From positions 64,001 to 128,000 of the forward strand of contig WJMJ01000071.1 of NCBI GenBank assembly GCA_014728035.1: 64,000 bases of DNA. Reading direction: 5' to 3'. This document shows, one piece after another, positions 1 through 64,000 of this stretch (within the stretch, counting starts at the first letter, position 1; every line of letters begins with the position of its first letter). Source of the stretch: Promethearchaeota archaeon (GTDB taxonomy: Archaea; Asgardarchaeota; Thorarchaeia; Thorarchaeales; Thorarchaeaceae). The notes under the pieces were generated by a model, which made no database searches, was not told the DNA's origin, and saw only the letters and a program-made list of their open reading frames with translations. Made by a program: the position numbers and the translations under genes.

Positions 1-1
1 T

Positions 2-799
2 GCTTTTGAGGCACTGAAGGAACGTACTGGATATCAGTTCAAAACTATCGGGATTGCAACTCCCTTTAATGCCATTTTATGCATTGATACAAGTGGGTCT
101 ATGAAAACAACAGATGTTCCAGTACAAGATATTGCTCACGCACGAGAGGGACTCAAGGATCTTGCTGGAGACAATCCTGAAGTCCAAGCTTTCTTAGACC
201 GATTTGAAGAAGGATCAAAAGTTAGTAGAGCTGAAGCTGCTGCTATGGCGGTCTTACTATATCTAGCTGAAAAAGTAGGACGCGGATATGGTGAAAAAGT
301 TGCCGTAATCACTTTTGAGAAATCTGTGAGTGAAATGACATTTCTTGATTCTGAAACTGGTGAAGTACAGCCTTTTGTTGAATGTACTGGTCGTGAAAAA
401 GCATTAGGTTTACAGATTATTAGCACCCATGTTGTTGATAAGGTCGAAGAAGGAGGTACTCTTACCGCAATGGGTTCATCGCTTCAAACAGCTGCTGATA
501 TTTTGGATGCATTCGGAGAGAAAACCAAACCTACAATGCTTATCATGTTGACAGATGGAATGACAACTTTCGGACCTCCCCCTCTCAAAGTTTTGAAGGA
601 GCAATTTCCAGATCGGTCTCGTCTAGTTATTTATTGCATTGGACTCGGTGAAAGAAGTGAGATTGATGAAGAATTGATGCTTGCAATGGCACAATATGGC
701 AATGGCACCTATCGTCATGTGGATAATATGCGTGATTTGCTTGAGTGGTATGGACGACTAGCTACCGAATTTGCAGTTGTTGTTCGTGGTGAAGACTAA
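2..799 (+). CDS. von Willebrand factor A (vWA) domain protein, 5'-truncated by the window edge
   Basis: Frame is open from base 2 (AFEALKERTGYQFKTIGIATPFNAILCIDTSGSM) into ORF 101..799. MIDAS DTSGS, GGTLTAMG and LIMLTDG motifs, plus IYCIGLG...LAMAQYGNGTY. Confidence 0.85.
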   Translation, partial: AFEALKERTGYQFKTIGIATPFNAILCIDTSGSMKTTDVPVQDIAHAREGLKDLAGDNPEVQAFLDRFEEGSKVSRAEAAAMAVLLYLAEKVGRGYGEKVAVITFEKSVSEMTFLDSETGEVQPFVECTGREKALGLQIISTHVVDKVEEGGTLTAMGSSLQTAADILDAFGEKTKPTMLIMLTDGMTTFGPPPLKVLKEQFPDRSRLVIYCIGLGERSEIDEELMLAMAQYGNGTYRHVDNMRDLLEWYGRLATEFAVVVRGED

Positions 800-2406
800 G
801 AGTGTTCGAATGCTTGGGACAGTGATTTCAGAGTCGGTATATCCATTTCTCTAATTTGGTCTTCTGGGATACTAGCTAGCATATCTTCTGGGATTTGAGC
901 TAGAATCTCCGCTTTCTCTCTCCCGTACTTTTCGATCAAAGAATCAATCTTCTTGTCTCCAGTCAGCTCCAAAATTTCAGGTTCTGATTTTTCTATTTCC
1001 ATTTCTCCCATTGAAGAAATCAGCATTTCTATCTCGTCTTCAGTCATCGCTTCTATTGCTTCTTTACCCATTGACTCTTTTACTTCGTCAGGTAACTTAC
1101 TCAATAGGTCGTCTTTTTTGGACTTGGATTTCTCTTTTTTCGTTTTGGAGGGTGTCAGTTTCTTTGCTTCTTCGATTATTTTTATTGCTGTGGCATTACC
1201 GATTCCATCAACCTCCTCTGCTAGCTTATCGGGATTCGCCTTAGCCACATCAAGAACTGACTCATATCCAGCTGCTTTAAGGCTTTCAACGGTCGATGGA
1301 CCTATTCCGCTGATATCCTCAAGTGTTAGTTTCTTCTTTTTCTTTCTTCTAACTCTTCTAACTACCTTCTTCTTTTTCTTCTTAGGGGATTTCTTTTCAG
1401 GAACTATCGCTTCTTCTACCTTTGCAGTGACATCTTCAGATTCAGCTGTCATATTAAGGAGTGCTTCAAGCTCTTCAATACTAATATTCTCTAGTACATC
1501 TGAAGGCATACTATCCTTAACCTCGTCAGGAAGTCTGGCTAGCATTTCCTCTCTTGCTGTTTCCGTTTTTACTCTTTGAACTCTTCTTACTTTCCTGACT
1601 TTACCTCTATCTGTCTTTGGTTTCTTCTTTTCTTTTTCAATTGACTTCTCTTTTGATGCGAATGATTCCATCAACGAGTTAACCAATTCTCGTGCGGTTT
1701 TGGGTGTGAGTCTACTGAGGTCTTCAGGTGGAAGAGTTGCTAGTATTTCATCAGGGAGCTCTGATAATATTTCTGAAATCTCATCAGCGGTTGTTTTTGG
1801 CTCTATTCTTTCGATTTTCGATTTTTCAAAAACGATTGGTTTTCCAGTTAACTCTTCCTCTAAAATTGAGTAGTCTATCTCAATATCAAAGTCCTTATTT
1901 TTCCATTTCAGAAGAGAATCTATTGCCTCCGGATCCATCTGAATTTCTCTTAGATACAGTCGGATATCCTCTTCGACCATCCCTGGGAAATCAGCTATGA
2001 TCTTGTCAATTTCTTCCTCTGGCAATCTAGCCCATAATGGACCATGAATCAATTTTGAGAGCCCATTTGCACAATGGGATCTAACCCAAGAATTGGAATC
2101 TTTTAACCCCTCTAGTAATATCGGAATTGTCTTTGGCTGGTGGTAATATGCCAAAGCTTGTGCAGCTGCTATTCTTACATCATCTTCATCATCATTCATT
2201 GCTTTTGCAATATCATCTACTATATTGGGATTCGAGTATTCTATTGATGCAAGTAGAGCTCTTTCCCTCACAACGTCTGAAGAATCAGACATTGCTTGAA
2301 CCAAGTCCTTTCTCACTTCTGAATTTTCCCTTGCCAGTTTTCCAACTTGTTCGGTTTCAAATTCTAACAATAGACGTCTCGTTTTTGACAAAGGAATTCT
2401 CTCCAA
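796..2406 (-). CDS. HEAT-repeat protein with helix-hairpin-helix domain, Lys/Arg-rich tracts and four LPxE helical repeats
   Basis: N-terminal PBS/HEAT repeats (DSSDVVRERA, DDEDDVRIAAAQAL, DSNSWVRSHCANGL). HhH LEDISGIGPSTVESLKAAGY...VDGIGNATAIKII. Confidence 0.8.
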   Translation of the reverse strand: MERIPLSKTRRLLLEFETEQVGKLARENSEVRKDLVQAMSDSSDVVRERALLASIEYSNPNIVDDIAKAMNDDEDDVRIAAAQALAYYHQPKTIPILLEGLKDSNSWVRSHCANGLSKLIHGPLWARLPEEEIDKIIADFPGMVEEDIRLYLREIQMDPEAIDSLLKWKNKDFDIEIDYSILEEELTGKPIVFEKSKIERIEPKTTADEISEILSELPDEILATLPPEDLSRLTPKTARELVNSLMESFASKEKSIEKEKKKPKTDRGKVRKVRRVQRVKTETAREEMLARLPDEVKDSMPSDVLENISIEELEALLNMTAESEDVTAKVEEAIVPEKKSPKKKKKKVVRRVRRKKKKKLTLEDISGIGPSTVESLKAAGYESVLDVAKANPDKLAEEVDGIGNATAIKIIEEAKKLTPSKTKKEKSKSKKDDLLSKLPDEVKESMGKEAIEAMTEDEIEMLISSMGEMEIEKSEPEILELTGDKKIDSLIEKYGREKAEILAQIPEDMLASIPEDQIREMDIPTLKSLSQAFEHS

Positions 2407-2626
2407 TTTTATATGTTATTTTCCTATTATTAGAGGATATATTGACTTCACTAGATTATAGTACTTAAATCAGTTGTCACCAAACCTTGAAGTATAATCT
2501 CTATTGTATTAATATTCAGAATACCATAAGAACATTTACGGGATAATCCCTCAGAAAAGAAAGATGATTTTTACAAAACCATATAGATTATAGGTTGTTT
2601 CCTGGTAAACGCTATTCGTGTAAATA

Positions 2627-3445
2627 ATGAAAAGTAAAGAAACACTTAAACCCAATATCTATCGAGTAATCCTGTTTTCTCTGCTCATGTTTATTATTGT
2701 GTTATTACCTGTATCTGCTAGTTTCATTTTCACCGGTGAATCCTACAATCTAATTGTCACATTACTATTCTTCGGAAGTTTCATTTTAATGTATATTCTC
2801 CCACTATATTTTGTACGGTGGGAGGGTGGAAATTCTATAGAAGAGCTTGGTGTAGGTATGGATGATAATACCGTACGAGACCTGTTTATTGGTGGACTTA
2901 CTGGCATTATTGCATCTGGTTTTGTGGTAATCTTCGCATATCTTGGTGGCACTCTCAGACCCGTAAGTCAAATAACTACAGATCTCATCATTTCTCAAAT
3001 CATCATTACTACACCAGTTGCGTTTTTCGAAGAATTATGTTACAGAGGTTATATGATGACTCGAATGGCTCGATTAGGTGGTCCTATTTTTGGCATATTA
3101 CTTAGTTCAATTCTTTTCTCCTTGTTTCATTTCAGTTGGTGGATTCCACTTGGTACTGTCCCACCTCATATGATCCTATTGTTTACAACAAATCTTCTAC
3201 TTGGTGGAATTGTCCTAGGTTTATCGTACTATTTGTCCGGTGAGAAATTGTGGGCAGCTATTGGGTTCCATTTCATGTGGAATATGATTGCTTACATTAT
3301 GTTTCCCATATATCCTCGTGAGTTTGCATATCTTCCTGAAATCTTCCAAATAGAGTGGGGGATTATTTCAATACTGGGATTTCTACTTGGAGCTGTTATC
3401 ATATGGTTCGTATACTCATCACTAATCCAAAAAGAATCTGAGTAA
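2627..3445 (+). CDS. CPBP/Abi (type II CAAX) family intramembrane glutamic protease
   Basis: Multi-TM; EELCYRGY, FSLFH and AIGFHFMWN motifs. Confidence 0.9.
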   Translation: MKSKETLKPNIYRVILFSLLMFIIVLLPVSASFIFTGESYNLIVTLLFFGSFILMYILPLYFVRWEGGNSIEELGVGMDDNTVRDLFIGGLTGIIASGFVVIFAYLGGTLRPVSQITTDLIISQIIITTPVAFFEELCYRGYMMTRMARLGGPIFGILLSSILFSLFHFSWWIPLGTVPPHMILLFTTNLLLGGIVLGLSYYLSGEKLWAAIGFHFMWNMIAYIMFPIYPREFAYLPEIFQIEWGIISILGFLLGAVIIWFVYSSLIQKESE

Positions 3446-3463
3446 AACGGATAAAAAGAGAAC

Positions 3464-3507
3464 AATGGGTCCGCAAAATGCGTCCCATTTCCTTATTTTT
3501 TTATTTT
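3464..3507. terminator. Hairpin plus T-tract between convergent genes
   Basis: AATGGG-TC-CGCA-AAA-TGCG-T-CCCATT followed by TCCTTATTTTTTTATTTT, with an A-rich tract on the other side. Confidence 0.55.
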
Positions 3508-4203
3508 CTATGATGAAGAGTCATATCTACCATCATCTTTGATTACTAGCATTGTTAAGCCATTTAGACCAATAATAGTAACTTTCTCTCCAGCTTGGAT
3601 TGGAGGTCCAGTTGTTTTTGCCCACCAAATTTCAGAACCAATCTTAATCTTTCCACGAGGATTAATGTCGGTGAGAGCCTCAATATTCTGTGTTGTTCCA
3701 TATTGATGTTGAGGCCAATCATCATAATTTCTTAGAAAGATGAAGTAAAGAATCATCAGACATCCAATTGTTCCAACCATTATATAGACGGTCAGTCTAT
3801 TGGTGGGATCGATAATCGTTGCTGCGATAATTGCAACTGCATATAGTGGAAAGAGTTTCATAGAAACTTTCGCATCAATAAAAGCTCCCTCTACAAAGCT
3901 GCCACCACCTGTAAATATGGTGAACATTATATACAAAACAGCGGCGACGACTACTAACATCCACCATTCAAATTCAAAAGATGGTGTAAGCATCGTTTGA
4001 AATGCAAACAGGATGATTATTAGGGGCACTGTTATCTGTGCCATTGCTTTTCCAGTTGCTGGTTCTACAGTTAGGACTAGTAATGTTAGGATAACTCCTA
4101 GCAGTATAAGCCCTATGAATGGGTCAAAGATGATGTAACCAACAATCATACTTAATGCTGAAAGAAGCACAAGTACAACAAATACCTTGATCCATGCGTC
4201 CAT
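3508..4203 (-). CDS. NfeD-family membrane protein (multi-TM plus C-terminal OB fold)
   Basis: C-terminal GKIKIGSEIWWAKT..PIQAGEKVTIIGLNGLTMLV; directly downstream of the stomatin gene. Confidence 0.85.
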   Translation of the reverse strand: MDAWIKVFVVLVLLSALSMIVGYIIFDPFIGLILLGVILTLLVLTVEPATGKAMAQITVPLIIILFAFQTMLTPSFEFEWWMLVVVAAVLYIMFTIFTGGGSFVEGAFIDAKVSMKLFPLYAVAIIAATIIDPTNRLTVYIMVGTIGCLMILYFIFLRNYDDWPQHQYGTTQNIEALTDINPRGKIKIGSEIWWAKTTGPPIQAGEKVTIIGLNGLTMLVIKDDGRYDSSS

Positions 4204-4216
4204 TTTTTCACCTACT

Positions 4217-5041
4217 TTATTGAACGCTTCCCTTATCTTTTGGAACTTTTAGACCGCCTGTGCCTGCAGCTAAAGCTACGGATGCCGCTGCTGAAGCACC
4301 AACTTCAGGTATGTTGGTTGGTAACATGATTATGAGATTTGCATTCTTGCTAATTTCCTGCATGATGTTCCATGTTCTGAGCACAAAACCAACTTGTGAC
4401 TCCTCATAGATTTTTGCAGCCTTCAGCATCGTTTCTGATGCTTCGAGTTCAGCTGTAGCTAGAGTGATTCTAGCTCGGCGTTCTCGTTCTGCTTGTGCTT
4501 CTCGACTCATTGCATCTTGTAATTGAGTTGGGATAACAACATCACGAATCTCTACTGCTGTGACTTTGACGCCCCAGTGTTCAGTCTTTTCATCAATAAG
4601 TTCCTGCAAATGTTGGGCGATTTTATCTCTCTCTGATAGCACTTCATCCAGAGTAACTTTTCCTGTTGTTTCACGAAGTGTTGTCTGGGCTGCTAGTTCT
4701 ACTGCAATTGTATACCTTTCCACACTTAATATCGCTTTTTCAACATTGATTACTCTGAAATACATGACCGCATCTACGACAACAGGAACGTTATCCTTTG
4801 TCAGAGAACGTTCAGTTTTGAATGCATAAGTCTGTAATCTCAATGATACTTTCATTGCAACCTTGTCAAGCATTGGAGTAATCCAGATTATTCCAGGACC
4901 TCGTATGTGCTTAAACTTACCAAGCCGTAGCACAGCTACTCTTTCCCATTCTTTCAGAACTCTGATTCCACTCGCGATAAAGACCAAAATAAGAAACGCG
5001 ACAATAACGATTGCGAAGATTATTAATTCATTAAACTGCAA
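4217..5041 (-). CDS. SPFH/band-7 (stomatin-like) protein
   Basis: EWERVAVLRLG, LTKDNVPVVVDAV, AQTTLR, WGVKVTAVEIRDV, AQAERERRA. Probable TTG start at 5041 with CAGGAG RBS. Confidence 0.93.
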   Translation of the reverse strand: MQFNELIIFAIVIVAFLILVFIASGIRVLKEWERVAVLRLGKFKHIRGPGIIWITPMLDKVAMKVSLRLQTYAFKTERSLTKDNVPVVVDAVMYFRVINVEKAILSVERYTIAVELAAQTTLRETTGKVTLDEVLSERDKIAQHLQELIDEKTEHWGVKVTAVEIRDVVIPTQLQDAMSREAQAERERRARITLATAELEASETMLKAAKIYEESQVGFVLRTWNIMQEISKNANLIIMLPTNIPEVGASAAASVALAAGTGGLKVPKDKGSVQ

Positions 5042-5171
5042 ATTTGTTTTCTCCTGTCCACACCGACGTGTAAACAAGAACAGTGTTTAACCGTTCTATG
5101 AGCTTTTATTGCACGAAACCATATGAAGTTTGGTACTGAATCAATGTAATTTTTTTCTTTCAAGAAGGCTT

Positions 5172-5984
5172 TTACAAGTTAGATTCCTCTTGTCCTAATT
5201 CGGAGATTCTATCAACATATGGAATTGTAGGAAGGATGAGGTTTTCATTCTTAATAGCTTTTGAGACCAAGATACAGATTGGTGCTACGATAAATGTAGC
5301 AATTATCCGCTCAATGGGATAAAGAAAAGCTACAGACACATAGAATGGTGCGATAACTTCTGCTGGTACTAACTGGATATAGATGAAGTAGTAAACTCCA
5401 ATAACGGAACCAATCAATTGATCTGTCATCACAGCTATGAATGCCATAATTAGGAAAGGAAGAATTCTGAAGGTGAAATTGCTTTCTGTTGTTGGTGTCA
5501 CTCCTTCATACAATAATCTCCCAACTTGTGGAATAATGAAGATCATGCTAATGATTAAAGCTATGATATGTAACCAGAGAAATATTCCAGCTTGAAGGAA
5601 AATAGGCCCAATAACAAAAAGAACTGTTCCAGATAGATAGATTAAGAATGATATTTGTGGTCTTCCCATTCTGATTGCCCCTGCAACAAGTGCAGCAGAT
5701 GCAGGTGCAAGAGGTGTAAATGGTCCAAGTATGGTGCCTATTGCAGGATTTGCAAACATTCCAAGAGTAGTACCAATAATTACTGCTAGGGTTCCATATA
5801 ATGGTCCTAGTAAGAAACCAATTATTGGTGCAGAAATCAAACCAAATGAAATTACACCTTCAATACCAACTGAGATACTAAATGGAATTATAGTTATGAT
5901 AAAATGAATTGCTGCAAATACTCCTGTTAATGCCCAAGGATAAGCACTTGATTTTTGAATCTGCGACATATATTTCTTCACCAA
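5172..5984 (-). CDS. Integral membrane protein, ECF-transporter S-component-like
   Basis: 7-8 TM helices; GFLLGPLYGTLAVIIG pattern typical of S components. Confidence 0.6.
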   Translation of the reverse strand: MVKKYMSQIQKSSAYPWALTGVFAAIHFIITIIPFSISVGIEGVISFGLISAPIIGFLLGPLYGTLAVIIGTTLGMFANPAIGTILGPFTPLAPASAALVAGAIRMGRPQISFLIYLSGTVLFVIGPIFLQAGIFLWLHIIALIISMIFIIPQVGRLLYEGVTPTTESNFTFRILPFLIMAFIAVMTDQLIGSVIGVYYFIYIQLVPAEVIAPFYVSVAFLYPIERIIATFIVAPICILVSKAIKNENLILPTIPYVDRISELGQEESNL

Positions 5985-6077
5985 AAATACAATGGAATCT
6001 TTGTGTTTGAAAATTAATCATCTATATGAATGTACTCAATAATAATGAGATATCGGAGAATTTTCTCCGACATATCT

Positions 6078-6995
6078 TTAGTTACTAGATGAAGCTAGAA
6101 TCCAGAAGAATAACCCGCCTAGAATCCATACAAAAAGGCCAGCTCCAAGCACAATGCCAAAAGCTGCTCCAGCTCCGGATGAACCAAAGTTCACATGCAT
6201 ATTTGTGAATCTCTTGAAACCTCCGATATATTTGGTTTCGTAACTACAATGGAAGTGTTTGTCTGTAACTGCTCCACATATCTCACATACAAACTTGTTT
6301 TGAAAAGCAGCACCTAGTAGACTATCCATATTGCACCCAATGAATGCTGTTAGTATTGATAATGGAATAACAAGAAGAAGTTGTGCATTATTTGTTATAG
6401 GTGTAAGTTCAGGTGCGAGTACACCAAAAATAACAACGATAACTCCAATGAATAGTCCAGCAGCAGCTGCAATTCCCTCCCCCAGTAGAGAAACTGCACC
6501 AATAGTTCCACGTGGTACTTTTCTTCTAAGGTTTGTTATGAGCCTTGGCTTTCCTTTACTGAATATTCCCACTTCACTGGCTAGGGTGTCTGCAGATGTT
6601 GTTGCTACAGCACCGATAAACCCACCAAACATGTAGAATGCCATATTTGGATCAGAGCTGAATAATGGTGAGAGGTACATTGCAATGGAAAACATCATAG
6701 GAATAAGACCACTACCAAAAACGTTCTTCCATGATCTTTTTCCTTTCTGCTCTTGGGCAAATCCTTGTTTAGCTTTTGCTTTGTATTTGAATTTTGTAGC
6801 AATGCCAGACGTTATGAAAAAGAAGAGTAATAGGCTGAACGCCACGGGACCCCCAGTATACCATACTGTGAATCCAACGATGAAAGCACTGATTAATCCT
6901 GATACGTCTACGAAACGAAGACGATACGTTAAAGCTCCAATTATGGCCATCAATATCAGGCCTGAAACAACTGGGTGGGCCAATAGCTGTTGCAT
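6078..6995 (-). CDS. DUF92/TMEM19 family membrane protein
   Basis: RSWKNVFGSG, ADTLASEVG, VPRGTIGAVSLLG, DSLLGAAFQ and C-terminal CEICG...HC motifs. Confidence 0.9.
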   Translation of the reverse strand: MQQLLAHPVVSGLILMAIIGALTYRLRFVDVSGLISAFIVGFTVWYTGGPVAFSLLLFFFITSGIATKFKYKAKAKQGFAQEQKGKRSWKNVFGSGLIPMMFSIAMYLSPLFSSDPNMAFYMFGGFIGAVATTSADTLASEVGIFSKGKPRLITNLRRKVPRGTIGAVSLLGEGIAAAAGLFIGVIVVIFGVLAPELTPITNNAQLLLVIPLSILTAFIGCNMDSLLGAAFQNKFVCEICGAVTDKHFHCSYETKYIGGFKRFTNMHVNFGSSGAGAAFGIVLGAGLFVWILGGLFFWILASSSN

Positions 6996-7213
6996 TTCTC
7001 TTCACATCCGAGATTCTTGTTATCCTTGTTGTCCTTTAGGTGTTCGACGTCCTATCTAGCGAACCTCTATTATATGAGCATATATTATATGCTATTGTTT
7101 TTCTCCCTTATTAGTAAAACATCCCGTTTCGTACCATTTATACCTTTGGTAATCTCCTCAACAACTGTCGAAGTATAAATCGACTAATGACTGAATTAAT
7201 GTGTAATAACTGC

Positions 7214-10200
7214 TCAATAGACAGTGAATTGTTTTCTTGGTTGTTTGATTGCTCTCTTAGGAAGAATCTTTCCTTTCTGCATTATGATTAGTTCAAGGTA
7301 ATATGCTGTAACCATAACATCAGGTGTGATCCAATCTACTGATGCTGTATACTGATCTTGGTCGGAGTCAGGAATTTCTATCTCAAACTCCTTGATGATT
7401 TCTCGTCTTGAAAGAATGCGCAATATTGCTTGGAGATTGTTAAACTCTCCTTTAAGCGATTTCATGTCAATCTTAATAGTGACCGGAGTTACTCTTTGGA
7501 CTAAACTGGGAATTTCATCACCAGATTGATTTCGGATTGTGAAATCTACCCTAAATATTGGCTCTTCGATAGCTTTCACTTTCAGTCTAAGCCGTCCTTC
7601 AAATACACGTTTTTCACACTGCAAGTTAACCTTGAGCTGAGCTGTACTCATTTCAGCCGTTAGGGGAATTGAAAACTGTGTTGGAATTAGTTTTGTTGTA
7701 TTTTTCTCTATTAGTACTTGTTTCGAAATTATTTGATTGGTTCCAGCAACCGATTCCAGAAATACCGTTAGAGTACAATTCAATAACATTGAAGATATAT
7801 TGGTCAGATGTAGTGTCCCAGATACAGTTTCATCTGGTGAAACAAATTTTGGAATTCCACTAAATGTTATTTTAGCTATTTCTTCTAAAATGTCAGATCC
7901 CAAATTGATGTTCTGTGTTTTCTGGTCCAATACGATTCCACCGTAAGACAGTCGTGCTATAAGCACAACATGTGATGGGCTGGTATCTGTCTTAGGTTTC
8001 GGTATTTCCAGTGGTCCAAATGCAAATGAAAGATTCCTGCTTTGTTTCACAGATTGTCTAAGTACTAAATGTTCTTCACCGTCAGGAAATTGAAATAACA
8101 TTTCTACAGCAGCTGGTTCCCCTAGTTCTGTGTTCCTCCTAATTCTCAGCCAACCTGAAATGCGCTTTCCAATCTGTGACTTATTTGGAGCTCTTAATGA
8201 GTCAATACTAACTCTAACTCCCAGATGTGCAATTCGCATTCTATCTGATTCAGTGACACTCAATTGAGAACCATTAAATTCTATCCAGGCTTTGATTATT
8301 CCCGTGCGAGCTTCTGGTGCTTCATTTGATATTGTTGGAACACGCCATCGGAATGCTAAAGCCTCAGAAGTTAAGTCTGATATTTTCATACTTGCTATGT
8401 CATATACTTCTCCAGTATCAGTATGATATGCGACATGAAGTGATGCGTGTTTTGGAATTTGTTTTCCTCTCGCTTTAATTGCAACCTCTCCATGAATCAA
8501 TTCGCCAGGAGAATGCGCTTCTTTAGCATCTGTTCGTAAAAGTACCTGAGGTCCCTTTTTCACGAATCCTGCATAAAACGGCTTAGATGTTACAGTGGTA
8601 ATCTCTTCTTCGTCTTCTAGTAAACTAACTCTTAAGACACATCTTTGGACACCCTCACCTGCATCTTCCGGAATTATCAACGGGGGAAAGTCCTCATGGT
8701 CTACTACTCTTAGTTCACCTTTCTCAATCTTCAGTGGTGTACTAACGGATGCAAATATTTTTTCTCTCGAAGGAGCGATTACTTCAACTCTGCAATCCAT
8801 CATTGTGTTGAATGGATAGTTTGTGTCTATTTCTCCAGAAAATCGAACTGGCGTCTTGCCATCAACAAATTGGGTGGTTGTCCCTGGTCTTGCAGAAACG
8901 CGCATCCAGTAAGTACTAATTGTACCAGTTACTGGGATCTCTCTCCCTGCGATACCTATTTCTGAAAATACATTGTAAGCTGAAACTCCCCGTTTAGTTT
9001 GAAAACTCAAGTTTTCAATATGGATTTGACCTGATTGTATTTTGGATATCGGGATGATGTTACTTTCAACAATATTTCTATCCGAGTCTTCTATTGTGTA
9101 CTTGATGGTAAGATTGGTGATATCTCTATCCAATGTATTCTTTATGGTTATCATAAAATGGGCTTCTTGACCTGAAAATACTTTGTCTGAATCGATAACT
9201 AGTTCTGGTTCAATTCCTTTCCACCAACATAGCCATGTCGGTAGGTTAGGAGTGCCATCTAACGGGTCATATAACCAGTTTGTACAACACTCTCGTGTAA
9301 TTTCCGCTAATCGTTTCAAAAGAACTACCATGTTGAAGTCCGATTTTGCAAATACATCAAGTTGGAAATCTGCACCTGTTGTTCGAGCTTCTACTGTTTC
9401 GCTTCCAAAAATGGATATCAACAATGCTTGGAAAAAGGGATTATCAATAGCATTTAGCTCTTCTAATTCATCACGAATTATATAGAGCATTGAAATAACA
9501 GCGTCTCCCATGAACCTGTTTCTCTTTCTGGATGATACTGACCCATCATCTTGGATTTGAAAATTATACATTTTCAAAAAATCAGAAATCTGCGCACTTT
9601 TACCAGGTCTAAAAGGGGCCCATAGACCTGCTGCTATTGCTGCTTCTCTGTTGGCTGCTAAAGTATTAGCACTTACATCCGGGACGAATTTTCCTTTTTC
9701 AACCATTCGTTTTGCCTTGAGTGCCAACGCTTGAAGTAGTAGAGCGATTCCTATCCTTCTGGGTACAGATAACTGAGTATCTGTGACTCGTATTTCTATG
9801 GTACCATAATCTGTGAAGGGAAACATATCCACCATTCTTGGGGGACTTCTATTGACATGACGAGCGAAGGCGTCTTCATCTGCAGATTTCAAATGTGGTA
9901 TGTATTCGAATTCATTACTAGGTCCCATCTGAGTTGTGTTTTTCCATAGACGAATCGATCGCTTGCATCTTGGTGCGCGAGTACGATTTTTCTCGTCCAC
10001 AAAAATTTCATCTGATGCCATTTTATTTTCAAAAGGTGAGTTGACCGAGAGAGCGATTAATTGTGGGATAAAATTTCGTATCATGTTGTATACTGCTATT
10101 TTTACACTATTGTCAACATTTGGTCCAAGAATGTGATGATGTTCTCCAAATGACAGATTTTTGAGGTATTCTTGTGTCGGATTCAATCCAGTTGAAATGA

Positions 10201-10645
10201 GTACTACTCTTGATTCTCTGGGTATTGAATCATATGAGACCGCTATCAGTGTTTGAACCCACCAAGCGAGTTCTTCCAGTGTTGTACATGGAGGTGTTGC
10301 AATTTCTAAGATCCATGTTAATGAAGTTACATTTGGATCATGGCCAAGCAAGGTGTATTCTCGAGCAACACCTTGTGGGTCTTGATAACTTGCTACTATC
10401 CTTGAACCTCTTTCTCCCTCTTCAGTTTGAGCGGAGTGATTATAGTTTTGCTTAACCGTTTCTACACTGGTATTCTTTATCTTCCTGTCCAATAGTATTT
10501 TTGCACTCGATACAATTCTATCAAAAATATCTAGTATCTCATCGCCACGAATCCAGCTTCCATCTCGATTTACAACCTGCAATTCGACTTCGATGCCATG
10601 GGGAAATGGTAGTTGAGTTTCTTTTTCTCCCCTATCTTTCCTCAT
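7214..10645 (-). CDS. Glutamate-cysteine ligase (GCS2/YbdK)-like carboxylate-amine ligase fused to about 650 aa of beta-sandwich (Ig-like) repeats
   Basis: HGIEVELQVV, LEIATPPC, GLNP, FGEHHHI, ALSVNSPF, YGTIEIRVTD. C-terminal half is alternating beta-strand units. Likely ATG at 10645, 2 nt from the upstream stop. Confidence 0.8.
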   Translation of the reverse strand: MRKDRGEKETQLPFPHGIEVELQVVNRDGSWIRGDEILDIFDRIVSSAKILLDRKIKNTSVETVKQNYNHSAQTEEGERGSRIVASYQDPQGVAREYTLLGHDPNVTSLTWILEIATPPCTTLEELAWWVQTLIAVSYDSIPRESRVVLISTGLNPTQEYLKNLSFGEHHHILGPNVDNSVKIAVYNMIRNFIPQLIALSVNSPFENKMASDEIFVDEKNRTRAPRCKRSIRLWKNTTQMGPSNEFEYIPHLKSADEDAFARHVNRSPPRMVDMFPFTDYGTIEIRVTDTQLSVPRRIGIALLLQALALKAKRMVEKGKFVPDVSANTLAANREAAIAAGLWAPFRPGKSAQISDFLKMYNFQIQDDGSVSSRKRNRFMGDAVISMLYIIRDELEELNAIDNPFFQALLISIFGSETVEARTTGADFQLDVFAKSDFNMVVLLKRLAEITRECCTNWLYDPLDGTPNLPTWLCWWKGIEPELVIDSDKVFSGQEAHFMITIKNTLDRDITNLTIKYTIEDSDRNIVESNIIPISKIQSGQIHIENLSFQTKRGVSAYNVFSEIGIAGREIPVTGTISTYWMRVSARPGTTTQFVDGKTPVRFSGEIDTNYPFNTMMDCRVEVIAPSREKIFASVSTPLKIEKGELRVVDHEDFPPLIIPEDAGEGVQRCVLRVSLLEDEEEITTVTSKPFYAGFVKKGPQVLLRTDAKEAHSPGELIHGEVAIKARGKQIPKHASLHVAYHTDTGEVYDIASMKISDLTSEALAFRWRVPTISNEAPEARTGIIKAWIEFNGSQLSVTESDRMRIAHLGVRVSIDSLRAPNKSQIGKRISGWLRIRRNTELGEPAAVEMLFQFPDGEEHLVLRQSVKQSRNLSFAFGPLEIPKPKTDTSPSHVVLIARLSYGGIVLDQKTQNINLGSDILEEIAKITFSGIPKFVSPDETVSGTLHLTNISSMLLNCTLTVFLESVAGTNQIISKQVLIEKNTTKLIPTQFSIPLTAEMSTAQLKVNLQCEKRVFEGRLRLKVKAIEEPIFRVDFTIRNQSGDEIPSLVQRVTPVTIKIDMKSLKGEFNNLQAILRILSRREIIKEFEIEIPDSDQDQYTASVDWITPDVMVTAYYLELIIMQKGKILPKRAIKQPRKQFTVY

Positions 10646-10646
10646 T

Positions 10647-11315
10647 TTATGACACCACCAATGTGAATAATTTGAACAATTCAGCAAGCTTCTCGATATC
10701 ATGTGCAAGTGAACTTGATATTGTTAGCTCAATTGCCATGGTGTCTTGATAGTTTTTGATAGATTCGATAACCGAAAAGATTAGCTTTCCTCCTCCAAAC
10801 TCAGATTTATCCTCCACAATGTTGAATGTCGAATCTCTTATTTTTTGGATAAAACTAGTTGCTCGCAGTGCGAATCTCTTGCCTATTACTATTGTTTTTT
10901 CTATCTCAAGAATTTCAGGTAATTTATGAATTTTGAGTGAGATAAACATCAGGTTATTTCCATATTTACGAAGATGTCCTAATAGACGATTTACTATTTC
11001 ACTATAGGATTTCTTGTTCCCTGTTGGGCTGGATTGAACCATAAATGACGGCAGTTTAACTCCCTTTTCTCTCACATCTTTAAGAAAATTGATAACCATT
11101 CTGTCTTCTGGAGAATTATCTTGAAGACATATCATTACTCTTGGGATTCCTATGATATAGTCACCATCTGATACCGATTTGGAAATCCGTCTATCTTGCG
11201 TCATTATATGGATTGTTTCAGATATTGACGATACCTTGTCAGTAATTTGCTTAATTAGATCTTTAGCTCTCTCAAGGCTTTGTTGGATGTCTTCAATAGA
11301 TGTGGGTCTATCCAT
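10647..11315 (-). CDS. Hypothetical protein: N-terminal coiled coil plus degenerate N-formylglutamate-amidohydrolase-like domain
   Basis: GAGGT RBS. EFGGGKLIF...TMAIELTISSSL resembles the FGase C-terminal signature. Confidence 0.5.
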   Translation of the reverse strand: MDRPTSIEDIQQSLERAKDLIKQITDKVSSISETIHIMTQDRRISKSVSDGDYIIGIPRVMICLQDNSPEDRMVINFLKDVREKGVKLPSFMVQSSPTGNKKSYSEIVNRLLGHLRKYGNNLMFISLKIHKLPEILEIEKTIVIGKRFALRATSFIQKIRDSTFNIVEDKSEFGGGKLIFSVIESIKNYQDTMAIELTISSSLAHDIEKLAELFKLFTLVVS

Positions 11316-11383
11316 ACTTTAACCTCAAGGGACCGTGATGATATTTCACTATCCCTAACGGTTATTATCTTTACTAGAACTAT

Positions 11384-11821
11384 TTAGTTTTCAGCAACAA
11401 GTTTGTAAACTCTCTTCAGTTTCTGTGACAGCTCTCGTAGCTTATACCAGACGGTCTCGCGTCCCTTTTGTTCAGCAAGCTTGTCGATTAACATCTGGTG
11501 GTCGAACTCTCCAATATCTTTCAAAAGAATAAGTGCTTCTTCATCTGTAAAATGTGACTTGTTGACACGTCCATCCTTAAAACGTTTGATTAAAGGTAGT
11601 AATGCTTTTTCTGCAGAATCCACCTTGATTAATGCTTCTCGGTAAGAATCTTTTGGGTCTTTCATGGCAAACCCACCAATTAGGGGGGTCATTCCTACTC
11701 CCATGGATCCTTCACCAAGACTATCAAGGATATCCATTGCATCTTGGTAGTACTCGTATGTATCTGTTAGACATTTTTTTATCGCGCGTATAATTCTTGG
11801 ACGGTCGGACACTTCAGCCAT
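11384..11821 (-). CDS. Hypothetical helical protein
   Basis: 145-aa ORF with GAGGT RBS; no family recognised. Confidence 0.7.
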   Translation of the reverse strand: MAEVSDRPRIIRAIKKCLTDTYEYYQDAMDILDSLGEGSMGVGMTPLIGGFAMKDPKDSYREALIKVDSAEKALLPLIKRFKDGRVNKSHFTDEEALILLKDIGEFDHQMLIDKLAEQKGRETVWYKLRELSQKLKRVYKLVAEN

Positions 11822-11842
11822 TTTTAGACCTCTTGATTATTG

Positions 11843-11876
11843 AAAAACAGGAAATAAGGACCCGATTGGGTCCTTA
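11843..11876 (-). terminator. Hairpin terminator after oppF
   Basis: TAAGGACCC/GGGTCCTTA inverted repeat followed on the minus strand by TTTCCTGTTTTT. Confidence 0.7.
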
Positions 11877-11896
11877 ATCTATCAAATTTGATTTTT

Positions 11897-12958
11897 TTAA
11901 AATTGAGCTTCATCAGGAAGCTCGCCAGCAAAGTGACATGCAACGAAGTGACCATCACCCATATCACGGTCTTCAGGTATCTCTTCGACACATCTCTTCT
12001 GAGCGTATGGGCATCTTGGATGGAATCTGCATCCGGATGGTACATTGATGGGACTTGGTGGTTCTCCTTTCAGTGACTCTACACGTCGTTTCACAGTTGG
12101 GTCTCCAGAAGGTACTGCTGAAATGAGAGCTCGTGTATATGGATGCAATGGATTGAATGCGACCTCATGAGCTGGTCCCAGTTCCATAATCTTCCCAAGA
12201 TACATGATACCAATTCTGTCTGCAATATATGTTGCAACTGCAAGGTCGTGTGTAATGAATAGGTATGTAAGACCCAATTCGTCCTTGAGCTGGAGCAGGA
12301 GGTTCAGAATTTCAGCACGAATTGATACATCTAACATAGAAACTGGCTCGTCTGCTACCATGAATTCAGGATGCAGAATTAAAGCACGTGCAATAGAAAT
12401 TCTCTGCCTCTGACCACCTGACAGTTCGTGAGGATATCTGTCAATATAGTCTTCTGCAGGTGTTAGTGCAACACTCTCCAATGCTTCTAGAACTCGCTTT
12501 CGGCGTTGGCTGGGTGTTAGTGGAATCTTGTGAACGGTTAATGGCTCAGATACGATTCCAAAAATACTCTGTTTTGGATTAAGGGACTCGTACGGGTCTT
12601 GGAATGTGATTTGCATTCTCTTCCTGAGTTCCTTCATCTCATTCCTATCAAGAGTTCCTAAGTCCTGATCCAAGTAGTATACTGTTCCATCTGTTGGTTC
12701 TTCAAGATATAACACACATCTTCCAGTTGTAGTCTTTCCACAACCAGATTCTCCTGCCAGAACAAGTACTTCTCCTTTCTTGATATCAAAGGTTACGCCG
12801 TCAACGGCTTTCACATAAAGTTCTTGTTTGTAAAGAAGTGAGGAGAGAAATCCGGTGTTTACCTCGAACCATTTTCGCATATTTCTGACTCTAATGATGG
12901 TCTCTCCTTCAGATAAATCTGAGGCTCCTTTTAGTTCAATACTTTCTTCGTATGTCAT
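11897..12958 (-). CDS. oppF: Oligopeptide ABC transporter ATP-binding subunit
   Basis: GESGCGKTT, LSGGQRQR, VADEP and C-terminal GCRFHPRCP Fe-S motif. GGAGG RBS before ATG 12958. Confidence 0.95.
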   Translation of the reverse strand: MTYEESIELKGASDLSEGETIIRVRNMRKWFEVNTGFLSSLLYKQELYVKAVDGVTFDIKKGEVLVLAGESGCGKTTTGRCVLYLEEPTDGTVYYLDQDLGTLDRNEMKELRKRMQITFQDPYESLNPKQSIFGIVSEPLTVHKIPLTPSQRRKRVLEALESVALTPAEDYIDRYPHELSGGQRQRISIARALILHPEFMVADEPVSMLDVSIRAEILNLLLQLKDELGLTYLFITHDLAVATYIADRIGIMYLGKIMELGPAHEVAFNPLHPYTRALISAVPSGDPTVKRRVESLKGEPPSPINVPSGCRFHPRCPYAQKRCVEEIPEDRDMGDGHFVACHFAGELPDEAQF

Positions 12959-12972
12959 TGTTTTGGACCTCC

Positions 12973-13962
12973 TCAATCTAAGTCTACTGTGAGTTCTCCC
13001 TTTAGCTGTTCTGCAAAGTGACAGGACACGAATCGACCAGGATCAATCTCGTCAAAACTTGGTTCCTCACGTGTACAGATTTCTTTTGCATATGGACATC
13101 TTGGATGGAATCTGCATCCTCTTGGAGGGTCTATAAGATTTGGTGGCGACCCAGGAATAGATGTCAGCTTCTTCTTTTCTGCTTTAATCATGCTTGGAAT
13201 TGCACCAACCAGGCCCGTTGCGTATGGGTGAATTGGTTCCTTGAATACCGAAACCACATCTGCTAGCTCTGCAATCCGTCCCGCATACATAATAGCTGTC
13301 TTATCACAAGTTTCTGCAATAACACTCAAGTCGTGAGTGATCAAAATCAATGAAAGACCCAAGTCTTTCTGAAGCTTCTGCATGAGTTTGAGTATCTGTG
13401 CTTGAATGGTAACATCCAGCGCTGTTGTTGGCTCGTCTGCAATTACCAAGTCCGGGTTGCATGCTAGAGCCATTGCAATCATGGCCCTTTGTCGCATTCC
13501 ACCAGAGAACTCGTGTGGATAATTGTGAATACGACCAGGATCAAGACCAACCATCTCAAATAGCTTGGCACACCGGTCAAGTGCTTCTTCTTCTGTAACA
13601 TTCTCGTGCATAAGAATGGCCTCAGCAATCTGTTCACCAATCTCAAATACAGGATTCAAAGCATTCATAGCACCTTGAAAGACTATTGCGACATTCTTCC
13701 ATCTGATGTCACGCATCTCTCTCGCTGTCTTTCTCAGAAGGTCGTCTCCCTTGAAGAAAATATTACCTCCCACAATATTAGCCGCTGGTGGCAGCAACTG
13801 CATAATTGAATATGCCAAGCTACTCTTTCCACAACCAGATTCGCCTGCCAGGCCAATTGATTCACCAGAGTCAAGCTGTAGGGTAACATTATCGACGGCC
13901 TTCACTAACCCCTGCTGTGTTTGATAGTACATGCGTAGGTTTTTAATATCAAGGAGGTTCAT
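12973..13962 (-). CDS. oppD: Oligopeptide ABC transporter ATP-binding subunit
   Basis: [53 protein letters not shown]. Confidence 0.95.
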
Positions 13963-14698
13963 ATAGTTATAGCACTCTCCGTCGGAGCAATAGCACGTCC
14001 GTAACTAATTTTGTCCTCGGTTAGGTTCTTAAATACCTAACGGCACAAGCACGGTGGGTGCGATTGCTGATTAATAATGGGTCGGAGACCTCTTCCTAGA
14101 TAACCCTTGGGATTCAGTCAACTTTTTTGTTTGAACTTGAGGGATTTAAATCAAAGAGGGAGTTGCGGGTGTTTAGCTAGGATAACTGACACATCCGGAT
14201 TGAAATACTATAGCGAGGTCGGATAGTTAGTATGAATGAGCCAATTAGACTATGAACCACAATTGAATCATGTGTATTCAATGCGTTCTGAATATAGTTT
14301 CTCTAGAGTACTATAGATCCATCTACTGGAATCAATTCTCTCCAAGTACGCCATGCTGGGCAACATCCAATGCTATTAGTCCAACAGAATGCACACGGTA
14401 GTAGGTATGAGAAAGGCCAAGTCCACATTAAGAGAAACCTCCCAAAACACACAAAAAAACCAAAAAGACTCAGCTAATACTAATGCATCATATTACTGGG
14501 GATGGTTAGTGCAGTAAGAGTTTCCCCTTTGATTTTGTTAGAAAAAGAACAGAGTTGTTAGGGATGAAGGTATGTTGTTGTTCAATCGAAACTTAGTATT
14601 CCTATACGAAAAGTTGGATCTTCAAACTTGGTTTTTCATAAAGAACGCCGAGTACGAAAACCGTAAAAGGGTGTGATTATTGCTAAGTAACGATACCA

Positions 14699-15019
14699 AT
14701 GAGCCCTCGAGTGAAAGCTTTTCCCGAGACCCGTGAAGAACCAAGGAAGAAGATATTGTTAATCCCCCCTGTGTTGATACTTGGAGGATGGGGCCTCACC
14801 ATTCTTCACGAGAGTCTTAGATTTATTGGGTCCCTGATTGCGTTTACAGGAGTTCTTACAGTGTTTTTAGTAGGTATGATTTTTGCGGACCTTTGGGTTG
14901 CATCTCGTCGCACTAAGGATATAATTAAGGCCCGTGAGAGAAGAATGCGTGAGAGCGGAGGAGAGGCAGATGACCCCGACGACCCATTTATAGACACATT
15001 AGAAGAGTCTGCAGACTGA
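14699..15019 (+). CDS. Small two-TM membrane protein with acidic tail
   Basis: Two hydrophobic segments followed by a charged C-terminus. Confidence 0.65.
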   Translation: MSPRVKAFPETREEPRKKILLIPPVLILGGWGLTILHESLRFIGSLIAFTGVLTVFLVGMIFADLWVASRRTKDIIKARERRMRESGGEADDPDDPFIDTLEESAD

Positions 15020-15096
15020 ATTATCCACTTTCAGTGTATACCTAGATAGACACTTTTATTTATGTAAAATCACCATTTACTAAGTAGTAGTACATA

Positions 15097-15160
15097 GGGA
15101 CAGTAGGTATTTGCCCGCACAAAGCGGTGCGTTCTTAAGGGCCTTTGCCTGCTCACTCCC
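15097..15160 (+). promoter_or_regulatory. Structured 5' leader of oppC
   Basis: Nested pairings GGGA/TCCC, AGTAGGT/GCCTGCT, GCCC/GGGC, GCAC/GTGC, ending 6 nt before the GGAGG RBS (15167-15171). Confidence 0.55.
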
Positions 15161-15178
15161 AACACTGGAGGTAAGAAA

Positions 15179-16762
15179 TTGTCCGAATCAAAAAAATCCA
15201 GTTGGAAAGATAGCAACTGGTACATGAGCCTCACTGGTTTTTGGAAGGAATACCGTAGACATAAGATCGGTATTCTTGGTATTATCGTGCTTTTATTTTA
15301 TGTTGGAATGGCCGTTGGAGCTCCATGGCTAGCAACTCACGATCCCTCTCCAAACAACACAGTTGCACCAGAATTTCTTGCTCCTGGGTGGATGTCAGTA
15401 TTTGATCCTACAGGTGTAATTACCGATCAGTATATGCCCGATCGTGAATTAACCGAAGCGCCTGAATTTGAACTCATTGGCGACTCTACTGATTTCTCCT
15501 ACGAGCATTATGTACCGGATGGAGGGAACGGTCGAGTTAATTTAACGTGGGAACATACAGCTGGTACTGAAATTACACTGCAAGATCCATATGATACTGG
15601 ACCTCAGCTATTAGATCCTATCGCTGATTCCTTTATTGTCTTTAAACAAGAAGTCGAATGGCCATTTGAAGGTCTTCCTGAGGATGTCAATATCTCACTA
15701 ACATATGCTACCACTCTTACAGGTGATTTCCTCACTGAAGAGCGTGGTGGTCTGATGTTCAGAGCTTATATCTGGTTTATTGATGATTCAGGAAACTGGA
15801 TGCGAGTATTTGAATCAAATCCTCCATATGCTGATTATTTTCAGACTCGAATCAAACATCTTAGCTTCTTCGACATCAGAGACACCTTTGGTGGAATGGT
15901 TGTAGACGAAAACAATGTGCAGGAAGATGAACGAGATGTATTCACTGTAGCTTTTGGTCTTGTTCCTTCAGAAACGTTCTTCGAAGATTCTGTTGGCGAT
16001 TATGAACATCCATATCTTAACTACACTGGTGGCGTGGAAATAACTGTCGAGGAACTTGGAGTTATTGCACATGGAGGCTATTTTGGTGTACTTGGAACCA
16101 CCGATAAAGGTGGGGATGCTTGGAGTCAGTTAGTGTTTGGGTCTCGCATCTCACTTACCATTGGTATCCTTGCTACTGCTCTGTCAACTGCGGTTGGTGT
16201 GATTGTAGGTCTTACTGCTGGATACTTCGGTGGAAAAACTGATGAGATTTTAATGCGTGTTGTAGACTTCTTACTAGTCATTCCCGGATTGCCATTGATG
16301 ATGGTCTTGGCGGCCTTCTTAGGGCCGACTATAGAGAACATCATCGTTGTAATTTCAATTCTGGGTTGGACTGGCACCTCGCGACTTATACGATCGCAAG
16401 TAATGGCTGAGAAGAACAAAGCATATGTTGAATCTGCAAGAGCTATTGGAGCATCTGATACTTACATCATCTTTAGGCACATTCTACCCAATGTAACCCC
16501 AATTCTCTTTGCAAATATCACCTTGGGTGTTGTCGGTGCTATTCTATCAGAATCCGGTCTTGCATTTTTGGGTCTAACTGATCCTAACGAACCTAGCTGG
16601 GGTCGGATGATTGCAGACGCACAAGGCACAGGTGGATTCAGCCAAGGTGCTTGGTGGGTTGTGGTATTTCCAGGGTTGATGATCACAATACTTTCATTGG
16701 CCTTTACCTTTGTAGGTCATACTCTAGACCAGGTTCTTAATCCAAGGCTCAGAGAAAGATAA
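15179..16762 (+). CDS. oppC: Oligopeptide ABC permease with large extracellular insertion
   Basis: LGTTDKGGDAWSQLVFGSRISL, YVESARAIGAS..IIFRHILPN (EAA loop), EPSWG. TTG start with GGAGG. Confidence 0.93.
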   Translation: MSESKKSSWKDSNWYMSLTGFWKEYRRHKIGILGIIVLLFYVGMAVGAPWLATHDPSPNNTVAPEFLAPGWMSVFDPTGVITDQYMPDRELTEAPEFELIGDSTDFSYEHYVPDGGNGRVNLTWEHTAGTEITLQDPYDTGPQLLDPIADSFIVFKQEVEWPFEGLPEDVNISLTYATTLTGDFLTEERGGLMFRAYIWFIDDSGNWMRVFESNPPYADYFQTRIKHLSFFDIRDTFGGMVVDENNVQEDERDVFTVAFGLVPSETFFEDSVGDYEHPYLNYTGGVEITVEELGVIAHGGYFGVLGTTDKGGDAWSQLVFGSRISLTIGILATALSTAVGVIVGLTAGYFGGKTDEILMRVVDFLLVIPGLPLMMVLAAFLGPTIENIIVVISILGWTGTSRLIRSQVMAEKNKAYVESARAIGASDTYIIFRHILPNVTPILFANITLGVVGAILSESGLAFLGLTDPNEPSWGRMIADAQGTGGFSQGAWWVVVFPGLMITILSLAFTFVGHTLDQVLNPRLRER

Positions 16763-16777
16763 TACGATGTTAGAACT

Positions 16778-16817
16778 GAAAGGCCCATTCTGTGGGTCTT
16801 TCTCCTTTTCCTTTTTT
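16778..16817 (+). terminator. Hairpin terminator after oppC
   Basis: GAAAGGCCCA-TTCTG-TGGGTCTTTC followed by TCCTTTTCCTTTTTT. Confidence 0.75.
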
Positions 16818-16929
16818 CCGCAATCTCACATCACCGAGAACATCAACCTTATATGGGTGATAGGAGTATACTATCTTGTTATACAGTACTTAGTCGTACT
16901 AGGTATAAACTAAAATGGAGTGTCTGAGA

Positions 16930-17979
16930 ATGGGACTACGTGAATATGTCATCAGAAGGAGCATTTACATGTTTCTTCTTGTTGTGGCGGTAGTATGTTT
17001 CAACTTCTTTCTCTTTAGACTTCCAACTCTTGTATTAGATGTCAGTCCTGTTGACCTGATGATTAGCGAAGAACTGAGAAGAAACCTTACACGTCAGGCT
17101 TTAGCCGAACTGTATCAGCGTTTCGGATTGGTTCCTGATCCTGACATTTTTGACTGGATCTACATGTTTTGGCGATACCTCGTCAACATGTTCACAGGCA
17201 ATTTCGGTCTATCCTTCTGGAATCAGCAACCAGTTATGGATGAGATTATGGAACGCCTTCCAAATACTCTCTTATTGATGGGAACATCATCTATTGTTTC
17301 TATTATTTTGGGTATCTGGACTGGTGTAAAGGTCGCAGCTGACCCCGGTTCTCGAAAAGATGTCAGTGCTGTTACATTAGCTCTCTTCATTTACTCATTA
17401 CCTATCTTTTGGTTAGGTATGATGTTGTTGATGATTTTCGCTTTCTACGTACCTGAATTGACTGGTGGGTTGATAGGATTCCCCTTAGGGAAGACAATTA
17501 CCCAACCACTTTGGGGTGTAGCAAAAGCGAGTCCTCTTGGTGGGTTATGGTTGGCAGCTGATATTCTTCATCACCTTTTCCTCCCAATGATTGCATTGGG
17601 TGTAGGTGGTTATGGTGGTTACTTCCTCTATATGCGTAACAATCTCATTGATGTTATGACTGAGGATTACATCTTGACTGCTCGTGCAAAAGGTCTTGAT
17701 GAGAATCAAGTTCTATACAAACATGGTCTAAAGAATGCTATGTTACCAATGGTTACGATTATTGCTATGACCTTCGGGTTCTTGATAAATGGAGCGACGC
17801 TTACCGAAACGGTGTTCAACTGGAACGGGTTAGGTCGCTATATTTTTGATAGCCTGTTCCGGTTAGACTATCCAGTAGTCCAAGCAATCTTTATGATCAT
17901 TGCAATCACCGCTATTCTAGCTAACTTCGTAGCTGACCTACTATATGGTGTATTAGATCCTCGGATTAAGTACGGATAG
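16930..17979 (+). CDS. oppB: Oligopeptide ABC permease
   Basis: GNFGLSF, EDYILTARAKGL..VLYKHGLKNA, TETVFNWNGLG, DLLYGVLDPRI. Confidence 0.95.
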   Translation: MGLREYVIRRSIYMFLLVVAVVCFNFFLFRLPTLVLDVSPVDLMISEELRRNLTRQALAELYQRFGLVPDPDIFDWIYMFWRYLVNMFTGNFGLSFWNQQPVMDEIMERLPNTLLLMGTSSIVSIILGIWTGVKVAADPGSRKDVSAVTLALFIYSLPIFWLGMMLLMIFAFYVPELTGGLIGFPLGKTITQPLWGVAKASPLGGLWLAADILHHLFLPMIALGVGGYGGYFLYMRNNLIDVMTEDYILTARAKGLDENQVLYKHGLKNAMLPMVTIIAMTFGFLINGATLTETVFNWNGLGRYIFDSLFRLDYPVVQAIFMIIAITAILANFVADLLYGVLDPRIKYG

Positions 17980-17999
17980 TTGTTTCAGCTATTAGGAAT

Positions 18000-18033
18000 C
18001 GGCCCTACTGGGCCGCATTTCTTTTTCTTTTTT
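18000..18033 (+). terminator. Hairpin terminator after oppB
   Basis: CGGCCC-TACT-GGGCCG followed by CATTTCTTTTTCTTTTTT. Confidence 0.75.
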
Positions 18034-18240
18034 AAGATTCTACCAAAAATATCTGATGATATTGGTACTACTACTCAATACATTTAATCGCGAGTAGTGG
18101 AATATGTCTACACTTAATCTGCCTACTATCATTATTGTCAGCTATTTCAATGTGTACTGAAATGAACAATAACGCTTTTATTACCCTCTATCTTATTTGA
18201 TGTATCCGATTTCGACTCGGAAAAGGAGATAGAGAGAATT

Positions 18241-20076
18241 ATGGCTAGCACACGTGTGAAAAGATTTGTTGCTTTGTCACTCGTTACTGCTTTTATGTTG
18301 ATGGCTGTTTCTCCAGCTCTTGTCGTTGCACAGGATGGACTTCCTGGTCATGCAAAGTCAGGGCCTTATATTGACAAACTGGTCTTCAACGTAATCACAG
18401 GTGACGACGCACAAGTCCTCGCACTGAAAAACGATGAAATCGATCTTATCGGTGACATGGTTGACCCAGGTTTCCTCCCTGAATTAGAAGAGGATGATAA
18501 TATCGAGGTCGCTAATGTACTCCGAAATGGATATGGATACGTTACAATAAATTGTGACAAATACCCACTTAACTATACAGCCTTCCGTCGAGCTCTTGCT
18601 TTTGCATTAGATAAAAACGCAATCTCAGACCAAGTTTGGGACAGTCTATCGGTACCACAGGACTCCTGTGTGCCACAGGTGAACCCATTCTCAATTGAAG
18701 GTGACCTACCATACACTTACTACGCAGCCAACGTACAGAAGGGTAAGAATCTACTTGCTCAGGCTGGGTTTGCAAACGTAGACGATGATGACTTCTTAGA
18801 GGCACCTAATGGTGAAGACTTTGACATCCTCGTAGAATGTGCACAATCTTCTGAGATTGCTGTTGAAGTAGGTCAGAAAGTTGCAGAAGCTCTACAGGCA
18901 TTAGATATTGATGCTACTTCAATCGCAACAGACTTCTATGAATATCTTAACCGTCTTTACTTCCACTTAGATTATGATATCGTCTTCCTTGGTTCAAGTT
19001 TCAGCACATTTGATGTTGACTGGCTCGCTTATGAGTACTGGTCAGATTATGCAGATGAACCATACTGGAACTTCCCTAACTTCAGAAACGATTCATATGA
19101 TGATTGGAGAGATGAGCTCCTCTATGGTACCACTTTTGAAGAGGTATATGAGGCAGCTATTGAGATGCAGAAGATCTGGGTATTTGAGTGTCCAATGATC
19201 ATCTGTTACGAAAACGTTCTTCTTTCCGCCTACCGAACTGACAAGTTCGAGGGATTTGTCAACGATGTTAGTGATGGTGTACCTGGATGGTGGACCAACT
19301 ATAAGGTTCACAGAAAGGCCGCTGGTCAAGAGATTGGTGGAACTTTCCGCTGGAGCAACCCTCTAGACATCGACACCTTCAACTTCATGACAAGCTCCTC
19401 TGCTTATGCAGCTAATATCAATAACCAGCTTTGGGATAGTCTTATCACCCAGGACTCACAGGGTAATGACGTCAACTGGCTCTGTGAAGACTTCACAACT
19501 GAGACCCATGACGACAACCCAGCAGTACCTGATGGTCACACTAGGTTTACCTTCAATATGATCCAGAACGCAACCTGGACCGATGGTACTCCTATTACTG
19601 CAGAGGATGTTGCCTACTCGTTGAACTTCTTCAAGACTTCAGCTGGCAACCCCTATGGTGCAGACCTGACAGACCTCGCAGCAGCTTATGCCCAGACTCC
19701 TTACACACTCGTTGTAGAGTTTGATACGGAATCATATTGGCACCTGCACACGGTCTCATACAAACCTATCCTACCTAAGCACATCTTCACCGACCCAAGC
19801 TTCCCAACTTGGAACGAGTGGGATCCTGACCCAACTGACCCTGACGAAGAATTCTTTGTCACCTCTGGTCCATTTACCGTATCTGAGTCCGTTGACGGTG
19901 AGTTCACAGAACTCGAATACAACCCCAACTACTTCTACGGTATTGAGCACCCAGATGTCACTGATACAACTGATGCTCCTGTAGCACCAGATGTTTTGAT
20001 GGCAGTTGTAGCTGGCGCTGTTGGCGCTGCAGTGGTCATCCTCGTTGGTGGATATGTCCTGATGAGGCAAAAGTAG
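18241..20076 (+). CDS. oppA: Oligopeptide ABC substrate-binding protein (family 5), circularly permuted, with signal peptide and C-terminal TM anchor
   Basis: PYIDKLVF..ALKNDEID, FRRALAFALDK, GGTFRW, WTDGTPITAEDVAYS, SGPF..NPNY; C-terminal hydrophobic helix followed by MRQK. Confidence 0.9.
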   Translation: MASTRVKRFVALSLVTAFMLMAVSPALVVAQDGLPGHAKSGPYIDKLVFNVITGDDAQVLALKNDEIDLIGDMVDPGFLPELEEDDNIEVANVLRNGYGYVTINCDKYPLNYTAFRRALAFALDKNAISDQVWDSLSVPQDSCVPQVNPFSIEGDLPYTYYAANVQKGKNLLAQAGFANVDDDDFLEAPNGEDFDILVECAQSSEIAVEVGQKVAEALQALDIDATSIATDFYEYLNRLYFHLDYDIVFLGSSFSTFDVDWLAYEYWSDYADEPYWNFPNFRNDSYDDWRDELLYGTTFEEVYEAAIEMQKIWVFECPMIICYENVLLSAYRTDKFEGFVNDVSDGVPGWWTNYKVHRKAAGQEIGGTFRWSNPLDIDTFNFMTSSSAYAANINNQLWDSLITQDSQGNDVNWLCEDFTTETHDDNPAVPDGHTRFTFNMIQNATWTDGTPITAEDVAYSLNFFKTSAGNPYGADLTDLAAAYAQTPYTLVVEFDTESYWHLHTVSYKPILPKHIFTDPSFPTWNEWDPDPTDPDEEFFVTSGPFTVSESVDGEFTELEYNPNYFYGIEHPDVTDTTDAPVAPDVLMAVVAGAVGAAVVILVGGYVLMRQK

Positions 20077-20093
20077 AACCATTTTTAGTATAC

Positions 20094-20125
20094 AGGGGAC
20101 TCTGTCCCCTATTCCTTTCTTTTTT
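20094..20125 (+). terminator. Hairpin terminator after oppA
   Basis: AGGGGAC-TCT-GTCCCCT followed by ATTCCTTTCTTTTTT. Confidence 0.8.
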
Positions 20126-20222
20126 CCATTAATTTCTTTAGTTACATTTTATCGTTTATTACCAAGATAGATGACCTCATTAGTGATTTAGTAGACGTAT
20201 TTGTTGAAGAATGTAGAAATTT

Positions 20223-21110
20223 ATGCAAAGGTGTTTGTTCTTGAAAATTAATAGATCGCGAATCATACTTATCCTTCTATCGATATTTCCATTAGTTATT
20301 GGGTCTGCTATCGGAATCTCCGTACTTGGTAGTGGTCTTATTGGGCGAATAATATCAGAATCTTACAATTATAGTGTGTCCGATATAATCATACAAGCAA
20401 TAGTATCGACAGGGTTGGGTGCACTTGTAGTTTTAGCTTTATTCACAGTAATGAAGAGAGGTGGACGTGGTACAAGGAAAATTGTTGTCGCATTTGTTGT
20501 ATCGCCCATTCTCTATTTTGTTTCTTTGTTTGTAAGTCAGGTTTTCCTGCTTATACTACTAAAGGGATCTGAAGATGTATGGTTTGGACTTTTATCTCTT
20601 TTTTCTCTGGCTGTTGCAATGGTATCTTTAGCTCTTTTGGTAATTGATGCAATTCCACCAACAGTCCGCAATCTGTTTGTAATATTTTATGGAAGTGTTT
20701 TTGGTGTATTCATGGGATTAACCTTAATCACTTCTACGATGTTTGTGATGATATTAACACTAATAGTCGAAGACTATTTCCTTACAAGACATTCTCCAGC
20801 AATTGATGATATACAGATGGATGACCGTTTAGGATCTGATCCATTTGATTATACCCGCATAAAGACAGAGAGTGTTTCTATTGGTGCTGGCGATTATGTT
20901 ACATTCTCTTTGATTTCATCCCATACTGTTGCCTTCTTTCCTTGGTATGTCTGGGTTATGTCCATGGCACTTGCCTCTGTGGGTATTATCATAAATATCA
21001 CTATTTTGGCTAAAGAGGATGATATACTCCCAGCTATTCCTCTCCCTGCTGGTTTAGCTTTACTACCATGGATTCTTCACATTGCATCTCTTTTTATCCT
21101 TGGAGCTTGA
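20223..21110 (+). CDS. Presenilin/signal-peptide-peptidase-like GxGD intramembrane aspartyl protease
   Basis: About 9 TM helices; VEDYF (first Asp), IGAGDY (GxGD) and LPAIP (PAL) motifs in canonical order. Confidence 0.85.
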   Translation: MQRCLFLKINRSRIILILLSIFPLVIGSAIGISVLGSGLIGRIISESYNYSVSDIIIQAIVSTGLGALVVLALFTVMKRGGRGTRKIVVAFVVSPILYFVSLFVSQVFLLILLKGSEDVWFGLLSLFSLAVAMVSLALLVIDAIPPTVRNLFVIFYGSVFGVFMGLTLITSTMFVMILTLIVEDYFLTRHSPAIDDIQMDDRLGSDPFDYTRIKTESVSIGAGDYVTFSLISSHTVAFFPWYVWVMSMALASVGIIINITILAKEDDILPAIPLPAGLALLPWILHIASLFILGA

Positions 21111-21203
21111 TAGGGAAAGAATAAAAGTCGATATTGGTCGAGTACAACTGCGTAAAGCAAAAGGGGTATATTTAGCTCGAATTATTATCACTGGTGAAGA
21201 GAA

Positions 21204-21737
21204 ATGATATCTGGTGAGAAGACTCAAAATGCGATTGTCATATCAGTCATGCTAATCGCTATTATTAGTGGTGCATCACTTTATTCATCCGCCCAGTATT
21301 TCAGTGGTGCCAATATAATCACAAACTTTCTTGAGATTGATTTGGTTGGACTAGAAATAACTAATTTGGATCCAATAAATAGGACAAATCCCCGCCTTTC
21401 GGTATCATTTCGATTTCAAGCTCCTCAAGTTCCTGCAGGTTCAATACGTCTTAGTGCTCTTGATTGTGATGTTAGCATTAATGGGTCGGCACTAAGTGGA
21501 AAGGATATTGGACTAATTGTTCCTCCTGAATACAGGACAGTAGGATCAGAATATGATGAAACCTTAAACATGTCGATTAATATCGAATTTGAATCGGATA
21601 AAAATACTGTTTACAATGCATCTAGTTCTGGCGAATGGAATTTCATCATCGAATTGACAGTAGGATATTCTACTTTTCAATCTAGAAGCACAAATATCAT
21701 AATACAAGTTTGGGCATCAGATGGTTTCATTGTCTGA
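21204..21737 (+). CDS. Membrane-anchored beta-rich protein (LEA2/WHy-like)
   Basis: N-terminal TM helix followed by beta-strands (LSVSFRF...IRLSALDCDVSING). Confidence 0.55.
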   Translation: MISGEKTQNAIVISVMLIAIISGASLYSSAQYFSGANIITNFLEIDLVGLEITNLDPINRTNPRLSVSFRFQAPQVPAGSIRLSALDCDVSINGSALSGKDIGLIVPPEYRTVGSEYDETLNMSINIEFESDKNTVYNASSSGEWNFIIELTVGYSTFQSRSTNIIIQVWASDGFIV

Positions 21738-22742
21738 TGCCAAGCGTTTCTTGAGTATTTGTATCCTGTCCACATTGATTGGATCCACACCAATAATGTT
21801 GGCAAGGTTGACTGATACTCTATCAAGATAATGTGTTATAGCCAAAGTTTCCTCCAGTTTTGATTGACTTCTCAATTTGATACTAACTGGTTCACACCCG
21901 TAGTCTTTGTATATATCATGGGTAATATCAAATCTCTGGCTTATCCTTCGAGTTTCGTGTACACTCCTAAGGAAAATTGGTACAAGCTTTTTTTCTGTGA
22001 ATGTTAGAACCGACTCTATCTCATTGTGATTTACTTCAGGTAGCTCTGAATAGAATGCTGCAGCTTTTGCATTTTCGTTTATTTGACATTTAGCTCGATA
22101 TGCTACTGGAAACAGGTGAGACCATCCGGTGAAAATTGGAATTTTTCCTACAAGAAATTGAGCAAAGTCTTCTGGCTTTCTAATCTCAGTACCCCATTGT
22201 TTCTGGGTTTTTTTCAGTTGTGCTGCAATCAATTTCAAATCAATATGCTCTTTTCCTAGCAGTAACTCGATTGTCGGAAAAACAGCTGAGAATATTAGTG
22301 GAAGGGCTGCACGTGGTTGAAAGCCTTTTGGAAGCACATGAGTACGATTTGATGGAACTTCTGTCCTCATTTTCCCTCCACTTGTGATTGCAAAACATGT
22401 AGAGCCCTTTTTTTTGGCTTCTCGAAGTGATAAGAGAGTTTCTTCTGTGTTACCTGAATAGCTAACTGCGATTATAATCCATGATTGCTTTACAAATTTC
22501 GGAATTGAATAGTTCCGGACTGAAATGATTGGCACATCTGAGTGTATTACTCCTTTTGTAAGCAATCCTGAAATAGCACTTCCACCCATTCCAAGTAGAC
22601 AAATTCCTTCAATATTATCTTTTTTTGCGAGCTGGATACTTTGTCGAAATTCTTGCGTTAATGTTGTAATTTGGAGCATTTCAGGGAATGCATCAACCAT
22701 CGATTGCATATCTGTTCTATCTATTTCTCCCAGGAGATTCAT
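21717..22742 (-). CDS. Bifunctional phosphoglucose/phosphomannose isomerase (SIS domains)
   Basis: GMGGSAISG, VSYSGNTEET, QPRAAL, QINENAK, PEVNHNEIE. Confidence 0.93.
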   Translation of the reverse strand: MNLLGEIDRTDMQSMVDAFPEMLQITTLTQEFRQSIQLAKKDNIEGICLLGMGGSAISGLLTKGVIHSDVPIISVRNYSIPKFVKQSWIIIAVSYSGNTEETLLSLREAKKKGSTCFAITSGGKMRTEVPSNRTHVLPKGFQPRAALPLIFSAVFPTIELLLGKEHIDLKLIAAQLKKTQKQWGTEIRKPEDFAQFLVGKIPIFTGWSHLFPVAYRAKCQINENAKAAAFYSELPEVNHNEIESVLTFTEKKLVPIFLRSVHETRRISQRFDITHDIYKDYGCEPVSIKLRSQSKLEETLAITHYLDRVSVNLANIIGVDPINVDRIQILKKRLASDNETI

Positions 22743-22868
22743 TTCAATCAAGAAGATTTCATCAGTTTTATATATATCCTGATTGGTGATTTTTGGTTTA
22801 GATGATAAGACTAAAAACGAGCTTCTTAATGCAATACAGTATCCCCTATCTTTTTGGAGGATATTGAA

Positions 22869-23375
22869 ATGGGAATTATGCGGACTGCTGCAGTGAAAGG
22901 GATAATCCCTGCTGGAAACAAAGTGACTGAACTACGAAGTAACCTTACTCGTTTGATGAATGAATGTGCAATTGTCTTGGAAGAACGATTCGGACAGGAG
23001 GGCTTAGATGCCTTAACTGAAGTTTTCAGCCGTCTAGGGTCACAAGATGCCAAATCGATGAAGGAACGGTTAAGATTAGATAATGGATTGGAAGATGCAT
23101 CAGATGCTTGGAAAGTAATAGGCCATATGTTTGGAGCAAAAATGAATGATACTTGGAAATCAGAAGAGTATGTTGAGTTCGATCATCCGTTCTGCCCTCA
23201 ACATTCTGAATTTCAAAAACATAATGCATTATACTGCGATACTGTTTGTTTGCCCTATGTAAAAGCAGTAGCTGAAGGTATTGCTCCTGGTATATCTGTC
23301 GGTGTTGTAAGAAAAGCAACAAAAGATAGTACTTGTATAAAATCGCTCGAATTGGAGAAACCGAGAAGTGAGTAG
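22869..23375 (+). CDS. V4R/ATC-hydrolase-like small ligand-binding domain protein
   Basis: HPFCP...YCDTVC...C pattern; GGAGG RBS. Confidence 0.65.
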   Translation: MGIMRTAAVKGIIPAGNKVTELRSNLTRLMNECAIVLEERFGQEGLDALTEVFSRLGSQDAKSMKERLRLDNGLEDASDAWKVIGHMFGAKMNDTWKSEEYVEFDHPFCPQHSEFQKHNALYCDTVCLPYVKAVAEGIAPGISVGVVRKATKDSTCIKSLELEKPRSE

Positions 23376-24021
23376 TTTTTCAAGCACTTTAATAGAATTT
23401 AGAGTAGGGAGTAATCTTCTATCAGGCATATTGGAATCGAAAACTAATGAACATCTTTTTGTTATGTTCTTATTGCATCCTCATCCTCTTTTTGGTGGAG
23501 ATATGCATAATGAGGTAATTAGAGAAATTGCTCTACATCTCCAACACATAGGAGTTGATACTTTCAGATTTAATTTCAGAGGTAGTGGAGATAGCAAATC
23601 CGACTATGCTGGTGTCGATGGGGCTGTTGCTGATTTGCGTAATGCGGTTGATAAAGTACAATCAGTAACTGGAATATCAAAATACAGTTTCTTAGGCTAT
23701 TCCTTTGGTGCTTCTATCGCATTAATATCGACTGGAATAATGGATCCAAATTATGTTATCGCTCTAAGCCCATCATATAGTCTTATCCAAGAAACCTCAA
23801 ATCATGATGATATCTTACAGAATATTTCCTGTCCAACGCTTCTTATTCACGGATCTAGAGATATGACTGTTCCAATAAAGAATTCAATCATTATCGCCAA
23901 AAAAATCGAAGATTCATTACTCACGAAAATCATATTGAATGAAGGACATTTTTATCTCAATAAACTTCCTCACACATGCGAAATTATAAAGGACTATATC
24001 ACAAGCCAGAAACCTCAATAA
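23368..24021 (+). CDS. Alpha/beta hydrolase
   Basis: HPHPLFGGDMHN, RFNFRGSG, GYSFG nucleophile elbow, HGSRD, GHF. Confidence 0.92.
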   Translation: MSSFSSTLIEFRVGSNLLSGILESKTNEHLFVMFLLHPHPLFGGDMHNEVIREIALHLQHIGVDTFRFNFRGSGDSKSDYAGVDGAVADLRNAVDKVQSVTGISKYSFLGYSFGASIALISTGIMDPNYVIALSPSYSLIQETSNHDDILQNISCPTLLIHGSRDMTVPIKNSIIIAKKIEDSLLTKIILNEGHFYLNKLPHTCEIIKDYITSQKPQ

Positions 24022-24083
24022 CAGTATATTGAGTATGAAACATATCATTAGGTTTCAAAACATAGAACGCGAGGACCAGAGAA

Positions 24084-24770
24084 TTGCTGAAAGCAGTACT
24101 CTTTGACATGGATGGAACAATAACTGAATTGACATTGCCCTTGGAGGCAATGCGTAGTGACACAAAGAAATTCTTTCTAGAACGAGGTCTACCTTCTAGT
24201 CTTCTGACTATAGATGATGGAATTTCTAGTACTAAATACAAAGCTAAAACCTACTTCTCAGATAATGGTATTTCGGAAGAAGATTGGAAGCAGATGGAAC
24301 TTGATCTTGATGTGGTTCTGAATTCCCATGAGGGTGATGCTGCTAAAAACACCTTGATTATTCCAGGTACTTTAGAATCAGTACAGCAGATTAGAACCCT
24401 TGGCTTGAAGACTGCAGTTCTAACTAACAATGGTCGTCATGCGGTGGATATAATATTACAAACTCATCCTTTCCATGAATATTTTGACATTATTCAGACC
24501 AGAAATGAATCCCCTAACCCCAAACCATATCCTGACGGTCTCCTAAAATTAGTGCGTTATTTGAACCTTAAGGTTGATGAGGTAGTATATGTTGGGGATG
24601 CTCGTATAGATGCGGCTGCTGCACAAGCTGCAGGTATCGAGTTTTGGGGTGTTTCTACTGGTGAAACTTCAAAACAAGTTTTGGTAAGTGTTGGTTCGGA
24701 TTTGGTATTTTCTTCTCTGAATGAGGTTGCTAAAGAAGTTAAGAATCGGATAGACAATGAACTTGACTAG
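24084..24770 (+). CDS. HAD-superfamily phosphatase (phosphoglycolate-phosphatase-like)
   Basis: FDMDGT, VLTNN, KPYPD, YVGDARID. Confidence 0.92.
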   Translation: MLKAVLFDMDGTITELTLPLEAMRSDTKKFFLERGLPSSLLTIDDGISSTKYKAKTYFSDNGISEEDWKQMELDLDVVLNSHEGDAAKNTLIIPGTLESVQQIRTLGLKTAVLTNNGRHAVDIILQTHPFHEYFDIIQTRNESPNPKPYPDGLLKLVRYLNLKVDEVVYVGDARIDAAAAQAAGIEFWGVSTGETSKQVLVSVGSDLVFSSLNEVAKEVKNRIDNELD

Positions 24771-25038
24771 ACCTCTCTGACCAAATGTTAAGTCAGTATT
24801 TTATAGGTAGTCTGTTTTATCTTGGAAAACGTACTCCCTCTGATATTTTGATAATTTGGTCTTCTTTGAAAGAAACACCGCTTTTTTCCCCATCTATTTA
24901 CATTCTCCTTAAGCTTTAGGTTTCTTAGGAAACTTTTCACTGTTCGTTCGTGTTATATGGCTTTGAGATATAGTTGTTAGCAAGGCATACACCTCAATGT
25001 GATAACAACTACAACCACCATGGAGATTATTCGATACA

Positions 25039-25446
25039 ATGAAACTAGACGAGGGTACTTATGTGATATTACAGTCTGCTCAAGGAGCATATGCATGTAG
25101 AACGTTACCAATTCCAAAACATTGGAATCCTATAAGCAGACCTCATGTAGCCTTGCTAATTCCGGATAATGGGAAAGTATTCAAACTATATCTTTCTGAA
25201 CCAAATTTGGAATGCACTCTAGAAGGCAATCCCATTTTGGTTTCTGATTTTGATACTATTCCTGATAGAGCAATTATTGAAATAAGATATACATGTCTCA
25301 ACTATTGCTTCTACAGACGTGATCGTGATATCTGGATCAAGGTTGCAGAAGCAGATTCCCCGTTCATAATCGAAGTTTTTTCTTATGGTTATGATTCAAT
25401 CATTGTAGAAACATCTCCTTTTCCACAGGTATTTGATTTCTGTTAG
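25039..25446 (+). CDS. Hypothetical protein, possible divergent FHA domain
   Basis: CR...ISRPHVAL...LEGNPI...IPDRAIIEI spacing matches the FHA GR..SRxH..NG..L.DGD.I pattern; GGAG RBS. Confidence 0.5.
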   Translation: MKLDEGTYVILQSAQGAYACRTLPIPKHWNPISRPHVALLIPDNGKVFKLYLSEPNLECTLEGNPILVSDFDTIPDRAIIEIRYTCLNYCFYRRDRDIWIKVAEADSPFIIEVFSYGYDSIIVETSPFPQVFDFC

Positions 25447-25473
25447 AGGTGTAGAATAACTAAGTAAAAGACA

Positions 25474-25720
25474 GAATGGGGGGGAGACCTCCCTCATTCA
25501 AAATAATAATTTTTGCATCATAAACAAATTGAAGGTGCGAGGTGCGCCAGGAAAAATAGTACGCTTGGTTGCTTGAGGAGGTTAATCGCGACTTTTTCAG
25601 TGCGATTGGAGGAGAGGATGTGTGCACCTTTTGTGCAATCAGGATTTTTCAGGAGGGAGCATCACTATTGATGACATTCGTCAAATGTGATGTTTGGCGC
25701 TCCTCGACACGCATTCAATT
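25474..25720. ncRNA. Candidate multibranch structured RNA with three GGAGG/CCTCC junction motifs plus a terminal hairpin
   Basis: Outer stem 25527-25549/25695-25720, three internal hairpins and hairpin 25474-25499. Minus-strand TTTTAAAT box at 25748-25741. Confidence 0.55.
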
Positions 25721-25857
25721 GTATGTACCACAATAATACATTTAAAACTTGTGATAATCTCTATTAATTATTCTATTTATTGCGATTTTCACAATATTTG
25801 GCGGGGATTAGGTTCGTCCAAGAATTGATTATATAGTTTTGAACATATTATATTATT

Positions 25858-25950
25858 AGGAACGACCTGAGGACTATTCTTGTTATGATCATTCCGTAAC
25901 ATTCTCTCTCCTCCTCCAGCGTTAATTTCTCAGGTCGCTCTTCTTCTTCT
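25858..25950 (+). ncRNA. Candidate small RNA with exposed CUCUCUCCUCCUCC
   Basis: TTATATAG box at about 25829; stem CGACCTGAG/CTCAGGTCG; inner hairpin TGTTATG/CGTAACA; pyrimidine tail. Confidence 0.55.
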
Positions 25951-26009
25951 ATTAATATCATCAACTTATCATCACAATAATAAAACACCCATGTTGACAT
26001 TACATACAC

Positions 26010-26040
26010 TTATATTATAATATATTATATTATAATATAA
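26010..26040. promoter_or_regulatory. Tandem AT palindrome (TATATTATAATATA x2): TATA box and/or operator
   Basis: TTATATTATAATATATTATATTATAATATAA directly upstream of the GC-clamped element at 26042. Confidence 0.5.
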
Positions 26041-26041
26041 C

Positions 26042-26138
26042 GGGGGCCACAATCATCCGCTACACACACCCTCTCTCTCAGATTTGACGTCCAATTCCAC
26101 AAGCGCTGCGGATTCGATTCCTCCTATTTTTGGCCCCC
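26042..26138 (+). ncRNA. Candidate small RNA with CU-rich loop and GATTCCTCCT bulge
   Basis: GGGGGCCA/TGGCCCCC clamp and ATCCGC/GCGGAT inner stem. Confidence 0.55.
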
Positions 26139-26201
26139 AGACCTTCTGCTATCCAGCAAGTTTTAAAGGACTTCTACATTGCACTCGAATGGAGAAGAAC
26201 A

Positions 26202-26573
26202 ATGTCATCAATTGCGAAAAAAGCAGTCGACAGTACGGTGAAACGGATTTTACTTCATATGGCAGAGATAATTGCATCAATTGGTATATTGATCTTGATA
26301 TGTTTACCACTTCTCTTTGCTATTCCTCAATGGTTCCAGCTTGTATTGTTCTATTCGCCATCCCTTGATTTGCTTGTAAATCCTGTTGCATGGTTAAATG
26401 CCAGTGGTGCCATTATGGCCATTGTTGCACTTGCTTTTGTAGGGCTAATATTCGTGTATCCAATAATCACGAAGATAGCTTCGTCAGGTCTTGAAACTGA
26501 TGATGATTACATCGACGAGGACGAAGATGAAGAATACTTTGATGAAGAAATTGAATCAGAAGAGACTGAGTAA
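26202..26573 (+). CDS. Small two-TM membrane protein with acidic tail
   Basis: ATG 26202 with GGAG RBS; two hydrophobic helices; D/E-rich C-terminus. Confidence 0.7.
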   Translation: MSSIAKKAVDSTVKRILLHMAEIIASIGILILICLPLLFAIPQWFQLVLFYSPSLDLLVNPVAWLNASGAIMAIVALAFVGLIFVYPIITKIASSGLETDDDYIDEDEDEEYFDEEIESEETE

Positions 26574-26596
26574 TATCTCAGTCTATCTGTTCATCT

Positions 26597-27403
26597 TTAT
26601 ACTAACTTAATTCTCTCAGCAAGTGTTTTCACAATAGCATTGAAATCTTGCGAAACCTTGGAGTCTGGTTCTTGGATTACAAATGGAGTACCTTCATCAC
26701 TTAATTTTGTAACTCTTGGGTCTAATGGAAGAGTTCCCAAATGATCAATGCCAAAGTCTTCTGATGCTTTTTGTGCAGCGCCTTTTCCAAATATTTTGTA
26801 TGCCTTTCCACATTCTGGGCAAATGAACTCGGTCATATTTTCTATAATTCCAAGAACCGGTACATTCATTTTTGATACCAATTGGATAGCACGCCTAGCA
26901 TCAAGCACAGCTACCTCTTGGGGTGTTGTTACTATAATCACCCCATCAATGTCTGGTATTGATTGTAGGATGCTCAGAATCTCATCACCTGTACCTGGCG
27001 GCAAGTCTACGACAAGTACATCCAAATCTCCCCATAGGACATTTCCAAGAAACTGGTTTATTGCTCGTGCTACTAGGGGGCCTCTCCATGCCACAGCGTC
27101 ATCGCTTTTTCTTAGCAATAAACCCATACTCATAACCTTCACACCTTCAGGTCCCATTACTGGATGAATCATGTTTCCTTCTGCTGCTGGATGTTTGCCT
27201 TCTAGTCCCAATAATTTCGGCACATTAGGTCCATAGATATCAACATCAAGAATTCCGGCAGAATGGGATTTTGAAAAAGCCATTGCAAGATTTGCTGCAA
27301 CAGTGGTCTTTCCTACCCCTCCTTTGCCTGATAGAACTACAATCTTGTGCTTTATTCCTTTCATGGCTTTTGCTACTTCTTCTGGAACTGTTGGTTTTGA
27401 CAA
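26597..27403 (-). CDS. mrp: Mrp/NBP35 (ApbC) Fe-S cluster carrier ATPase
   Basis: SGKGGVGKTT, DVDIYGPN, WRGP, DLPPGTGDE, ENM..FICPECG. Confidence 0.95.
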   Translation of the reverse strand: MSKPTVPEEVAKAMKGIKHKIVVLSGKGGVGKTTVAANLAMAFSKSHSAGILDVDIYGPNVPKLLGLEGKHPAAEGNMIHPVMGPEGVKVMSMGLLLRKSDDAVAWRGPLVARAINQFLGNVLWGDLDVLVVDLPPGTGDEILSILQSIPDIDGVIIVTTPQEVAVLDARRAIQLVSKMNVPVLGIIENMTEFICPECGKAYKIFGKGAAQKASEDFGIDHLGTLPLDPRVTKLSDEGTPFVIQEPDSKVSQDFNAIVKTLAERIKLV

Positions 27404-27475
27404 GGAATCAACTCCAATTTAGCTGAATCTAACAATGATATAAACAATAAGTTAGCTACTAGCTGACTTTTGCTT

Positions 27476-28288
27476 TCATTTTGAAACATATAGTCGATGA
27501 ATAGATTGGGCTAGAGATTCGTCTGAGGCAGCGATAAAATTCATCATATACTGTGAATCTAATGACATGACAAATCGATCTCCCCCCTCTCCCAGGATGT
27601 ACCCTCCAGCTTCGGATACCATATGTGTTCCACTTACGTGGATGATTGGGAGCATATCACGGAGGTCTACCATGGCATCAAGTTTGCCAGCTGCAACCCA
27701 ACAGAGGTCTAACAAATTACTTGCTGTTCTTCTCACATCTTTTACACCGTCCACTATCCTCTGTGAAGCAGACGAAAAATAGGAATCCCCCTTCTTCTTT
27801 GAGTCGTAGGAAATAATTGCTTCCTCGATTGGAATTGGTTGTGCAACAGAAACTGGTTTTCCGTTACATGTCACACCTTGCCCTTTCCGCGCAACATACG
27901 TTTCCTTCGTAAAGTATGAATCAACAATACTGATTTCGATTTCGTCAGTGGTTAGATTGGGCTTAAATGATGAAGCAGAAATTCCGATTGTACATAATGG
28001 GATATTTCTTTCCAAGTTTGCTGATCCGTCAATAGGATCTATTATTACAAGATACTCAGTTTTTCCTTCTGAATTAATGATGCCTTGTTCTTCCGTAACA
28101 ATCTTCATCTGATATCCAGAGGTCTGCAATACCTCGATAGCTGCGTTTTCCGCTTCTTGGTCAAGGAGGAGTGTCTTATCGCCAAATGGGTTTTCAAAAC
28201 CAGTTTTTTCAGCTGCTTGGTCTAAATTATTTACCACAACTTTTTTCGCTGCTATAATTGCATCAAATAAGACTCCTTCAAGGGTCAT
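27476..28288 (-). CDS. Inositol monophosphatase/FBPase family protein
   Basis: GDKTLLLDQEAE, TEEQG, IDPIDGSANL, EAGG. Confidence 0.9.
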   Translation of the reverse strand: MTLEGVLFDAIIAAKKVVVNNLDQAAEKTGFENPFGDKTLLLDQEAENAAIEVLQTSGYQMKIVTEEQGIINSEGKTEYLVIIDPIDGSANLERNIPLCTIGISASSFKPNLTTDEIEISIVDSYFTKETYVARKGQGVTCNGKPVSVAQPIPIEEAIISYDSKKKGDSYFSSASQRIVDGVKDVRRTASNLLDLCWVAAGKLDAMVDLRDMLPIIHVSGTHMVSEAGGYILGEGGDRFVMSLDSQYMMNFIAASDESLAQSIHRLYVSK

Positions 28289-28409
28289 ACTATCACATCT
28301 ACACTGCATTCTATTTTGGATAATAATTTACCTCAAGCAGACCAATGCCAAATGGTTAAATGTTCTGAGTACTTCTTTGTAGTGTAACCCGAAATATGGT
28401 GGACAATTA

Positions 28410-29078
28410 ATGGGTTTTCTGAGTGGTAAGAAAAAAGTCGATTCCGAACGTGGAATTCTTGAAATAAAAGGTACTATGAATGCTCTAACATTACGTATCA
28501 GACGACTTGATACACGAATGGCGGAAGAACGTAAATCCGCAAAGGACGCTATGAAACGTGGCGATAGATCTAGTGCAAAAGCACATCTAACTCATGTAAT
28601 GGACCTAGAGGGACGTAAAAGTCGCTATCGTCAGCAGGTTACTACTCTTGAAACAGCTCTTATGAATCTCGAAGAAGCTCAGGACCAAGCTGAGGTGTTG
28701 AGTGCATTCAAAATTGCAAATGCTGCTTTGGCCCAAGCTCGTGAGCTACTTAGTCCTACTGAAATTCAGATGCAACTTGACCGTCTATCTCAGTCTTTCG
28801 AGCATATCTCTATTGCTGGTGAACTTCTCTCTGAAGATCTTTCAAGTGGTGCAACAACTCTTGAGGCAGAAGAGAGAATTGATAGAGAATTAGATGCCAT
28901 TGAAGCTGAAGTTCTATTAGAGAAAGAAGGAGTACTTCCTCCACTCGAAGACGAAAGGGAAGCGGAAGCAGTTACTTCTGCAGATTCAGGTTCTAGTAAA
29001 GAAGAACGTATAGATGCAATGTTAGCAGACTTAGAACGTGAGGCTAGAGAGGAACGAGAAAAAGAAGCACAGAGCTAA
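28410..29078 (+). CDS. ESCRT-III (Snf7/Vps20-32-60-like) protein
   Basis: MGFLSGKKK N-terminus, basic helical hairpin (AKDAMKRGDRSSAKAHL), LETALMNLEEAQDQAEVLSAFKIANAAL, acidic C-terminus with IDRELDAIE, LPPL and IDAMLADLE. Confidence 0.88.
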   Translation: MGFLSGKKKVDSERGILEIKGTMNALTLRIRRLDTRMAEERKSAKDAMKRGDRSSAKAHLTHVMDLEGRKSRYRQQVTTLETALMNLEEAQDQAEVLSAFKIANAALAQARELLSPTEIQMQLDRLSQSFEHISIAGELLSEDLSSGATTLEAEERIDRELDAIEAEVLLEKEGVLPPLEDEREAEAVTSADSGSSKEERIDAMLADLEREAREEREKEAQS

Positions 29079-29113
29079 TTATGAGAAAGATTCCTGTTTA
29101 GGTGTTTTTGGTT

Positions 29114-29746
29114 ATGGCGATACAACTTGTCGTTTTTGATGTTGACGGAACACTAACCTGTCACTCAAGTATTTGGTGGCGATTGCACGAACATTTTGGC
29201 ACGGAAGAAGAAGGACGATTCTATTTTGACCAGTATTTTTCTGGTGCTATTACCTATAACGAATGGGCAGCTTTTGATGCAGGGTTATGGAAAGGACGAA
29301 AACTCACCGAGATTCATCCGGTTGTTGAAAGCACAAAACTTGTCCCTGGAGCAAAGCAAACGATTCATAGACTAAAAGAACATGGCGTAAAAGTTGCCAT
29401 ATTGTCTGGTGGACTTGATGTCCTCGCTTATGATGTTGCAAGAAAGGTTGGTATTGAATATGTTCTGACAAACAGATTACTTCATGAGGATGGAATTCTA
29501 TCTGGTTCGGTTGAGGTCAATGTTGGTTGGGCAGGAAAAGTCATCGAGATAAAACGGATTGCAGACCATTTCGGTGTGGACTTGAAAGAAGTTGCTTATG
29601 TTGGAGATGGAAGGAATGATATTTCTGTGTTCAATACTGTAGGTCTCTCAATAGCTTTTCGAGCAGAAGACAAAGAAGTAGCCGAGGCCGCCATGATAAA
29701 GGTTCAAGGTGACGACCTTACTGACATACTTCAACATATCATATAG
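29114..29746 (+). CDS. HAD phosphatase, phosphoserine-phosphatase (SerB)-like
   Basis: FDVDGTL, ILSGG, GK, YVGDGRND. Confidence 0.88.
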   Translation: MAIQLVVFDVDGTLTCHSSIWWRLHEHFGTEEEGRFYFDQYFSGAITYNEWAAFDAGLWKGRKLTEIHPVVESTKLVPGAKQTIHRLKEHGVKVAILSGGLDVLAYDVARKVGIEYVLTNRLLHEDGILSGSVEVNVGWAGKVIEIKRIADHFGVDLKEVAYVGDGRNDISVFNTVGLSIAFRAEDKEVAEAAMIKVQGDDLTDILQHII

Positions 29747-30917
29747 GAGTTCCCCAAATGAGGAGTGCAAAGACATATGCTTGTAGTAAAATTATCATTG
29801 CTCCCTCAAATAAATCCAAATGATGATCATCTGTGATTGCCCGTTTAAGGAACCATAGACTTCCAGCTATCACTATTAATTGGAATAAGACATATCTATT
29901 CATTGGAATTGGTACAAAAATTCCTATTCCTCCACTAACTAATAGGATAATCTGCAAAACACCTCCTATTAGATTACCTACAGCAAGTCCAATCTTTCCT
30001 TTTGCAGCTGCAATTAATGCGATTCCATGTTCTGGAATAGCTCCAGCTGCACCCAAAATTACTGCTGCAATTGTGACAGGATTTGCAAAGTCCGAAATAA
30101 TATGATTATACTCATGAAGAAGTATCTCTACAGAAGAGGTTAGTATTTCCCCTGCAAGGAAAATTCCAATGAAGCCTATTACTGCAAGGATTGCAGCTGT
30201 TCTTCTCGAATGATGTGCTTCAGCTATTTCGGTATCTTCAGTTTTATCTTCTGTTACTAACGAGTATGCATAAATAATATATGAAAAGAAGAGAATGAAT
30301 GATGCTTCCCATGGAATGAAGAACTGTGCGTTTGCACTCTCCGCAAATGCTACATCAACAATTCCCAGTGCGAATATAGAAATCAATGCGACAATGGTCC
30401 ATCTTAGTAATACCGAGTCTTTCTTGATAGCTTCTTCTGGAACTGGCATGTCATCTTTTCCTTTTGTGGATATAATAATGGTAAGTCCAAGAAGAATCAT
30501 GTTGAATCCTGCTGCTATCAATACAGAAAGAACAGCTATGGTCTTTAGCTCTGGTTGATTAGTTATCTCTCCACTGTAAGCTGCTATTCCACTTATTGCT
30601 GCCTCTGGCATGTTGCTTGCCAAGCTTGAAAACATTCCTGCAACATAAGCAGTCAATCCGAGGTGTCCAGCACCACTTTCAATTCCCTCGACTGCCCACT
30701 CTGAAGGCCTAAATGCTAACCATGTTCCACATAACAAGCCCAACACTATTACAAGTGTCGCTTCAATCCCCGAAAATCTCAGATAAAAGTACAGAATTAT
30801 TAGCATTAGAAAGAATATCATTTCCTTTTTACTTGCAGCTAAAGAATCGGATATTTTCTTGTATCCATGTTCTTGATGCTCGGAATTAGGAGTTTCAGTC
30901 AATTCAATTCCTCCCAA
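29739..30917 (-). CDS. Ca2+/cation antiporter (CaCA family)
   Basis: Alpha-repeat motifs ASNMPEA and GAIPEH, LAVGNLIG; about 11 TM helices. Confidence 0.88.
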   Translation of the reverse strand: MGGIELTETPNSEHQEHGYKKISDSLAASKKEMIFFLMLIILYFYLRFSGIEATLVIVLGLLCGTWLAFRPSEWAVEGIESGAGHLGLTAYVAGMFSSLASNMPEAAISGIAAYSGEITNQPELKTIAVLSVLIAAGFNMILLGLTIIISTKGKDDMPVPEEAIKKDSVLLRWTIVALISIFALGIVDVAFAESANAQFFIPWEASFILFFSYIIYAYSLVTEDKTEDTEIAEAHHSRRTAAILAVIGFIGIFLAGEILTSSVEILLHEYNHIISDFANPVTIAAVILGAAGAIPEHGIALIAAAKGKIGLAVGNLIGGVLQIILLVSGGIGIFVPIPMNRYVLFQLIVIAGSLWFLKRAITDDHHLDLFEGAMIILLQAYVFALLIWGTPI

Positions 30918-31020
30918 CTTTACGATGCAATAGATAATCTGACCTATAACATTGCTGGGTATTGGTCTGCTGACAGAGAGCTACTCGGACTTTTTGAGAG
31001 ATAGTATTTTTGATGGTTAT

Positions 31021-32184
31021 TTATCCTGGATGATGATATGGATATCTGGAACCCGATCCAGTATTTAGAAGTACAACATCCTCATCATAATCAATATCAC
31101 CCGATTCAACAAGATGTCTGATTCCAGCTAGACCAACAGCTGCTTCAGGACAAAAATCAATTCCTTCCATTCTTGCAGCGATACTTCTGGCTGCGCGGAT
31201 TTCTTGTTCTATTACAGCTACTGCACCACCTCCTGACCCTCGTAGTGCACCTAAAATAAGACGGTCTGCAAATGGACTTGGTACTCGAAGACCATACGCC
31301 TCAGTTTCTCCATTGTCCCAAGGTTCTATTGTAAGGGCATTTTTCTCCATTGCTCTAACAACAGGTGCACATCCTGCACTCTGAGCAGCATATAACCTTG
31401 GCTTCTTATAATCAAGTAATCCAATAGCTTCGAGTTCTTCTACAGCTTTCCATATTCCAATAAGAGCTGTGCCACCTCCAGTTGGACAGATAATTGCATC
31501 TGGCATACTCCACCCCATTTGTTCAGCTATCTCAAACCCTAACGTCTTTTTACCCTCTACTCTATATGGCTCTTTTGTAGTTGAAAGGTCTGTCCATCCC
31601 CCATCATATTCTTTCATCACTCTTCCTGCGTCAGTAATTGTACCAGATACCTTCTCGATATCTGCACCGTACATTTGACAGGTACGGAAAAACGGTTCTG
31701 GCGTGTCTTCTGGCATGAATATCTTAGCCAGGACTCCAGCAGCAGCTGAGTATGCACTAGTAGATACTCCTGCATTACCCGCTGAAGGCAGAGCAAAAGA
31801 TTTTGCTCCTAGCTCTAGATGTTTGGAAATCGCAACACAGAGACCTCTATCTTTGAAACTTTGAGTTGGATTCATCGCTTCGTTTTTTATCCTCAGAAGT
31901 TTCAATCCTACATGTTTTCCTAATTGCCTCGTAGTTAGAAGGGGCGTCCATCCTTCTCCTAATCTAACAACGAATGATGGTGATTTTACAGGGAGCAGTT
32001 GTGAATATCTCCATAATGAGTTTATTTTTGATGGAAACATACCTGCTTGAATCTCATCAATGACACTCATCATATCATAAATTGCAAAGAGTGGTGAACC
32101 ACATACGCAATAGCTTGCCTTTGCATCAGCTGAGTGTATTCTGTGACACTGTGGGCATTCTAAATGGGTGATGTATGAGAACAT
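31021..32184 (-). CDS. thrC: Threonine synthase-like PLP enzyme
   Basis: N-terminal Zn ribbon, LGEGWTPL, NPTQSFKDRG, SAGNAG, EGKKT, PTGGG, NTGSG. Confidence 0.9.
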   Translation of the reverse strand: MFSYITHLECPQCHRIHSADAKASYCVCGSPLFAIYDMMSVIDEIQAGMFPSKINSLWRYSQLLPVKSPSFVVRLGEGWTPLLTTRQLGKHVGLKLLRIKNEAMNPTQSFKDRGLCVAISKHLELGAKSFALPSAGNAGVSTSAYSAAAGVLAKIFMPEDTPEPFFRTCQMYGADIEKVSGTITDAGRVMKEYDGGWTDLSTTKEPYRVEGKKTLGFEIAEQMGWSMPDAIICPTGGGTALIGIWKAVEELEAIGLLDYKKPRLYAAQSAGCAPVVRAMEKNALTIEPWDNGETEAYGLRVPSPFADRLILGALRGSGGGAVAVIEQEIRAARSIAARMEGIDFCPEAAVGLAGIRHLVESGDIDYDEDVVLLNTGSGSRYPYHHPG

Positions 32185-32258
32185 GTTTTTCTCAACGATA
32201 CGTAAAGGGACAGCCTTATTTGAGTTTACCACTTTTCTTGCTTCGATGTGGGGTATCT

Positions 32259-33464
32259 ATGTCTGAATCAAAACGTTCTGTTCTTCCCTTTACAGCACTA
32301 GTTGGTCTCGATCGTTTGAAACTTGCTCTAATTCTAAATGGGGTCAACCCGCGAATTGGTGGAGTCTTAGTTTCAGGTCCTAAAGGTACAGGTAAAACCA
32401 CCGTAGTACGAGCTTTAGCAGACTTACTTCCTGAAGTTGATGTTATCGAAGACTGTAGGTTTGGTTGTAATCCTCGTGATATCGAATCTTTGTGTGTTGA
32501 ATGTGTGGCTAGGATATCTTCTGGTGAAGAGTTAGTCCAAAAGAAACGACCTATGCGAGTAGTAAATCTTCCACTCTCAACGACAGAAGATCGTTTGATT
32601 GGAGCTCTTGACATAGAGAGAGTTCTCCAAGAGGGGATACAAGCACTAAAACCAGGAATTCTAGCAGAAGCACATCAAAATGTACTATATGTTGATGAAG
32701 TCAATCTGCTTCCGGATCATCTGGTTGATGACCTTCTAGATGCAGCTGCTACAAAGGTAAACGTAATTGAACGAGAGGGTATTTCGATATCGCATCCTTC
32801 TAATTTCATCTTGATGGGTTCTATGAATCCAGAAGAAGGTGAACTTAGACCTCAATTATTGGATCGATTTCCATTACATGTTTCTGTTAGTTCAAATCAT
32901 TCTATTGAAGATAGAATGGAGCTTGTTCGTAGGAATTTGGAATTTGAATCCGATCCCAATGCATTCAGAGAGGAATATCGTCCATATCAAAACGAACTTC
33001 GAGAACGGATATTGAAAGCCCAAGAATTACTTCCTGATGTTATGCTCTCTGATGGTAAATTACGTGCTATTGCAATGGCTTGTGATGCTCTTGAAGTTGA
33101 TGGTGTTAGACCAGATATCATCATTAGTAAAACCGCAATCACAAATGCAGCTCTTGATGGCAGAACAGAAGTCAATCTTGATGACATGCAATTAGCAGCA
33201 CAATTGACTCTTAGTCATAGAACACGAAGAGGTGGATTGCTTGAACCTCCTTCCTCTGAAGATATCAGCACAGCTATAGCTCGAGCTGCTGATGTCAGTG
33301 AAAAGAAGGATCGCCGCAAATCACCTACTCAGGTACCTCCAGAAGAGAAGTCATCTGACGAATCTGAAAAAGGAACGCGTTTTAGTGGAGGTAAATTTGG
33401 AAGGCAATCTCGGTATGCTGTAGGCGGAAAACAAGAAGGGAAAAAGAAACAGCCAAAAAAATAA
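32259..33464 (+). CDS. Magnesium/cobalt chelatase ChlI/BchI-like AAA+ ATPase (0-frame product of a frameshifted chlD-like gene)
   Basis: GPKGTGKT, TEDRLIG, LYVDEVNLL, EREGIS, MNPEEGELRPQLLDRF, VDGVRPD, LSHR. Confidence 0.92.
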   Translation: MSESKRSVLPFTALVGLDRLKLALILNGVNPRIGGVLVSGPKGTGKTTVVRALADLLPEVDVIEDCRFGCNPRDIESLCVECVARISSGEELVQKKRPMRVVNLPLSTTEDRLIGALDIERVLQEGIQALKPGILAEAHQNVLYVDEVNLLPDHLVDDLLDAAATKVNVIEREGISISHPSNFILMGSMNPEEGELRPQLLDRFPLHVSVSSNHSIEDRMELVRRNLEFESDPNAFREEYRPYQNELRERILKAQELLPDVMLSDGKLRAIAMACDALEVDGVRPDIIISKTAITNAALDGRTEVNLDDMQLAAQLTLSHRTRRGGLLEPPSSEDISTAIARAADVSEKKDRRKSPTQVPPEEKSSDESEKGTRFSGGKFGRQSRYAVGGKQEGKKKQPKK

Positions 33465-33496
33465 GGAACCCCCGAGGTGACCCTATCAAGGGCACG
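33455..33496 (+). other. Putative programmed -1 frameshift signal (A_AAA_AAA followed by TAA, with downstream hairpin)
   Basis: CCA AAA AAA TAA. The -1 frame is open (IRNPRGDPIKGTICAI) into ORF 33509. Hairpin GTG-A-CCCT-ATCA-AGGG-CAC at 33477-33496. Confidence 0.75.
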
Positions 33497-34939
33497 ATTT
33501 GTGCTATAATGGCTATGGTCGTGTTTGGTTATCTTGGGTGGCTATTGCTGAATCCCTTCCACTTCATACTTGGTATTCCAATTGGTTCCATTCTTCCAAT
33601 ACCTATCGTCATAGTTCTCACCGTAGTCTATATTCCGATGATATACTATATTGTTCGGTATTGGTTACGTACTATGACAAAAAGGAAAAGTGGTCCAGCT
33701 AGTGGTATTGATACAGTTGAAGCTGGGCCTGCAAAAGCTGAGGATGGCGACCAATGGGGACGTGCATCAATGCCCTACAAAGCTAAGCATAAATCAAAAG
33801 TGATTGGATCAAAATCCGAGATTCGCGACCCACCAGTTGATTTAGGCTCAGAGTTCTTCACGAAAACTCCTGATTTAGATACAGGTGAACCAATATTCGA
33901 TGTTGAGGAGCTTAAGGCTAAAGCAATGATTCGTTCAAAAATCACATCTGGCGGTTGGATCAACAAAAGAGTAAGTTCACGAGGTGTCGGTTCTCTTAAA
34001 GCCTCAGAAACTGCTCAATATGGAAGACCTATACGATCTCGTCAACCGACAGGCGACTTGGGTAGTATAGACTTGCCAGCGACAATTGTTAGAGCTATAG
34101 GTAGAACTGGAAAATTAGCACCAGGTCAGCAGTTGGAAATCAAATCGTCCGATATACGTGAAAAAGTGTTTACTGGGCATACACCCTTGACTATTCTTCT
34201 CGTAATAGATGTGAGCCTATCTATGAAATCTAGTAGAAAGCAGATTCGCAAACTACTTGAAAGAATTGAAAGAGAAACACGTGGTTCAAAAGATAGAACT
34301 GGAATTGTAGCTTTCAAAGAGAGTGGAGCTATTGAAGTTCAAGCTCCAACGACAAACTGGAACAAGATATACAGAGCTCTTTCCAAACTACGGATTTCTG
34401 GACTGACCCCTCTTGCAGAAGCGGTCATGAAATCTCTGGAGATTATCAAGCGAGAACGGATGCGAAATCGCGATATTGAGCCCCTAATTGTAATTATTTC
34501 TGATTTTGCTCCAAATATTCCACTTGCTCAATCTGTTGGACCTGGTCATCTCGAATATACTCCAGTTCGTGATATAGTGCGAGCTGCTAGAATAGCGAAG
34601 AAATCAGATGTTCGTATTGCTACTGTGAATGTAGACCCATCTCAAATGAACTGGATTCGCTTTCTAAAGAGACCCTATCACGAAGCACTTGAATTGGCTA
34701 CTATGCTTCGAATGAAGAAAGAAGGTTTTGACGACCCAATCGAAACTATTCTGTCTGTTCATGAGTTTCGCCAGACCTTTGGGGCATATCTGATTGCCAA
34801 AGTAGGCGGCGGAAAATGTTTCCTTTCAAAGGAGTTATTGAAGAAGGACTCGATTCTTAGTGAATTCATATCCGGTGCTCACAGTAAATCAACTATTCGC
34901 TCGGAAGACCTTAAGGCTGCAGAGTCGTATATCACTTGA
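33461..34939 (+). CDS. ChlD-like C-terminal part: two TM helices, linker and vWA domain (-1 frame)
   Basis: IDLPATIVRA..DIREKV linker, VIDVSLSM MIDAS, GLTPLA and IISDF; hydrophobic hairpin at the N-terminus. Confidence 0.85.
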   Translation: MRNPRGDPIKGTICAIMAMVVFGYLGWLLLNPFHFILGIPIGSILPIPIVIVLTVVYIPMIYYIVRYWLRTMTKRKSGPASGIDTVEAGPAKAEDGDQWGRASMPYKAKHKSKVIGSKSEIRDPPVDLGSEFFTKTPDLDTGEPIFDVEELKAKAMIRSKITSGGWINKRVSSRGVGSLKASETAQYGRPIRSRQPTGDLGSIDLPATIVRAIGRTGKLAPGQQLEIKSSDIREKVFTGHTPLTILLVIDVSLSMKSSRKQIRKLLERIERETRGSKDRTGIVAFKESGAIEVQAPTTNWNKIYRALSKLRISGLTPLAEAVMKSLEIIKRERMRNRDIEPLIVIISDFAPNIPLAQSVGPGHLEYTPVRDIVRAARIAKKSDVRIATVNVDPSQMNWIRFLKRPYHEALELATMLRMKKEGFDDPIETILSVHEFRQTFGAYLIAKVGGGKCFLSKELLKKDSILSEFISGAHSKSTIRSEDLKAAESYIT

Positions 34940-35120
34940 CCGGACTGATGCATTGCCAGCTCGATGGTGTTATTAATACAATATGACAAGAATGAATGCG
35001 CATCAAGTCTGATTTGCCCTGGTGTCATAGTGAGTGTGGAGAGCCCAGTCTGGGTTTCTATGATACTACTTTTCATACATCAGGTACAAGACTTATGCGC
35101 ACTAGATTGAATGAGGTCCA

Positions 35121-36140
35121 ATGATGCGTCCCGGAAAGATTCCACCTGACTTACTAGTCAAGTATGTATTTTCCCATTTAGGTAAAATGGATGAGTCTGT
35201 AATTCTAGGTCCGCATTTGGGGGAAGATGCATCATTAATAGAGATTGGAGACTATGTCATAGCGGCAGCAACTGATCCAATTACTGGTTCTATATCTGAT
35301 GTTGGTTGGTTAGCAGTACATGTAAACGCAAATGATATTGCCACCTTTGGTATTCCCCCATCTTGGTTTCTATCATCTATTCTTCTTCCTGAAACAATCG
35401 ATGAAACATCCATCGAACAAATAATGAATCAGATGGATAGTGCAGCAAAGTCATTGGGAGTTTCTATTGCTGGAGGCCATACTGAGGTAACTACAGGGAT
35501 TGATAGACCTATTGTTGCAGGATTCATGTTAGGAATTACTAAACGCGGATGTTACGTGACATCAAGTGGAGCAAATCCTGGTGATGAAATCTTACTAACA
35601 AAATATGCTGGCTTGGAGGGGACTTCCATTCTTGCAACTGAAGGAGAAAGATATCTTAGACAAGCAATCGATTCTTCCATACTTAAAGAAGCCCAGAAGC
35701 TTAAACAACAAATAAGCGTGGTTGAAGATGGAGTACAGGCATATCGAACTGGTCATGTTACTGCCATGCACGATCCTACAGAAGGTGGTGTTGCTAATGG
35801 TCTTCATGAGATGTGTGATGCAGGTAATTTGGGATGCCGTATCAATGGCAATTCTATCCCTGTGCATGAATCTACATTCGAAATCTGTAGGTTTCTTGAC
35901 ATCGATGTTCTTCAACTTATTAGTAGTGGAAGTATGCTGATTGCATGTGATGCTGGAAAATCTAAAAAGGTAGTTGATACATTATTTTCATTTGGTATAA
36001 ACACTGTGAAAATTGGTGAGTTTTTGGAAGATTCACAAACTCGAGTTATCAATCAGCATGAACAGGAGAAATCTTTGCCTAGACCTAATACTGATGCCCT
36101 TTGGAACGCACTTAGGTTAGTAAATCAAGAAAATCCTTGA
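35121..36140 (+). CDS. AIR-synthase/PurM-like (HypE/ThiL-related) family protein
   Basis: GKIPP, GEDA, TDPI, VNANDIAT, GGHTE, HDPTEGG, SSGSML. Confidence 0.9.
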   Translation: MMRPGKIPPDLLVKYVFSHLGKMDESVILGPHLGEDASLIEIGDYVIAAATDPITGSISDVGWLAVHVNANDIATFGIPPSWFLSSILLPETIDETSIEQIMNQMDSAAKSLGVSIAGGHTEVTTGIDRPIVAGFMLGITKRGCYVTSSGANPGDEILLTKYAGLEGTSILATEGERYLRQAIDSSILKEAQKLKQQISVVEDGVQAYRTGHVTAMHDPTEGGVANGLHEMCDAGNLGCRINGNSIPVHESTFEICRFLDIDVLQLISSGSMLIACDAGKSKKVVDTLFSFGINTVKIGEFLEDSQTRVINQHEQEKSLPRPNTDALWNALRLVNQENP

Positions 36141-36897
36141 CTTTTTCTACTTCTTCTTGTTTTATAGTTTCGATGATGATAGGTGAAACGGAAACATTCT
36201 CTTCAACCAATACAACATGTGCATCAGTATCTTTTGGTGTTTCAAGAAACTCACCATCTATCCAATAATATGGTGACTGGTTAGGGTCGATTCGCTGGTC
36301 TAATGTATTCGCCATTCTGCATCGAACAGGGCGTGTGGCCTTTATTTCTGGATTTTTCCGCATATCCAAAGGGAAATTTATGTTTAAAGCATCAATGCCT
36401 TCTGGCAATCCATTCTTTATTACAGCTTTAATTATTTTTGTAGCGATTCTGCTCATCTCTGCATAATCTCTATCACTAGCATGATTGTTGAACCATTCAT
36501 TTGGGTTCACTGTCATAGAAACTGCAATTGCGGGATATCCAAGAATGGCTGCTTCCATTACAATTCCGACTGTTCCGCTTGTCATCATACTCTGATACCC
36601 TAAATTAGCTCCTGCATTGATTCCTGCAATGAAAATGTCGATATCATCAAAGAATGAGTTAGCTATCACTACAGAATCCGCTGGCATTCCAGAATGTTTC
36701 AACATCTTAATGTCTGTTTCAATTTCGGTTTCTATAATTCTGAGGGGATGATTCAAGGTCATGCTTTTTCCGGAACCACTTCTTTGTTGATCTGGCACAA
36801 TGACGATTACCTCTCCTAAGTCTGATAGATTTTTGGCAAAGACTCTCAGACTGCGACCATCTGGGCCATCATCATTTGCTAAACATATTTTTGTCAT
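36112..36897 (-). CDS. surE: 5'/3'-nucleotidase SurE
   Basis: ANDDG, SGSGKS, GMPADSV, GINAGANLG, SGTV, LNINFP. Confidence 0.93.
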   Translation of the reverse strand: MTKICLANDDGPDGRSLRVFAKNLSDLGEVIVIVPDQQRSGSGKSMTLNHPLRIIETEIETDIKMLKHSGMPADSVVIANSFFDDIDIFIAGINAGANLGYQSMMTSGTVGIVMEAAILGYPAIAVSMTVNPNEWFNNHASDRDYAEMSRIATKIIKAVIKNGLPEGIDALNINFPLDMRKNPEIKATRPVRCRMANTLDQRIDPNQSPYYWIDGEFLETPKDTDAHVVLVEENVSVSPIIIETIKQEEVEKVKDFLDLLT

Positions 36898-36963
36898 ACA
36901 TGAATCAATCCTTTTTGAGAGTACTTATCATATTTTGAATGGAATATGAATGTTCACCTGTAT

Positions 36964-38049
36964 CTAATTCTCAAGGATATCAACAATTCTTTTAGCTGCT
37001 TTTCCATCCCCATATGGGCTTATTCGTGATTCTTCTAGACCCTCTGATATAGCATCTTTAATTGTTGGAACAAATTTCGATGGGTTGACCCCTACTAGAG
37101 TTGCATGACCGGATTCGATAGCTTCAGGCCTCTCTGTTGAGGTTCTCAGTACGAATACTCTCTTATTGATAGACGGTGCAGTTGCTTCCTCTTGAATTCC
37201 ACCTGAGTCAGTAAGAATGAATTTGCTGTCCAATATCAATCGCAAAAAATCAAGATATGCTACAGGTTGAATTATTTTGATTTTTCCACATTTTTCAATT
37301 CTATCAACCAAATCGAATTGCTCCAACCTTGAAACCGTTCTTGGATGTGCTGGGAACAAAATCGGTTCATCTAATGTAATCAGTCCCTCTATCAACTTGG
37401 TCAGTATCTTCTGGTCATCAACATTTTCAGCTCTATGTAATGTTAGAAGTATGTACTCCTCTAAATCATATTTTTCGATTGGATTGCTTCTTTTCTTGAC
37501 TAGAGGAATTCTAGATTCCAATGCATCAATTACTGTGTTACCTGTGATGTGGATTGAACCCCAAACATTTTCTTTTCTGAGGATTTCTGCAGATTTCTCA
37601 GTAGGAGCAAAGAGATAGCTTGATGCATGGTCTGTAAGTCTTCGATTATGTTCCTCTGGCATTCTTTGATCATAGCTGCGCAATCCTGCTTCGACATGTC
37701 CTACTGGGATATTCAACTTCACAGCAGCTAGAGTAGCAGAAAGAACTGCATTTGTATCACCTTGCACCAAAACGATATCAGGTTTGTATTTCAATAACTC
37801 TTTTTCGATTCCCACTAATGCCTTGGCTGTCTGTTCAGAATGTGAACCTGACCCTATTTCCAAATTTACATTAGGTTCTCTTAGACCCATATCTTCAAAA
37901 AATGATTTACTCATGAATTTTGAGTAGTGCTGACCTGTATGTAACAAGACGAATGAAATTCCTCTTCTCTCATATTCATGGGCAATGGGTGCCATTTTAA
38001 CAATTTCAGGTCTGGTTCCTACAACAATGAATGGCTTCAAGGGATTCAC
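36964..38049 (-). CDS. wecB: UDP-N-acetylglucosamine 2-epimerase (non-hydrolysing)
   Basis: GTRPEIVK, HTGQH, QGDTN, HVEAGLRS, HRAEN, DSGGIQEEA, TERPE, PYGDG. Confidence 0.95.
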   Translation of the reverse strand: MNPLKPFIVVGTRPEIVKMAPIAHEYERRGISFVLLHTGQHYSKFMSKSFFEDMGLREPNVNLEIGSGSHSEQTAKALVGIEKELLKYKPDIVLVQGDTNAVLSATLAAVKLNIPVGHVEAGLRSYDQRMPEEHNRRLTDHASSYLFAPTEKSAEILRKENVWGSIHITGNTVIDALESRIPLVKKRSNPIEKYDLEEYILLTLHRAENVDDQKILTKLIEGLITLDEPILFPAHPRTVSRLEQFDLVDRIEKCGKIKIIQPVAYLDFLRLILDSKFILTDSGGIQEEATAPSINKRVFVLRTSTERPEAIESGHATLVGVNPSKFVPTIKDAISEGLEESRISPYGDGKAAKRIVDILEN

Positions 38050-38182
38050 GAATCGGCTCTCCTTTCTACTTCTCATAAATATGTTGCTTCTATAAGGAGA
38101 AAAACCTATTTCACTCTCAAAACATCTTTAAACTAGATTTCCCATTGATTGTACGTCCAACAACATTGTAGGTGAACTGAAA

Positions 38183-38956
38183 ATGCGTTATGCTCTTGGT
38201 ATTCTTGTAGGATTCATTCTATCCGGTATAGTATTCATTGGATATGGATATCTTAAGTTACTTGGAATTGGTGTCACAGATTATATTGCATTACAAGGTC
38301 TTTGGGGATTGTTTTTATTGTGGACTGTAATCGCAATCGCAATTCTGGCAGCACCCTTACTTTTACTTCTTGTAATTCGTCGTTCATCGCTTCGTGAATT
38401 CTTCTTGTTTGAAGTTGGAGGTTTGGCTTTATTCAGTCCATTGTGGTTTCTTCTAATTTCAGAAGTAACAGGAACTAGTATCACAGAAGTCCTTATTGAT
38501 GGAGTTTCTAATGCTCTTCCTTCCGTTGGTGGTGATGGAACCATTGTTGCAGCTGATATGGGTGGTATTATACTTTCACCGATTCTTTTAGCCATGATGA
38601 TTTTTGGAATTATCATTCTAAGACCTTCCTTCATTCTGGAACATTCAATATCAACTCCTAGAGAAAAGAAGAAGCGTGAAAAATCAGAAGAACCAAAGTC
38701 AATTGAAGAAACTATGCCTGAGGTATCTCCCCCTAAAGCAGATGAGGAGAGTATTGCAGAATTGAAACAAACCCTTTCTGAGATTGGCATTGGCGATCAA
38801 TCTGTCGATGCATTACTTAATGCTGGTTTTTCATCTGTTACAGAAGTTATCGCAGCCAGTCCGAATAATCTAGCTCAAGCTTTGGGAACCGATAGAAAGT
38901 CGGCTGAAGAAATTCAATTGAAGGTTCAGAAAATTGCCTTCTTTGGGGGACTTTAA
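38183..38956 (+). CDS. Four-TM membrane protein with cytoplasmic helix-hairpin-helix domain
   Basis: Four hydrophobic helices, then GIGDQSVDALLNAGFSSVTEVIAASPNNLAQALG (RadA-N/HhH-like). Confidence 0.7.
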   Translation: MRYALGILVGFILSGIVFIGYGYLKLLGIGVTDYIALQGLWGLFLLWTVIAIAILAAPLLLLLVIRRSSLREFFLFEVGGLALFSPLWFLLISEVTGTSITEVLIDGVSNALPSVGGDGTIVAADMGGIILSPILLAMMIFGIIILRPSFILEHSISTPREKKKREKSEEPKSIEETMPEVSPPKADEESIAELKQTLSEIGIGDQSVDALLNAGFSSVTEVIAASPNNLAQALGTDRKSAEEIQLKVQKIAFFGGL

Positions 38957-39702
38957 CCAACTTCATCAAGAGCAACAAATGCATCTAATGCTGTATGAAT
39001 CAAGGGGCCAAGATCTGGTTTTCCAGTAATTTTCGCCTCTTTCTCTATTGGTTCACCTACTATTACACAAATACTTCCTACGCGAACTTGTCTGAGCTGA
39101 CCAATAACAAATAGAGTAGAGGCTTCCATCTCTGTGGCAAGAACACCACTTTCTCTCATAATTTCCCAACGTTGTTCTAACCTATCTGAATCTGATACCT
39201 TTTCTGGAAACTCACTATAAAATGCATCTTTGCTGTGTCCGATTCCAAGATAATATCGGTCCGTATACTTCTTTGCAGATTCTTTCAATTTGGAAACGAC
39301 TAGAGGATCTGCTATTGCAGGAAATTCAATTGGAACATATTGTCTCGAGGTTCCTTCATCTCTAACGGAACCTGTAATGATTACCAAATCCCCCGCGCTC
39401 AACGAATTTTGGATAGCACCTGCTGTTCCTACTCGGATAAATGTGGTACAGCCAACATGGATTAACTCCTCAATCGCAATAGCTGCTGAAGGGCAACCAA
39501 TACCTGTTGAGCAGACTGCAACGGGCAATCCTTGGTACGTTCCTTTGTAACTCATATACTCCCTATTATCGGCTATTAATTTTGGTTGATCGAAGAACTG
39601 CTCAGCGATTGCTGTTGCACGTTTTGGATCTCCTGGAAGTAATACATACTTAGGAATTTCTCCTTTTGAAATTCCAATGTGATACTCAGATTCTATTGCC
39701 AT
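38953..39702 (-). CDS. udp: Uridine/nucleoside phosphorylase (PNP_UDP_1)
   Basis: YHI, PGDPKR, NREY, STGIGCPSAAIAIEEL, RVGTAG, RDEGTS, EMEAS. Confidence 0.9.
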   Translation of the reverse strand: MAIESEYHIGISKGEIPKYVLLPGDPKRATAIAEQFFDQPKLIADNREYMSYKGTYQGLPVAVCSTGIGCPSAAIAIEELIHVGCTTFIRVGTAGAIQNSLSAGDLVIITGSVRDEGTSRQYVPIEFPAIADPLVVSKLKESAKKYTDRYYLGIGHSKDAFYSEFPEKVSDSDRLEQRWEIMRESGVLATEMEASTLFVIGQLRQVRVGSICVIVGEPIEKEAKITGKPDLGPLIHTALDAFVALDEVG

Positions 39703-39832
39703 AAAATAGACCGAATCAACCGTGTCAGTGTTTTGTAAAAAGGTTTCGAAACAACTTTGTAGAAATCAGCTGATTGATATTATAGAGATAATCTTAAAAG
39801 ATTCCTCTGAACGCCTCCAAGGAGTGCATACT

Positions 39833-40057
39833 ATGAGTGAGGATATTACCGAACTTGAGATGGAGATTCTTCGAGTCATACTCAATGATAGTCATAGACC
39901 TGCTGCCATAACTCGCATTCTAAAAAAGAATCATGTTGAATGTGATCAAAATGCAGTAGTTCAAGCTCTGCAATCTCTTGAAGCTCGCGATCTCGTCGAG
40001 CGATACACTACAAAAACTTGGATTGGCAAGTCCAGTGCTGAAAAATACTTCAGCTAA
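39833..40057 (+). CDS. Small winged-helix protein
   Basis: ATG 39833 with GGAG RBS; VVQALQSLEARDLVER wHTH signature. Confidence 0.7.
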   Translation: MSEDITELEMEILRVILNDSHRPAAITRILKKNHVECDQNAVVQALQSLEARDLVERYTTKTWIGKSSAEKYFS

Positions 40058-40080
40058 TGGACTTGTCCATTACTTTTCCT

Positions 40081-41067
40081 TCATAAATAATTGATAAGTG
40101 TATCAACTATATTGTATGTCAGCTGGGGATTCTTCTCACAAAAAATTCGTGTCTTTACAGTATTTGAAGTGACTATTCTACCTTTGCTTTTCTTCACTAG
40201 CGCTTCGAGCTTTTCTTCTCCCTTCTCAACAAGAGGAAGTACGTGAGCTACTGCCATCCCTACATTTTCTGCACCTTGTTCCATTAGTCTTTCAGATGCA
40301 CTCAACAGAGTACTACCACTTTTTGTAAGGTCATCTACCACAATAATATCTTTACAGTCCATCTCAACATCTCCATGAACCTGCACACAGTATGAGTTGT
40401 CACGACTTTTTCCAAATCCTGCTATGTCGTATCTCATTTGAGCTCCCTCGTCTGGTGTTATTACTCCATACTCATCAAAACCAAATTGCTTGGCAGCAAA
40501 CTTGATTAAATCAGGCACAATGTCAATTTCTTCGTAAAGGCCTCTTTTCCTGAGCTTCTCTACCCATGGCATCGTTGCAGTTGCATGTGGATTAACCACC
40601 CAAATTTTGTTACACAGCTTTGCCATGGTTTCCATTGCCCATCTTCCAGAAACAGCTTCTCCCGTTTTGAATGATTTATCTTGCAGCGCAAATGGCTGAA
40701 ATGTTAGGACGACCTCTACATTTCTTGGAGGTTCAATAGGAGTTTCCTTGTATTCTTTGTGACCAACCTTTTCGACTTCTACAGGTCTATTTAATAGATC
40801 CAAAATAAGCATTAGTTCAACCACACGGTCCGATGTGGTATATCTTTCAGATTCAGCAGGTCCAGCACCTGTGCAGCTCTGAATAACTACTACACGTCTC
40901 CTTGATAATTCAGCTACATTTTCAATCCTTGTATAGATATCTGCATTAGGAAATATCCGTCTATCATCATAATTGAGCTCACAGGTGAAAACTCTATAGC
41001 CAAAACTCTCAAAACGAGCTTTCATATGTTCTGCTCCAGTTGCTAGAATGACATCGTATTCTTTCAT
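40081..41067 (-). CDS. Divergent ribose-phosphate pyrophosphokinase-like / type I phosphoribosyltransferase
   Basis: FPNADIYTRI, PFALQDK..GEAVS, VNPH, TPDEGA, VVDDLTKSGSTL (PRT motif). Confidence 0.75.
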   Translation of the reverse strand: MKEYDVILATGAEHMKARFESFGYRVFTCELNYDDRRIFPNADIYTRIENVAELSRRRVVVIQSCTGAGPAESERYTTSDRVVELMLILDLLNRPVEVEKVGHKEYKETPIEPPRNVEVVLTFQPFALQDKSFKTGEAVSGRWAMETMAKLCNKIWVVNPHATATMPWVEKLRKRGLYEEIDIVPDLIKFAAKQFGFDEYGVITPDEGAQMRYDIAGFGKSRDNSYCVQVHGDVEMDCKDIIVVDDLTKSGSTLLSASERLMEQGAENVGMAVAHVLPLVEKGEEKLEALVKKSKGRIVTSNTVKTRIFCEKNPQLTYNIVDTLINYL

Positions 41068-41118
41068 TTACGACCGCCGTGTTCTCGCCAGAGCAATCCC
41101 CTAAATAGTCTTACCATT

Positions 41119-41664
41119 CTATCTAACATCAGGTCGTTGTTGACCCACATATCTACTCTGTTTCCGTTTGTCGTATACAGTCTTAGCAGGGCTACTGAGT
41201 GGCATGAACATAATCTGGACAATCCTCATTCCAGGATAAAGAAGAACTGGACTAAGGTTCTCACAAAAAACCTCTAATGTCAGTCGACTAGGCTTCTCAA
41301 TTCCGGTACCAGGATTAACTAGACCTGCTGCATGAACAATGATTCCAAGTCTAGCTACACTCGACCGGCCTTCTAACAGTGCAGCATACTTTGGAGATAT
41401 TGAGATGTTCTCTATGGTCTGGGCTAAAATAAACTGCCCTGGTAGAATCATAAATGGCTCTGTTTCTGTATCCACTACCTTGGTGTCTCTATCAACAGGT
41501 TTGTCAGATTTAATATCAACAGGAGCCCCTGGACTATATATACGAAAAACGGAGTCAAGCGTTAAATCGATGCTACAAGGACCTAACATATCCTGTTCAA
41601 ATGGGTCGATCTTTATGTCTCCTTTATCTATTGCCTTCTCAATATCTGTGTCTGAGAGCATCAT
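41119..41664 (-). CDS. dcd: dCTP deaminase
   Basis: MLSDTDI, PCSIDLTL, EGRSSVARLG, LTLE, YPGMRIVQ, RYVGQ. Confidence 0.92.
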   Translation of the reverse strand: MMLSDTDIEKAIDKGDIKIDPFEQDMLGPCSIDLTLDSVFRIYSPGAPVDIKSDKPVDRDTKVVDTETEPFMILPGQFILAQTIENISISPKYAALLEGRSSVARLGIIVHAAGLVNPGTGIEKPSRLTLEVFCENLSPVLLYPGMRIVQIMFMPLSSPAKTVYDKRKQSRYVGQQRPDVR

Positions 41665-41838
41665 TTCGTTTAGCACCTTTATTGAATGACACTTGAACAA
41701 TTTCCTAAAGATATTGTTGGTTGATATGAATCAGTAACTGGATGTTAAATTGGTACTGTGATGTTTTTATGACCGTATACGACAATCTAAAATGCACTTA
41801 ATCTGTATTATTAATGCCACCAGGAGTATGAATTCCTG

Positions 41839-42549
41839 TTGAGTTTAACAGCCCGAGACCTTCTGCATAAGCTTGCTAAGGACACTGGAATTGATTACAG
41901 TATCCTTGCTAAAAGAGTGAACAGTGACATTAAGAAAGGAAAATCATTTCTCGACTCTATCAGAATTATCGCATCAGACAAGGGACTGAATCCGGATCGT
42001 TACTTGCTGGATTCACGAAAGATTGCGATAGAAGTTAAGGCAATTCTTCAAGATGATTACTCTCAGACTTTGATGATATCTGCAGTACTTGCACAGATGG
42101 TTGAAGCACGAGGAAAGCAACATTATCCTGTACCAGCTTTTCTTGCGTATCTTGAGATTCTTTATTCCATTTCTGAAAATGATTTCACCATACAATCTGA
42201 TCCACCAGAGGATATTGATGGGACAACAACAAGAATAATCGAGCTAACAACATCGCTAGTATCATTAGTATGCAGATGGAATGATGATGGCATCGTCGGG
42301 ATAGCAAAAAGTTGTCCTGATGAGCTAAGAGAATTGGCAAAAGCTGTATATAGAAAAACGCGGATGCTTCAGAATGGTCTTTGGACATGTATCTCATGTG
42401 GTAAAATAGTAATGGTTTCTGATACAAGAGCTCTCATGTGTCTAGAGTGTGATGGACAGTTTTCAGATGATTCCTCCTTGACGACTTTTCATCGAGAACG
42501 TGAACGTGTTGGCTACGGGAGAACAGAACGCGGTGACTCAATTGAATAA
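41839..42549 (+). CDS. Hypothetical helical protein with C-terminal C4 zinc ribbon
   Basis: WTCISCG...LMCLECD; GGAG RBS. Confidence 0.7.
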   Translation: MSLTARDLLHKLAKDTGIDYSILAKRVNSDIKKGKSFLDSIRIIASDKGLNPDRYLLDSRKIAIEVKAILQDDYSQTLMISAVLAQMVEARGKQHYPVPAFLAYLEILYSISENDFTIQSDPPEDIDGTTTRIIELTTSLVSLVCRWNDDGIVGIAKSCPDELRELAKAVYRKTRMLQNGLWTCISCGKIVMVSDTRALMCLECDGQFSDDSSLTTFHRERERVGYGRTERGDSIE

Positions 42550-42552
42550 ATG

Positions 42553-43197
42553 TTAGACTCTTGAGAGCTGGAGGTCGAATCCTCGATTGATAAGGTCTTC
42601 AGCAGTATCAATTTCTCCTTGAGTGACAATTATATCGTTTATTTGAATCACTTGCTCGGTATCCAATCGATCCTCAACATATAAAATCACGGGGTCGAGA
42701 TCTGCTACCGTTGCAACACTGATCAGTGGTGCTGTTAGGCCATCATAGAAATCAGAATGACCTCTTGGAATATCCAATCGCTCTAATAACCGTTCTCCTT
42801 TCTTTGAAAGAACTTGCCCACAAGTTGGACCTGAATGAGCTACTATTGCAACCAGAAATCTAGTAGGGATATTTCCGCGGATATAGAACAATGCATCGGT
42901 AAGCCACTCATAGTCTTTGATACTGACATCACCCCATATCATCATAAGGTCATCTCTTATCATGCCATGGACAGGAATTACTGGAGGCTTAATTCCAGCT
43001 GGATACCTGTTCCATGAAGAAAAGGAAGGAGAATTGAACAATAGTACTGTTCGAAAAAAGTTCTTTTCGTATATTTTTCTGCAAAGGGTCTGACCTAATG
43101 GATTGAGACCTAGAAGTACAGTATAATTGTCTGTAATCTTCTCTCTTAGGTATACTTCGAGTATGGGAGAGATCCATTCTTGTTCAAATACGGGCAT
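42553..43197 (-). CDS. Divergent PAC2 (proteasome assembly chaperone)-fold protein
   Basis: VLLGLNPLGQ..FNSPSF...IWGD...DGLTAPLI..LYVE...FDLQL follows the PAC2/PbaB layout. Confidence 0.55.
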   Translation of the reverse strand: MPVFEQEWISPILEVYLREKITDNYTVLLGLNPLGQTLCRKIYEKNFFRTVLLFNSPSFSSWNRYPAGIKPPVIPVHGMIRDDLMMIWGDVSIKDYEWLTDALFYIRGNIPTRFLVAIVAHSGPTCGQVLSKKGERLLERLDIPRGHSDFYDGLTAPLISVATVADLDPVILYVEDRLDTEQVIQINDIIVTQGEIDTAEDLINRGFDLQLSRV

Positions 43198-43359
43198 CTA
43201 AGCTGTCTCACTGTTTGTGATATATCTACTATTTTGTAAAGCAATATTTAATTGTGCATCTACGCCATCTATTACTCTTACTTCAAGTCCCAATCCGATT
43301 CATTTATGTGTAAGCAACTTTGCGATTCAATTGCCTAATACAGCATATTGGTGATATCA

Positions 43360-44706
43360 GTGGATAAGTACATCGAGCATGTATATAATGCCCTAGTTGA
43401 AAAGGACCCCGAGCAGAAGGTGTTTCACCAGGCAGCTCTTGAGGTTCTAGAATCACTGGAGCCCGCAACAAAGAAGTACCCCAAGTACCAAGAGAAATCA
43501 ATTCTTGAACGTATTACCGTTCCAGAACGAATTATCAAATTCCGAGTACCATGGGTTAACAAAGAAGGAAAGATTGAGGTCAACCGTGGCTATAGAATCC
43601 AATTCAATTCAGCCATCGGACCCTATAAGGGCGGTCTCCGATTCCACCCCACCGTGAATGAGGGTGTTCTGAAGTTCCTCGGTTTTGAGCAGATCTTCAA
43701 GAATAGTCTCACAGGCCTACCAATGGGCGGGGGCAAAGGTGGATCTGATTTCGACCCTAAGGGTAAGACTGATGAAGAAGTACGTAATTTCTGTTACAGC
43801 TTCATGTCCGAGCTTTACAGACATATTGGTCAATTTACTGATGTGCCTGCTGGTGACATTGGTGTTGGCGGTCGTGAAATCGGGTACTTGTATGGTGCTT
43901 ACAGAAATATTACAAACCATCATGGCACTTGTGTGTTAACTGGTAAGGGACTCCCTTACGGTGGTTCATTAATTCGACCTGAAGCTACCGGATATGGTTG
44001 TGTTTATTTTGTGCAAGAGATGCTGAAAACCAAGAACGAAGAAATGAAAGGAAAGGTTGCATGTATCTCTGGTTCAGGTAATGTAGCACAGTTTGCAGCA
44101 GAGAAATGTCTTGACCTTGGTGTCAAAGTTGTTGCAATGAGTGATTCTAGTGGATGGATTCATGATCCTGACGGTATCGACCGTGATAAGCTTGCATGGA
44201 TTATGGAGCTCAAGAATGTTCGTCGTGGTAGAATCAGAGAATATGCTGATGAATACGATGTTGAATATTCTTCAAAAGGTAGTCCTTGGAGTGTTAAGTG
44301 TGATATCGCTCTCCCAAGTGCAACCCAAAATGAAGTTGATGCTAAAGAGGCACAAGCACTTGTTGACAATGGCGTAATGGCTGTTGGTGAAGGTGCTAAC
44401 ATGCCTTGTGTACCCCAGGCAGTGGAAATCTTCCAGAAAGCTGGAGTGCTCTTTGGCCCTGGAAAAGCAGCCAATGCTGGTGGAGTATCAGTTTCAGGTC
44501 TTGAAATGGCACAAAACAGTCAGAGATTCTTCTGGACTCGTGAAGAAGTTGACAAACGCCTACATGGTATTATGGTCAATATTCATGAGAATGCCTACAA
44601 GACAGCTGAAGTATTTGGCAAGAAAGGCGATTACGTCCTTGGTGCTAACATTGCTGGCTTCCTAAAAGTTGCCGAAGCGATGCTTGCAATGGGCTTCTAC
44701 GCATAA
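43360..44706 (+). CDS. gdhA: NADP-dependent glutamate dehydrogenase
   Basis: GPYKGGLRFHP, GGGKGGSDF, DVPAGDIGVG, RPEATGYG, GSGNVA, PSATQNE, KAANAGGV. Confidence 0.97.
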   Translation: MDKYIEHVYNALVEKDPEQKVFHQAALEVLESLEPATKKYPKYQEKSILERITVPERIIKFRVPWVNKEGKIEVNRGYRIQFNSAIGPYKGGLRFHPTVNEGVLKFLGFEQIFKNSLTGLPMGGGKGGSDFDPKGKTDEEVRNFCYSFMSELYRHIGQFTDVPAGDIGVGGREIGYLYGAYRNITNHHGTCVLTGKGLPYGGSLIRPEATGYGCVYFVQEMLKTKNEEMKGKVACISGSGNVAQFAAEKCLDLGVKVVAMSDSSGWIHDPDGIDRDKLAWIMELKNVRRGRIREYADEYDVEYSSKGSPWSVKCDIALPSATQNEVDAKEAQALVDNGVMAVGEGANMPCVPQAVEIFQKAGVLFGPGKAANAGGVSVSGLEMAQNSQRFFWTREEVDKRLHGIMVNIHENAYKTAEVFGKKGDYVLGANIAGFLKVAEAMLAMGFYA

Positions 44707-44714
44707 TACAGGTT

Positions 44715-44750
44715 AGCAGAACCTCTTTGGTTCTGCTTTCTTTTGTTTTT
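44715..44750 (+). terminator. Hairpin terminator after gdhA
   Basis: AGCAGAACC-TCTTT-GGTTCTGCT followed by TTCTTTTGTTTTT. Confidence 0.8.
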
Positions 44751-45360
44751 ATTTCTTAATGATTTCAAGTAATTCTGATAGTCTTCGTTTTACATCAGAC
44801 TCTACTGTACTCAACTCAGTTAGCTTGCGAAGATGTTTGATATGCTCTTCTCTATATTCCTCATCCGAGACCTTTCCCTTTCGGCGTTTGAGTTCTAAAG
44901 CATCCATCTCTTGATTGATTACTTTCCGTTTTTTTGATACAAGCTCAAACCCTTCTCGAAGAGACATCCATTCAATCATCGCATGAGCTTTTTCTTCCTT
45001 TATCTTCTCTTGTTTTCGTTTTTCTTTCTCTTGGAGTCTTAATCGCTTGTTGACTTCACGAATCTCTTTCTGTATTTCTCCGAGTCGTGCCTCGACATCT
45101 CTCTTCACATGGATGATTTGAGTAGATGCCTGCCATTTTTCTTGATATAGTTTGATATGTTCTGCTTCAGACATCTCTTTTCTTTTCAATTTTCTATCTA
45201 GCTCAATGAGTTCTTCTTGAATCTCTCGAAGTTGTCTTTTAACTTCTTGATACGATTTTTTCAAGGAAATCCATTCAACAGTGTACTCTCCCAAAATTTC
45301 CTTTTGATCTATTTCAAAAGGATCAATTTCCTCATCATCAAATCCTTCGAGATGGCTCAT
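44749..45360 (-). CDS. Coiled-coil protein with internal duplication (CdvA-coiled-coil-like)
   Basis: Two roughly 73-aa repeats, EWISL...KEMSEAEH...VEARLGEI and EWMSL...GKVSDEEY...VKRRLSEL. Confidence 0.7.
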   Translation of the reverse strand: MSHLEGFDDEEIDPFEIDQKEILGEYTVEWISLKKSYQEVKRQLREIQEELIELDRKLKRKEMSEAEHIKLYQEKWQASTQIIHVKRDVEARLGEIQKEIREVNKRLRLQEKEKRKQEKIKEEKAHAMIEWMSLREGFELVSKKRKVINQEMDALELKRRKGKVSDEEYREEHIKHLRKLTELSTVESDVKRRLSELLEIIKK

Positions 45361-45481
45361 GGTGATTCAAACTCCTATTGCATATTATGCCTATAGTCCT
45401 TTTGAGTGTAATCGTTGAATACTACCAGAATATTACAGAAGAACTAAGAGGGGGTTTTATCGGAAATGTCTTGTGATAGAT

Positions 45482-46543
45482 ATGACTCTTGAGGTTGAGC
45501 TCGTTCCTCATGAACAACGAAAGGCAAAACCTGCCGATATCTTGCAAGTTCCTTTTGGTACTGTTTTTACTGACCATATGCTCTCTATGGAGTATTCTGA
45601 TGGAAAATGGCATCCTGCAAGAATTCATCCTTACAAAAAACTTGAATTGGATCCATCTGCATTAGTATTGCATTATGGACAAGGCATATTTGAAGGAATG
45701 AAAGCATACCGGCGATTTGACAAATGCTTTCTATTTCGGCCAGAAAAGAACTTCGAACGATTCAACGCTTCAGCAACAAGAATGGTTATGGCTAACATTG
45801 ATGAACAGCAAGCTCTAGAAAATTTGAAACATCTACTCAAAATCGAAAAAGATTGGATTCCACAAGCTCGTGGGACTTCATTGTATATTCGTCCTACAAT
45901 GATTGCTACTGAATCAAAACTTGGAGTACGTCCATCTCTCGAGTACCTATACTATGTGATCCTATCTCCGGTAGGTCCGTACTTCAAATCCTTCGAACCA
46001 GTGAAAATCATGGTTGCAGACAAGTATGTTCGAGCAGCAAAAGGTGGAGTTGGTTCTGCAAAAACAATGGGTAATTACGCTGCTAGTCTTATGGCAGCGA
46101 AGAAGGCAAAGGAACTTGGGTATTCTCAAGTTCTGTGGTTGGATGCTCATGATAACAGGTATATAGAAGAAGTAGGAACAATGAATCTCTTTATTCGATT
46201 TGATGACGAATTAGCAACCGCTCCCCTTCAAGGGACCATTCTCCCGGGTATCACACGTGATTCGGTAATTCACATGACAAAAGACTGGGGTTACACGGTA
46301 AACGAACGGAAAATACCTATCGATGAGGTTCTTGAAGGTATTCAGTCTGGAAAAGTTCTTGAAATATTTGGGGCTGGAACTGCTGCTGTTATAGCGCCAG
46401 TTGGAAATCTTTGGTACAAAGGTGATGATTATAGCGTTGCTGACGGTGGAATTGGCCAGCTGACACAAAAACTCTTTGACACATTAACAGGTATGCAATG
46501 TGGTCAAGTAGAAGACAAATATGACTGGGTTTCAGTCATCTAA
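45482..46543 (+). CDS. ilvE: Branched-chain amino acid aminotransferase
   Basis: FTDHM, LHYGQGIFEGMKAY, LYIRP, KTMGNY, EEVGTMN, ILPGITR, GTAAVIAP. Confidence 0.96.
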   Translation: MTLEVELVPHEQRKAKPADILQVPFGTVFTDHMLSMEYSDGKWHPARIHPYKKLELDPSALVLHYGQGIFEGMKAYRRFDKCFLFRPEKNFERFNASATRMVMANIDEQQALENLKHLLKIEKDWIPQARGTSLYIRPTMIATESKLGVRPSLEYLYYVILSPVGPYFKSFEPVKIMVADKYVRAAKGGVGSAKTMGNYAASLMAAKKAKELGYSQVLWLDAHDNRYIEEVGTMNLFIRFDDELATAPLQGTILPGITRDSVIHMTKDWGYTVNERKIPIDEVLEGIQSGKVLEIFGAGTAAVIAPVGNLWYKGDDYSVADGGIGQLTQKLFDTLTGMQCGQVEDKYDWVSVI

Positions 46544-46559
46544 TGAAAACTTGGGCATT

Positions 46560-46698
46560 GTTGGACTCGATCTGATAGGAAGCTGCATTGGCTGGGATGA
46601 AGGTCTGGTTGCATGACATAGCATCGCTGACCACGACAGAGTTTCACCCAGTGCATTTTCCTGTGAGGCCAACGTTCTGATTTCTAAGGTTGTCCAAC
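46560..46698. ncRNA. Candidate rod-shaped structured RNA between convergent genes
   Basis: GTTGGAC/GTCCAAC closing stem with nested AGGAAG/TTTCCT, TGCA/TGCA, CTGGG/CCCAG, TGAA/TTCA, GTC/GAC and TGGT/ACCA. Confidence 0.45.
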
Positions 46699-46751
46699 TA
46701 AAAATGAACGGTTGTCGGATCAATTAATGAAGATGCCCAAACTGGCATCTC

Positions 46752-47213
46752 TTATTCATTAATTTCTTTATTTTCACGAGCTCGTTTTTCAGCTTCAGAT
46801 TCTGGTGGAGATGTATGATCCAATTCTTCCCAAGATGGAACTCGTCTTGTTTCTGGGGGTCGGGGAGTGTCATCGACATACCTTTCATAGTGTGCAGTTT
46901 TATCGTCTGGTCCTGGAGGTTCCAATTCTTCATCAATCTCTGGAAGGTCTACTTCGTCCTGATCGTAGTCTTCCTCCTCATATTCCTCCTCGTCATATTC
47001 GACTTCATAATCCTCCTCGTAGCTTTCTTCTTCAAATTCGGACATATCTGGAAGAGTTACTGGAATTCCTCCGACCTCTATTTTATGCAGAAGATGTCTA
47101 AACATTCTTTCAACTACTTCTGGCTTACCTTTTGCCTCGAATTCTAAGTCTCCTATCTCAAATTCGATTTCGATTATCCCATTATGCTCCTTTTTAATAG
47201 TCTTGGGCATCAA
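46752..47213 (-). CDS. Hypothetical protein with highly acidic low-complexity C-terminal half
   Basis: Small beta-beta-alpha N-domain followed by an E/D/Y-rich tract; GGTGA RBS; hairpin AGATGCC/GGCATCT after the stop. Confidence 0.65.
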   Translation of the reverse strand: MMPKTIKKEHNGIIEIEFEIGDLEFEAKGKPEVVERMFRHLLHKIEVGGIPVTLPDMSEFEEESYEEDYEVEYDEEEYEEEDYDQDEVDLPEIDEELEPPGPDDKTAHYERYVDDTPRPPETRRVPSWEELDHTSPPESEAEKRARENKEINE

Positions 47214-47319
47214 TATTCACCTAGTACGATAGATTATCAAATCCTAATAAGCGTACATGTCAATGGGCGAATCCTTTTAGCATGGTAATGTAGTATTGTG
47301 GTATTGCGAGGTAATCGCT

Positions 47320-47820
47320 TTGACATCACAACTGGTCGTTGATTATACAAAATGCACAGGATGTAGAATATGTGAGCTAGCATGTTCCGCTAAGCACGAA
47401 GGAAGATTTCAACCAAGTCTTGCGCGTCTCAAAATTGTTCGCTACGATGATTTAGGTATCGATGTGCCAAATGTATGCGCTCCGTGTGAAGAAGCTCCAT
47501 GTGTCGAAGTATGTCCTGTCTATGCTATGCGTAGGGATCCGATAACAAAGATGACTTTCTTGGATAATGACAAATGCATTCTCTGCAAATCCTGCGTTGG
47601 TGCATGCGTGAATGGTGTAATTTTACTTGATACCGCAAAGATGCAAATTATCAAATGTGACCATTGTGGAGGCGATCCTGAATGTGCAAAAGCTTGTCCT
47701 ACTGGTGCAATAACATATGGACCCATACAAAGTGTTTCTGTTTCTAGTCGCCATGAAAAAATATCTGAATATCTCAGAGAGATAGGACGAACTGCTAGTA
47801 AAGCCCGTGGTGATGCTTGA
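47320..47820 (+). CDS. 4Fe-4S dicluster electron-transfer subunit of AOR
   Basis: CTGCRICELAC, CAPCEEAPCVEVCP, CILCKSCVGAC, KCDHCGGDPECAKACP. Confidence 0.93.
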   Translation: MTSQLVVDYTKCTGCRICELACSAKHEGRFQPSLARLKIVRYDDLGIDVPNVCAPCEEAPCVEVCPVYAMRRDPITKMTFLDNDKCILCKSCVGACVNGVILLDTAKMQIIKCDHCGGDPECAKACPTGAITYGPIQSVSVSSRHEKISEYLREIGRTASKARGDA

Positions 47821-47821
47821 T

Positions 47822-49714
47822 ATGAAGTATGGTGGATACGCTGGAAAAATCCTCCGCGTGCAATTGGATAATAATGACTTTATGATTGAATCCGTTCCAT
47901 CAGACTGGATTAGAGACTATATTGGTGGAGATGGATTTGCAGCTCGTTTAATGTTTGCAGAAGTTCCTGCAAGATGCGAACCTTTAGGTCCAAAAAATAA
48001 ATTGATTATCGGTACTGGACCTATAACAGGTACCCTCTGGCCAATGAGCGGGAGAACTGTATTCGTATCAAAGTCACCTCAGACGGGAATCTGGGGAGAA
48101 AGCCATGTGGGAGGTTTCCTCGGTGCAGAACTCAAATATGCTGGTTATGATATGCTGGTTATTGAAGGTCGTTCAGAGAAACCAGTCTACATATTCATCA
48201 ATGACTCTGATTTACATCTAATAGAGGCCAAAGATAAATGGGGTATGAAAACAAATGAGGTATCAGCAGCGATTCGTCGAGATCATCGAGACCCAGATAT
48301 CCAAGTAGGTGCGATAGGACCTGCTGGTGAAAAGCTCGTGAAATTTTCGTCTGTCATTATCAATAATGCTCGAGCAGCTGGAAGAACCGGAATGGGTGCT
48401 GTTCTTGGTTCAAAGAACGTCAAAGCGATAGCTATTCGTGGTCATGGTGGGATTGATGTACATGATCATGACGGATTTGTGGAGTTTGCTAAGGAAGCCC
48501 ATCAGCGAGTTAGAACTAACCCACAAGCTCAGGAAATGGGTAAGTGGGGTACATGGAGTCTCACAGCGGTAAAGCAAGAAATTGGTGAGCTTCCAACAAG
48601 AAATCATCAGACTGGTGTTTTTGAAGGTTGGGAGAAACTTTCTGGTGAATATATCCGTCCACGATTTACAATATCTGATCGTGCTTGTTTCGGATGTAGC
48701 CTTGGGTGCAAAAAAGTCAATCTCATTTCTGATGGTCCATTTAGAGGTACTCTTGAAGAAGGACCTGAATATGAAGGTCTTATGTCCTTTGGGAGCCTAC
48801 TTGGTATTGATGACTATCCAACTACCTTGAAAGCAAATCAGATTTGCAATAGATATGGAATGGATATCATATCAGCTGGAGCGACAATCGCTTTTGCAAT
48901 GGAACTATTCGAAAAAGGTATAATTGACACCGAGGATACTGATGGCATCGATTTGAGCTGGGGAAATCGTGAGAGTACAATCAAGATACTTGAGAACATT
49001 GGAGCTCGAATTGGGTTCGGTGATTTACTCGCAGAGGGAACAAGGATTGCAGCCAAGAAAATTGGTAATGGTGCTGATGAATTTGCTATCCATGTTAAGG
49101 GACTAGAAGTTTCAGGACAAGATGGCCGTACACACCGTAGCATTGGATTATCTCATGCAACTGGAGCGAGAGGTGCAGATCATCTTAGAAGCTTAGTTGT
49201 CGTCGATCAATTGGGATACGAGGATGTTGCTGTAGATCGTTGGGGTGAACATACCCTGCCTGAGATTCTCAATCCTTATGTAGAAAAATACAAAGCAAAT
49301 GCAGTTGTTGAGACTGAGAATGCATACTGCATTCGTGACACATTGATTGTTTGTTGGTATTCTGTGTCATGGCCCCCTATTTTCTGGATGAAGGACTTTG
49401 CAAAAATGTTACCACTTGCAACTGGAATAAAATATCTTGGTGATGAGAAAAACCTGACACTGATTGCTGAACGCCAAGTTGCTTTGAAACGATTATTCAA
49501 TGCGCGAGAAGGCATAACACGGAAAGATGACAAACTACCAAAACGATTCACACATGAAGCTATGCCGGAAGGGCCAGGAAAGGGCCAGACTGTGGATCTG
49601 GAACCAATGTTAGATGACTACTATCGTCTCAGAGGTTGGAACCGTGAAAGTGGGCTACCAACAGATGAAACACTGCGTCGCTTATCACTGAACTGGACAA
49701 GATTAAACGAATAA
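47822..49714 (+). CDS. aor: Tungsten-containing aldehyde:ferredoxin oxidoreductase family protein
   Basis: KSPQTG, IGPAGE, AGRTGMGAVLGSKN, CFGCSLGC, GPEYE, GMDIIS, RGADH, YYRLRGW. Confidence 0.95.
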   Translation: MKYGGYAGKILRVQLDNNDFMIESVPSDWIRDYIGGDGFAARLMFAEVPARCEPLGPKNKLIIGTGPITGTLWPMSGRTVFVSKSPQTGIWGESHVGGFLGAELKYAGYDMLVIEGRSEKPVYIFINDSDLHLIEAKDKWGMKTNEVSAAIRRDHRDPDIQVGAIGPAGEKLVKFSSVIINNARAAGRTGMGAVLGSKNVKAIAIRGHGGIDVHDHDGFVEFAKEAHQRVRTNPQAQEMGKWGTWSLTAVKQEIGELPTRNHQTGVFEGWEKLSGEYIRPRFTISDRACFGCSLGCKKVNLISDGPFRGTLEEGPEYEGLMSFGSLLGIDDYPTTLKANQICNRYGMDIISAGATIAFAMELFEKGIIDTEDTDGIDLSWGNRESTIKILENIGARIGFGDLLAEGTRIAAKKIGNGADEFAIHVKGLEVSGQDGRTHRSIGLSHATGARGADHLRSLVVVDQLGYEDVAVDRWGEHTLPEILNPYVEKYKANAVVETENAYCIRDTLIVCWYSVSWPPIFWMKDFAKMLPLATGIKYLGDEKNLTLIAERQVALKRLFNAREGITRKDDKLPKRFTHEAMPEGPGKGQTVDLEPMLDDYYRLRGWNRESGLPTDETLRRLSLNWTRLNE

Positions 49715-49728
49715 TGTTAGAATTATCC

Positions 49729-50706
49729 CTACATTCTAACATAGTCTACTCTATGAGTTGCACCACAGCTTGGACATTGATATTGATCTGGGCCAACCCA
49801 ATCAATTTGTTCCCATGAGAGTGGTGCATTGCAGTTTGTGCATCTATCTTTGATAACTGGTTTGACAAATACTGTATGATCTCCTTTACTTCCGGAAGCT
49901 ACTTCCATATCTTCTCTTGTTTCAGTAGCAACAAATTGTCGGTCTATTGATGCAGTGTCACTCACAGAATATTGAGATAGTGGATGTCGTGCCTGAATGA
50001 ATTGAAAGGGTCTTATTAGCCAATCAAGATGTTCTTCAGGAAGTGTATCCCATGCTCTCATCTGCCAAACTCTAAGCATATGATCTTGTCTAGGTACTTT
50101 TCCTTTGATTTCGAATTTTCCAGTAGAAGCTTTAATTTTGATTTTGTTCCCCTTTGCTTCAAAGGTTTGGACCATATGTAGAGGAAAAATGTAGAGTTTC
50201 TTTCTTTTACTATCCTTCTGATAAAGGCGGTAATTGGTTAGAATAAATGAGCCTGGAAAGTAAGTGAAAATCTCCTCCCCTCGAATCCAAGCATAATTAT
50301 CATAGAAATGCTTTGAAAAAGGTCGATGATATCCTATTGTTGACCAATTACCATACGGATAATTTGGATGAACGAATGACAGCCCTGACATCTCACAAAG
50401 TTTCCTCTGGTCTCCAACACGCAACCTTTCAAATTCTCTTAGTCCTAAAGCACCTCTCAGAGCTTCTTTGGGTGGCATTGCGCCAATCACATTGATTATT
50501 CCATTTACAATTTTGAACATACCCGAACGAGAAGTAAGCTTGTATTCTCTAATAGCATATAGTGGGATTCCGACAGATGATTCTGACCCACGATCTCTCT
50601 GGAGAAATCTGTAATTGGTAATTATATGTTCATCTCTTTCTAAGAGAATACGTTCTCCTTGTATTGGAATTAAGACTAAGTTGCTCACTGTAGGTACCTC
50701 TTTCAC
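49729..50706 (-). CDS. Tandem PH-like (GRAM/GLUE/bPH-type) domain protein with C-terminal Zn ribbon
   Basis: Repeats GERIL...IITNYRF...IPL and GEEIF...ILTNYRL...FPL; CTNC...CPSC. Confidence 0.65.
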   Translation of the reverse strand: MKEVPTVSNLVLIPIQGERILLERDEHIITNYRFLQRDRGSESSVGIPLYAIREYKLTSRSGMFKIVNGIINVIGAMPPKEALRGALGLREFERLRVGDQRKLCEMSGLSFVHPNYPYGNWSTIGYHRPFSKHFYDNYAWIRGEEIFTYFPGSFILTNYRLYQKDSKRKKLYIFPLHMVQTFEAKGNKIKIKASTGKFEIKGKVPRQDHMLRVWQMRAWDTLPEEHLDWLIRPFQFIQARHPLSQYSVSDTASIDRQFVATETREDMEVASGSKGDHTVFVKPVIKDRCTNCNAPLSWEQIDWVGPDQYQCPSCGATHRVDYVRM

Positions 50707-50771
50707 ACAGCATTCTATTAATCTTCAGATTTCTAAGGTATTAAATTTGCTCTTACAATCTCTTTGTCTTA

Positions 50772-50984
50772 TCATCTCTTAGGAATTGACAGGTATAGAA
50801 TGTCATCATAGCTTAGGATACCAAATCCTGACTCATTCTCGAGTTTTACATGGTCCTGAAAAATTTCAGAAACTCTCACATCGCGAATCTTTGCTAGAGT
50901 ATCTTTCTGCATATATCTTAGATATATGGTAAAAACTTGTCCGGATTGTTTAAGTTCGGATAAAATTTGGTTCCAGTTTGTCAT
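50772..50984 (-). CDS. Small Sm/Hfq-like beta-barrel protein (tentative)
   Basis: 70 aa: N-helix, VFTIYL, V.EIFQDHVKL, ILSYDDILYLSI. Confidence 0.5.
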   Translation of the reverse strand: MTNWNQILSELKQSGQVFTIYLRYMQKDTLAKIRDVRVSEIFQDHVKLENESGFGILSYDDILYLSIPKR

Positions 50985-51051
50985 TGAATATTTCCCCTAG
51001 TTGTTGCTGAATGAAAAGATTAGACGCATTTAATATTTCCTTAGTCTGTAT

Positions 51052-51516
51052 CTATTGCTCTACTTGAACCACTTTCCCATCGGTAGAAAGATTGCCTTGT
51101 AGTCCTGGAAGCATTTTTGAAATATCTGAAACCGTATCTGAATTTCCTATGTGTTTGTAGAGGTGCGCATAACATCCACTTTTACAGTCAGAAGAACCGA
51201 ATCCCTTTATTGCTCTCTCAAATTTATTAGATTTATCCATTTCTTGAGCTAGTTCACACTCCCTCCTGTTAGATGATTCTGCATACCATGCTTTGACTGA
51301 TTTGGCCATCGCAACAAGATAGTCTATATGCCAGTGTATTGTTTTACTCTCAGAAAAATGTCGTTTGAGTCTATTTTCCAGACTGGTAGAACCCTGCCCC
51401 ATGGCAGAACCTGAATATACATAGATTCCTGGTGTAAAACAGACTTTTCCAAGTCTTCCAATCGTTAATTCCAACTTTTTTTCTATTTTTATGATAATGG
51501 CATATACTCCCTTCAT
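51052..51516 (-). CDS. GIY-YIG nuclease family protein (DUF123)
   Basis: KGVY, GIYVYSGSA, RLKRH, HWHIDYL, ECELA, GFGSSDC.C..HL. Confidence 0.9.
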   Translation of the reverse strand: MKGVYAIIIKIEKKLELTIGRLGKVCFTPGIYVYSGSAMGQGSTSLENRLKRHFSESKTIHWHIDYLVAMAKSVKAWYAESSNRRECELAQEMDKSNKFERAIKGFGSSDCKSGCYAHLYKHIGNSDTVSDISKMLPGLQGNLSTDGKVVQVEQ

Positions 51517-51565
51517 ACTAGCGAACTCCTTTGAAAAATTCGCAAGTCCTAGTCCTCACATCTCA

Positions 51566-52585
51566 TCATGAACTTTCTCTTAATATTTTATTGATAAACG
51601 CCAGTGCTTGCCCAGTGGATAGAATCCCAGCTTGAAGTTCACGCAATACTCTAAAGATTGAAGCTTCAACCATTCCGAATCGTTTTTGGTGTGCACTTTT
51701 CACAACGTGACATCCGAAGCCCTTTGATCCAATGAAATCATATGGACTGCATATTTGTCTGGTGTCATGTTTGGTTAACGATAAAGCTGCTGGTAGATTA
51801 ATAATCAGAATTTCTTGGTCAATTATGATAGATTGTCTTCCTGTGGGCAACATTTCACCAGTTATCAACGTAGAAAGCCCATTTTCCTTCGCTGTTTCTC
51901 TTGCTTTTTTCATTATGATTTCATGGCAGTGATTACATGGATGCATCTGACCAGTTGCAGCTTTTTCTAATATAGTATCCATTAGATTTGACGAGTCCAC
52001 ATATTTCAACGGGATTCCCATCTCATCGCACCATTTTATTATCCATTCTTTGATATGGGGCGCTAAAAATCGAACACCTGGGTCTACTGTTATTGCAGTA
52101 GGCTTCAACCAAATTCGTTGGGCTAATATCAAACTTGCTCCACTATCTACTCCTCCTGAGAAAGATACACCGACATTCACAGAGGATTCTGGTACAAATA
52201 TTTCTTTATCGAAATTATTTAACTCGTTTTGTAAATATCTGAGCAATGTTTTCAATACTTGATATTGGTTCCCTTGAACAAGATGAAGCAGTTCCTCAAT
52301 TCGCTCTTTTGTTAGCTCTAGTCTATGGTTTCTGAGAAGTATTTCATCTTGTCCGTAAATTGAAATATGTCTGTCAAGTCGTTTTGCGAATTCAGCAACA
52401 ATTCTTCCTCGTGGCCCCACGAAGAGACTTTTTTCAGATCTATCCGATGTTACTATATGCAAGTTTCCTTCTATATCATCATGGACATCGATGATTTTTG
52501 GCGTAACTCCTCTTGTCAGATTCAACTCTTTTCTGACTTGTTTCAGCATTTCAAGGACTGCATTAGCATCCAATTCTTTCACCAT
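51566..52585 (-). CDS. Archaeal KH-domain plus PP-loop ATPase
   Basis: DRSEKSLFVGPRG (KH), SFSGGVDS (PP-loop), HPCNHC, NLPAAL, FGC. Confidence 0.85.
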   Translation of the reverse strand: MVKELDANAVLEMLKQVRKELNLTRGVTPKIIDVHDDIEGNLHIVTSDRSEKSLFVGPRGRIVAEFAKRLDRHISIYGQDEILLRNHRLELTKERIEELLHLVQGNQYQVLKTLLRYLQNELNNFDKEIFVPESSVNVGVSFSGGVDSGASLILAQRIWLKPTAITVDPGVRFLAPHIKEWIIKWCDEMGIPLKYVDSSNLMDTILEKAATGQMHPCNHCHEIIMKKARETAKENGLSTLITGEMLPTGRQSIIIDQEILIINLPAALSLTKHDTRQICSPYDFIGSKGFGCHVVKSAHQKRFGMVEASIFRVLRELQAGILSTGQALAFINKILRESS

Positions 52586-52652
52586 TCATCTGTTTGTAGT
52601 GTAGGCGATATTGTCATAAGTATTGAGTTAAATCCATTAGATGCATATGTCA

Positions 52653-53591
52653 ATGTCAGAAATTCATCCGGGGTTAGTTAGAGTTCGTGGAAAGTATGTA
52701 GAAGACTTTGGATATTTGACAAGTTACATTATTTATTCCAATGATGAAGCGGTTATCATTGATCCTGGAACTGCTGGAGACCCTGGAGATGAAATTATCG
52801 AAGCTCTCAAAAAGTTGGGATTGAACCCGAAAAGCGATGTTATTGCAATTCTTTGTACACATGGACATCCTGACCATGTTGGTGGGGTAGGGGTGCTTCA
52901 AAGGAAAACGAGTGCATCTATTATGATTCATGAGGGAGATGCAATGCTTCTTCGTGAACCAAGCCTGTTTGTTAAGGAACGTCTACGTCTTGATTTTGCA
53001 GGGCGGTTTTCGATGAAATTGGAAAAGGGTCCTTTAAGGGTAAATTACAAATCTATAGAACCCGATCATATTCTTCGTGATGATGAAGTGATATCGGTAG
53101 GAGATACAAGGCTCAGAGTAATCCATACAGGAGGTCACTCTGCTGGACATTGTGTGTTCTACGAACCACAAAACAAGGTATTATTTTCTGGAGATTGTGT
53201 GAACAATTTTCCCAATGATCCTAGGAAATTCTATCTTGATTTGAGTGGTGATATCGCAGATCGTGCTAGAGCTTTGGATATGATATCTCAGATGGATGTT
53301 GAATACCTTCTACCTGCTCATGACATCCCTCATTTATTTGGTGATATTTCTTTACAAGTTAGAGAAGCCAGAATTGGTATTAACCACTTTCAAGATACTG
53401 TTCTGAGATTACTCAAAGCGAGGGGTGACTCAGATATTCAACAGTTAGTTTACGACATTGAAGTTTCAAAAAGCATTCCTATCCCAGAAGCTCTTGATGC
53501 ACTATTACCTACTACACTTGAGGTAACTCTATCCAGTTTGGAAAAAGCAGGACTCGTAAGGCAGAAAGATGGTATATGGTATTCCATTTAG
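52653..53591 (+). CDS. Metallo-beta-lactamase-fold hydrolase with C-terminal wHTH
   Basis: IDPG, THGHPDHVGG, GGHSAGH, FSGD, LPAH; LSSLEKAGLV at the C-terminus. Confidence 0.92.
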   Translation: MSEIHPGLVRVRGKYVEDFGYLTSYIIYSNDEAVIIDPGTAGDPGDEIIEALKKLGLNPKSDVIAILCTHGHPDHVGGVGVLQRKTSASIMIHEGDAMLLREPSLFVKERLRLDFAGRFSMKLEKGPLRVNYKSIEPDHILRDDEVISVGDTRLRVIHTGGHSAGHCVFYEPQNKVLFSGDCVNNFPNDPRKFYLDLSGDIADRARALDMISQMDVEYLLPAHDIPHLFGDISLQVREARIGINHFQDTVLRLLKARGDSDIQQLVYDIEVSKSIPIPEALDALLPTTLEVTLSSLEKAGLVRQKDGIWYSI

Positions 53592-53719
53592 TGGAAAACT
53601 CGCGTTCGACCCAGCTAAGTTCAAAAGACAGGCTTCCAATATGTTTCTGGGACCAATTGATGTGGAATTGGAAATTCCCAAATTAAATAACTAATATTCC
53701 TCAAATTGGAGGTTTGAAT

Positions 53720-56473
53720 ATGGCACGAGCTGAAAAAAGTAAAATTCAGACTCCAAGTACAGTTGAAGCAATTCGAATGGCATCAGCTTCAGTACTGGGT
53801 TCTACAACAAGTCAAGGATTTCCTCTGGGCAGCGCTATTGGATCAGGCAGTATGATGCAGCAAAATTCCGATAGTGTCGCATTGAATATCACTCCGCTAA
53901 TCTTTCTAATTCGTGATGGTGTTCTAAATTCAGAAGGATTAGAATTACTATCAGTCGAGTGGGATTTAGACCATGTGCCAGGGCCTGATGTTCTACCAGA
54001 ACAGCTTATAATTTCTGGAGGGCAATCTGAAGGGGTTGGGTCACATGTCTGTGTGCTTAGTTGGGAGAAAGGTGTAGTTGACCCATTCAAAATTGATGAC
54101 CATATGAAAAGGCTAGCTAAGAAGATTTCAGATATTGAACAAGCAATAGTTGAAAATGATGTGAGTTATGATACAGATGGTCTAACCGTGTTACGTCGAT
54201 TCAATGACAGACTAAATAATGTCATTTATGTTCAAATGATGGACAGGCAATTTCAAGGCTCGTGGGACTCGTTAATTCTGAAACCTGAACATGTTGATAA
54301 TGAGGCCATAATCAAACTAAGCTATATTGACGATTTTACAATGCTTCCCCCTGGTCCTAAAATTGTGAAGCGTCTGTCTCATGAACTTCTACTCCCTACT
54401 GGTTCTGAAGAAGAGATTATTGAACACTTTAGACACCGAATCCTTACTCCTACTGCAATTCACACTTTAGCACAGAAAGTTCCAGAAATTGGAAGAGCAA
54501 TCTTGAGTGAAGTCAACACTTATGCTTATAGTGCTGAGGAAGTTGATATCGCACGAGTAGCAATCGAATCCCTTAGTGATTTCATAGGCACTAGTGTAGT
54601 CACAGTTGATGCCCTCCAGGATTTACGAACAAAGGCATCAGATTTTGTGAACCATCTAGTGAATGCAGTCGATGTTTTTTCAGAACTAGTAGAAGCTCAT
54701 ATCACCTCAGGAAAACAGCTTACTTTAGATGAACACAAAGAGACTTTATTGGAAGACATTCGTCTTAGTGGACATCGCCTTGAGGGCATTGAGAAGAATT
54801 TGGCAAATGGTTTGGCTGAGGAAATTGTCGAGTCTGCAAAACGTGAGATGCCAATCATTGGTAAGATTCGAGCTTGGCAATTAAAGAGTATCTTCCGATA
54901 CTTCTTGGCATATTGTAAAAGAATATCTCAGTACTTTGCAGAAGAATTATCTCAATATATTGTTGTAACTGCAGCTCGAAAGGTATTCTTGGCTGCAATG
55001 CAAGAGTTCCGTTCTGAAAACACTGATGAAAAAACCGATGAAATGAGTGCTATGCTCTTTGAGAAATTCTACGGTGAACTTTTCCTTCAGCTAAATGCAG
55101 TGTTTGATAGGAAGGCATTCGAAGGATCCCGCGAGAGTGATTTTGCTGTCTTAATGCAGATTATTGCGAAAGATATGTCGGAAGCATTCAAGGATATTGA
55201 TATCTGGTCATTGATAAAATTCTCAGATATTGCAAAAATAACTCGTGCGGAAATAGTTCTAACCCATGCAGAAAACCCTGAATCTGAGGAAATTGTTCTT
55301 TCGGATTGGGGCCAAAAACTTGAAGCCCTCTTGACAAAGTTTGAAACACTGGTAGCTGACGTCATACCGGATATTGCAGATACCCTTCTTTCTAAACCTC
55401 TGATTCGAAGAATCATCTTGAAGATAAGAAATGAAGATGCGACTCTTGTACAAGAGTTAATGGCGATACTTGATGATCAAAAGGAGAAACCTGAGGAATG
55501 GATCGAAGAAGCATGGATGTGGATTGAAACGCTCAACTCTCAATTCGATGATGAAACTCCGCTTTCCAAACAACTGATGGATTTCCAGCGATTTGTACAT
55601 AATAAAGTTGGTGAAGGTGTTACTGCAAGAGCAATAGCTGGTAAGGTTGAACATGAGGCGAATGTTCGGGAACAGGCATATCAGGCTGAAGTTGATGCTT
55701 GGCAAGCAGAATGTGATCGAATTGAGGAGATTAACAAACCGATTCGAGAACACAATGCTAGAAGAGCAGAGCTTCTCTCAGATACACGTGCAAGATACAG
55801 TGCTGAAAAGAAAACCTACCAGGAACAACTGGAAAAGTATGAAAAAGACAAGTCTGCCTATGATAAAGCATATGAAGAGTACAGATGGAAACTTGCTCAA
55901 CATCAAGACGTAAAACGAAAATATGAAGAATTACTTGAATTATCCAAGACGGACCCTACTACTGAAGTTCCACCACCACCACCACCACCACCAAAAGAAC
56001 CTACTGAACTACCAAGAAAACCCGTGGAACCCCCTCCATTAGAACCTCGTCTCAGAGCAATAGAGGAGGATTATCCTTTGAAACAGGAACAACCACTACC
56101 TGAAAAACCTGAACCCTCTGAAGAAATGTTGCTCTATGTAGATCTTAGAGATTTACTAAACGAAAAACTTCTCAAAATGGACTCGCATCAAGATAAAATG
56201 GAATCACTTTTTGCTGAACGGTTGGATAAATTGGCAGCTGAGGGTACCAGCGCTACAAAGGGAATCAATATCAGCATTGGCGAGGAATTTTTGGAATTCA
56301 TGATGAACTCTGTAATGCGTGGTTTGGGACGTCTGTTACCAAGGCCCACAAGAGCATATTTGCGCGACCCCAAAGTTCCTGGATTGATCTACTTGGTGAC
56401 TTATGAGATTGAAGACTGTGAATTGACTGTGACGATTGGAAATAACTATCTGAAGATGGATGGAGGCAACTAA
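53720..56473 (+). CDS. Large hypothetical helical/coiled-coil protein with polyproline segment
   Basis: About 917 aa; GGAGG RBS; long heptad region followed by P8 and a Pro-rich linker. Confidence 0.8.
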   Translation: MARAEKSKIQTPSTVEAIRMASASVLGSTTSQGFPLGSAIGSGSMMQQNSDSVALNITPLIFLIRDGVLNSEGLELLSVEWDLDHVPGPDVLPEQLIISGGQSEGVGSHVCVLSWEKGVVDPFKIDDHMKRLAKKISDIEQAIVENDVSYDTDGLTVLRRFNDRLNNVIYVQMMDRQFQGSWDSLILKPEHVDNEAIIKLSYIDDFTMLPPGPKIVKRLSHELLLPTGSEEEIIEHFRHRILTPTAIHTLAQKVPEIGRAILSEVNTYAYSAEEVDIARVAIESLSDFIGTSVVTVDALQDLRTKASDFVNHLVNAVDVFSELVEAHITSGKQLTLDEHKETLLEDIRLSGHRLEGIEKNLANGLAEEIVESAKREMPIIGKIRAWQLKSIFRYFLAYCKRISQYFAEELSQYIVVTAARKVFLAAMQEFRSENTDEKTDEMSAMLFEKFYGELFLQLNAVFDRKAFEGSRESDFAVLMQIIAKDMSEAFKDIDIWSLIKFSDIAKITRAEIVLTHAENPESEEIVLSDWGQKLEALLTKFETLVADVIPDIADTLLSKPLIRRIILKIRNEDATLVQELMAILDDQKEKPEEWIEEAWMWIETLNSQFDDETPLSKQLMDFQRFVHNKVGEGVTARAIAGKVEHEANVREQAYQAEVDAWQAECDRIEEINKPIREHNARRAELLSDTRARYSAEKKTYQEQLEKYEKDKSAYDKAYEEYRWKLAQHQDVKRKYEELLELSKTDPTTEVPPPPPPPPKEPTELPRKPVEPPPLEPRLRAIEEDYPLKQEQPLPEKPEPSEEMLLYVDLRDLLNEKLLKMDSHQDKMESLFAERLDKLAAEGTSATKGINISIGEEFLEFMMNSVMRGLGRLLPRPTRAYLRDPKVPGLIYLVTYEIEDCELTVTIGNNYLKMDGGN
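55970..55993 (+). repeat. (CCA)8 trinucleotide repeat encoding poly-Pro
   Basis: Eight perfect CCA codons. Confidence 0.95.
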
Positions 56474-58940
56474 AGTGTCTAGTAACTGGTTGGTTAAAAC
56501 ACGTCAGATGAGCGAAGCTGGAAAAGAGATATTCTTAGGTGAAGCTCTGGTAACTCACATGAGGAGTTCTCGAGACCGTCAATTGTTCAGACGGCGTATT
56601 GATGGGGAAGTTCCATTGGAGGATTTGATTCGTGAGTTTGCAGCTTTTTACCTTCACACATATCAAGGGACAATAGTAATTAGCTATGAAGATACTGGGA
56701 GCGTTCCTGCAGAAGAAAAAGAAAAGGTAGCAAAAGATGAGCAGAGTCTCTTACGAGAAGAAATCAAGCTAATCCTTGATCGCCGGTTTAATGAAGGGCT
56801 TTTCACATTAAAAACCATCAGTGAATTTGTTGTGCGTTTTTGTAATGAATGTACAACTGCTGCGACAGACGAAACTGTTAGAACACAAGCTTCTGAGCTC
56901 ATCAAGGAATATCTCACAAAAATTCCAAGTGAATTTTCTCCCAATTGTAGGATAGATTTTCTAAATGAGATCACTGGTTGGGCTAATGAGTGGAGAGAAG
57001 AACTCTATATTAAAGCATCAGGATTGAAGGAGAGTTCGTTATCACTTATTGATGAACTGACTCGTCCACACGACCAAGAGATTGTTGAAATTTCAGTCCT
57101 GAAACGAGGTATCAATCAAGTGATTGGAGAAACTGTATATCTTAGAAGTCAGATAACTCCTACTTCACTAGACCCGGAAATTTGGGAGAAGATTGTCGAT
57201 ACGGTTATCAAAAACCTTTGCAAAGGCAGTATTGAAACTATTGTAGCAAAGACTGTTCATGCTTTAAAACGAGAAATCTTAGAATTCATTGAAGATAAAC
57301 TGAAAACGCCGTATACAATTGAGAAATTAGAAACTGAATTGGGTACTTTTGTTGCAGAGCGTTTTTCAGAAGTCATTATGGAAAACCAGCAAATTGCATT
57401 TGATATTCTTGATTTTTTCACCCAAACTCCTGCTGGAACCTCACAATCTACTTTGAGTAGAAACGGAGTGAGGTCTGCCGAATCTTTAGCTGAAGGCCTA
57501 TTAAAAGCATCAACGGATATTGGTGCTGAAACAGAAGTAAAACCTGAAGACCAACCAGATGCACCAGCTTTCACTAAAGAAGAATTGGAACGGTTAGAAC
57601 GCTCGATAAAACGAATTGATAAACTGGAACGGACTCTTGAGAAACCTGTTAAGGGAATGTTAAAAGCCAGAGGTTTACGAGCATCAGAGTTAGATAAAAT
57701 TGATATCACCCTCTTGACAAAAGACCCTACAAGCTTACTTGGAATGGAAATTCAAGTACTAGAGGCACTCAAAAAGAAGATGCGTGTTCCTTCACCAGAT
57801 GAGGTCAAGAAATTATTAGAAGCACGCGAGCTTGTGAAGAGTGGTGCATTGAAATCTATGGGTGTTAGTTCTGCTTCTGATATGAGTCAGCAAAGAATTG
57901 CTGGTGAAACAATGATTGCATTACGAAACGACCTTGCATGGTATTCATTTATACCAACTTTGCATCCTGTTGTTCGTGTTGTTGAAACCTATCATCGTTC
58001 CAAACAAGACCTTCTAAGAACGAAAGCACTTCTGAAAAGTATCTATGAGGATGCGGATACTCATCTACAGAACCTTCGAGAAGAAATTCTCATTGATCTT
58101 ATGCAAGAGAGAATCTATGAAATGAAGACAGTTCATCCCCATCTTCAAACAGCATCAATATCCGCTTGGTTCCATGCTCGATTGTCTAATCGTGATATAG
58201 ATCATGCAGATAATCTATTACGCACTACACCAAGCCCCCTATTTACTGGAGTCTTAGAAAAACCATTGAATGTAGATAAACTTGAATTCAATAATTACAC
58301 TATTGCATTTGATGTTATGCAACGTTTCTTGAAGCGAGAACGAGTGAAGAAGATGGAGAAAGAAGAGGCTGCAGTACAGGCAAAAATAGAAGAAGAACTA
58401 ATAGCAGAACGAAAACGTGCATCGCTCAGCCCTCTTATCTGGATTTACACAAAAAGCCATACAGTATTTCGAGCAATTGGACGAGTTGGTACAAAAGGTC
58501 TTGAATGGACCGCGACGGATGATGCAAAGTGTGCGAATCTCCTTGCATACTATGTCAAAATGCATAGAGATAGACCATTTTGTCGTGTCTGTGGGAGCAC
58601 TCCAAAAGAGGGTGATTGTGAAACTCATGGGAAAGGGCACATGGTTAATGCAGATGATATTGATAATCTGTCTGTTTTTGTCCAGCGTGCAATCTCAGAC
58701 ATCAAGGATGGTCTCATTGGTCCAACTGCAACACCTATGACTCTTGAAGAAGCAAGAAGAATAGTAAGACGAGAAATAAACGGATTACGTAGAAAAGGGA
58801 AACTCTCTTCAAAGACAAATATTTCTAGTATGATGCCAGGAGATATCAATTATATTGTCGGTCCAGTTATTGCAAAGCTAATTGGAAAATACTTCAATGA
58901 ATCACTCGTATATGCAGCACGCAGAGTAGATTTTGCATAA
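56460..58940 (+). CDS. Large hypothetical alpha-helical protein with CxxC-x8-CxxH zinc finger
   Basis: 826-aa ORF overlapping the upstream stop; FCRVCGSTPKEGDCETHG. Confidence 0.8.
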   Translation: MEATKVSSNWLVKTRQMSEAGKEIFLGEALVTHMRSSRDRQLFRRRIDGEVPLEDLIREFAAFYLHTYQGTIVISYEDTGSVPAEEKEKVAKDEQSLLREEIKLILDRRFNEGLFTLKTISEFVVRFCNECTTAATDETVRTQASELIKEYLTKIPSEFSPNCRIDFLNEITGWANEWREELYIKASGLKESSLSLIDELTRPHDQEIVEISVLKRGINQVIGETVYLRSQITPTSLDPEIWEKIVDTVIKNLCKGSIETIVAKTVHALKREILEFIEDKLKTPYTIEKLETELGTFVAERFSEVIMENQQIAFDILDFFTQTPAGTSQSTLSRNGVRSAESLAEGLLKASTDIGAETEVKPEDQPDAPAFTKEELERLERSIKRIDKLERTLEKPVKGMLKARGLRASELDKIDITLLTKDPTSLLGMEIQVLEALKKKMRVPSPDEVKKLLEARELVKSGALKSMGVSSASDMSQQRIAGETMIALRNDLAWYSFIPTLHPVVRVVETYHRSKQDLLRTKALLKSIYEDADTHLQNLREEILIDLMQERIYEMKTVHPHLQTASISAWFHARLSNRDIDHADNLLRTTPSPLFTGVLEKPLNVDKLEFNNYTIAFDVMQRFLKRERVKKMEKEEAAVQAKIEEELIAERKRASLSPLIWIYTKSHTVFRAIGRVGTKGLEWTATDDAKCANLLAYYVKMHRDRPFCRVCGSTPKEGDCETHGKGHMVNADDIDNLSVFVQRAISDIKDGLIGPTATPMTLEEARRIVRREINGLRRKGKLSSKTNISSMMPGDINYIVGPVIAKLIGKYFNESLVYAARRVDFA

Positions 58941-58961
58941 TCACAGTGAAGATGGTTCATT

Positions 58962-59288
58962 CTAATCCGAATCATCTCTCACTGACTCTGATATCCAACT
59001 CAAATATGTATCAGAACCACCCAATATTGGTATGATAACAAACTCAGGAACATCATAAGAGTGATTAATTTTGATGACCTCCCATAATTTGTCAGTTAAT
59101 GCTTTTTCAGTTTTCATCAGTAACAATGATTCTTTTCCTTTTTCGATTTCACCTTTCCAATGGTAAATACTCTGAACTTTTGGAAGGATATTCACACATG
59201 CACATTTCTTTGATGCAACCAAAATCTGAGCTAATGTATCCGCTTCATTTTCGGGACAGGTTGTTAGTACAAGAACGTAATCTTTCAT
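58962..59288 (-). CDS. cutA: Divalent-cation tolerance protein CutA
   Basis: VLTTCP, ACVNI, SIYHWKG, E..LLMKT, HSYDVPEF; true start ATG 59288. Confidence 0.93.
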   Translation of the reverse strand: MKDYVLVLTTCPENEADTLAQILVASKKCACVNILPKVQSIYHWKGEIEKGKESLLLMKTEKALTDKLWEVIKINHSYDVPEFVIIPILGGSDTYLSWISESVRDDSD

Positions 59289-59357
59289 ACTGAAACTGTA
59301 TACTGGGCTGGATTTATATGTGAAATGTTTGCTCGAAAGTATTGCTGGCTGATTCCC

Positions 59358-60758
59358 ATGTCTAAGAAATTCATTCCAAATGGAGTGATGCCCGCATTGG
59401 TGACTCCATTCACCAAAGACGGCGACATCATGGAAGAAGGTTTCAGAGAAGTAATTGATTATACAATTGAAAATGGAGCTACTGGTGTTGTTCCGGCAGG
59501 TACAACTGGTGAATTTGTTTACATGCGTACTGAGGAACGAAAGAAAATACTCAAACTTACTGTTGAGTATGTTAACGAACGAGTTCCAATAGTTGCTGGG
59601 ACTGGTCAAAATAGCACCAAAGCTACCATTGAATTGACAAAATATGCTGCAGATATCGGTTGTGATGCAGCATTGGTTATTTCTCCCTTCTATTTGCGTC
59701 CCTCTGACAAAGGCTACTATGAACATTATGCGACCGTAGCTAGAAAGAGTGATCTTCCTATTATTCTCTACAATATTCCACAATGTACTCTAGGTGTGCT
59801 CAATAGCTCTCTAGTTGAGGATTTAGCTGAAATTGACAATATTGTTGGAATTAAGGATAGTAGTGGAAATATCCCACACACTTTAGATTTGATTGAGAAA
59901 GTTAAGGATAAGATACCTGTACTTATTGGACACGATGAGTGTTTTCTGTCAGCTACTGCTGCAGGAGCAAGTGCAGCCATTTTAGCCTCAGCTAATGTTA
60001 TTCCTCATATCTGGTTGGACGTTATGAAAAAAATACAGACTGGAAAATACGAAGAAGCAAAACAGCTTCAATACTCTGTTCAAACTCTTTCTAGAATTAT
60101 AACACGAAATGGAGGAGCTCCTCCTGCTAAAGCAGCTCTTCGAATAATGGGTATAAATGCAGGTCATGCAAGATTACCTTTGAATACTGGTGGCACATTA
60201 ACCCGCGAACTTCGAGAAGAAATAAGAATAGAGCTTGAAAAACTCGAGTTGATTAAGCCATTGCAACACCCTGAATTAGTCAAGGAAGTTGACATGAAGG
60301 AGCTTGTAATGGAATATGGTCTAAATGAAGAATTCCTCTCCGACTTGAAAATCGGGAATGGCAGAAGCAATATAGTTTCAGCAAGTGTAATTTCAGGACA
60401 AGCGAATGGACCTCTTGGTGAAGTTTTTGTAAAACTACTTACCACTCCTAAAATCGGCTATGAAGCCCTTTCAATAATACTCGAACCGAATCTTCGCGTA
60501 CGTCCTAGTAGCTTAATGCTACCAATGCGTCAAATACGTTCTATGAGACAAGCTTCACTCTTTTATGGCCCTGTTCAATCAGGTGCTGCAAAAGCTGTTT
60601 CAGAGAGTCTGAAAACTAGGATGATTCCAAAAGAGCAAGTAGAATCCAATGTAATGATTATGGCAATGGATGTAGACCTTAACTCAAGAGATCGTAGAGC
60701 AATAACAAGAGCTGCGGAAGAAGCCGTTTCAGCAGCACTAGAGGAGATTTGGAGGTAG
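59358..60758 (+). CDS. DapA/NAL-family class I aldolase fused to a degenerate Fae domain
   Basis: PALVTPF, GTTGE, LYNIP, GIKDSSG; C-terminal LEPNLRVRP...FYGPVQSGAAKAV (Fae core). Confidence 0.88.
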   Translation: MSKKFIPNGVMPALVTPFTKDGDIMEEGFREVIDYTIENGATGVVPAGTTGEFVYMRTEERKKILKLTVEYVNERVPIVAGTGQNSTKATIELTKYAADIGCDAALVISPFYLRPSDKGYYEHYATVARKSDLPIILYNIPQCTLGVLNSSLVEDLAEIDNIVGIKDSSGNIPHTLDLIEKVKDKIPVLIGHDECFLSATAAGASAAILASANVIPHIWLDVMKKIQTGKYEEAKQLQYSVQTLSRIITRNGGAPPAKAALRIMGINAGHARLPLNTGGTLTRELREEIRIELEKLELIKPLQHPELVKEVDMKELVMEYGLNEEFLSDLKIGNGRSNIVSASVISGQANGPLGEVFVKLLTTPKIGYEALSIILEPNLRVRPSSLMLPMRQIRSMRQASLFYGPVQSGAAKAVSESLKTRMIPKEQVESNVMIMAMDVDLNSRDRRAITRAAEEAVSAALEEIWR

Positions 60759-60763
60759 ATATA

Positions 60764-62239
60764 ATGGTGAAAGATTTCAAATTCGAAGGTGTATTTCCCG
60801 CACTTGTTACACCTTTTGATGAAAACGGAGTAAATGAAGAACAGTATCGAGCTCTTATTGACTATGTGATTAAAGCTGGTGCAACCGGAATTGTCCCATG
60901 TGGTACAACAGGTGAATTTACCAGCATGAAATTTGAAGAAAAAGTTGAAGCCATTAAGATTGCTTGTGATGCTACAAAAGGACGTGTACCTGTTCTTGCT
61001 GGAACTGGTGCTGCTTATACAAATGATGCAATCAAGATTACACATCGAGCTGCTGAATTTGGTGCGGATGCTGCTTTGGTTGTTTCTCCTTATTTCTTGA
61101 AACCCACAAACAAAGAAATCTTTGAACATTATGAGAAGATAGCTAGAGCATGTGAACTACCACTTTTCCTCTATAATATTCCTCAAGTCACAGGTGTGAT
61201 GCTTGATTGGAAACTCATTGATGGACTTCGAGAGGTTGAAGGTGTTATTGGAATGAAAGATTCTAGTGGGAATCTTGTAAACCTTACTACCATTCTTGTT
61301 AGAAGGCCTGACGACTTCCAAGTTGTAATTGGACATGATGAAGTAGCCCTACCTGCATTTGCTACTGGCTGTGATGGAGCAATCCTTGCTAGTGCAAATA
61401 TATTCCCAGATCGCTATATCAAAATGCAAGCACAACTAGCTCAAGGTGACCTGAATGAAGCTCTCATTATTCAAAGGAGCATCCAAAAGACAGTTCGATT
61501 AATAGTGAATCGTGGTGGTGGTGCTATTGTTAAAGCTGCTCTTAACATGATGGGTATCCAAGTTGGAGATCCACGTCAACCGTTACTACTTGGAGATGTT
61601 CCATCCTATGATGACTTGGATGAAATCCGTACATGTCTGGAAGATCTTCTCCTCATTAAACGTGGACCTGTTAAGTTCAAGAAGGGTGATAATGTCGTCG
61701 TTGCTGAGAGCTATCCTATTGCCGTTGGTATGGTTCCTGAAATCATTACCGACTTAGAATTTATGCATGGTGAAGCACTCTGTGGTGAGGGCCAAGAAGT
61801 AGCTCATGTTGACTTGATAATGGGCCTTCGAGATGGGCCAATGCACGTGGCTGTAGAGAATGCTGGAAAAAGAGTGGAGGGATATCATTCTTCCAATGTA
61901 ATAAGCGGACTCGAACCTACTACAATATTTGCTCCAACTGTAACAATTACCCACGAAAAGCACAAAGATATGGTATACAATGTAGCACAACAAGCAGTAG
62001 TAGATGCCGTAAACCGAACAGTTACTGACCATGTACTTCCTGAAGAATTACTGAAGGATTTGGTCATTGCAGCAAATGTTTTCGTACATCCAAATGCTGT
62101 TAATCCAAAAAGAGTACATATCAATAATTTCCGAGCAGTTCGATTTGCAATCCGTAGAGCTATCGAGAAACGAGAGAGTGTTTCAGAAGTACAACTCCGC
62201 AAGGAGTCAGCTCGTCATCCCTTTGCATATCGTCCATAA
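60764..62239 (+). CDS. DapA/NAL-family class I aldolase fused to a Fae (formaldehyde-activating enzyme) domain
   Basis: GTTGE, LYNIP, GMKDSSG; HGEALCGEGQEVAHVDLIMG...VFVHP...NNFRAVRFAIRRA...ARHPF. Confidence 0.9.
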   Translation: MVKDFKFEGVFPALVTPFDENGVNEEQYRALIDYVIKAGATGIVPCGTTGEFTSMKFEEKVEAIKIACDATKGRVPVLAGTGAAYTNDAIKITHRAAEFGADAALVVSPYFLKPTNKEIFEHYEKIARACELPLFLYNIPQVTGVMLDWKLIDGLREVEGVIGMKDSSGNLVNLTTILVRRPDDFQVVIGHDEVALPAFATGCDGAILASANIFPDRYIKMQAQLAQGDLNEALIIQRSIQKTVRLIVNRGGGAIVKAALNMMGIQVGDPRQPLLLGDVPSYDDLDEIRTCLEDLLLIKRGPVKFKKGDNVVVAESYPIAVGMVPEIITDLEFMHGEALCGEGQEVAHVDLIMGLRDGPMHVAVENAGKRVEGYHSSNVISGLEPTTIFAPTVTITHEKHKDMVYNVAQQAVVDAVNRTVTDHVLPEELLKDLVIAANVFVHPNAVNPKRVHINNFRAVRFAIRRAIEKRESVSEVQLRKESARHPFAYRP

Positions 62240-62260
62240 AAACTAGCATAGAAAAGTTCA

Positions 62261-62330
62261 TGTATGGTGTGGTGAAATAACATAATATCAGCATCTCTGA
62301 AATCGTTTATCACCACACGATACAGTCTTT
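62261..62330 (+). terminator. Long imperfect inverted repeat after the DapA-Fae operon
   Basis: TGTAT-G-GTGTGGTGA ... TCACCACAC-G-ATACA followed by GTCTTT. Confidence 0.55.
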
Positions 62331-62354
62331 AAATAATACAATGCCGTGAATATC

Positions 62355-62561
62355 ATGCCAAGAAAATACAGTGATCAAATTAAGGATATTCTCAACAATA
62401 TGACCAGGGCCGAGATTGAAAATTTCGTACAAGAAGGGGAAGAAATCGTATTGGAAATAAATTCTGAATCTATTGTCCTAAGTCGAAGAAAAGAGATTAT
62501 TTCTGCAAAAGCTCTATCTTCATCTGAGAGAGGATTTCAGTATCGCCTCCCAAAAGAATGA
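62355..62561 (+). CDS. Small hypothetical protein
   Basis: 68-aa ORF downstream of a TTTAAATA box and followed by a T-tract. Confidence 0.55.
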   Translation: MPRKYSDQIKDILNNMTRAEIENFVQEGEEIVLEINSESIVLSRRKEIISAKALSSSERGFQYRLPKE

Positions 62562-63223
62562 CCATTTGTTTAGTAGCTTTCTTCTTTTTCAACAGTTAAA
62601 TCATCCGGATTTCGAGATTTTTGATATTTCGAAATACACCTTGTCAAAATGCGTCACAGTTGCATTCTATGGTACTTTGGAATTCAAAATCTACTACCGT
62701 TCGTATAAATAACCCAGTGTGAATATGAAAATAAAACGCAATCTCTCTCAAATCGCGTCACTACCAAACTTTGGAGAATTAGTCCATGGCCGAGGTCCAT
62801 AAATATAGTACATTAAACGCCTTAAAAAACCCGAGAGAGAAAGCTACACTCAACACAAAAGACGGGGATATTGATGTTGTTTCATACTATCTATTTCTCA
62901 ACTATCCCTTACCCGGACTAATCGAAGCTAGCATTTTGCAAACTTCAATGAATGAGATGACATTATTCCATTGCTAATGTGTTGATGGGACCATTATGGA
63001 CCCGGCCACCTTTTCTAAAAGAGAGCAGGCCTCAGACTGCTCTTGAGCAATCATTCCATTTCAGGTCAAACAGGGGTAATTTCATCATTGGCCTGCATTT
63101 CTAATAGTATCGAATAGCTACAAAAACATAGGGGAATGTAACCACAGGTGAAAACTTTGTCCAAGTTTTGCACAACGGGAATGTTCTTAGACAAGTACTC
63201 TTCTAGTAATCTATGTGGTTTTC

Positions 63224-64000
63224 ATGGTCGATGAAAAAAGAATGATAAAACTCCTTAGAGATTTGATTCAAACCAACTCTGAGAGTCCACCTGGTCGAGA
63301 AGTTGACGTTGCTAATGTACTAAAACAACATATGGCAGATTTTGGAATTGGGTGCAAGTCTGTTGGCCCCTCAGATAGACCGAATCTGATTTTTTTCACT
63401 CATGAGAACACATTAGGCCCTCTGGTAATTCATGGCCACATGGATACTGTCCCAGCTGGACCTTTAGAAAATTGGTCTCATGATCCTTTTGCTGGAAAGA
63501 TAGTTGGAAACAAGCTTTATGGGCGAGGTGCATGTGATATGAAAGGCCCTGTCACAGCCTTAGTAGAAACAATGATACTTTATGCTCAAGAAAAGCACGA
63601 AACACCTCTTGTGATGTTAGCAACTTCAGATGAAGAGAGTGGTTGTTCTGGTGCAGAAGAGGTAGCTGCGAGTGGAATATTATCTGGAGTGAAATATGGG
63701 ATATGTGCAGAACCTACAAGTCTAGATGTACTTGTTGGTGAAAAAGGGATGTTTTGGTCCAAAATTGTTGCTAGTGGTAAATCTGCACATGGATCTCGTC
63801 CTGAAGAAGGCATCAACGCAATTGCATTAGCTGTCAAAGGGCTTGAATGTATAACTCAGAAGGCATTTCCATACACAACTGATGAATTACTAGGCACTCC
63901 TACATTGAATGTTGGTATGATAAATGGGGGTATTAAAATCAATGTTGTTCCAGATTCTTGTGAGATTCACCTGGATATGAGAATTGTAAAAGGTCAGACA
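63224..64000 (+). CDS. M20 family metallopeptidase (ArgE/DapE-like), 3'-truncated by the window edge; absent from the ORF track
   Basis: Manual translation: MVDEKRMIKLLRDLIQ..HGHMDTVP..YGRGACDMKG..SDEE..AEPT..GKSAHGS..NVVPD. Confidence 0.93.
   Translation, partial: MVDEKRMIKLLRDLIQTNSESPPGREVDVANVLKQHMADFGIGCKSVGPSDRPNLIFFTHENTLGPLVIHGHMDTVPAGPLENWSHDPFAGKIVGNKLYGRGACDMKGPVTALVETMILYAQEKHETPLVMLATSDEESGCSGAEEVAASGILSGVKYGICAEPTSLDVLVGEKGMFWSKIVASGKSAHGSRPEEGINAIALAVKGLECITQKAFPYTTDELLGTPTLNVGMINGGIKINVVPDSCEIHLDMRIVKGQT

Follow-up and report, generated by a model that had tools for sequence, protein, structure and literature searches.

The locus raises the question of what is encoded in a gap of 755 bases (25447-26201) that holds no credible coding sequence, as judged by an ORF check of the window (the whole 64,000-nt stretch of DNA that was analysed, G000:C37:64001-128000; the G000 assembly amounts to 4.3 Mb). 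The gap is bounded by the stop codon of a 135-aa ORF (25446) and by the ATG at 26202 of a gene encoding a 123-aa membrane protein; an earlier note on this DNA had put the stretch without CDS at about 750 bp, in agreement with our count. That note read the gap as an Asgard small-RNA locus for translational control, made of three structured elements. Asgard archaea are the closest prokaryotic relatives of eukaryotes. We know of no regulatory small RNA characterised in any Asgard archaeon, and our literature search found neither such an RNA nor a paper on the RNAs described here or on Thorarchaeota small RNAs.

Our analysis indicates that the three elements (E1, E2 and E3) are very probably real, conserved and so far uncatalogued small-RNA genes. 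The features discussed below are the following.

24084-24770: gene for a HAD-type hydrolase, upstream neighbour of the gap
25531-25718, minus strand (most likely): E1 small RNA, ~190 nt, based on family conservation and closing-helix covariation
25582-25607, minus strand: 26-nt hairpin inserted in the E1 loop, genus-specific (G000 and G001 only)
25741-25747, minus strand: E1 TATA box TTTAAAA, 22-23 nt before the outer end of the E1 helix
25749-25763: palindrome box A, TTGTGATAATCTCTA, right half degenerate in this genus
25780-25794: palindrome box B, TTGCGATTTTCACAA, ~35 nt before the E2 TATA box; TTGCGAnnnTCGCAA conserved in all genera
25828-25835, plus strand: E2 TATA box ATTATATA, ~23 nt before the E2 stem
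25859-25950, plus strand: E2 small RNA, ~90 nt, based on matches of model R2 and covariation
26009-26016, plus strand: E3 TATA box CTTATATT, part of the conserved ACACTTATAT and 25 nt ahead of the E3 stem
26042-26138, plus strand: E3 small RNA, ~97 nt, based on 13 genomes with clade-specific complementary stems
26161-26168, plus strand: TATA box TTTTAAAG, belonging to the downstream membrane-protein gene and distinct from those of the RNAs; relatives have a conserved AGCAAnnTTTAAAGG immediately in front of this gene

Genomic context of the elements

Thirty loci of relatives were extracted and oriented for gene-order reading. The order is conserved across Thorarchaeota genera: HAD hydrolase, unknown protein, E1, E2, E3, small membrane protein and Mrp (the Mrp/NUBPL ATPase gene is convergent and lies beyond the small membrane-protein gene). 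E1, E2 and E3 are all syntenic in more than 20 genomes from about 12 genera, and the spacer between E1 and the membrane-protein gene measures ~400-900 nt in the relatives. In BLAST searches against relatives, a sister species matches the whole 771-nt gap at 83% identity, and many other genera of the family have short stretches of element 1 in conserved form. The 135-aa neighbour of the gap, described as an unknown beta-rich protein, has no Pfam match, and the flanking proteins F1 and F2 have no Pfam domain and show no sign of DNA or RNA binding.

A different arrangement is found in genus g6 (loci L035, L042, L043 and L048). Here E1 and E2 are separated by an inserted gene on the minus strand (cluster F7), the locus lacks both the membrane-protein gene and E3, and E2 is displaced, lying ~0.8-1.1 kb away on the same contig; E1 and E2 persist.

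Short ORFs in the gap were rejected as genes, as their frame is lost in relatives and the indels are not multiples of three. The same applies to a small-ORF reading of E1, in which a plus-strand AUG follows GGAGG but the frame is unconserved and the indels again are not multiples of three. No tRNA or tmRNA was found by ARAGORN. A G/C hairpin (GGGGGGAGACCTCCCTC followed by AATAATAATTTTT) is located at 25474-25500, in the interval from the upstream gene's stop codon to the E1 3' end, where it may terminate transcription of the convergent gene, of E1 or of both.

Conservation and structure of E1, E2 and E3

E1 was detected by BLAST in at least 37 of the 86 family genomes, with homologues ranging in length from 92 nt (genera g6 and g8) to 190 nt. 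Its closing helix of ~20 bp is formed between 25692-25718 and 25531-25553. The MAFFT alignment of full-length homologues for RNAalifold was broken by variable hairpins; the E1 covariance model was seeded on 12 short forms, and 23 full-length members were recovered (this short-form model truncates long forms, including the E1 of G000). Both sides have changed in 13 of the 18 pairs of the closing helix in the 23-member alignment, its cells are paired in 93.5% of cases (versus 43-62% with the 3' partner slid), and the observed covariation score was reached by none of 500 column shuffles. The conserved unpaired segments of E1 are CUCCCUCCUGAAA, ACAUCCUCUCCUCC and CCUCCUCAAGCAACCAAGCG, and the interior as a whole is almost invariant (CUCCCUCCUGAAA, then CAUCCUCUCCUCCUCAAGCAACCAWGCGAACC). 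The genus-specific hairpin at 25582-25607 interrupts the E1 core CCUCUCCUCCUCAAGC, which is contiguous elsewhere, and co-varies between the two species that have it (CGCGAC/GTGCGA versus CGTAC/GTACG). Of the 26 exact matches that the E1 core has in public records, 15 belong to Thorarchaeota, Promethearchaeota or uncultured archaeal MAGs. The remaining 11 are single matches in bacteria, a number close to chance expectation for an 18-letter pattern.

E2 was found by model R2 as a single copy in each of 54 genomes (out of 86 family genomes; 11 of the 16 genera), including genera without a detected E1; 125 genomes representing 26 other Asgard families gave no copy. Its closing helix (25863-25873 with 25927-25937) encloses a family-invariant core, CUCUCCUCCU (the G000 form is CAUUCUCUCUCCUCCUCCAGCGUU), which is the same in 31 out of 31 aligned members. 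The closing stems around this core are wholly different between genera yet complementary: ACCGGGGCC/GGCCCCGGT, CAAGAGTCG/TGACTCTTG and GACTCGAGGG/CCCTCGAGTC in different genera, and CGACCTGAGGA/TTCTCAGGTCG in G000. The mean stem score is 24.7 for arms from the same genome versus 15.4 for arms combined across genera, both sides have changed in nine of the 10 pairs (31 aligned members), and 84% of the helix cells are paired versus 29-65% when slid. For E1 and E2 alike, RNAalifold predicts the closing helix only and leaves the conserved interior unpaired, and the loop cores of the two are similar (CAUCCUCUCCUCCUCAAGC in E1, CAUUCUCUCUCCUCCUUCCAGC in E2). By these counts the closing helices of both co-vary between genera, covariation at syntenic loci having been a check proposed in the earlier note.

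The E3 stem of G000 is formed by GGGGGCCA and UGGCCCCC, with the conserved CCGCUACACACACCCUCUCUCUCAGAUUUGAC enclosed; the loop of this genus also carries GAUUCCUCCUAUUUUU. The pattern CCGCUAC...CUCUCUC inside a clade-specific stem was found in 13 genomes, and the stems of the clades are all complementary (CGGGGACC/GGTCCCCG, GGGGCTCAC/GTGGGCCCC and GGGGGCCA/TGGCCCCC). These E3 statistics come from a per-genome stem table, not from a covariance model, MAFFT having scattered the 5' arm. Looser E3-like elements were seen in further genera, by eye only. A T-arm-like GCGGAUUCGAUUCC in E3 was considered as a sign of a tRNA and rejected, being genus-specific and lacking a matching stem. All three RNAs are specific to the family Thorarchaeaceae.

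The description of the gap as three closed folds therefore holds by comparison of genomes (covariation for E1 and E2, complementary clade stems for E3), whereas single-sequence folding is significant for element 1 only: against shuffles, z is -4.6 for the minus strand of E1 and -5.1 for its plus strand, and the folds of E2 (z = -0.4) and E3 (z = -1.8) alone are not above chance, so that on G000 alone only element 1 would stand. The CU-rich motifs quoted in the earlier note are all present, and all are unpaired in the minimum-free-energy folds.

Promoters, operators and ends

TATA boxes are found 21-26 nt before the base of the closing helix in E1, E2 and E3 (the earlier note gave about 25-30 nt). 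In relatives a TTATTATATAC-type box lies ~22 nt before E2, and the E3 promoter A(C/T)ACTTATAT is conserved at 23-26 nt in 13 genomes. From these boxes we infer that E1, E2 and E3 are each transcribed from their own TATA promoter. Of the pyrimidine tracts proposed at the ends of the elements, those after E2 and E3 are present, and are weak as terminator signals. The TATA box of the small membrane-protein gene is only 34 nt before its ATG at 26202, so the mRNA of this gene should be leaderless or nearly so, without a Shine-Dalgarno (SD) site.

Two, sometimes three, 15-bp palindromes (TTGCGAnnnTCGCAA) lie between the E1 and E2 TATA boxes in every genus examined (L023-L052). Box A abuts the E1 TATA box on its BRE side, and TTGYGA-N3-5-TCRCAA is found at its position in all genera examined; a second palindrome lies ~25-35 nt before the E2 TATA box across genera. 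These conserved palindromes between the divergent E1 and E2 promoters are new, and their conservation there implies a dedicated transcription factor. The pattern TTGYGAnnnTCRCAA has two matches in the whole 4.3-Mb genome, i.e. only one besides box B, so the putative dimeric regulator looks dedicated to this locus, and the palindromes look like its operator. A search for a regulon by means of the palindrome was uninformative, with its single other genomic site. As E1 and E2 share a promoter region with two operators, one dimeric transcription factor probably switches both together; such a regulator of the locus is suggested by the palindromes themselves.

Possible link with translation and candidate targets

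The loops of E1, E2 and E3 share CCUCCU with the 3' end of 16S rRNA (GGAUCACCUCCU), the resemblance from which the earlier note had started. The 16S gene and its 3' end were searched for and are absent from the G000 assembly, and the 3' end was therefore taken from a sister genome of the same genus. Among G000 ORFs of at least 120 aa, SD-like pentamers peak 11-13 nt before the candidate starts, which indicates real use of GGAGG-type sites by a minority of genes and agrees with the GGAGG use noticed before. Neither the single nor the consensus folds pair the CCUCC(U) loops, which are complementary to SD/start regions, as expected for masking of ribosome binding sites (RBSs).

Strong predicted loop duplexes are 2-5 times commoner at 4407 start regions than in coding-interior windows; for example, E2 has predicted duplexes of -20 kcal/mol or lower at 2.7% of start regions versus 0.5% of coding-interior windows. 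This enrichment is similar to that of the bare 16S tail and no better. Only E1b, E2 and E3b score above all eight composition-matched shuffles, and marginally so; E1a, E1c and E3a do not. The 86 genomes contain perfect complements of the invariant 13-nt E2 core about as often as those of the reversed control pattern (~25 outside E2 versus ~20), so the invariance of the core is not accounted for by any one conserved target with full complementarity, which leaves either many partial targets, as for the seeds of multi-target bacterial small RNAs, or binding of a protein. In the absence of a conserved perfect target, RBS masking is something that we infer. Of the Asgard small-RNA locus for translational control, the three small-RNA genes are thus upheld, while the control of translation has behind it predicted pairing at about the level of the bare 16S tail and no conserved target.

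There are individual candidate sites. One for E2 is a 16-nt perfect match to AGGAGGAGAGAGAAUG on contig C18, which includes the start codon. The candidate leaders include those of a 77-aa gene on C18 and of the gene at C37:17080. The E3 loop has a match of 13+8 nt in the leader of G000:C151:83813 (GAGAGAGAGUGUGUGUAGCGG; 83760-83812, L109/L112), a gene encoding a 367-aa protein with a weak winged-helix signal. This site is kept in the sister species (G001:C5:37810-37836), where the proteins are 65% identical and the flanks have diverged. The orthologues in other genera have purine-rich leaders without the specific GUAGCGG match, so the E3 pairing may hold only in this genus. The winged-helix-signal gene could be a target of E3, and conceivably it encodes the regulator of the locus.

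A possible mechanism

Being single-copy, family-wide and strongly constrained, E1, E2 and E3 must do something important. In our overall reading, to which we give an even chance, they are three trans-acting small RNAs with their own promoters, whose loops mask SD/start regions and repress translation. The RNAs would be made independently (E1 from the minus strand, E2 and E3 from the plus strand, each from its own TATA promoter), and in each the long closing helix would keep a pyrimidine-rich loop of 40-70 nt single-stranded. The loops, with CCUCC(U) in the same letters as the 3' end of 16S rRNA, would pair with purine-rich SD/start-codon regions of a set of mRNAs and keep the 30S subunit off them, so that their translation would be repressed. 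E1 and E2 would be divergent look-alikes with a common promoter region and two palindromic operators. The pairing with mRNAs itself, i.e. RBS masking as the likeliest mechanism, we hold more tentatively, at somewhat below even chances.

A bolder version, in which the locus is a transcription-factor-switched module of three anti-SD mimic RNAs acting as a global translational switch, seems unlikely to us. If it were true, the induced RNAs would compete with the 16S 3' end for SD sites genome-wide, and translation would shift from the ~15-25% of mRNAs that are strongly SD-led towards leaderless or SD-less ones. An Asgard archaeon would then have a global switch, not gene-by-gene control by small RNAs.

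Alternative explanations

E1 is probably on the minus strand, as the earlier note had it. In ~20 genomes the outer end of its helix is 21-24 nt away from a TATA-like box, and no conserved TATA box is seen on the plus-strand upstream side of E1 in the ~20 genomes compared. In the minus-strand reading G:U outnumbers A:C by 26 cells to 11 (the alignment counted was fitted to the minus-strand model). E1 keeps its TATA box and the palindromes in genus g6 too, where the next gene is encoded on the minus strand and no plus-strand feature comes after them. In three genomes the E1 model also gives weak matches to E2, on the opposite DNA strand, which fits divergent look-alike genes. The likeness of the E1 and E2 loop cores favours the minus strand as well. 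Transcription from the plus strand, which would give a purine-rich RNA (with GGAGG three times) acting as a decoy of the 16S anti-SD or as a sponge of the E2/E3 C/U loops, is distinctly improbable, although several observations speak for it: this RNA contains GAGGAGGAGAGGAUG, which is complementary to 10 nt or more of the E2 core; it folds more stably (-69.9 versus -50.2 kcal/mol; z of -5.1 versus -4.6); a T5-6 tract directly follows its 3' end in some genomes; G049 has three A:C mismatches on the minus strand that would be G:U on the plus strand; and plus-strand G:U pairs are found in G049, G013, G022 and G007 (some by eye). However, the extra stability is mostly due to purine runs that form G:U pairs with U runs, and the T-tract is the A/T-rich region expected between a minus-strand TATA box and its start. 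The elements do lie between the same two genes in most genera, as they would if the gap were one long structured 5' leader or regulatory region of the membrane-protein gene, or the 3' UTR of the upstream gene. We regard this as very improbable. Every element is preceded, at the spacing of a promoter, by a TATA box of its own, E1 and E2 point away from each other, and a further conserved TATA box belongs to the membrane-protein gene (so the three RNAs are not its leader). E1 and E2 also persist in g6, where that gene and E3 are missing from the locus and E2 is displaced by the inserted gene.

The main rival of RBS masking is protein sequestration, in which the invariant C/U-rich loops would bind a conserved pyrimidine-tract or anti-SD-binding protein, and the RNAs would titrate or deliver it instead of pairing with mRNAs. 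Candidates would be a KH-domain factor, e.g. the archaeal Dim2/Pno1 homologue, which binds the 3' end of 16S rRNA, or an Sm-like protein. Invariance of E1 and E2 over 13-25 nt while the stems drift exceeds what SD pairing needs, perfectly complementary targets are not in excess, and the conserved E1 segment CAAGCAACCAWGCGAACC is not SD-like and has no complement of at least 12 nt among the exact matches listed for G000. The display of repeated similar motifs in open loops also resembles the design of sponges of the CsrB/RsmZ type. Yet the neighbourhood offers no candidate protein (it encodes the HAD hydrolase, the unknown beta-rich protein, the membrane protein and Mrp), and the seed regions of multi-target bacterial small RNAs are similarly invariant. 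We consider sequestration rather unlikely.

Known RNA families and comparable systems

No match to Rfam 15 at the gathering threshold was found in the whole window, and the best sub-threshold matches in the gap (E of 0.6-7) are far below the cut-offs. A known RNA class that would explain the motifs, which the earlier note had allowed for, is thus not found in Rfam 15. The elements do not have the features of archaeal guide RNAs, which for the C/D-box kind are C/D and C'/D' boxes in canonical order and for the H/ACA kind an ACA box with a pseudouridylation pocket and a K-turn. A single weak sR2-like (C/D-box-like) match is located on the minus strand at 25928-25979, overlapping the 3' end of E2 (18 bits versus a cut-off of 42); GUGAUGA and a terminal CUGA are present, but there is no D' box, and it is therefore probably a chance match.

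Judged by analogy of the proposed action, the closest functional analogues are the RBS-masking small RNAs of Methanosarcina mazei; sRNA41 and sRNA154 are archaeal intergenic RNAs of this kind, in addition to sRNA162. In sRNA162 a single-stranded linker between two stem-loops masks the RBS of MM2441, and its targets have been experimentally verified (PMC3510493). Like it, E1, E2 and E3 are archaeal and intergenic, have their own (predicted) promoters and present a single-stranded region proposed to pair with RBS/start sites and to repress. Unlike sRNA162, with which they share no sequence or structural homology, they have one long closing helix with a large open loop, they are known from sequence alone, and they are three different clustered RNAs with shared operators in an Asgard phylum.

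C-rich motifs facing SD sequences are also found in bacteria. In RsaE/RoxS and other C-rich-loop small RNAs of Firmicutes, unpaired C-rich motifs pair with the G-rich SD sequences of several mRNAs, and unpaired C-rich motifs with proposed SD pairing are what E1, E2 and E3 have in common with them. RsaE/RoxS are bacterial and not homologous; their CCCC/UCCC motifs sit in short hairpin loops, and they have a Rho-independent terminator. The cuckoo RNAs of Alphaproteobacteria (CcsR/RSs0680 and SmelC397) consist of two to four adjacent short hairpins with CCUCCUCCC in each loop (PMC4615179). The likeness lies in clustered siblings with variable stems and a displayed anti-SD-like motif (E1 and E2 carry CCUCCUC or CCUCCUUCC), and the difference in one closing helix with an interior of 40-70 nt, the motif not being in tandem hairpin loops. 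E1, E2 and E3 further differ in being archaeal and in forming three non-identical families, one of them divergently transcribed, with a putatively operator-controlled shared divergent promoter; they were found in Thorarchaeota MAGs only, not in the alphaproteobacterial distribution of cuckoo RNAs. The cuckoo/AbcR-type RNAs, named as analogues in the earlier note, do not include E1, E2 and E3, which have no Rfam match and a different architecture.

Implications and further observations

The loops of E1, E2 and E3 point at translation initiation, and the conserved operators offer a handle on the signal that controls these RNAs. As well-delimited sequences, the three are suited to metatranscriptome mapping and to in vitro 30S toeprinting, and as new Rfam families they would improve the annotation of Thorarchaeota genomes.

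The 16S genes of relatives appear to be interrupted at L172 (G052), L173 (G020) and L174 (G001). The 16S match in G001 spans 2411 nt for a model of 1478 positions, and G052 and G020 have an insertion that displaces the stretch immediately preceding the anti-SD tail. It is likely that the rRNA of these relatives contains introns or insertions.

Follow-up and report, generated by a model that had tools for sequence, protein, structure and literature searches.

Does the tract at 32259-34939 on the forward strand of the window (the whole 64,000-nucleotide stretch of DNA that was analysed) hold two genes, for an AAA+ ATPase and a separate vWA protein, or one gene that is decoded in two ways? Public records give the first answer: at such loci they list a stand-alone 'VWA domain-containing protein', 488-534 aa long. 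We consider it highly probable that the tract is a single chlD-like gene of a Thorarchaeota (Asgard) archaeon, short by standard decoding and long by a -1 slip, in which case those records mis-annotate the loci as two genes.

Gene layout and the two reading frames

All features described here lie on the + strand. The 0-frame ORF (32259-33464, 401 aa) encodes a ChlI-type AAA+ ATPase, the short product, as judged by Pfam (Mg_chelatase, AAA_5, and AAA_lid_2), PDB (ChlI, 6l8d; E 1.8e-98), and NCBIfam (TIGR02030; 385 bits, under the cut-off of 467) comparisons. Its Walker A (32376-32399) and Walker B (32685-32699) motifs and Arg fingers are present, and its C-terminal ~60 residues form a charged, disordered tail. 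The -1-frame ORF, as called by gene callers (33509-34939, 476 aa), comprises the end of a membrane hairpin, a disordered linker of ~170 aa, a vWA domain (34193-34642; Pfam VWA_2 and VWA) whose MIDAS DxSxS (34208-34222) is intact, and, at the C-terminus, a helical extension; the vWA domain matches the BchD integrin-I domain (2x31) with an E value of 1e-6.

Direct reading of the sequence confirms how the initial annotation joined the two frames. The AAA ORF ends CCA (33453) AAA AAA TAA, and its stop codon (33462-33464) falls within the -1-frame codons ATA AGG. The vWA ORF lies in the -1 frame relative to the AAA ORF and is open from 33395, the last stop in that frame being at 33392-33394; a -1 shift at the A7 run reads K-I-R-N-P-R-G-D-P-I-K-G-T-I-C-A-I-M, running into the ATG at 33509. 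We posit that standard decoding yields a soluble ~400-aa ChlI-type ATPase ending at 33462, whereas a minority of expression events enter the -1 frame at the run of A's, either through tRNA-Lys moving back by one base on A_AAA_AAA, possibly aided by the following stop codon, or through RNA polymerase adding one extra A. The shifted product of ~880 aa would begin with that ATPase, followed by a basic linker predicted to be disordered, a two-helix membrane hairpin (N-in/C-in), a further linker, and the vWA/MIDAS domain.

Across Thorarchaeota assemblies, 58 distinct orthologous junctions were compared, and they support the proposal of one gene with two products made by a -1 shift on poly-A: rather than a continuous ORF, 55 of the 58 are out of frame by -1. 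The exceptions are informative about the product. Natural in-frame forms (the A10 loci L017 and L047 and the protein P0003) read GKKKT.K(V/I)RNPRG, colinear with the predicted slip product, and at 888 and 891 aa match its reading exactly.

The 45-nt spacer before the annotated ATG evolves as -1-frame coding sequence, with entropies of 0.47/0.26/1.52 by codon position, and the segment encoding IRNPRGDPIKGTICAI (33461-33508), which lacks a start codon, is on this sequence reachable only by the shift. This strong constraint weighs against two independent genes, in which the ATPase would end at 33462 and a TM-vWA protein would start at ATG 33509 or at an upstream I/V codon, perhaps by re-initiation, with no fusion made. 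We find that arrangement improbable, even though all orthologues keep a Met codon at 33509, the public records annotate a separate protein, and SD-less initiation is common in archaea. No SD-like motif lies 5-12 nt before the ATG, as the initial annotation had pointed out. The I/V codon is GTG in only 10 of 43 loci, and the remaining 33 carry no canonical start at this position, the window having ATA; an independent start at this codon was accordingly rejected as a general route. Moreover, the first predicted membrane helix starts at 33494, five codons ahead of the ATG, so a start at 33509 would drop the N-terminal end of the helix and its whole basic flank. Two genes would also leave the conservation of the A run at synonymous positions unexplained, and both the closest outgroups and three variants within the ingroup encode the protein in a single in-frame ORF. 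Because the Met codon is universally conserved, an extra, independently initiated TM-vWA product is possible alongside the slip product of a single gene.

The slippery run and its displacement

The initial annotation placed the slip at the A7 run (33455-33461; A_AAA_AAA in the 0 frame). This likely holds for the present genome, but the family site appears to be another, an A9-A11 run 15 nt upstream that encodes a Lys cluster before the first membrane helix. Such a run is found in 57 of the 58 junctions, the window being the sole exception; its homolog here is the remnant AAAAAGAAA (33441-33449; 0-frame AAA AAG AAA, KKK), interrupted by a single G. Within the run, the Lys codons are invariant at their third positions (entropies of 0, 0.16, and 0), and A/T runs of at least 9 are depleted 5-7x genome-wide (17 observed, ~126 expected). 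At loci where GGT precedes the run, a -1-frame TAA directly adjoins it, which confines the shift to the run. Across orthologues, the conserved slip site is the A9-A11 run and not A7. The stop is conserved as well: by encoding Arg as AGR, ~38 of 43 orthologues retain a 0-frame stop at this column, five codons past the run, and this codon choice extends to the in-frame variants.

How did the site move? Sister-species loci (L002/L021, genome G001) carry an intact A9 together with the same A7, so A7 is older than the loss of A9. It lies 15 nt downstream of the ancestral A9 and abuts the stop, and a shift at A7 leaves the junction peptide with its 8-residue spacing and its conserved Pro. Most likely, A7 is the present slip site of this genome, with the role having passed to it once A9 was broken; by alignment it is derived, a replacement confined to this genus, and no other long run is left in this genome.

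In the published Mg-chelatase cluster of frameshifted genes, which shift by -1 on poly-A, E. coli reporters built with cassettes from other species gave 10% for A7, 40% for A9, and 63% for A11 (PMC3711429). A7 is the weakest of these run lengths, which counts against recoding at this site.

Homopolymers are prone to error, and the out-of-frame junctions could reflect sequencing artefacts or DNA-level length polymorphism (phase variation by replication slippage), with the true gene in frame or switching and the assemblies giving a wrong or minority count of A's. The in-frame A10 loci and the in-frame protein would fit this idea, as would the A10 of L047 against the A9 of L045 at very short distance; with a further locus (L030, identical to L065) that needs +1 instead of -1, the two or three in-frame loci indicate that homopolymer errors or real length polymorphism do exist in the data set. 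As an account of the present gene, we judge it very unlikely. The 55 junctions come from many samples, assemblers, and years, and one junction recurs in separate metagenomes (L045, L077, and L080); the 0-frame stop is held by Arg codon choice even where no shift is needed; and the in-frame variants are scattered tips within the frameshifted clade (FastTree). In the window an in-frame reading would take an A8, yet the sequence nearby has been reshaped to form a new run, a sign of selection rather than error. When metagenome contigs were scanned for exact patterns, no same-species contig with another run length turned up.

A different concern is that the loss of A9 silenced the long product, leaving the vWA ORF on its way to becoming a pseudogene and A7 beside the stop by chance. 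The window is the only junction of the 58 without a run of at least 9, and the 10% reporter value for A7 is low, but we regard decay as scarcely credible: the vWA ORF, MIDAS, and membrane segments are all intact, A7 predates the loss of A9, and the vWA half is still under purifying selection, with pN 0.09 and pS 0.78 against the sister species (pN/pS about 0.1) and a rate relative to an outgroup equal to that of the A9-bearing sister (0.287 versus 0.293).

The downstream hairpin that the initial annotation saw at 33477-33496 is not conserved and was rejected as a stimulator. A 6-bp stem with a bulge can be drawn, beginning 15 nt past A7, but the region folds no more stably than shuffled sequence (z -1.1), RNAalifold on 42 orthologues returns no consensus pair, and covariation is absent from the pairs in question (72% paired versus 71.6% in shuffles). 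An SD-like GGAAGG upstream of the run was likewise ruled out, the underlying Q-E-G codons being free at third positions.

The anchored product and its family

Hydropathy identifies two hydrophobic segments with basic flanks in the window and in 42 of 43 orthologues, in line with the membrane prediction that the initial annotation called for: predicted helix 1, TICAIMAMVVFGYLGWLLL (33494-33550), and predicted helix 2, ILPIPIVIVLTVVYIPMIYYIV (33590-33655), the latter followed by the basic RYWLRTMTKRK. They correspond to helices 404-432 and 443-470 in an AF2 model of an in-frame orthologue. A two-helix hairpin would leave the AAA and vWA modules of the long product on the same, cytoplasmic side of the membrane, as proposed. 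The hairpin is real, but it was not gained through the shift: in-frame AAA-TM-vWA relatives in other Asgard lineages and Bathyarchaeota make it older than the frameshift and ancestral to this wider family. In a FastTree phylogeny with SH-like supports only, the Thor clade nests among AAA-TM-vWA proteins, with single in-frame ORFs as the closest outgroups; since the nearest relatives are in frame, the shift was probably gained independently of the published frameshifted chlD genes.

Members of this family have one or more hydrophobic helices between the ChlI-like AAA module and vWA, a MIDAS, and an invariant Cys-x3-Cys-x8-Cys-x2-Cys motif inside the AAA module (C67, C71, C80, and C83; 32454-32504 in the window), which alignment to 6l8d and 8osf does not find in solved ChlI/BchI. 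The initial annotation reported no ChlH/CobN gene in the window, and this extends further: PF02514 has no match anywhere in the genome (97.9% complete), nor do any of the 24 genomes examined from the family yield one, whereas controls and other Asgard families are positive. Judged by its sequences, this unnamed archaeal family is a CobN-independent, membrane-bound ChlI/ChlD branch in Asgard archaea and Bathyarchaeota.

The gene neighbourhood offers no conserved pointer to function outside the family. A downstream AIR-synthase-like gene is syntenic in all Thor loci, but so is the whole block (PALP, AAA-vWA, AIRS, and SurE), and distant AAA-TM-vWA genes have unrelated neighbours; no functional link can therefore be claimed, and the AIR-synthase-like gene was rejected as a conserved partner.

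What could the two products do? By analogy with BchI-BchD, the short and long forms, if both are made, would co-assemble through their shared AAA+ module into an AAA+/vWA machine that is tethered to the membrane and works without a CobN/ChlH large subunit. As the initial annotation proposed, recoding might set the ratio of soluble to anchored subunits, and the targets of the machine might be membrane substrates. Tentatively, it could be not a tetrapyrrole chelatase but a membrane-tethered AAA+/MIDAS remodelling or metal-delivery machine, its free/anchored stoichiometry set by poly-A slippage, mainly RNA polymerase stuttering, at a slip site that migrates along the Lys-rich linker. If so, stuttering would have left its signature in the threshold of at least 9 A's kept by 57 of 58 lineages, slip-site migration would be caught in the act in this genus, and the locus would represent the first Asgard slippage site that is both conserved and put to functional use, as well as a case in which recoding moves a protein between a soluble and a membrane-bound state. 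Archaeal recoding has been proven beyond doubt in very few genes (PMC8037382), and our literature search found no paper on recoding in Asgard archaea. With 58 junctions, natural in-frame revertants, and a moved slip site, the locus is an unusually clean comparative case, and in it a frameshift is tied to the switch between a soluble product and one anchored in the membrane.

Comparison with known systems

One close counterpart is the BchI/ChlI-BchD/ChlD motor of class I Mg-chelatase (1g8p, 6l8d, 8osf, and 2x31), to which the AAA+ module is 43-45% identical with TM-scores of 0.86-0.91. As in that motor, two polypeptides would share a common AAA module and be expected to co-assemble, and the vWA domain has a MIDAS like the BchD integrin-I domain. 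Unlike BchD/ChlD, the D-type subunit is predicted to be membrane-anchored, and the AAA module of its long form is identical to that of the active short form instead of degenerate; the Cys4 motif and the C-terminal helical extension past the vWA domain are further additions. The ChlI-type fold and the vWA MIDAS are those of a class I chelatase, whose large substrate-binding subunit is the part not found in this genome.

E. coli dnaX is recoded by a ribosomal -1 shift on A_AAA_AAG. Like dnaX, the present gene would make two proteins with a common N-terminal AAA+ module by homopolymer slippage, but the protein family differs, the shift extends the protein where in dnaX it truncates it, and neither a conserved upstream SD-like element nor a downstream hairpin stimulator accompanies the run. 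In Thermus thermophilus dnaX, transcription slips on a 9-base homopolymer, given as 9 Ts (PMC5009743). The family runs of at least 9 are as long as RNA polymerase needs for efficient slippage (PMC5009743).

Frameshifted chlD genes are the published precedent, and the initial annotation was correct to invoke them. They are reportedly also treated in a 2020 paper by Antonov in MBE, as cited in PMC9227772. Poly-A recoding of "magnesium chelatase"/chlD genes has been published (Antonov 2013 NAR, PMC3711429; Kuznetsov 2022, PMC9227772), and the A_AAA_AAR site is under purifying selection (Atkins et al. 2016 review, PMC5009743), as is the conserved A-rich site here. Shared with these genes are the single gene in which a ChlI-like AAA+ part is followed by a -1-frame vWA part without a start of its own, the A_AAA_AAR site at the end of the ChlI-like module, a short product by standard decoding and, in all probability here too, a long one by the shift, the listing as two genes in databases, and the existence of in-frame fused homologs; some carriers also have neither cobN/chlH nor the pathways for chlorophyll and B12. 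The differences are several. The published accounts of frameshifted chlD consulted here make no transmembrane mention, whereas a predicted two-helix membrane hairpin separates AAA and vWA in the long product; published archaeal cases (Methanocaldococcus and Methanococcus) are linked to CobN, whereas this one belongs to an Asgard lineage; and the score for TIGR02442, the fused ChlI-ChlD putative cobaltochelatase, falls below its cut-off of 779 (in-frame L017, 536 bits; window AAA ORF, 462; vWA ORF, 84). Frameshifted chlD genes usually have a stimulatory RNA structure downstream (PMC9227772), but none was found here, and in this genome a new A7 has become the probable slip site. The chlD slip itself is already known, and this genome is unusual only in that its slippery run has been displaced by 15 bases.

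A conserved A run between two coding frames

The chlD-like gene (32259-34939) is divided on the + strand between an AAA+ ORF, which runs from ATG 32259 for 401 aa and ends ...GKQEGKKKQPKK* with CCA AAA AAA TAA, and a vWA ORF of 476 aa in the -1 frame, from ATG 33509 to 34939. An A7 run (33455-33461) at the end of the AAA+ ORF adjoins the 0-frame stop TAA (33462-33464); the -1 frame is without a stop from 33395, and the gap in the window sequence translates as KK-IRNPRGDPIKGTICAI-M. The AAA+ product, P0001, matches Mg_chelatase, AAA_5 and AAA_lid_2 in Pfam, and the vWA product, P0002, matches VWA_2 and VWA; the ATPase part aligns with solved ChlI at E 1.8e-98 and the vWA part with the BchD integrin-I domain (2x31) at E 1e-6. 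All elements named in the initial annotation are found where it had placed them. Upstream, at a distance of 3 kb, is an ESCRT-III (Snf7) gene. Downstream, in all Thorarchaeota loci examined, is a gene for an AIR-synthase-related protein (window 35121-36140, 339 aa; top NCBIfam match HypE, 121 bits, far under the cut-off); since this synteny spans the whole block, it does not allow a functional link to the chlD-like gene to be drawn.

Orthologues of the vWA ORF occur in 22 of 24 same-family genomes at 51-85% identity. Among 58 distinct junctions (43 from species-representative genomes, 15 from metagenome contigs), 55 require a -1 shift from the AAA to the vWA frame; they include L028, whose upstream Ns make its '+1' frame call not meaningful and which we place here because its junction sequence agrees with the others. 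One locus, L030 (same assembly as L065), requires +1 because an additional one-base gap stands 8 nt before its A9 (junction near 2920-2945); either the assembly is wrong there, or this variant would need one A to be deleted in the RNA. The other two, L017 and L047, have A10 where others have A9; each is a single ORF (888 and 891 aa, respectively) that still keeps the short-product stop codon in the alternative frame. L047 shows very few differences beyond run length from its A9-bearing near-twin L045.

The A7 had been proposed as the slip site. A -1 shift on a poly-A run is supported, but the signal of the family is a longer run 15 nt upstream: A9 (the majority), A10 or A11 occupies one alignment column in all 57 junctions other than the window's, reading GGN AAA AAA AAA in the 0 frame. 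Synonymous G is never present at any Lys third position in the run (entropies 0, 0.16 and 0; third positions elsewhere have about 1.5), and the run is conserved at the nucleotide level. This is striking because A/T runs of at least 9 are strongly depleted in the window's genome (17 observed, ~126 expected from composition). At loci with GGT before the run, a -1-frame TAA abuts it and the 0-frame stop lies five codons past it, so the frame change must occur within the run; the variants A9+C, CA10G, A11G and A10GG all have, by manual count, eight residues from Gly to Arg-Asn-Pro. The 0-frame stop is kept in ~38 of 43 loci via AGR Arg codons, and its retention even in in-frame variants speaks for selection on the short product as well.

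Across the contigs of the genome, A/T homopolymers of at least 8 are strongly depleted (length 8, 111 observed and 294 expected; length 9, 12 and 89), and only a handful of runs of at least 9 fall within long ORFs, for example at C9:38667, C9:140010 and C9:170783.

The 'spacer' that separates the 0-frame stop from the ATG reads as coding sequence. Its column entropy is 0.47, 0.26 and 1.52 at -1-frame codon positions 1-3, a periodicity stronger than that downstream of the ATG; the peptide (I/V)RNP(R/Q)G(D/N)P(I/V)(K/R)GT(I/L)(C/I)A(I/V)M is kept across orthologues; and a canonical start (GTG) precedes the Met in just 10 of 43 loci, the window having ATA there. The in-frame junction peptides, GKKKTSKVRNPRG in L017 and GKKKTPGKIRRPEG in L047, are exactly those that a -1 slip would produce at other loci, GKKK|TPKKIRNPRG.

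A hairpin at 33477-33496 had been suggested to follow the slip site, and the stem can be drawn. Locally, the segment folds no better than expected (z -1.1, with equally good folds in 27 of 200 shuffles), RNAalifold over 42 orthologues predicts zero pairs, and the six named pairs form in 72% of cells, compared with 71.6% in shuffles, three of them being disrupted in 45-67% of sequences. The stem begins 15 nt after the A7 and some 35 nt after the family's A9. Fold, alignment and position together argue against it as a shift signal. Third positions of the codons preceding the run vary freely as well, and we found no conserved stimulator.

Relocation of the slip site and possible modes of slippage

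In the window the ancestral run is interrupted (GGG AAA AAG AAA, 33438-33449), and the new A7 lies 15 nt downstream of it, directly preceding the stop. The sole other species of the genus, G001, has both A9 and A7, from which it is likely that the A7 was gained first and the A9 lost later. Slippage at the A7 is predicted to yield GKKKQPKK|IRNPRGD, which has the length seen in relatives and retains the conserved Pro; slippage at the old position would yield GKK|ETAKKIRNP. The vWA half is still constrained (pN 0.09 and pS 0.78 against G001; distance to an outgroup the same in both species, 0.287 in the window and 0.293 in G001), so the long product is very probably still made. In a reporter series on chelatase cassettes, A7 gave 10%, A9 40% and A11 63% (PMC3711429), which by analogy suggests a lower long-product share in the window than in its A9-A11 relatives.

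Because one added A in the mRNA is equivalent to a -1 shift, slippage by the ribosome and by RNA polymerase would yield identical proteins. Runs of 7 or 8 occur in none of the 57 relatives, a length distribution that fits the threshold for efficient RNA polymerase slippage (PMC5009743). Polymerase slippage would also account for the survival of both A9 and A10 genotypes, and under it the '+1' locus L030 might still function. The window's A7 with its following stop would be the better match to ribosomal slippage, and we consider the two routes about evenly balanced.

Protein architecture and ancestry

An AlphaFold2 model of an in-frame orthologue (23-sequence alignment, mean pLDDT 74.6) comprises a confident ChlI-like module (residues 1-350), a disordered region holding the slip site (351-403), two helices (404-432 and 443-470), a second disordered region (471-580) and a confident vWA domain with helical extension (585-888); its Foldseek matches are BchI and ChlI (TM 0.86-0.91). 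The proposed two-helix membrane hairpin is upheld: 42 of 43 orthologues contain two hydrophobic 19-mers (mean Kyte-Doolittle 2.26 and 2.09), and the net charge is +2.6 ahead of the pair, -0.2 between its members and +4.2 beyond it, which under the positive-inside rule points to an N-in/C-in hairpin. Throughout the wider family, Walker A/B, the Arg fingers and MIDAS (D-x-S-x-S, T, D) do not vary. Within the AAA module (window 32454-32504), 23 of 23 aligned AAA-TM-vWA proteins also share an invariant Cys-x3-Cys-x8-Cys-x2-Cys motif, and the corresponding positions of solved ChlI (6l8d, 8osf) lack Cys; the motif may bind zinc or another metal in this branch specifically.

Directly before membrane helix 1, the start-less segment carries a conserved P-(R/Q)-G-(D/N)-P motif, RGD in the window (33473-33481). 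For the BchD integrin-I domain, RGD/LDV-type motifs have been put forward as ligands, and the window's RGD could be a candidate internal MIDAS ligand.

Searched in full with HMMER, 1.84 billion representatives yielded at least 22 clusters of in-frame AAA-TM-vWA proteins of 735-1060 aa, with Walker A near residue 40, 1-7 hydrophobic segments at ~370-650 and DxSxS near 550-860; their source labels are Thorarchaeota or Promethearchaeota, Hodarchaeota and Bathyarchaeota. The recoded Thorarchaeota sequences form a single clade (support 100) in a FastTree phylogeny, with in-frame membrane forms as its sister (support 99) and the three in-frame Thorarchaeota variants as scattered tips within it. These sequences indicate that the membrane hairpin predates the frameshift. 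Most relatives have an Arg/Lys cluster preceding helix 1, and since such a cluster is encoded by an A run in an AT-rich genome, this is a plausible source of the slip site.

Relation to known chelatase genes

The reported lack of ChlH/CobN extends beyond the window: a search with PF02514 gave no match in its genome, and none in the 24 genomes of the family. Other Asgard families do have PF02514, adjoining ordinary ChlD genes of 643-723 aa. The sole CobN-adjacent ChlD gene in the tree (L061) has no membrane segment; it groups with L060, from a genome without CobN, in a no-TM clade of their own. TIGR02442 and TIGR02030 scores are both under their cut-offs, which, with no large subunit, argues that the function is not that of a classical three-subunit chelatase. 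No neighbour of the Thorarchaeota locus recurs beside distant AAA-TM-vWA genes. In one distant Asgard (L059, 2291-4043), an in-frame gene with five hydrophobic segments sits after a corrinoid-binding protein and a URO-D-type methyltransferase, the sole neighbourhood seen with a tetrapyrrole-related flavour.

For 'magnesium chelatase'/chlD genes, -1 recoding on poly-A was reported with experimental tests in 2013 (PMC3711429) and covered by a 2016 review (PMC5009743); work from 2020-2022 extended it, also to carriers that lack cobN/chlH (PMC9227772). A review of archaeal recoding mentions methanococcal cases alone (PMC8211752), and our literature search found no report of recoding in Asgard archaea or of a membrane-anchored ChlD. 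The site described here is a real, conserved recoding site within a known recoded gene family; its relocation and shortening are specific to the window's genome. Compared with that known family, the Thorarchaeota are a new lineage, in which the gene has no accompanying large subunit and the long product is membrane-anchored.

Follow-up and report, generated by a model that had tools for sequence, protein, structure and literature searches.

The window, a 64,000-nucleotide stretch of DNA from a Thorarchaeaceae genome, carries two co-oriented open reading frames on the + strand (59325/59358–60758 and 60749/60764–62239), both of whose products are named 4-hydroxy-tetrahydrodipicolinate synthase in public records. 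Over their full length the two proteins share 35% identity, and both yielded confident AF2 models (pLDDT 90.2 for gene 1; pLDDT 89.6 and pTM 0.89 for gene 2). The first-pass annotation had described the genes as adjacent paralogues, each encoding a DHDPS/NAL barrel with a C-terminal Fae domain. Pfam bore out this architecture in both genes, but the two Fae domains proved not to be equivalent. The start proposed for gene 1, at 59358, was correct, as more than 100 clusters of orthologues are ~466 aa long. For gene 2, the most likely start is ATG 60764, with a GGAGG motif at 60751–60755 upstream. On sequence grounds, the layout of the junction, in which this motif is followed by the TAG of gene 1, a 5-nt spacer and the ATG of gene 2, suggests translational coupling (Table 1). 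The 5-nt gap is identical in lineage L011, and the two genes overlap by 4 nt in L013 and L014. Elsewhere in the window, the Opp-type SBP, GdhA, IlvE-type (class IV) aminotransferase and AOR listed earlier as its metabolic context were all confirmed.

Table 1 Positions of the gene pair, its domains and the junction within the window.
Feature	Position	Strand	Details
Gene 1 (type 1 subunit)	59358..60758	+	466 aa from ATG 59358; DHDPS-family barrel plus truncated Fae-like domain
Gene 1 class I aldolase barrel (PF00701)	59379..60221	+	GTTGE 59499; Tyr149 59769-59771; Cys154 (DapA Arg138 position) 59784-59786; Schiff-base Lys177 59853-59855
Gene 1 Fae-like domain	60369..60743	+	EPNL loop 60483 and YGPVQ 60564 kept; Fae His replaced by Ser 60378-60380; no C-terminal HPF tail
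Junction	60751..60766	+	GGAGG within the end of gene 1; TAG 60756-60758; 5-nt spacer; gene 2 ATG 60764
Gene 2 (type 2 subunit)	60764..62239	+	491 aa from ATG 60764; DHDPS-family barrel plus Fae with His motif and tail
Gene 2 class I aldolase barrel	60779..61588	+	GTTGE 60902; Tyr142 61172-61174; Val147 (Arg138 position) 61187-61189; Lys170 61256-61258
Gene 2 Fae domain	61769..62224	+	GEALxGxGxEVAH (His353 61805-61807), VFVHP and RHPF tail (from 62213) kept; EPNL loop and FGPAQ lost

Both genes fall within the DHDPS/NAL class I aldolase superfamily by fold and by their Lys/Tyr/Thr-Thr set. The Pfam DHDPS profile (PF00701) matched gene 1 at aa 19-299 (E = 2.9e-76) and gene 2 at aa 11-280 (E = 2.2e-72), and Foldseek superposed the gene 2 barrel on solved DHDPS structures with a TM-score of 0.94 and an rmsd of 1.7 Å. 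The pyruvate Schiff-base machinery read initially from the sequence is present in both copies: GTTGE, the Tyr of LYNIP (Y149/Y142) and the Lys of KDSSG (K177/K170). Of 25 family members, 23 have equivalents of the E. coli Schiff-base Lys (K161), Tyr133 and Thr44/Thr45; in alignments A1 and A2, conservation of the Lys and the Thr/Thr pair is 90% or higher, and several catalytic columns show no variation. Judged from these alignments, the retention of Lys, Tyr and GTTGE over deep divergence indicates selection on catalysis. In lineage L014 (GCA_003560875.1), both barrels lack the Schiff-base Lys and, in part, the Tyr and GTTGE, with the fusion and the type 2 Fae motifs persisting; barrel catalysis is therefore not required in every lineage.

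The public annotation as DapA arises because both genes pass the equivalog cut-off of TIGR00674 (231.7 bits for gene 1 and 230.8 for gene 2 against 206.15). These scores, together with the public names and the fact that the closest solved structures are DapA enzymes, speak for genuine DapA isozymes of lysine biosynthesis with an added domain. We regard this as extremely improbable. At the column of E. coli Arg138, which binds the carboxylate of aspartate semialdehyde, gene 1 has Cys and gene 2 has Val; family-wide, the position is C, V, L or A and never Arg. A barrel tree (FastTree, with SH-like support only) gathered all fusion barrels into one clade with support of 99, whose sister groups also lack the Arg, and placed E. 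coli DapA (b2478) in a separate clade of 50 rows, all with Arg. A profile search of the genome, which is 97.9% complete, returned no further DHDPS-family gene, no DapB_C, no Semialdhyde_dhC and no Homoserine_dh; ArgC/LysY-type genes were also absent. With neither asd nor dapB in the genome, a DapA would have neither its substrate nor the next step. True DapA (EC 4.3.3.7) was thus rejected on the missing Arg138 equivalent, the tree placement and the absent dapB and asd, and the initial doubt that these barrels belong to the lysine pathway, to which the absence of hom also adds, was well founded. In the same tree, type 1 and type 2 barrels were not reciprocally monophyletic, which may reflect a history of repeated duplication or gene conversion.

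We then examined the C-terminal domains. That these are real Fae domains was verified by profile matches to PF08714 in gene 1 (aa 349-473, E = 5.5e-25, 88.7 bits) and gene 2 (aa 341-492, E = 7.8e-30, 104.4 bits), against a cut-off of 27 bits. The NCBIfam Fae profile TIGR03126 (cut-off 118.05) separated them, with gene 2 just above at 119.4 and gene 1 below at 83.7. The full Fae motif set (GEALxGxGxEVAHxDL, PNLxxKP, FGPAQ, VFxHP and a C-terminal HPF) is not found within one chain in either Thorarchaeota copy. The His motif, VFVHP and the RHPF tail are invariably present in type 2 domains, as are EALxxILEPNL and MRQAxxYGPxQ in type 1 domains; the gene 1 domain lacks the His motif and the final ~25 residues. 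Only single-gene relatives (in Loki-like genomes; P0124, G002 and others) keep the entire set. In the Fae-domain tree, type 1 (support 99) and type 2 (97) were each monophyletic, and the fused domains formed a clade of their own apart from canonical Fae with support of 100. The initial picture of two complete bifunctional enzymes held for the barrels, both of which carry the catalytic set, but failed for Fae, of which each copy retains only a complementary subset. These complementary halves point towards one heteromeric enzyme.

Gene order and structure prediction are consistent with such a heteromer. Thorarchaeota, Korarchaeota-labelled MAGs and other lineages share the order of type 1 followed by type 2, the genes being 5 nt apart or overlapping by 4 nt, although the flanking genes differ. 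Complex prediction of the type 2 Fae domain with the type 1 Fae domain scored 0.88 in three of three runs, compared with 0.14 for the best control; 58 of 80 solved complexes attained that mark, as did 2 of 110 mismatched pairs. The predicted complex had a partner pLDDT of at least 85, with contacts agreeing in at least 86%, and set His348/Asp350 of type 2 against the EAL/EPNL residues 349-384 of type 1, bringing the conserved halves onto one interface. The high score may stem from resemblance to a known structure, the solved Fae homopentamer (1Y5Y). Known Fae enzymes are homopentamers with sites between subunits, and known DHDPS enzymes are dimers or tetramers. Most likely, the gene pair encodes a single, previously unstudied two-subunit enzyme in which an aldol reaction that releases or consumes formaldehyde is tied to the archaeal C1 carrier tetrahydromethanopterin (H4MPT).

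The genomic context supplies the H4MPT side of this reading. As the first-pass annotation had anticipated, the enzymes of H4MPT-linked C1 metabolism co-occur with the pair: the genome encodes Ftr, Mch, Mtd and Mer (Mer at 392 bits against a cut-off of 349). Genes 1 and 2 hold its only Fae domains; the profile search found no Hps and no RuMP_HxlA, and Thorarchaeota lack Hps and any other Fae. In a set of 78 Asgard genomes with a completeness of 96% or more, Mch is present in all genomes of each scored fusion-carrying family, and one family (f11) has neither Mch nor the fusion. We found the architecture in 190 of 400 Asgard genomes, in nearly all Thorarchaeota and in Korarchaeota-labelled MAGs; Loki-like genomes have it alongside canonical Fae-Hps. 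No DapA–Fae fusion was described in the literature we searched, in keeping with the impression at the outset.

Comparison of the neighbourhoods of the fusion across lineages revealed no conserved gene marking a pathway or a source of 4-hydroxy-2-oxobutanoate (HOB). Two orphan families, XA and XB, lie upstream of the fusion in several lineages and are unrelated to each other (hhalign probability 4.8%). XA (~427 aa; alignment A3), which had no match in Pfam, NCBIfam or PDB, shows 68-94% identity throughout Asgard, Heimdall- and Hod-labelled MAGs among them. We rejected it as a specific partner, as it looks more like a case of conserved synteny; in the genome studied here XA lies elsewhere, at C103:172736-174028. 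There, an operon of XA with a ThrC-PadR gene was likewise dismissed, with an ECF S-component gene in between and no operon sign. Neither Pfam nor PDB gave a match for XB (~315 aa; alignment A4), which this genome lacks; Atlas offered only a U32-like lead for it.

Taken together, we favour a heteromeric class I pyruvate aldolase joined to Fae, which would cleave HOB into pyruvate and formaldehyde and pass the formaldehyde to, or take it from, methylene-H4MPT; we put the probability of this reading, with its substrate and direction drawn from analogy, at roughly 50%. In the proposed mechanism, the two genes would supply two subunits of one bifunctional enzyme, each with an active Lys Schiff-base barrel of the pyruvate aldolase type. 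Each Fae domain would contribute half of an inter-subunit site, so that the subunits would assemble a composite site for formaldehyde and H4MPT. Fae-Hps provides the analogy for the barrel, which would make or use formaldehyde as a shared intermediate; the simplest candidate reaction is the interconversion of HOB with pyruvate and formaldehyde. At the Fae site, formaldehyde and H4MPT would interconvert with methylene-H4MPT, which would connect the enzyme to the Mtd/Mch/Ftr/Mer branch. HOB aldolase activity is a side activity of pyruvate-dependent aldolases of E. coli, encoded by seven genes (He et al. 2020). RhmA is used in a synthetic homoserine cycle, and the aldol reaction of pyruvate and formaldehyde to HOB works in engineered E. 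coli. Counting against the HOB reading, reviews treat HOB as a non-native metabolite. A feed of homoserine-type carbon into the enzyme, as suggested in the first reading, has no evident source, because Thorarchaeota lack an aspartate-to-homoserine route (Hom is present in 3 of 86 Thor-family genomes). As for direction, we lean towards cleavage with capture of formaldehyde, as in Fae-Hps.

Run in reverse, the same chemistry would be anabolic: Fae would free formaldehyde from methylene-H4MPT, the barrels would add it to pyruvate, and a transaminase would convert the resulting HOB to homoserine, replacing the missing Asd and Hom. The lack of asd and hom in this genome fits this proposal, as do a class IV aminotransferase and GdhA inside the window, three ThrC-like genes (422 bits for one of them on the threonine synthase equivalog NF006050, above its cut-off of 303) and the functioning of this chemistry in engineered E. 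coli. A profile search of the genome nevertheless found no homoserine kinase (thrB at most 38 bits; TIGR02535 298 bits against a cut-off of 446), and the absence of ArgC/LysY-type genes is in line with a broadly auxotrophic peptide fermenter. Moreover, the Fae of Fae-Hps, the nearest precedent, is said to capture formaldehyde rather than release it. We consider the anabolic direction unlikely. Its most specific version, an obligate heteromer with a split Fae site acting as a dedicated formaldehyde–pyruvate aldolase that would run from methylene-H4MPT and pyruvate through HOB to homoserine, is in our estimate quite unlikely; if true, it would provide a new C1 route to homoserine and threonine in Asgard archaea without Asd and Hom, a natural counterpart of the engineered "homoserine cycle". 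Two further roles were discarded: replacement of PanB (2-oxoisovalerate plus methylene-H4MPT), as the genome has a normal PanB at 384 bits, and replacement of Fae-Hps in pentose synthesis, which is not supported given that the barrel is not Hps and that Loki-like genomes hold both.

It is also conceivable, though on balance rather doubtful, that only Fae matters and that the protein is the lineage's formaldehyde-detoxifying Fae, with the barrel an oligomerisation scaffold, a regulatory module or an unrelated 2-oxo acid enzyme. The L014 barrels, which have lost the Lys but not the fusion or the type 2 Fae motifs, and the absence of other Fae in Thorarchaeota point in this direction. Outside L014, however, nearly all members of both types keep Lys, Tyr and GTTGE, and Loki-like genomes retain the fusion despite having Fae-Hps. 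A different 4-hydroxy-2-oxo acid as the substrate seems very unlikely to us; this could be hydroxy-oxoglutarate, giving glyoxylate, or a 3-substituted compound, with the Fae-like site handling that aldehyde or another pterin adduct. The aldolase family does include HOGA-, KDG- and NAL-type enzymes, the Arg138 position and GEF resemble those of E. coli NanA and YagE, and the fused Fae clade is separate from canonical Fae. Against this, the canonical Fae motifs are nearly unchanged in type 2 and single-form Fae, and gene 2 lies above the Fae equivalog-domain cut-off; we know of no Fae homologue that uses another aldehyde.

The family matters beyond this locus, being widespread among the archaea most closely related to eukaryotes. 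Because it is systematically annotated as DapA, metabolic reconstructions assign these organisms a step of lysine biosynthesis in error and overlook a C1 link. Should the aldolase make or use formaldehyde, the family would represent only the second known kind of Fae fusion and the first natural enzyme devoted to the aldol reaction of pyruvate with formaldehyde, for which synthetic methylotrophy now borrows promiscuous enzymes. The single-gene and split two-gene forms further offer a clean natural case in which, after a duplication, the two copies lost complementary half-sites of an active site between subunits.

Among known systems, Fae-Hps (NF009833), found in methanogens and other archaea, is the closest parallel: Fae is fused to a TIM-barrel enzyme of the aldolase type in H4MPT-using hosts, and formaldehyde is a substrate or product of the partner, which offers a direct functional analogy for its hand-over. 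The two differ in that Fae is N-terminal to an OMP-decarboxylase-fold Hps (3-hexulose-6-phosphate synthase) in Fae-Hps but C-terminal to a class I Lys Schiff-base DHDPS/NAL barrel here, and only the Fae part matched NF009833 (63 bits for gene 1 and 94.7 for gene 2 against a cut-off of 274). Here, in addition, the gene is duplicated, its two subunits carry complementary Fae halves, and the Thorarchaeota hosts lack Hps. With DapA (TIGR00674; E. coli b2478) the fusions share superfamily, fold (TM 0.94), the Thr/Thr-Tyr-Lys set, 30-37% identity and a score above the profile cut-off; they depart from it in the replaced Arg138, the separate clade, the missing DAP-pathway context and the extra Fae domain. 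The Fae of Methylobacterium extorquens (PDB 1Y5Y/1Y60; PF08714; TIGR03126; 169 residues) has the same fold and motifs, and gene 2 (P0002) aligns with it over residues 7-167, including the His motif and HPF tail, compared with 12-139 for gene 1 (P0001); the fused domains differ in being only ~30% identical to it, joined to a barrel, in a clade of their own and, in each Thorarchaeota copy, equipped with a partial motif set. The HOB-active aldolases of E. coli share the proposed chemistry but are promiscuous and free-standing, with no link to Fae or H4MPT. RhmA is a class II metal aldolase, unlike the class I fusion barrels. The DHDPS-family aldolases YagE and NanA resemble the fusions in having a hydrophobic residue where DapA has Arg138, and YagE also shares GEF, although it lies outside the fusion clade. 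Finally, PanB (ketopantoate hydroxymethyltransferase) resembles the proposed enzyme in that a methylene-pterin carrier donates C1 at the formaldehyde level to a 2-oxo acid, but its fold is unrelated and it is metal-dependent.

The two adjacent, co-oriented genes that the first-pass annotation had read as barrel–Fae paralogues were borne out by ORF calls and domain searches in a Thorarchaeota MAG of 4.33 Mb (97.9% complete, 8.5% contamination; window, G000:C37:64001-128000). Each encodes a DHDPS-family barrel followed by a Fae (formaldehyde-activating) domain, with Pfam E-values of 2.9e-76 and 5.5e-25 in gene 1 (type 1 subunit) and 2.2e-72 and 7.8e-30 in gene 2 (type 2 subunit), so that both C-termini match Fae as proposed. 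The proteins are 35% identical end to end. Because gene 1 orthologues in more than 100 clusters are ~466 aa long, we place its start at ATG 59358, as originally annotated; for gene 2 the most likely start is ATG 60764, 5 nt past the TAG of gene 1, with a GGAGG at 60751-60755. AF2 predictions were confident for both (pLDDT 90.2, pTM 0.77 for gene 1; pLDDT 89.6, pTM 0.89 for gene 2), and superposition of the barrel on solved structures of DHDPS gave a TM of 0.94. A 273-aa ORF on the opposite strand has its CutA1 domain confined to the last ~100 residues, and its orthologue in the Thor genome L011 is 105 aa; the true gene is probably a short CutA1, and the overlap of the long ORF with the start of gene 1 is probably an ORF-calling artefact.

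Coordinates of the aldolase–Fae genes, orphan families and ThrC-like genes (window positions unless prefixed; G000, source genome with contigs C25, C37 and C103; L0xx, loci from other genomes; XA and XB, orphan families with alignments A3 and A4)
Feature	Position	Strand	Remarks
Gene 1, ORF call	59325-60758	+	co-oriented with gene 2
Gene 2, ORF call	60749-62239	+	co-oriented with gene 1
ORF with CutA1 domain, 273 aa	58962-59783	-	
Orphan ORF, 919 aa	53714-56473	+	no Pfam match
Orphan ORF, 826 aa	56460-58940	+	no Pfam match
XA orphan, ~427 aa (A3)	L015:6683-7966	+	also L038, L039, L041, L045, L010:4875-5792
XA homologue, source genome	G000:C103:172736-174028	-	
XB orphan, ~315 aa (A4)	L046:6040-6987	+	
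XB orphan	L042:8526-9515	-	
XB orphan	L044:8429-9376	-	
XB orphan	L047:5939-6958	-	
XB orphan	L040:4921-5859	-	
ThrC-like PLP enzyme	31021-32232	-	passes the threonine synthase equivalog NF006050 (422 bits; cut-off, 303)
ThrC-like PLP enzyme fused to PadR domain	G000:C103:174844-176340	+	
ThrC-like PLP enzyme	G000:C25:252650-253645	-	
Aldolase–Fae pair, Lys replaced	L014:6544-9449		PWJQ01000035.1

Public records name the family 4-hydroxy-tetrahydrodipicolinate synthase because both proteins score just above the cut-off of the NCBIfam dapA model (~231 against 206). The first-pass annotation had doubted a lysine-pathway role, and our analysis upholds that doubt. Alignment to a solved DapA and E. 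coli DapA places Cys (gene 1) and Val (gene 2) at R138, the Arg that binds aspartate semialdehyde in DapA; Thr44/45, Tyr133 and Lys161 are retained in nearly all of 25 aligned family members, none of which has Arg in this column, where E. coli NanA and YagE carry Leu. We compared 144 barrels in a FastTree phylogeny (SH-like supports only) that set the fusions beside their 122 nearest unfused relatives and DapA, NanA and YagE from E. coli. All fusion barrels group in a single clade (support 99) with sister groups lacking the Arg, and E. coli DapA falls in a separate 50-member clade in which all carry it. The source genome yielded no DHDPS-family gene besides the two fusions, no DapB_C match, no homoserine dehydrogenase (found in 3 of 86 Thor-family genomes) and no Semialdhyde_dhC match, so that asd and argC/lysY are both missing; the absence of dapB and asd originally seen in the window thus holds genome-wide. 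Without dapB, asd and hom, a DapA would have neither substrate nor next step. The missing R138, the placement outside the all-Arg clade and the absent pathway genes rule out a DapA identity, and the family is mis-annotated in public records.

Distant Thor genomes preserve the type 1–type 2 order, with 5 nt between the genes or an overlap of 4 nt, and it recurs in three additional lineages and on a contig of Korarchaeota type; each has different flanking genes. Against M. extorquens Fae (1Y5Y) and canonical Asgard Fae, every type 2 member keeps the GEAxxG..AHxDL motif (His353 in gene 2), VFVHP, NNxKA and the ARHPF tail and has lost the EPNL loop and FGPAQ; every type 1 member keeps EALxxILEPNLxVxP and MRQAxxYGPxQ and has lost the His and the last ~25 residues. 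Single-gene forms (the 112-member protein cluster P0124, and the genomes G002, G083, G101, G308 and G397) retain all motifs in one chain. In the Fae-domain tree, canonical Fae is separate from the fused domains, which all group in one clade (support 100); within it, type 1 (99) and type 2 (97) are each monophyletic and single forms are unresolved at the base. On the barrel tree the types are intermixed by lineage, a pattern that suggests gene conversion or repeated duplication.

A predicted complex of the type 2 and type 1 Fae domains scored 0.88 in three of three runs against 0.14 for the best control. Of 80 solved complexes 58 reached that mark, as did 2 of 110 mismatched pairs; the score may reflect resemblance to the Fae homopentamer, which is already solved. 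Partner pLDDT was at least 85, contacts agreed in at least 86%, and the predicted interface sets type 2 His348/Asp350 (numbered on P0002:6-496, the gene 2 protein) against the conserved EAL/EPNL stretch of type 1 (residues 349-384); this is consistent with, and short of demonstrating, binding between the two types. Together, the tandem order, complementary motifs and predicted interface point to duplication of an ancestral homomeric aldolase–Fae, followed by complementary degeneration of both faces of the inter-subunit Fae site, which would have produced an obligate heteromer in which each type 2/type 1 interface forms one composite Fae site.

The source genome contains all of the H4MPT enzymes that the first-pass annotation had proposed to look for: Mch, Ftr, Mtd and Mer, the last at 392 bits and above its cut-off. 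No Hps was found in it, and its only Fae domains are those of the two fusion genes. Across 400 Asgard genomes, Thor-family members almost always have exactly two Fae matches, both divergent and fused (E about 1e-30), and the canonical Fae of other families (E about 1e-65 to 1e-72) lies in Fae-Hps-type ORFs of ~400-450 aa; in Thorarchaeota, Fae exists only on this DHDPS-family barrel. At E ≤ 1e-90, passable only by a full barrel-plus-Fae protein, the architecture was found in 190 of the 400 genomes, including 76 of 85 in the Thor family (mostly two copies), 82 of 135 in the largest Loki-like family (one copy) and several smaller families, and was not found in families f8, f10 and f11. In a set of 78 genomes with a completeness of 96% or more, Mch occurred in every genome scored from fusion-bearing families, family f11 had neither Mch nor fusion, and some Mch-positive families lacked the fusion, which is therefore confined to H4MPT-using lineages. 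Beyond Asgard, the named members belong to MAGs of Korarchaeota/Thermoproteota (RLG49790 and RLG49791, neighbouring accessions) and to a single 'Anaerolineae' MAG that is possibly mis-binned. Our literature search found no description of the architecture, in line with the earlier annotation.

The annotated window context (Opp-type binding protein, GdhA, class IV aminotransferase and AOR) was recovered in full. The 919-aa and 826-aa orphan ORFs overlap just 5′ of the aldolase–Fae pair; with CutA1, the pair and an M20 peptidase, they are syntenic in Thor genomes L011, L048 and L049, and they were not found beside the fusion in other lineages. In lineages other than Thor, two orphan families turn up repeatedly upstream of the fusion, and neither gave a functional clue. 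Directly upstream of the single-gene form in Loki-like and two further Asgard families lies XA. Its members share 68-94% identity throughout Asgard, MAGs labelled Heimdall and Hod among them, and very many of its residues are invariant. XA has no Pfam, NCBIfam or PDB match; judged by its sequence, it is a strikingly conserved protein without an assigned family. XB adjoins the fusion in another five Asgard families. Pfam and PDB gave no match for it, its Atlas features point to U32-like clusters (0.98), and no homologue was found in the source genome. The threonine synthase in the window occurs in a genome without asd, homoserine dehydrogenase or a recognisable homoserine kinase to account for its O-phosphohomoserine.

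As a class I pyruvate aldolase with formaldehyde as partner, the barrel would interconvert 4-hydroxy-2-oxobutanoate (HOB) with pyruvate and HCHO, and Fae would hand the formaldehyde to H4MPT or take it from there. We give roughly even odds to such a heteromeric HOB-type aldolase coupled to Fae and exchanging HCHO with H4MPT. The reaction is known solely as a side reaction of E. coli pyruvate-dependent aldolases and is exploited in the synthetic homoserine cycle; reviews term HOB non-native. Counting against the HOB-type reading, no HOB source is evident, the fusion has no conserved pathway neighbours, and in one lineage (L014, GCA_003560875.1) the Schiff-base Lys is gone from both barrels but the type 2 Fae motifs are still present, which keeps alive the alternative of a barrel that serves as a scaffold, with Fae as the essential activity. 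There the Lys motifs read LADSSG and ILDATG, GTTGE is altered, as in one case is the Tyr, and the fusion is retained; a RibD_C-domain gene lies immediately upstream.

Running the aldolase anabolically, from methylene-H4MPT and pyruvate through HOB to homoserine, has the appeal that a genome lacking asd and hom carries three ThrC-like genes, including a clear threonine synthase within the window, but no homoserine kinase was found in that genome. Replacement of PanB is ruled out, as the source genome has PanB. For the HOB-type aldolase coupled to Fae, we infer substrate, direction and any channelling, and lean towards cleavage with capture of the formaldehyde by analogy with Fae-Hps. To our knowledge, that enzyme is the only characterised Fae fusion; in it, the partner of Fae is an enzyme of aldolase type that releases formaldehyde in its reaction. 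Aldolase–Fae is a real, widespread and uncharacterised bifunctional family, a variant among Fae fusions in which the active site is split in an unusual way.
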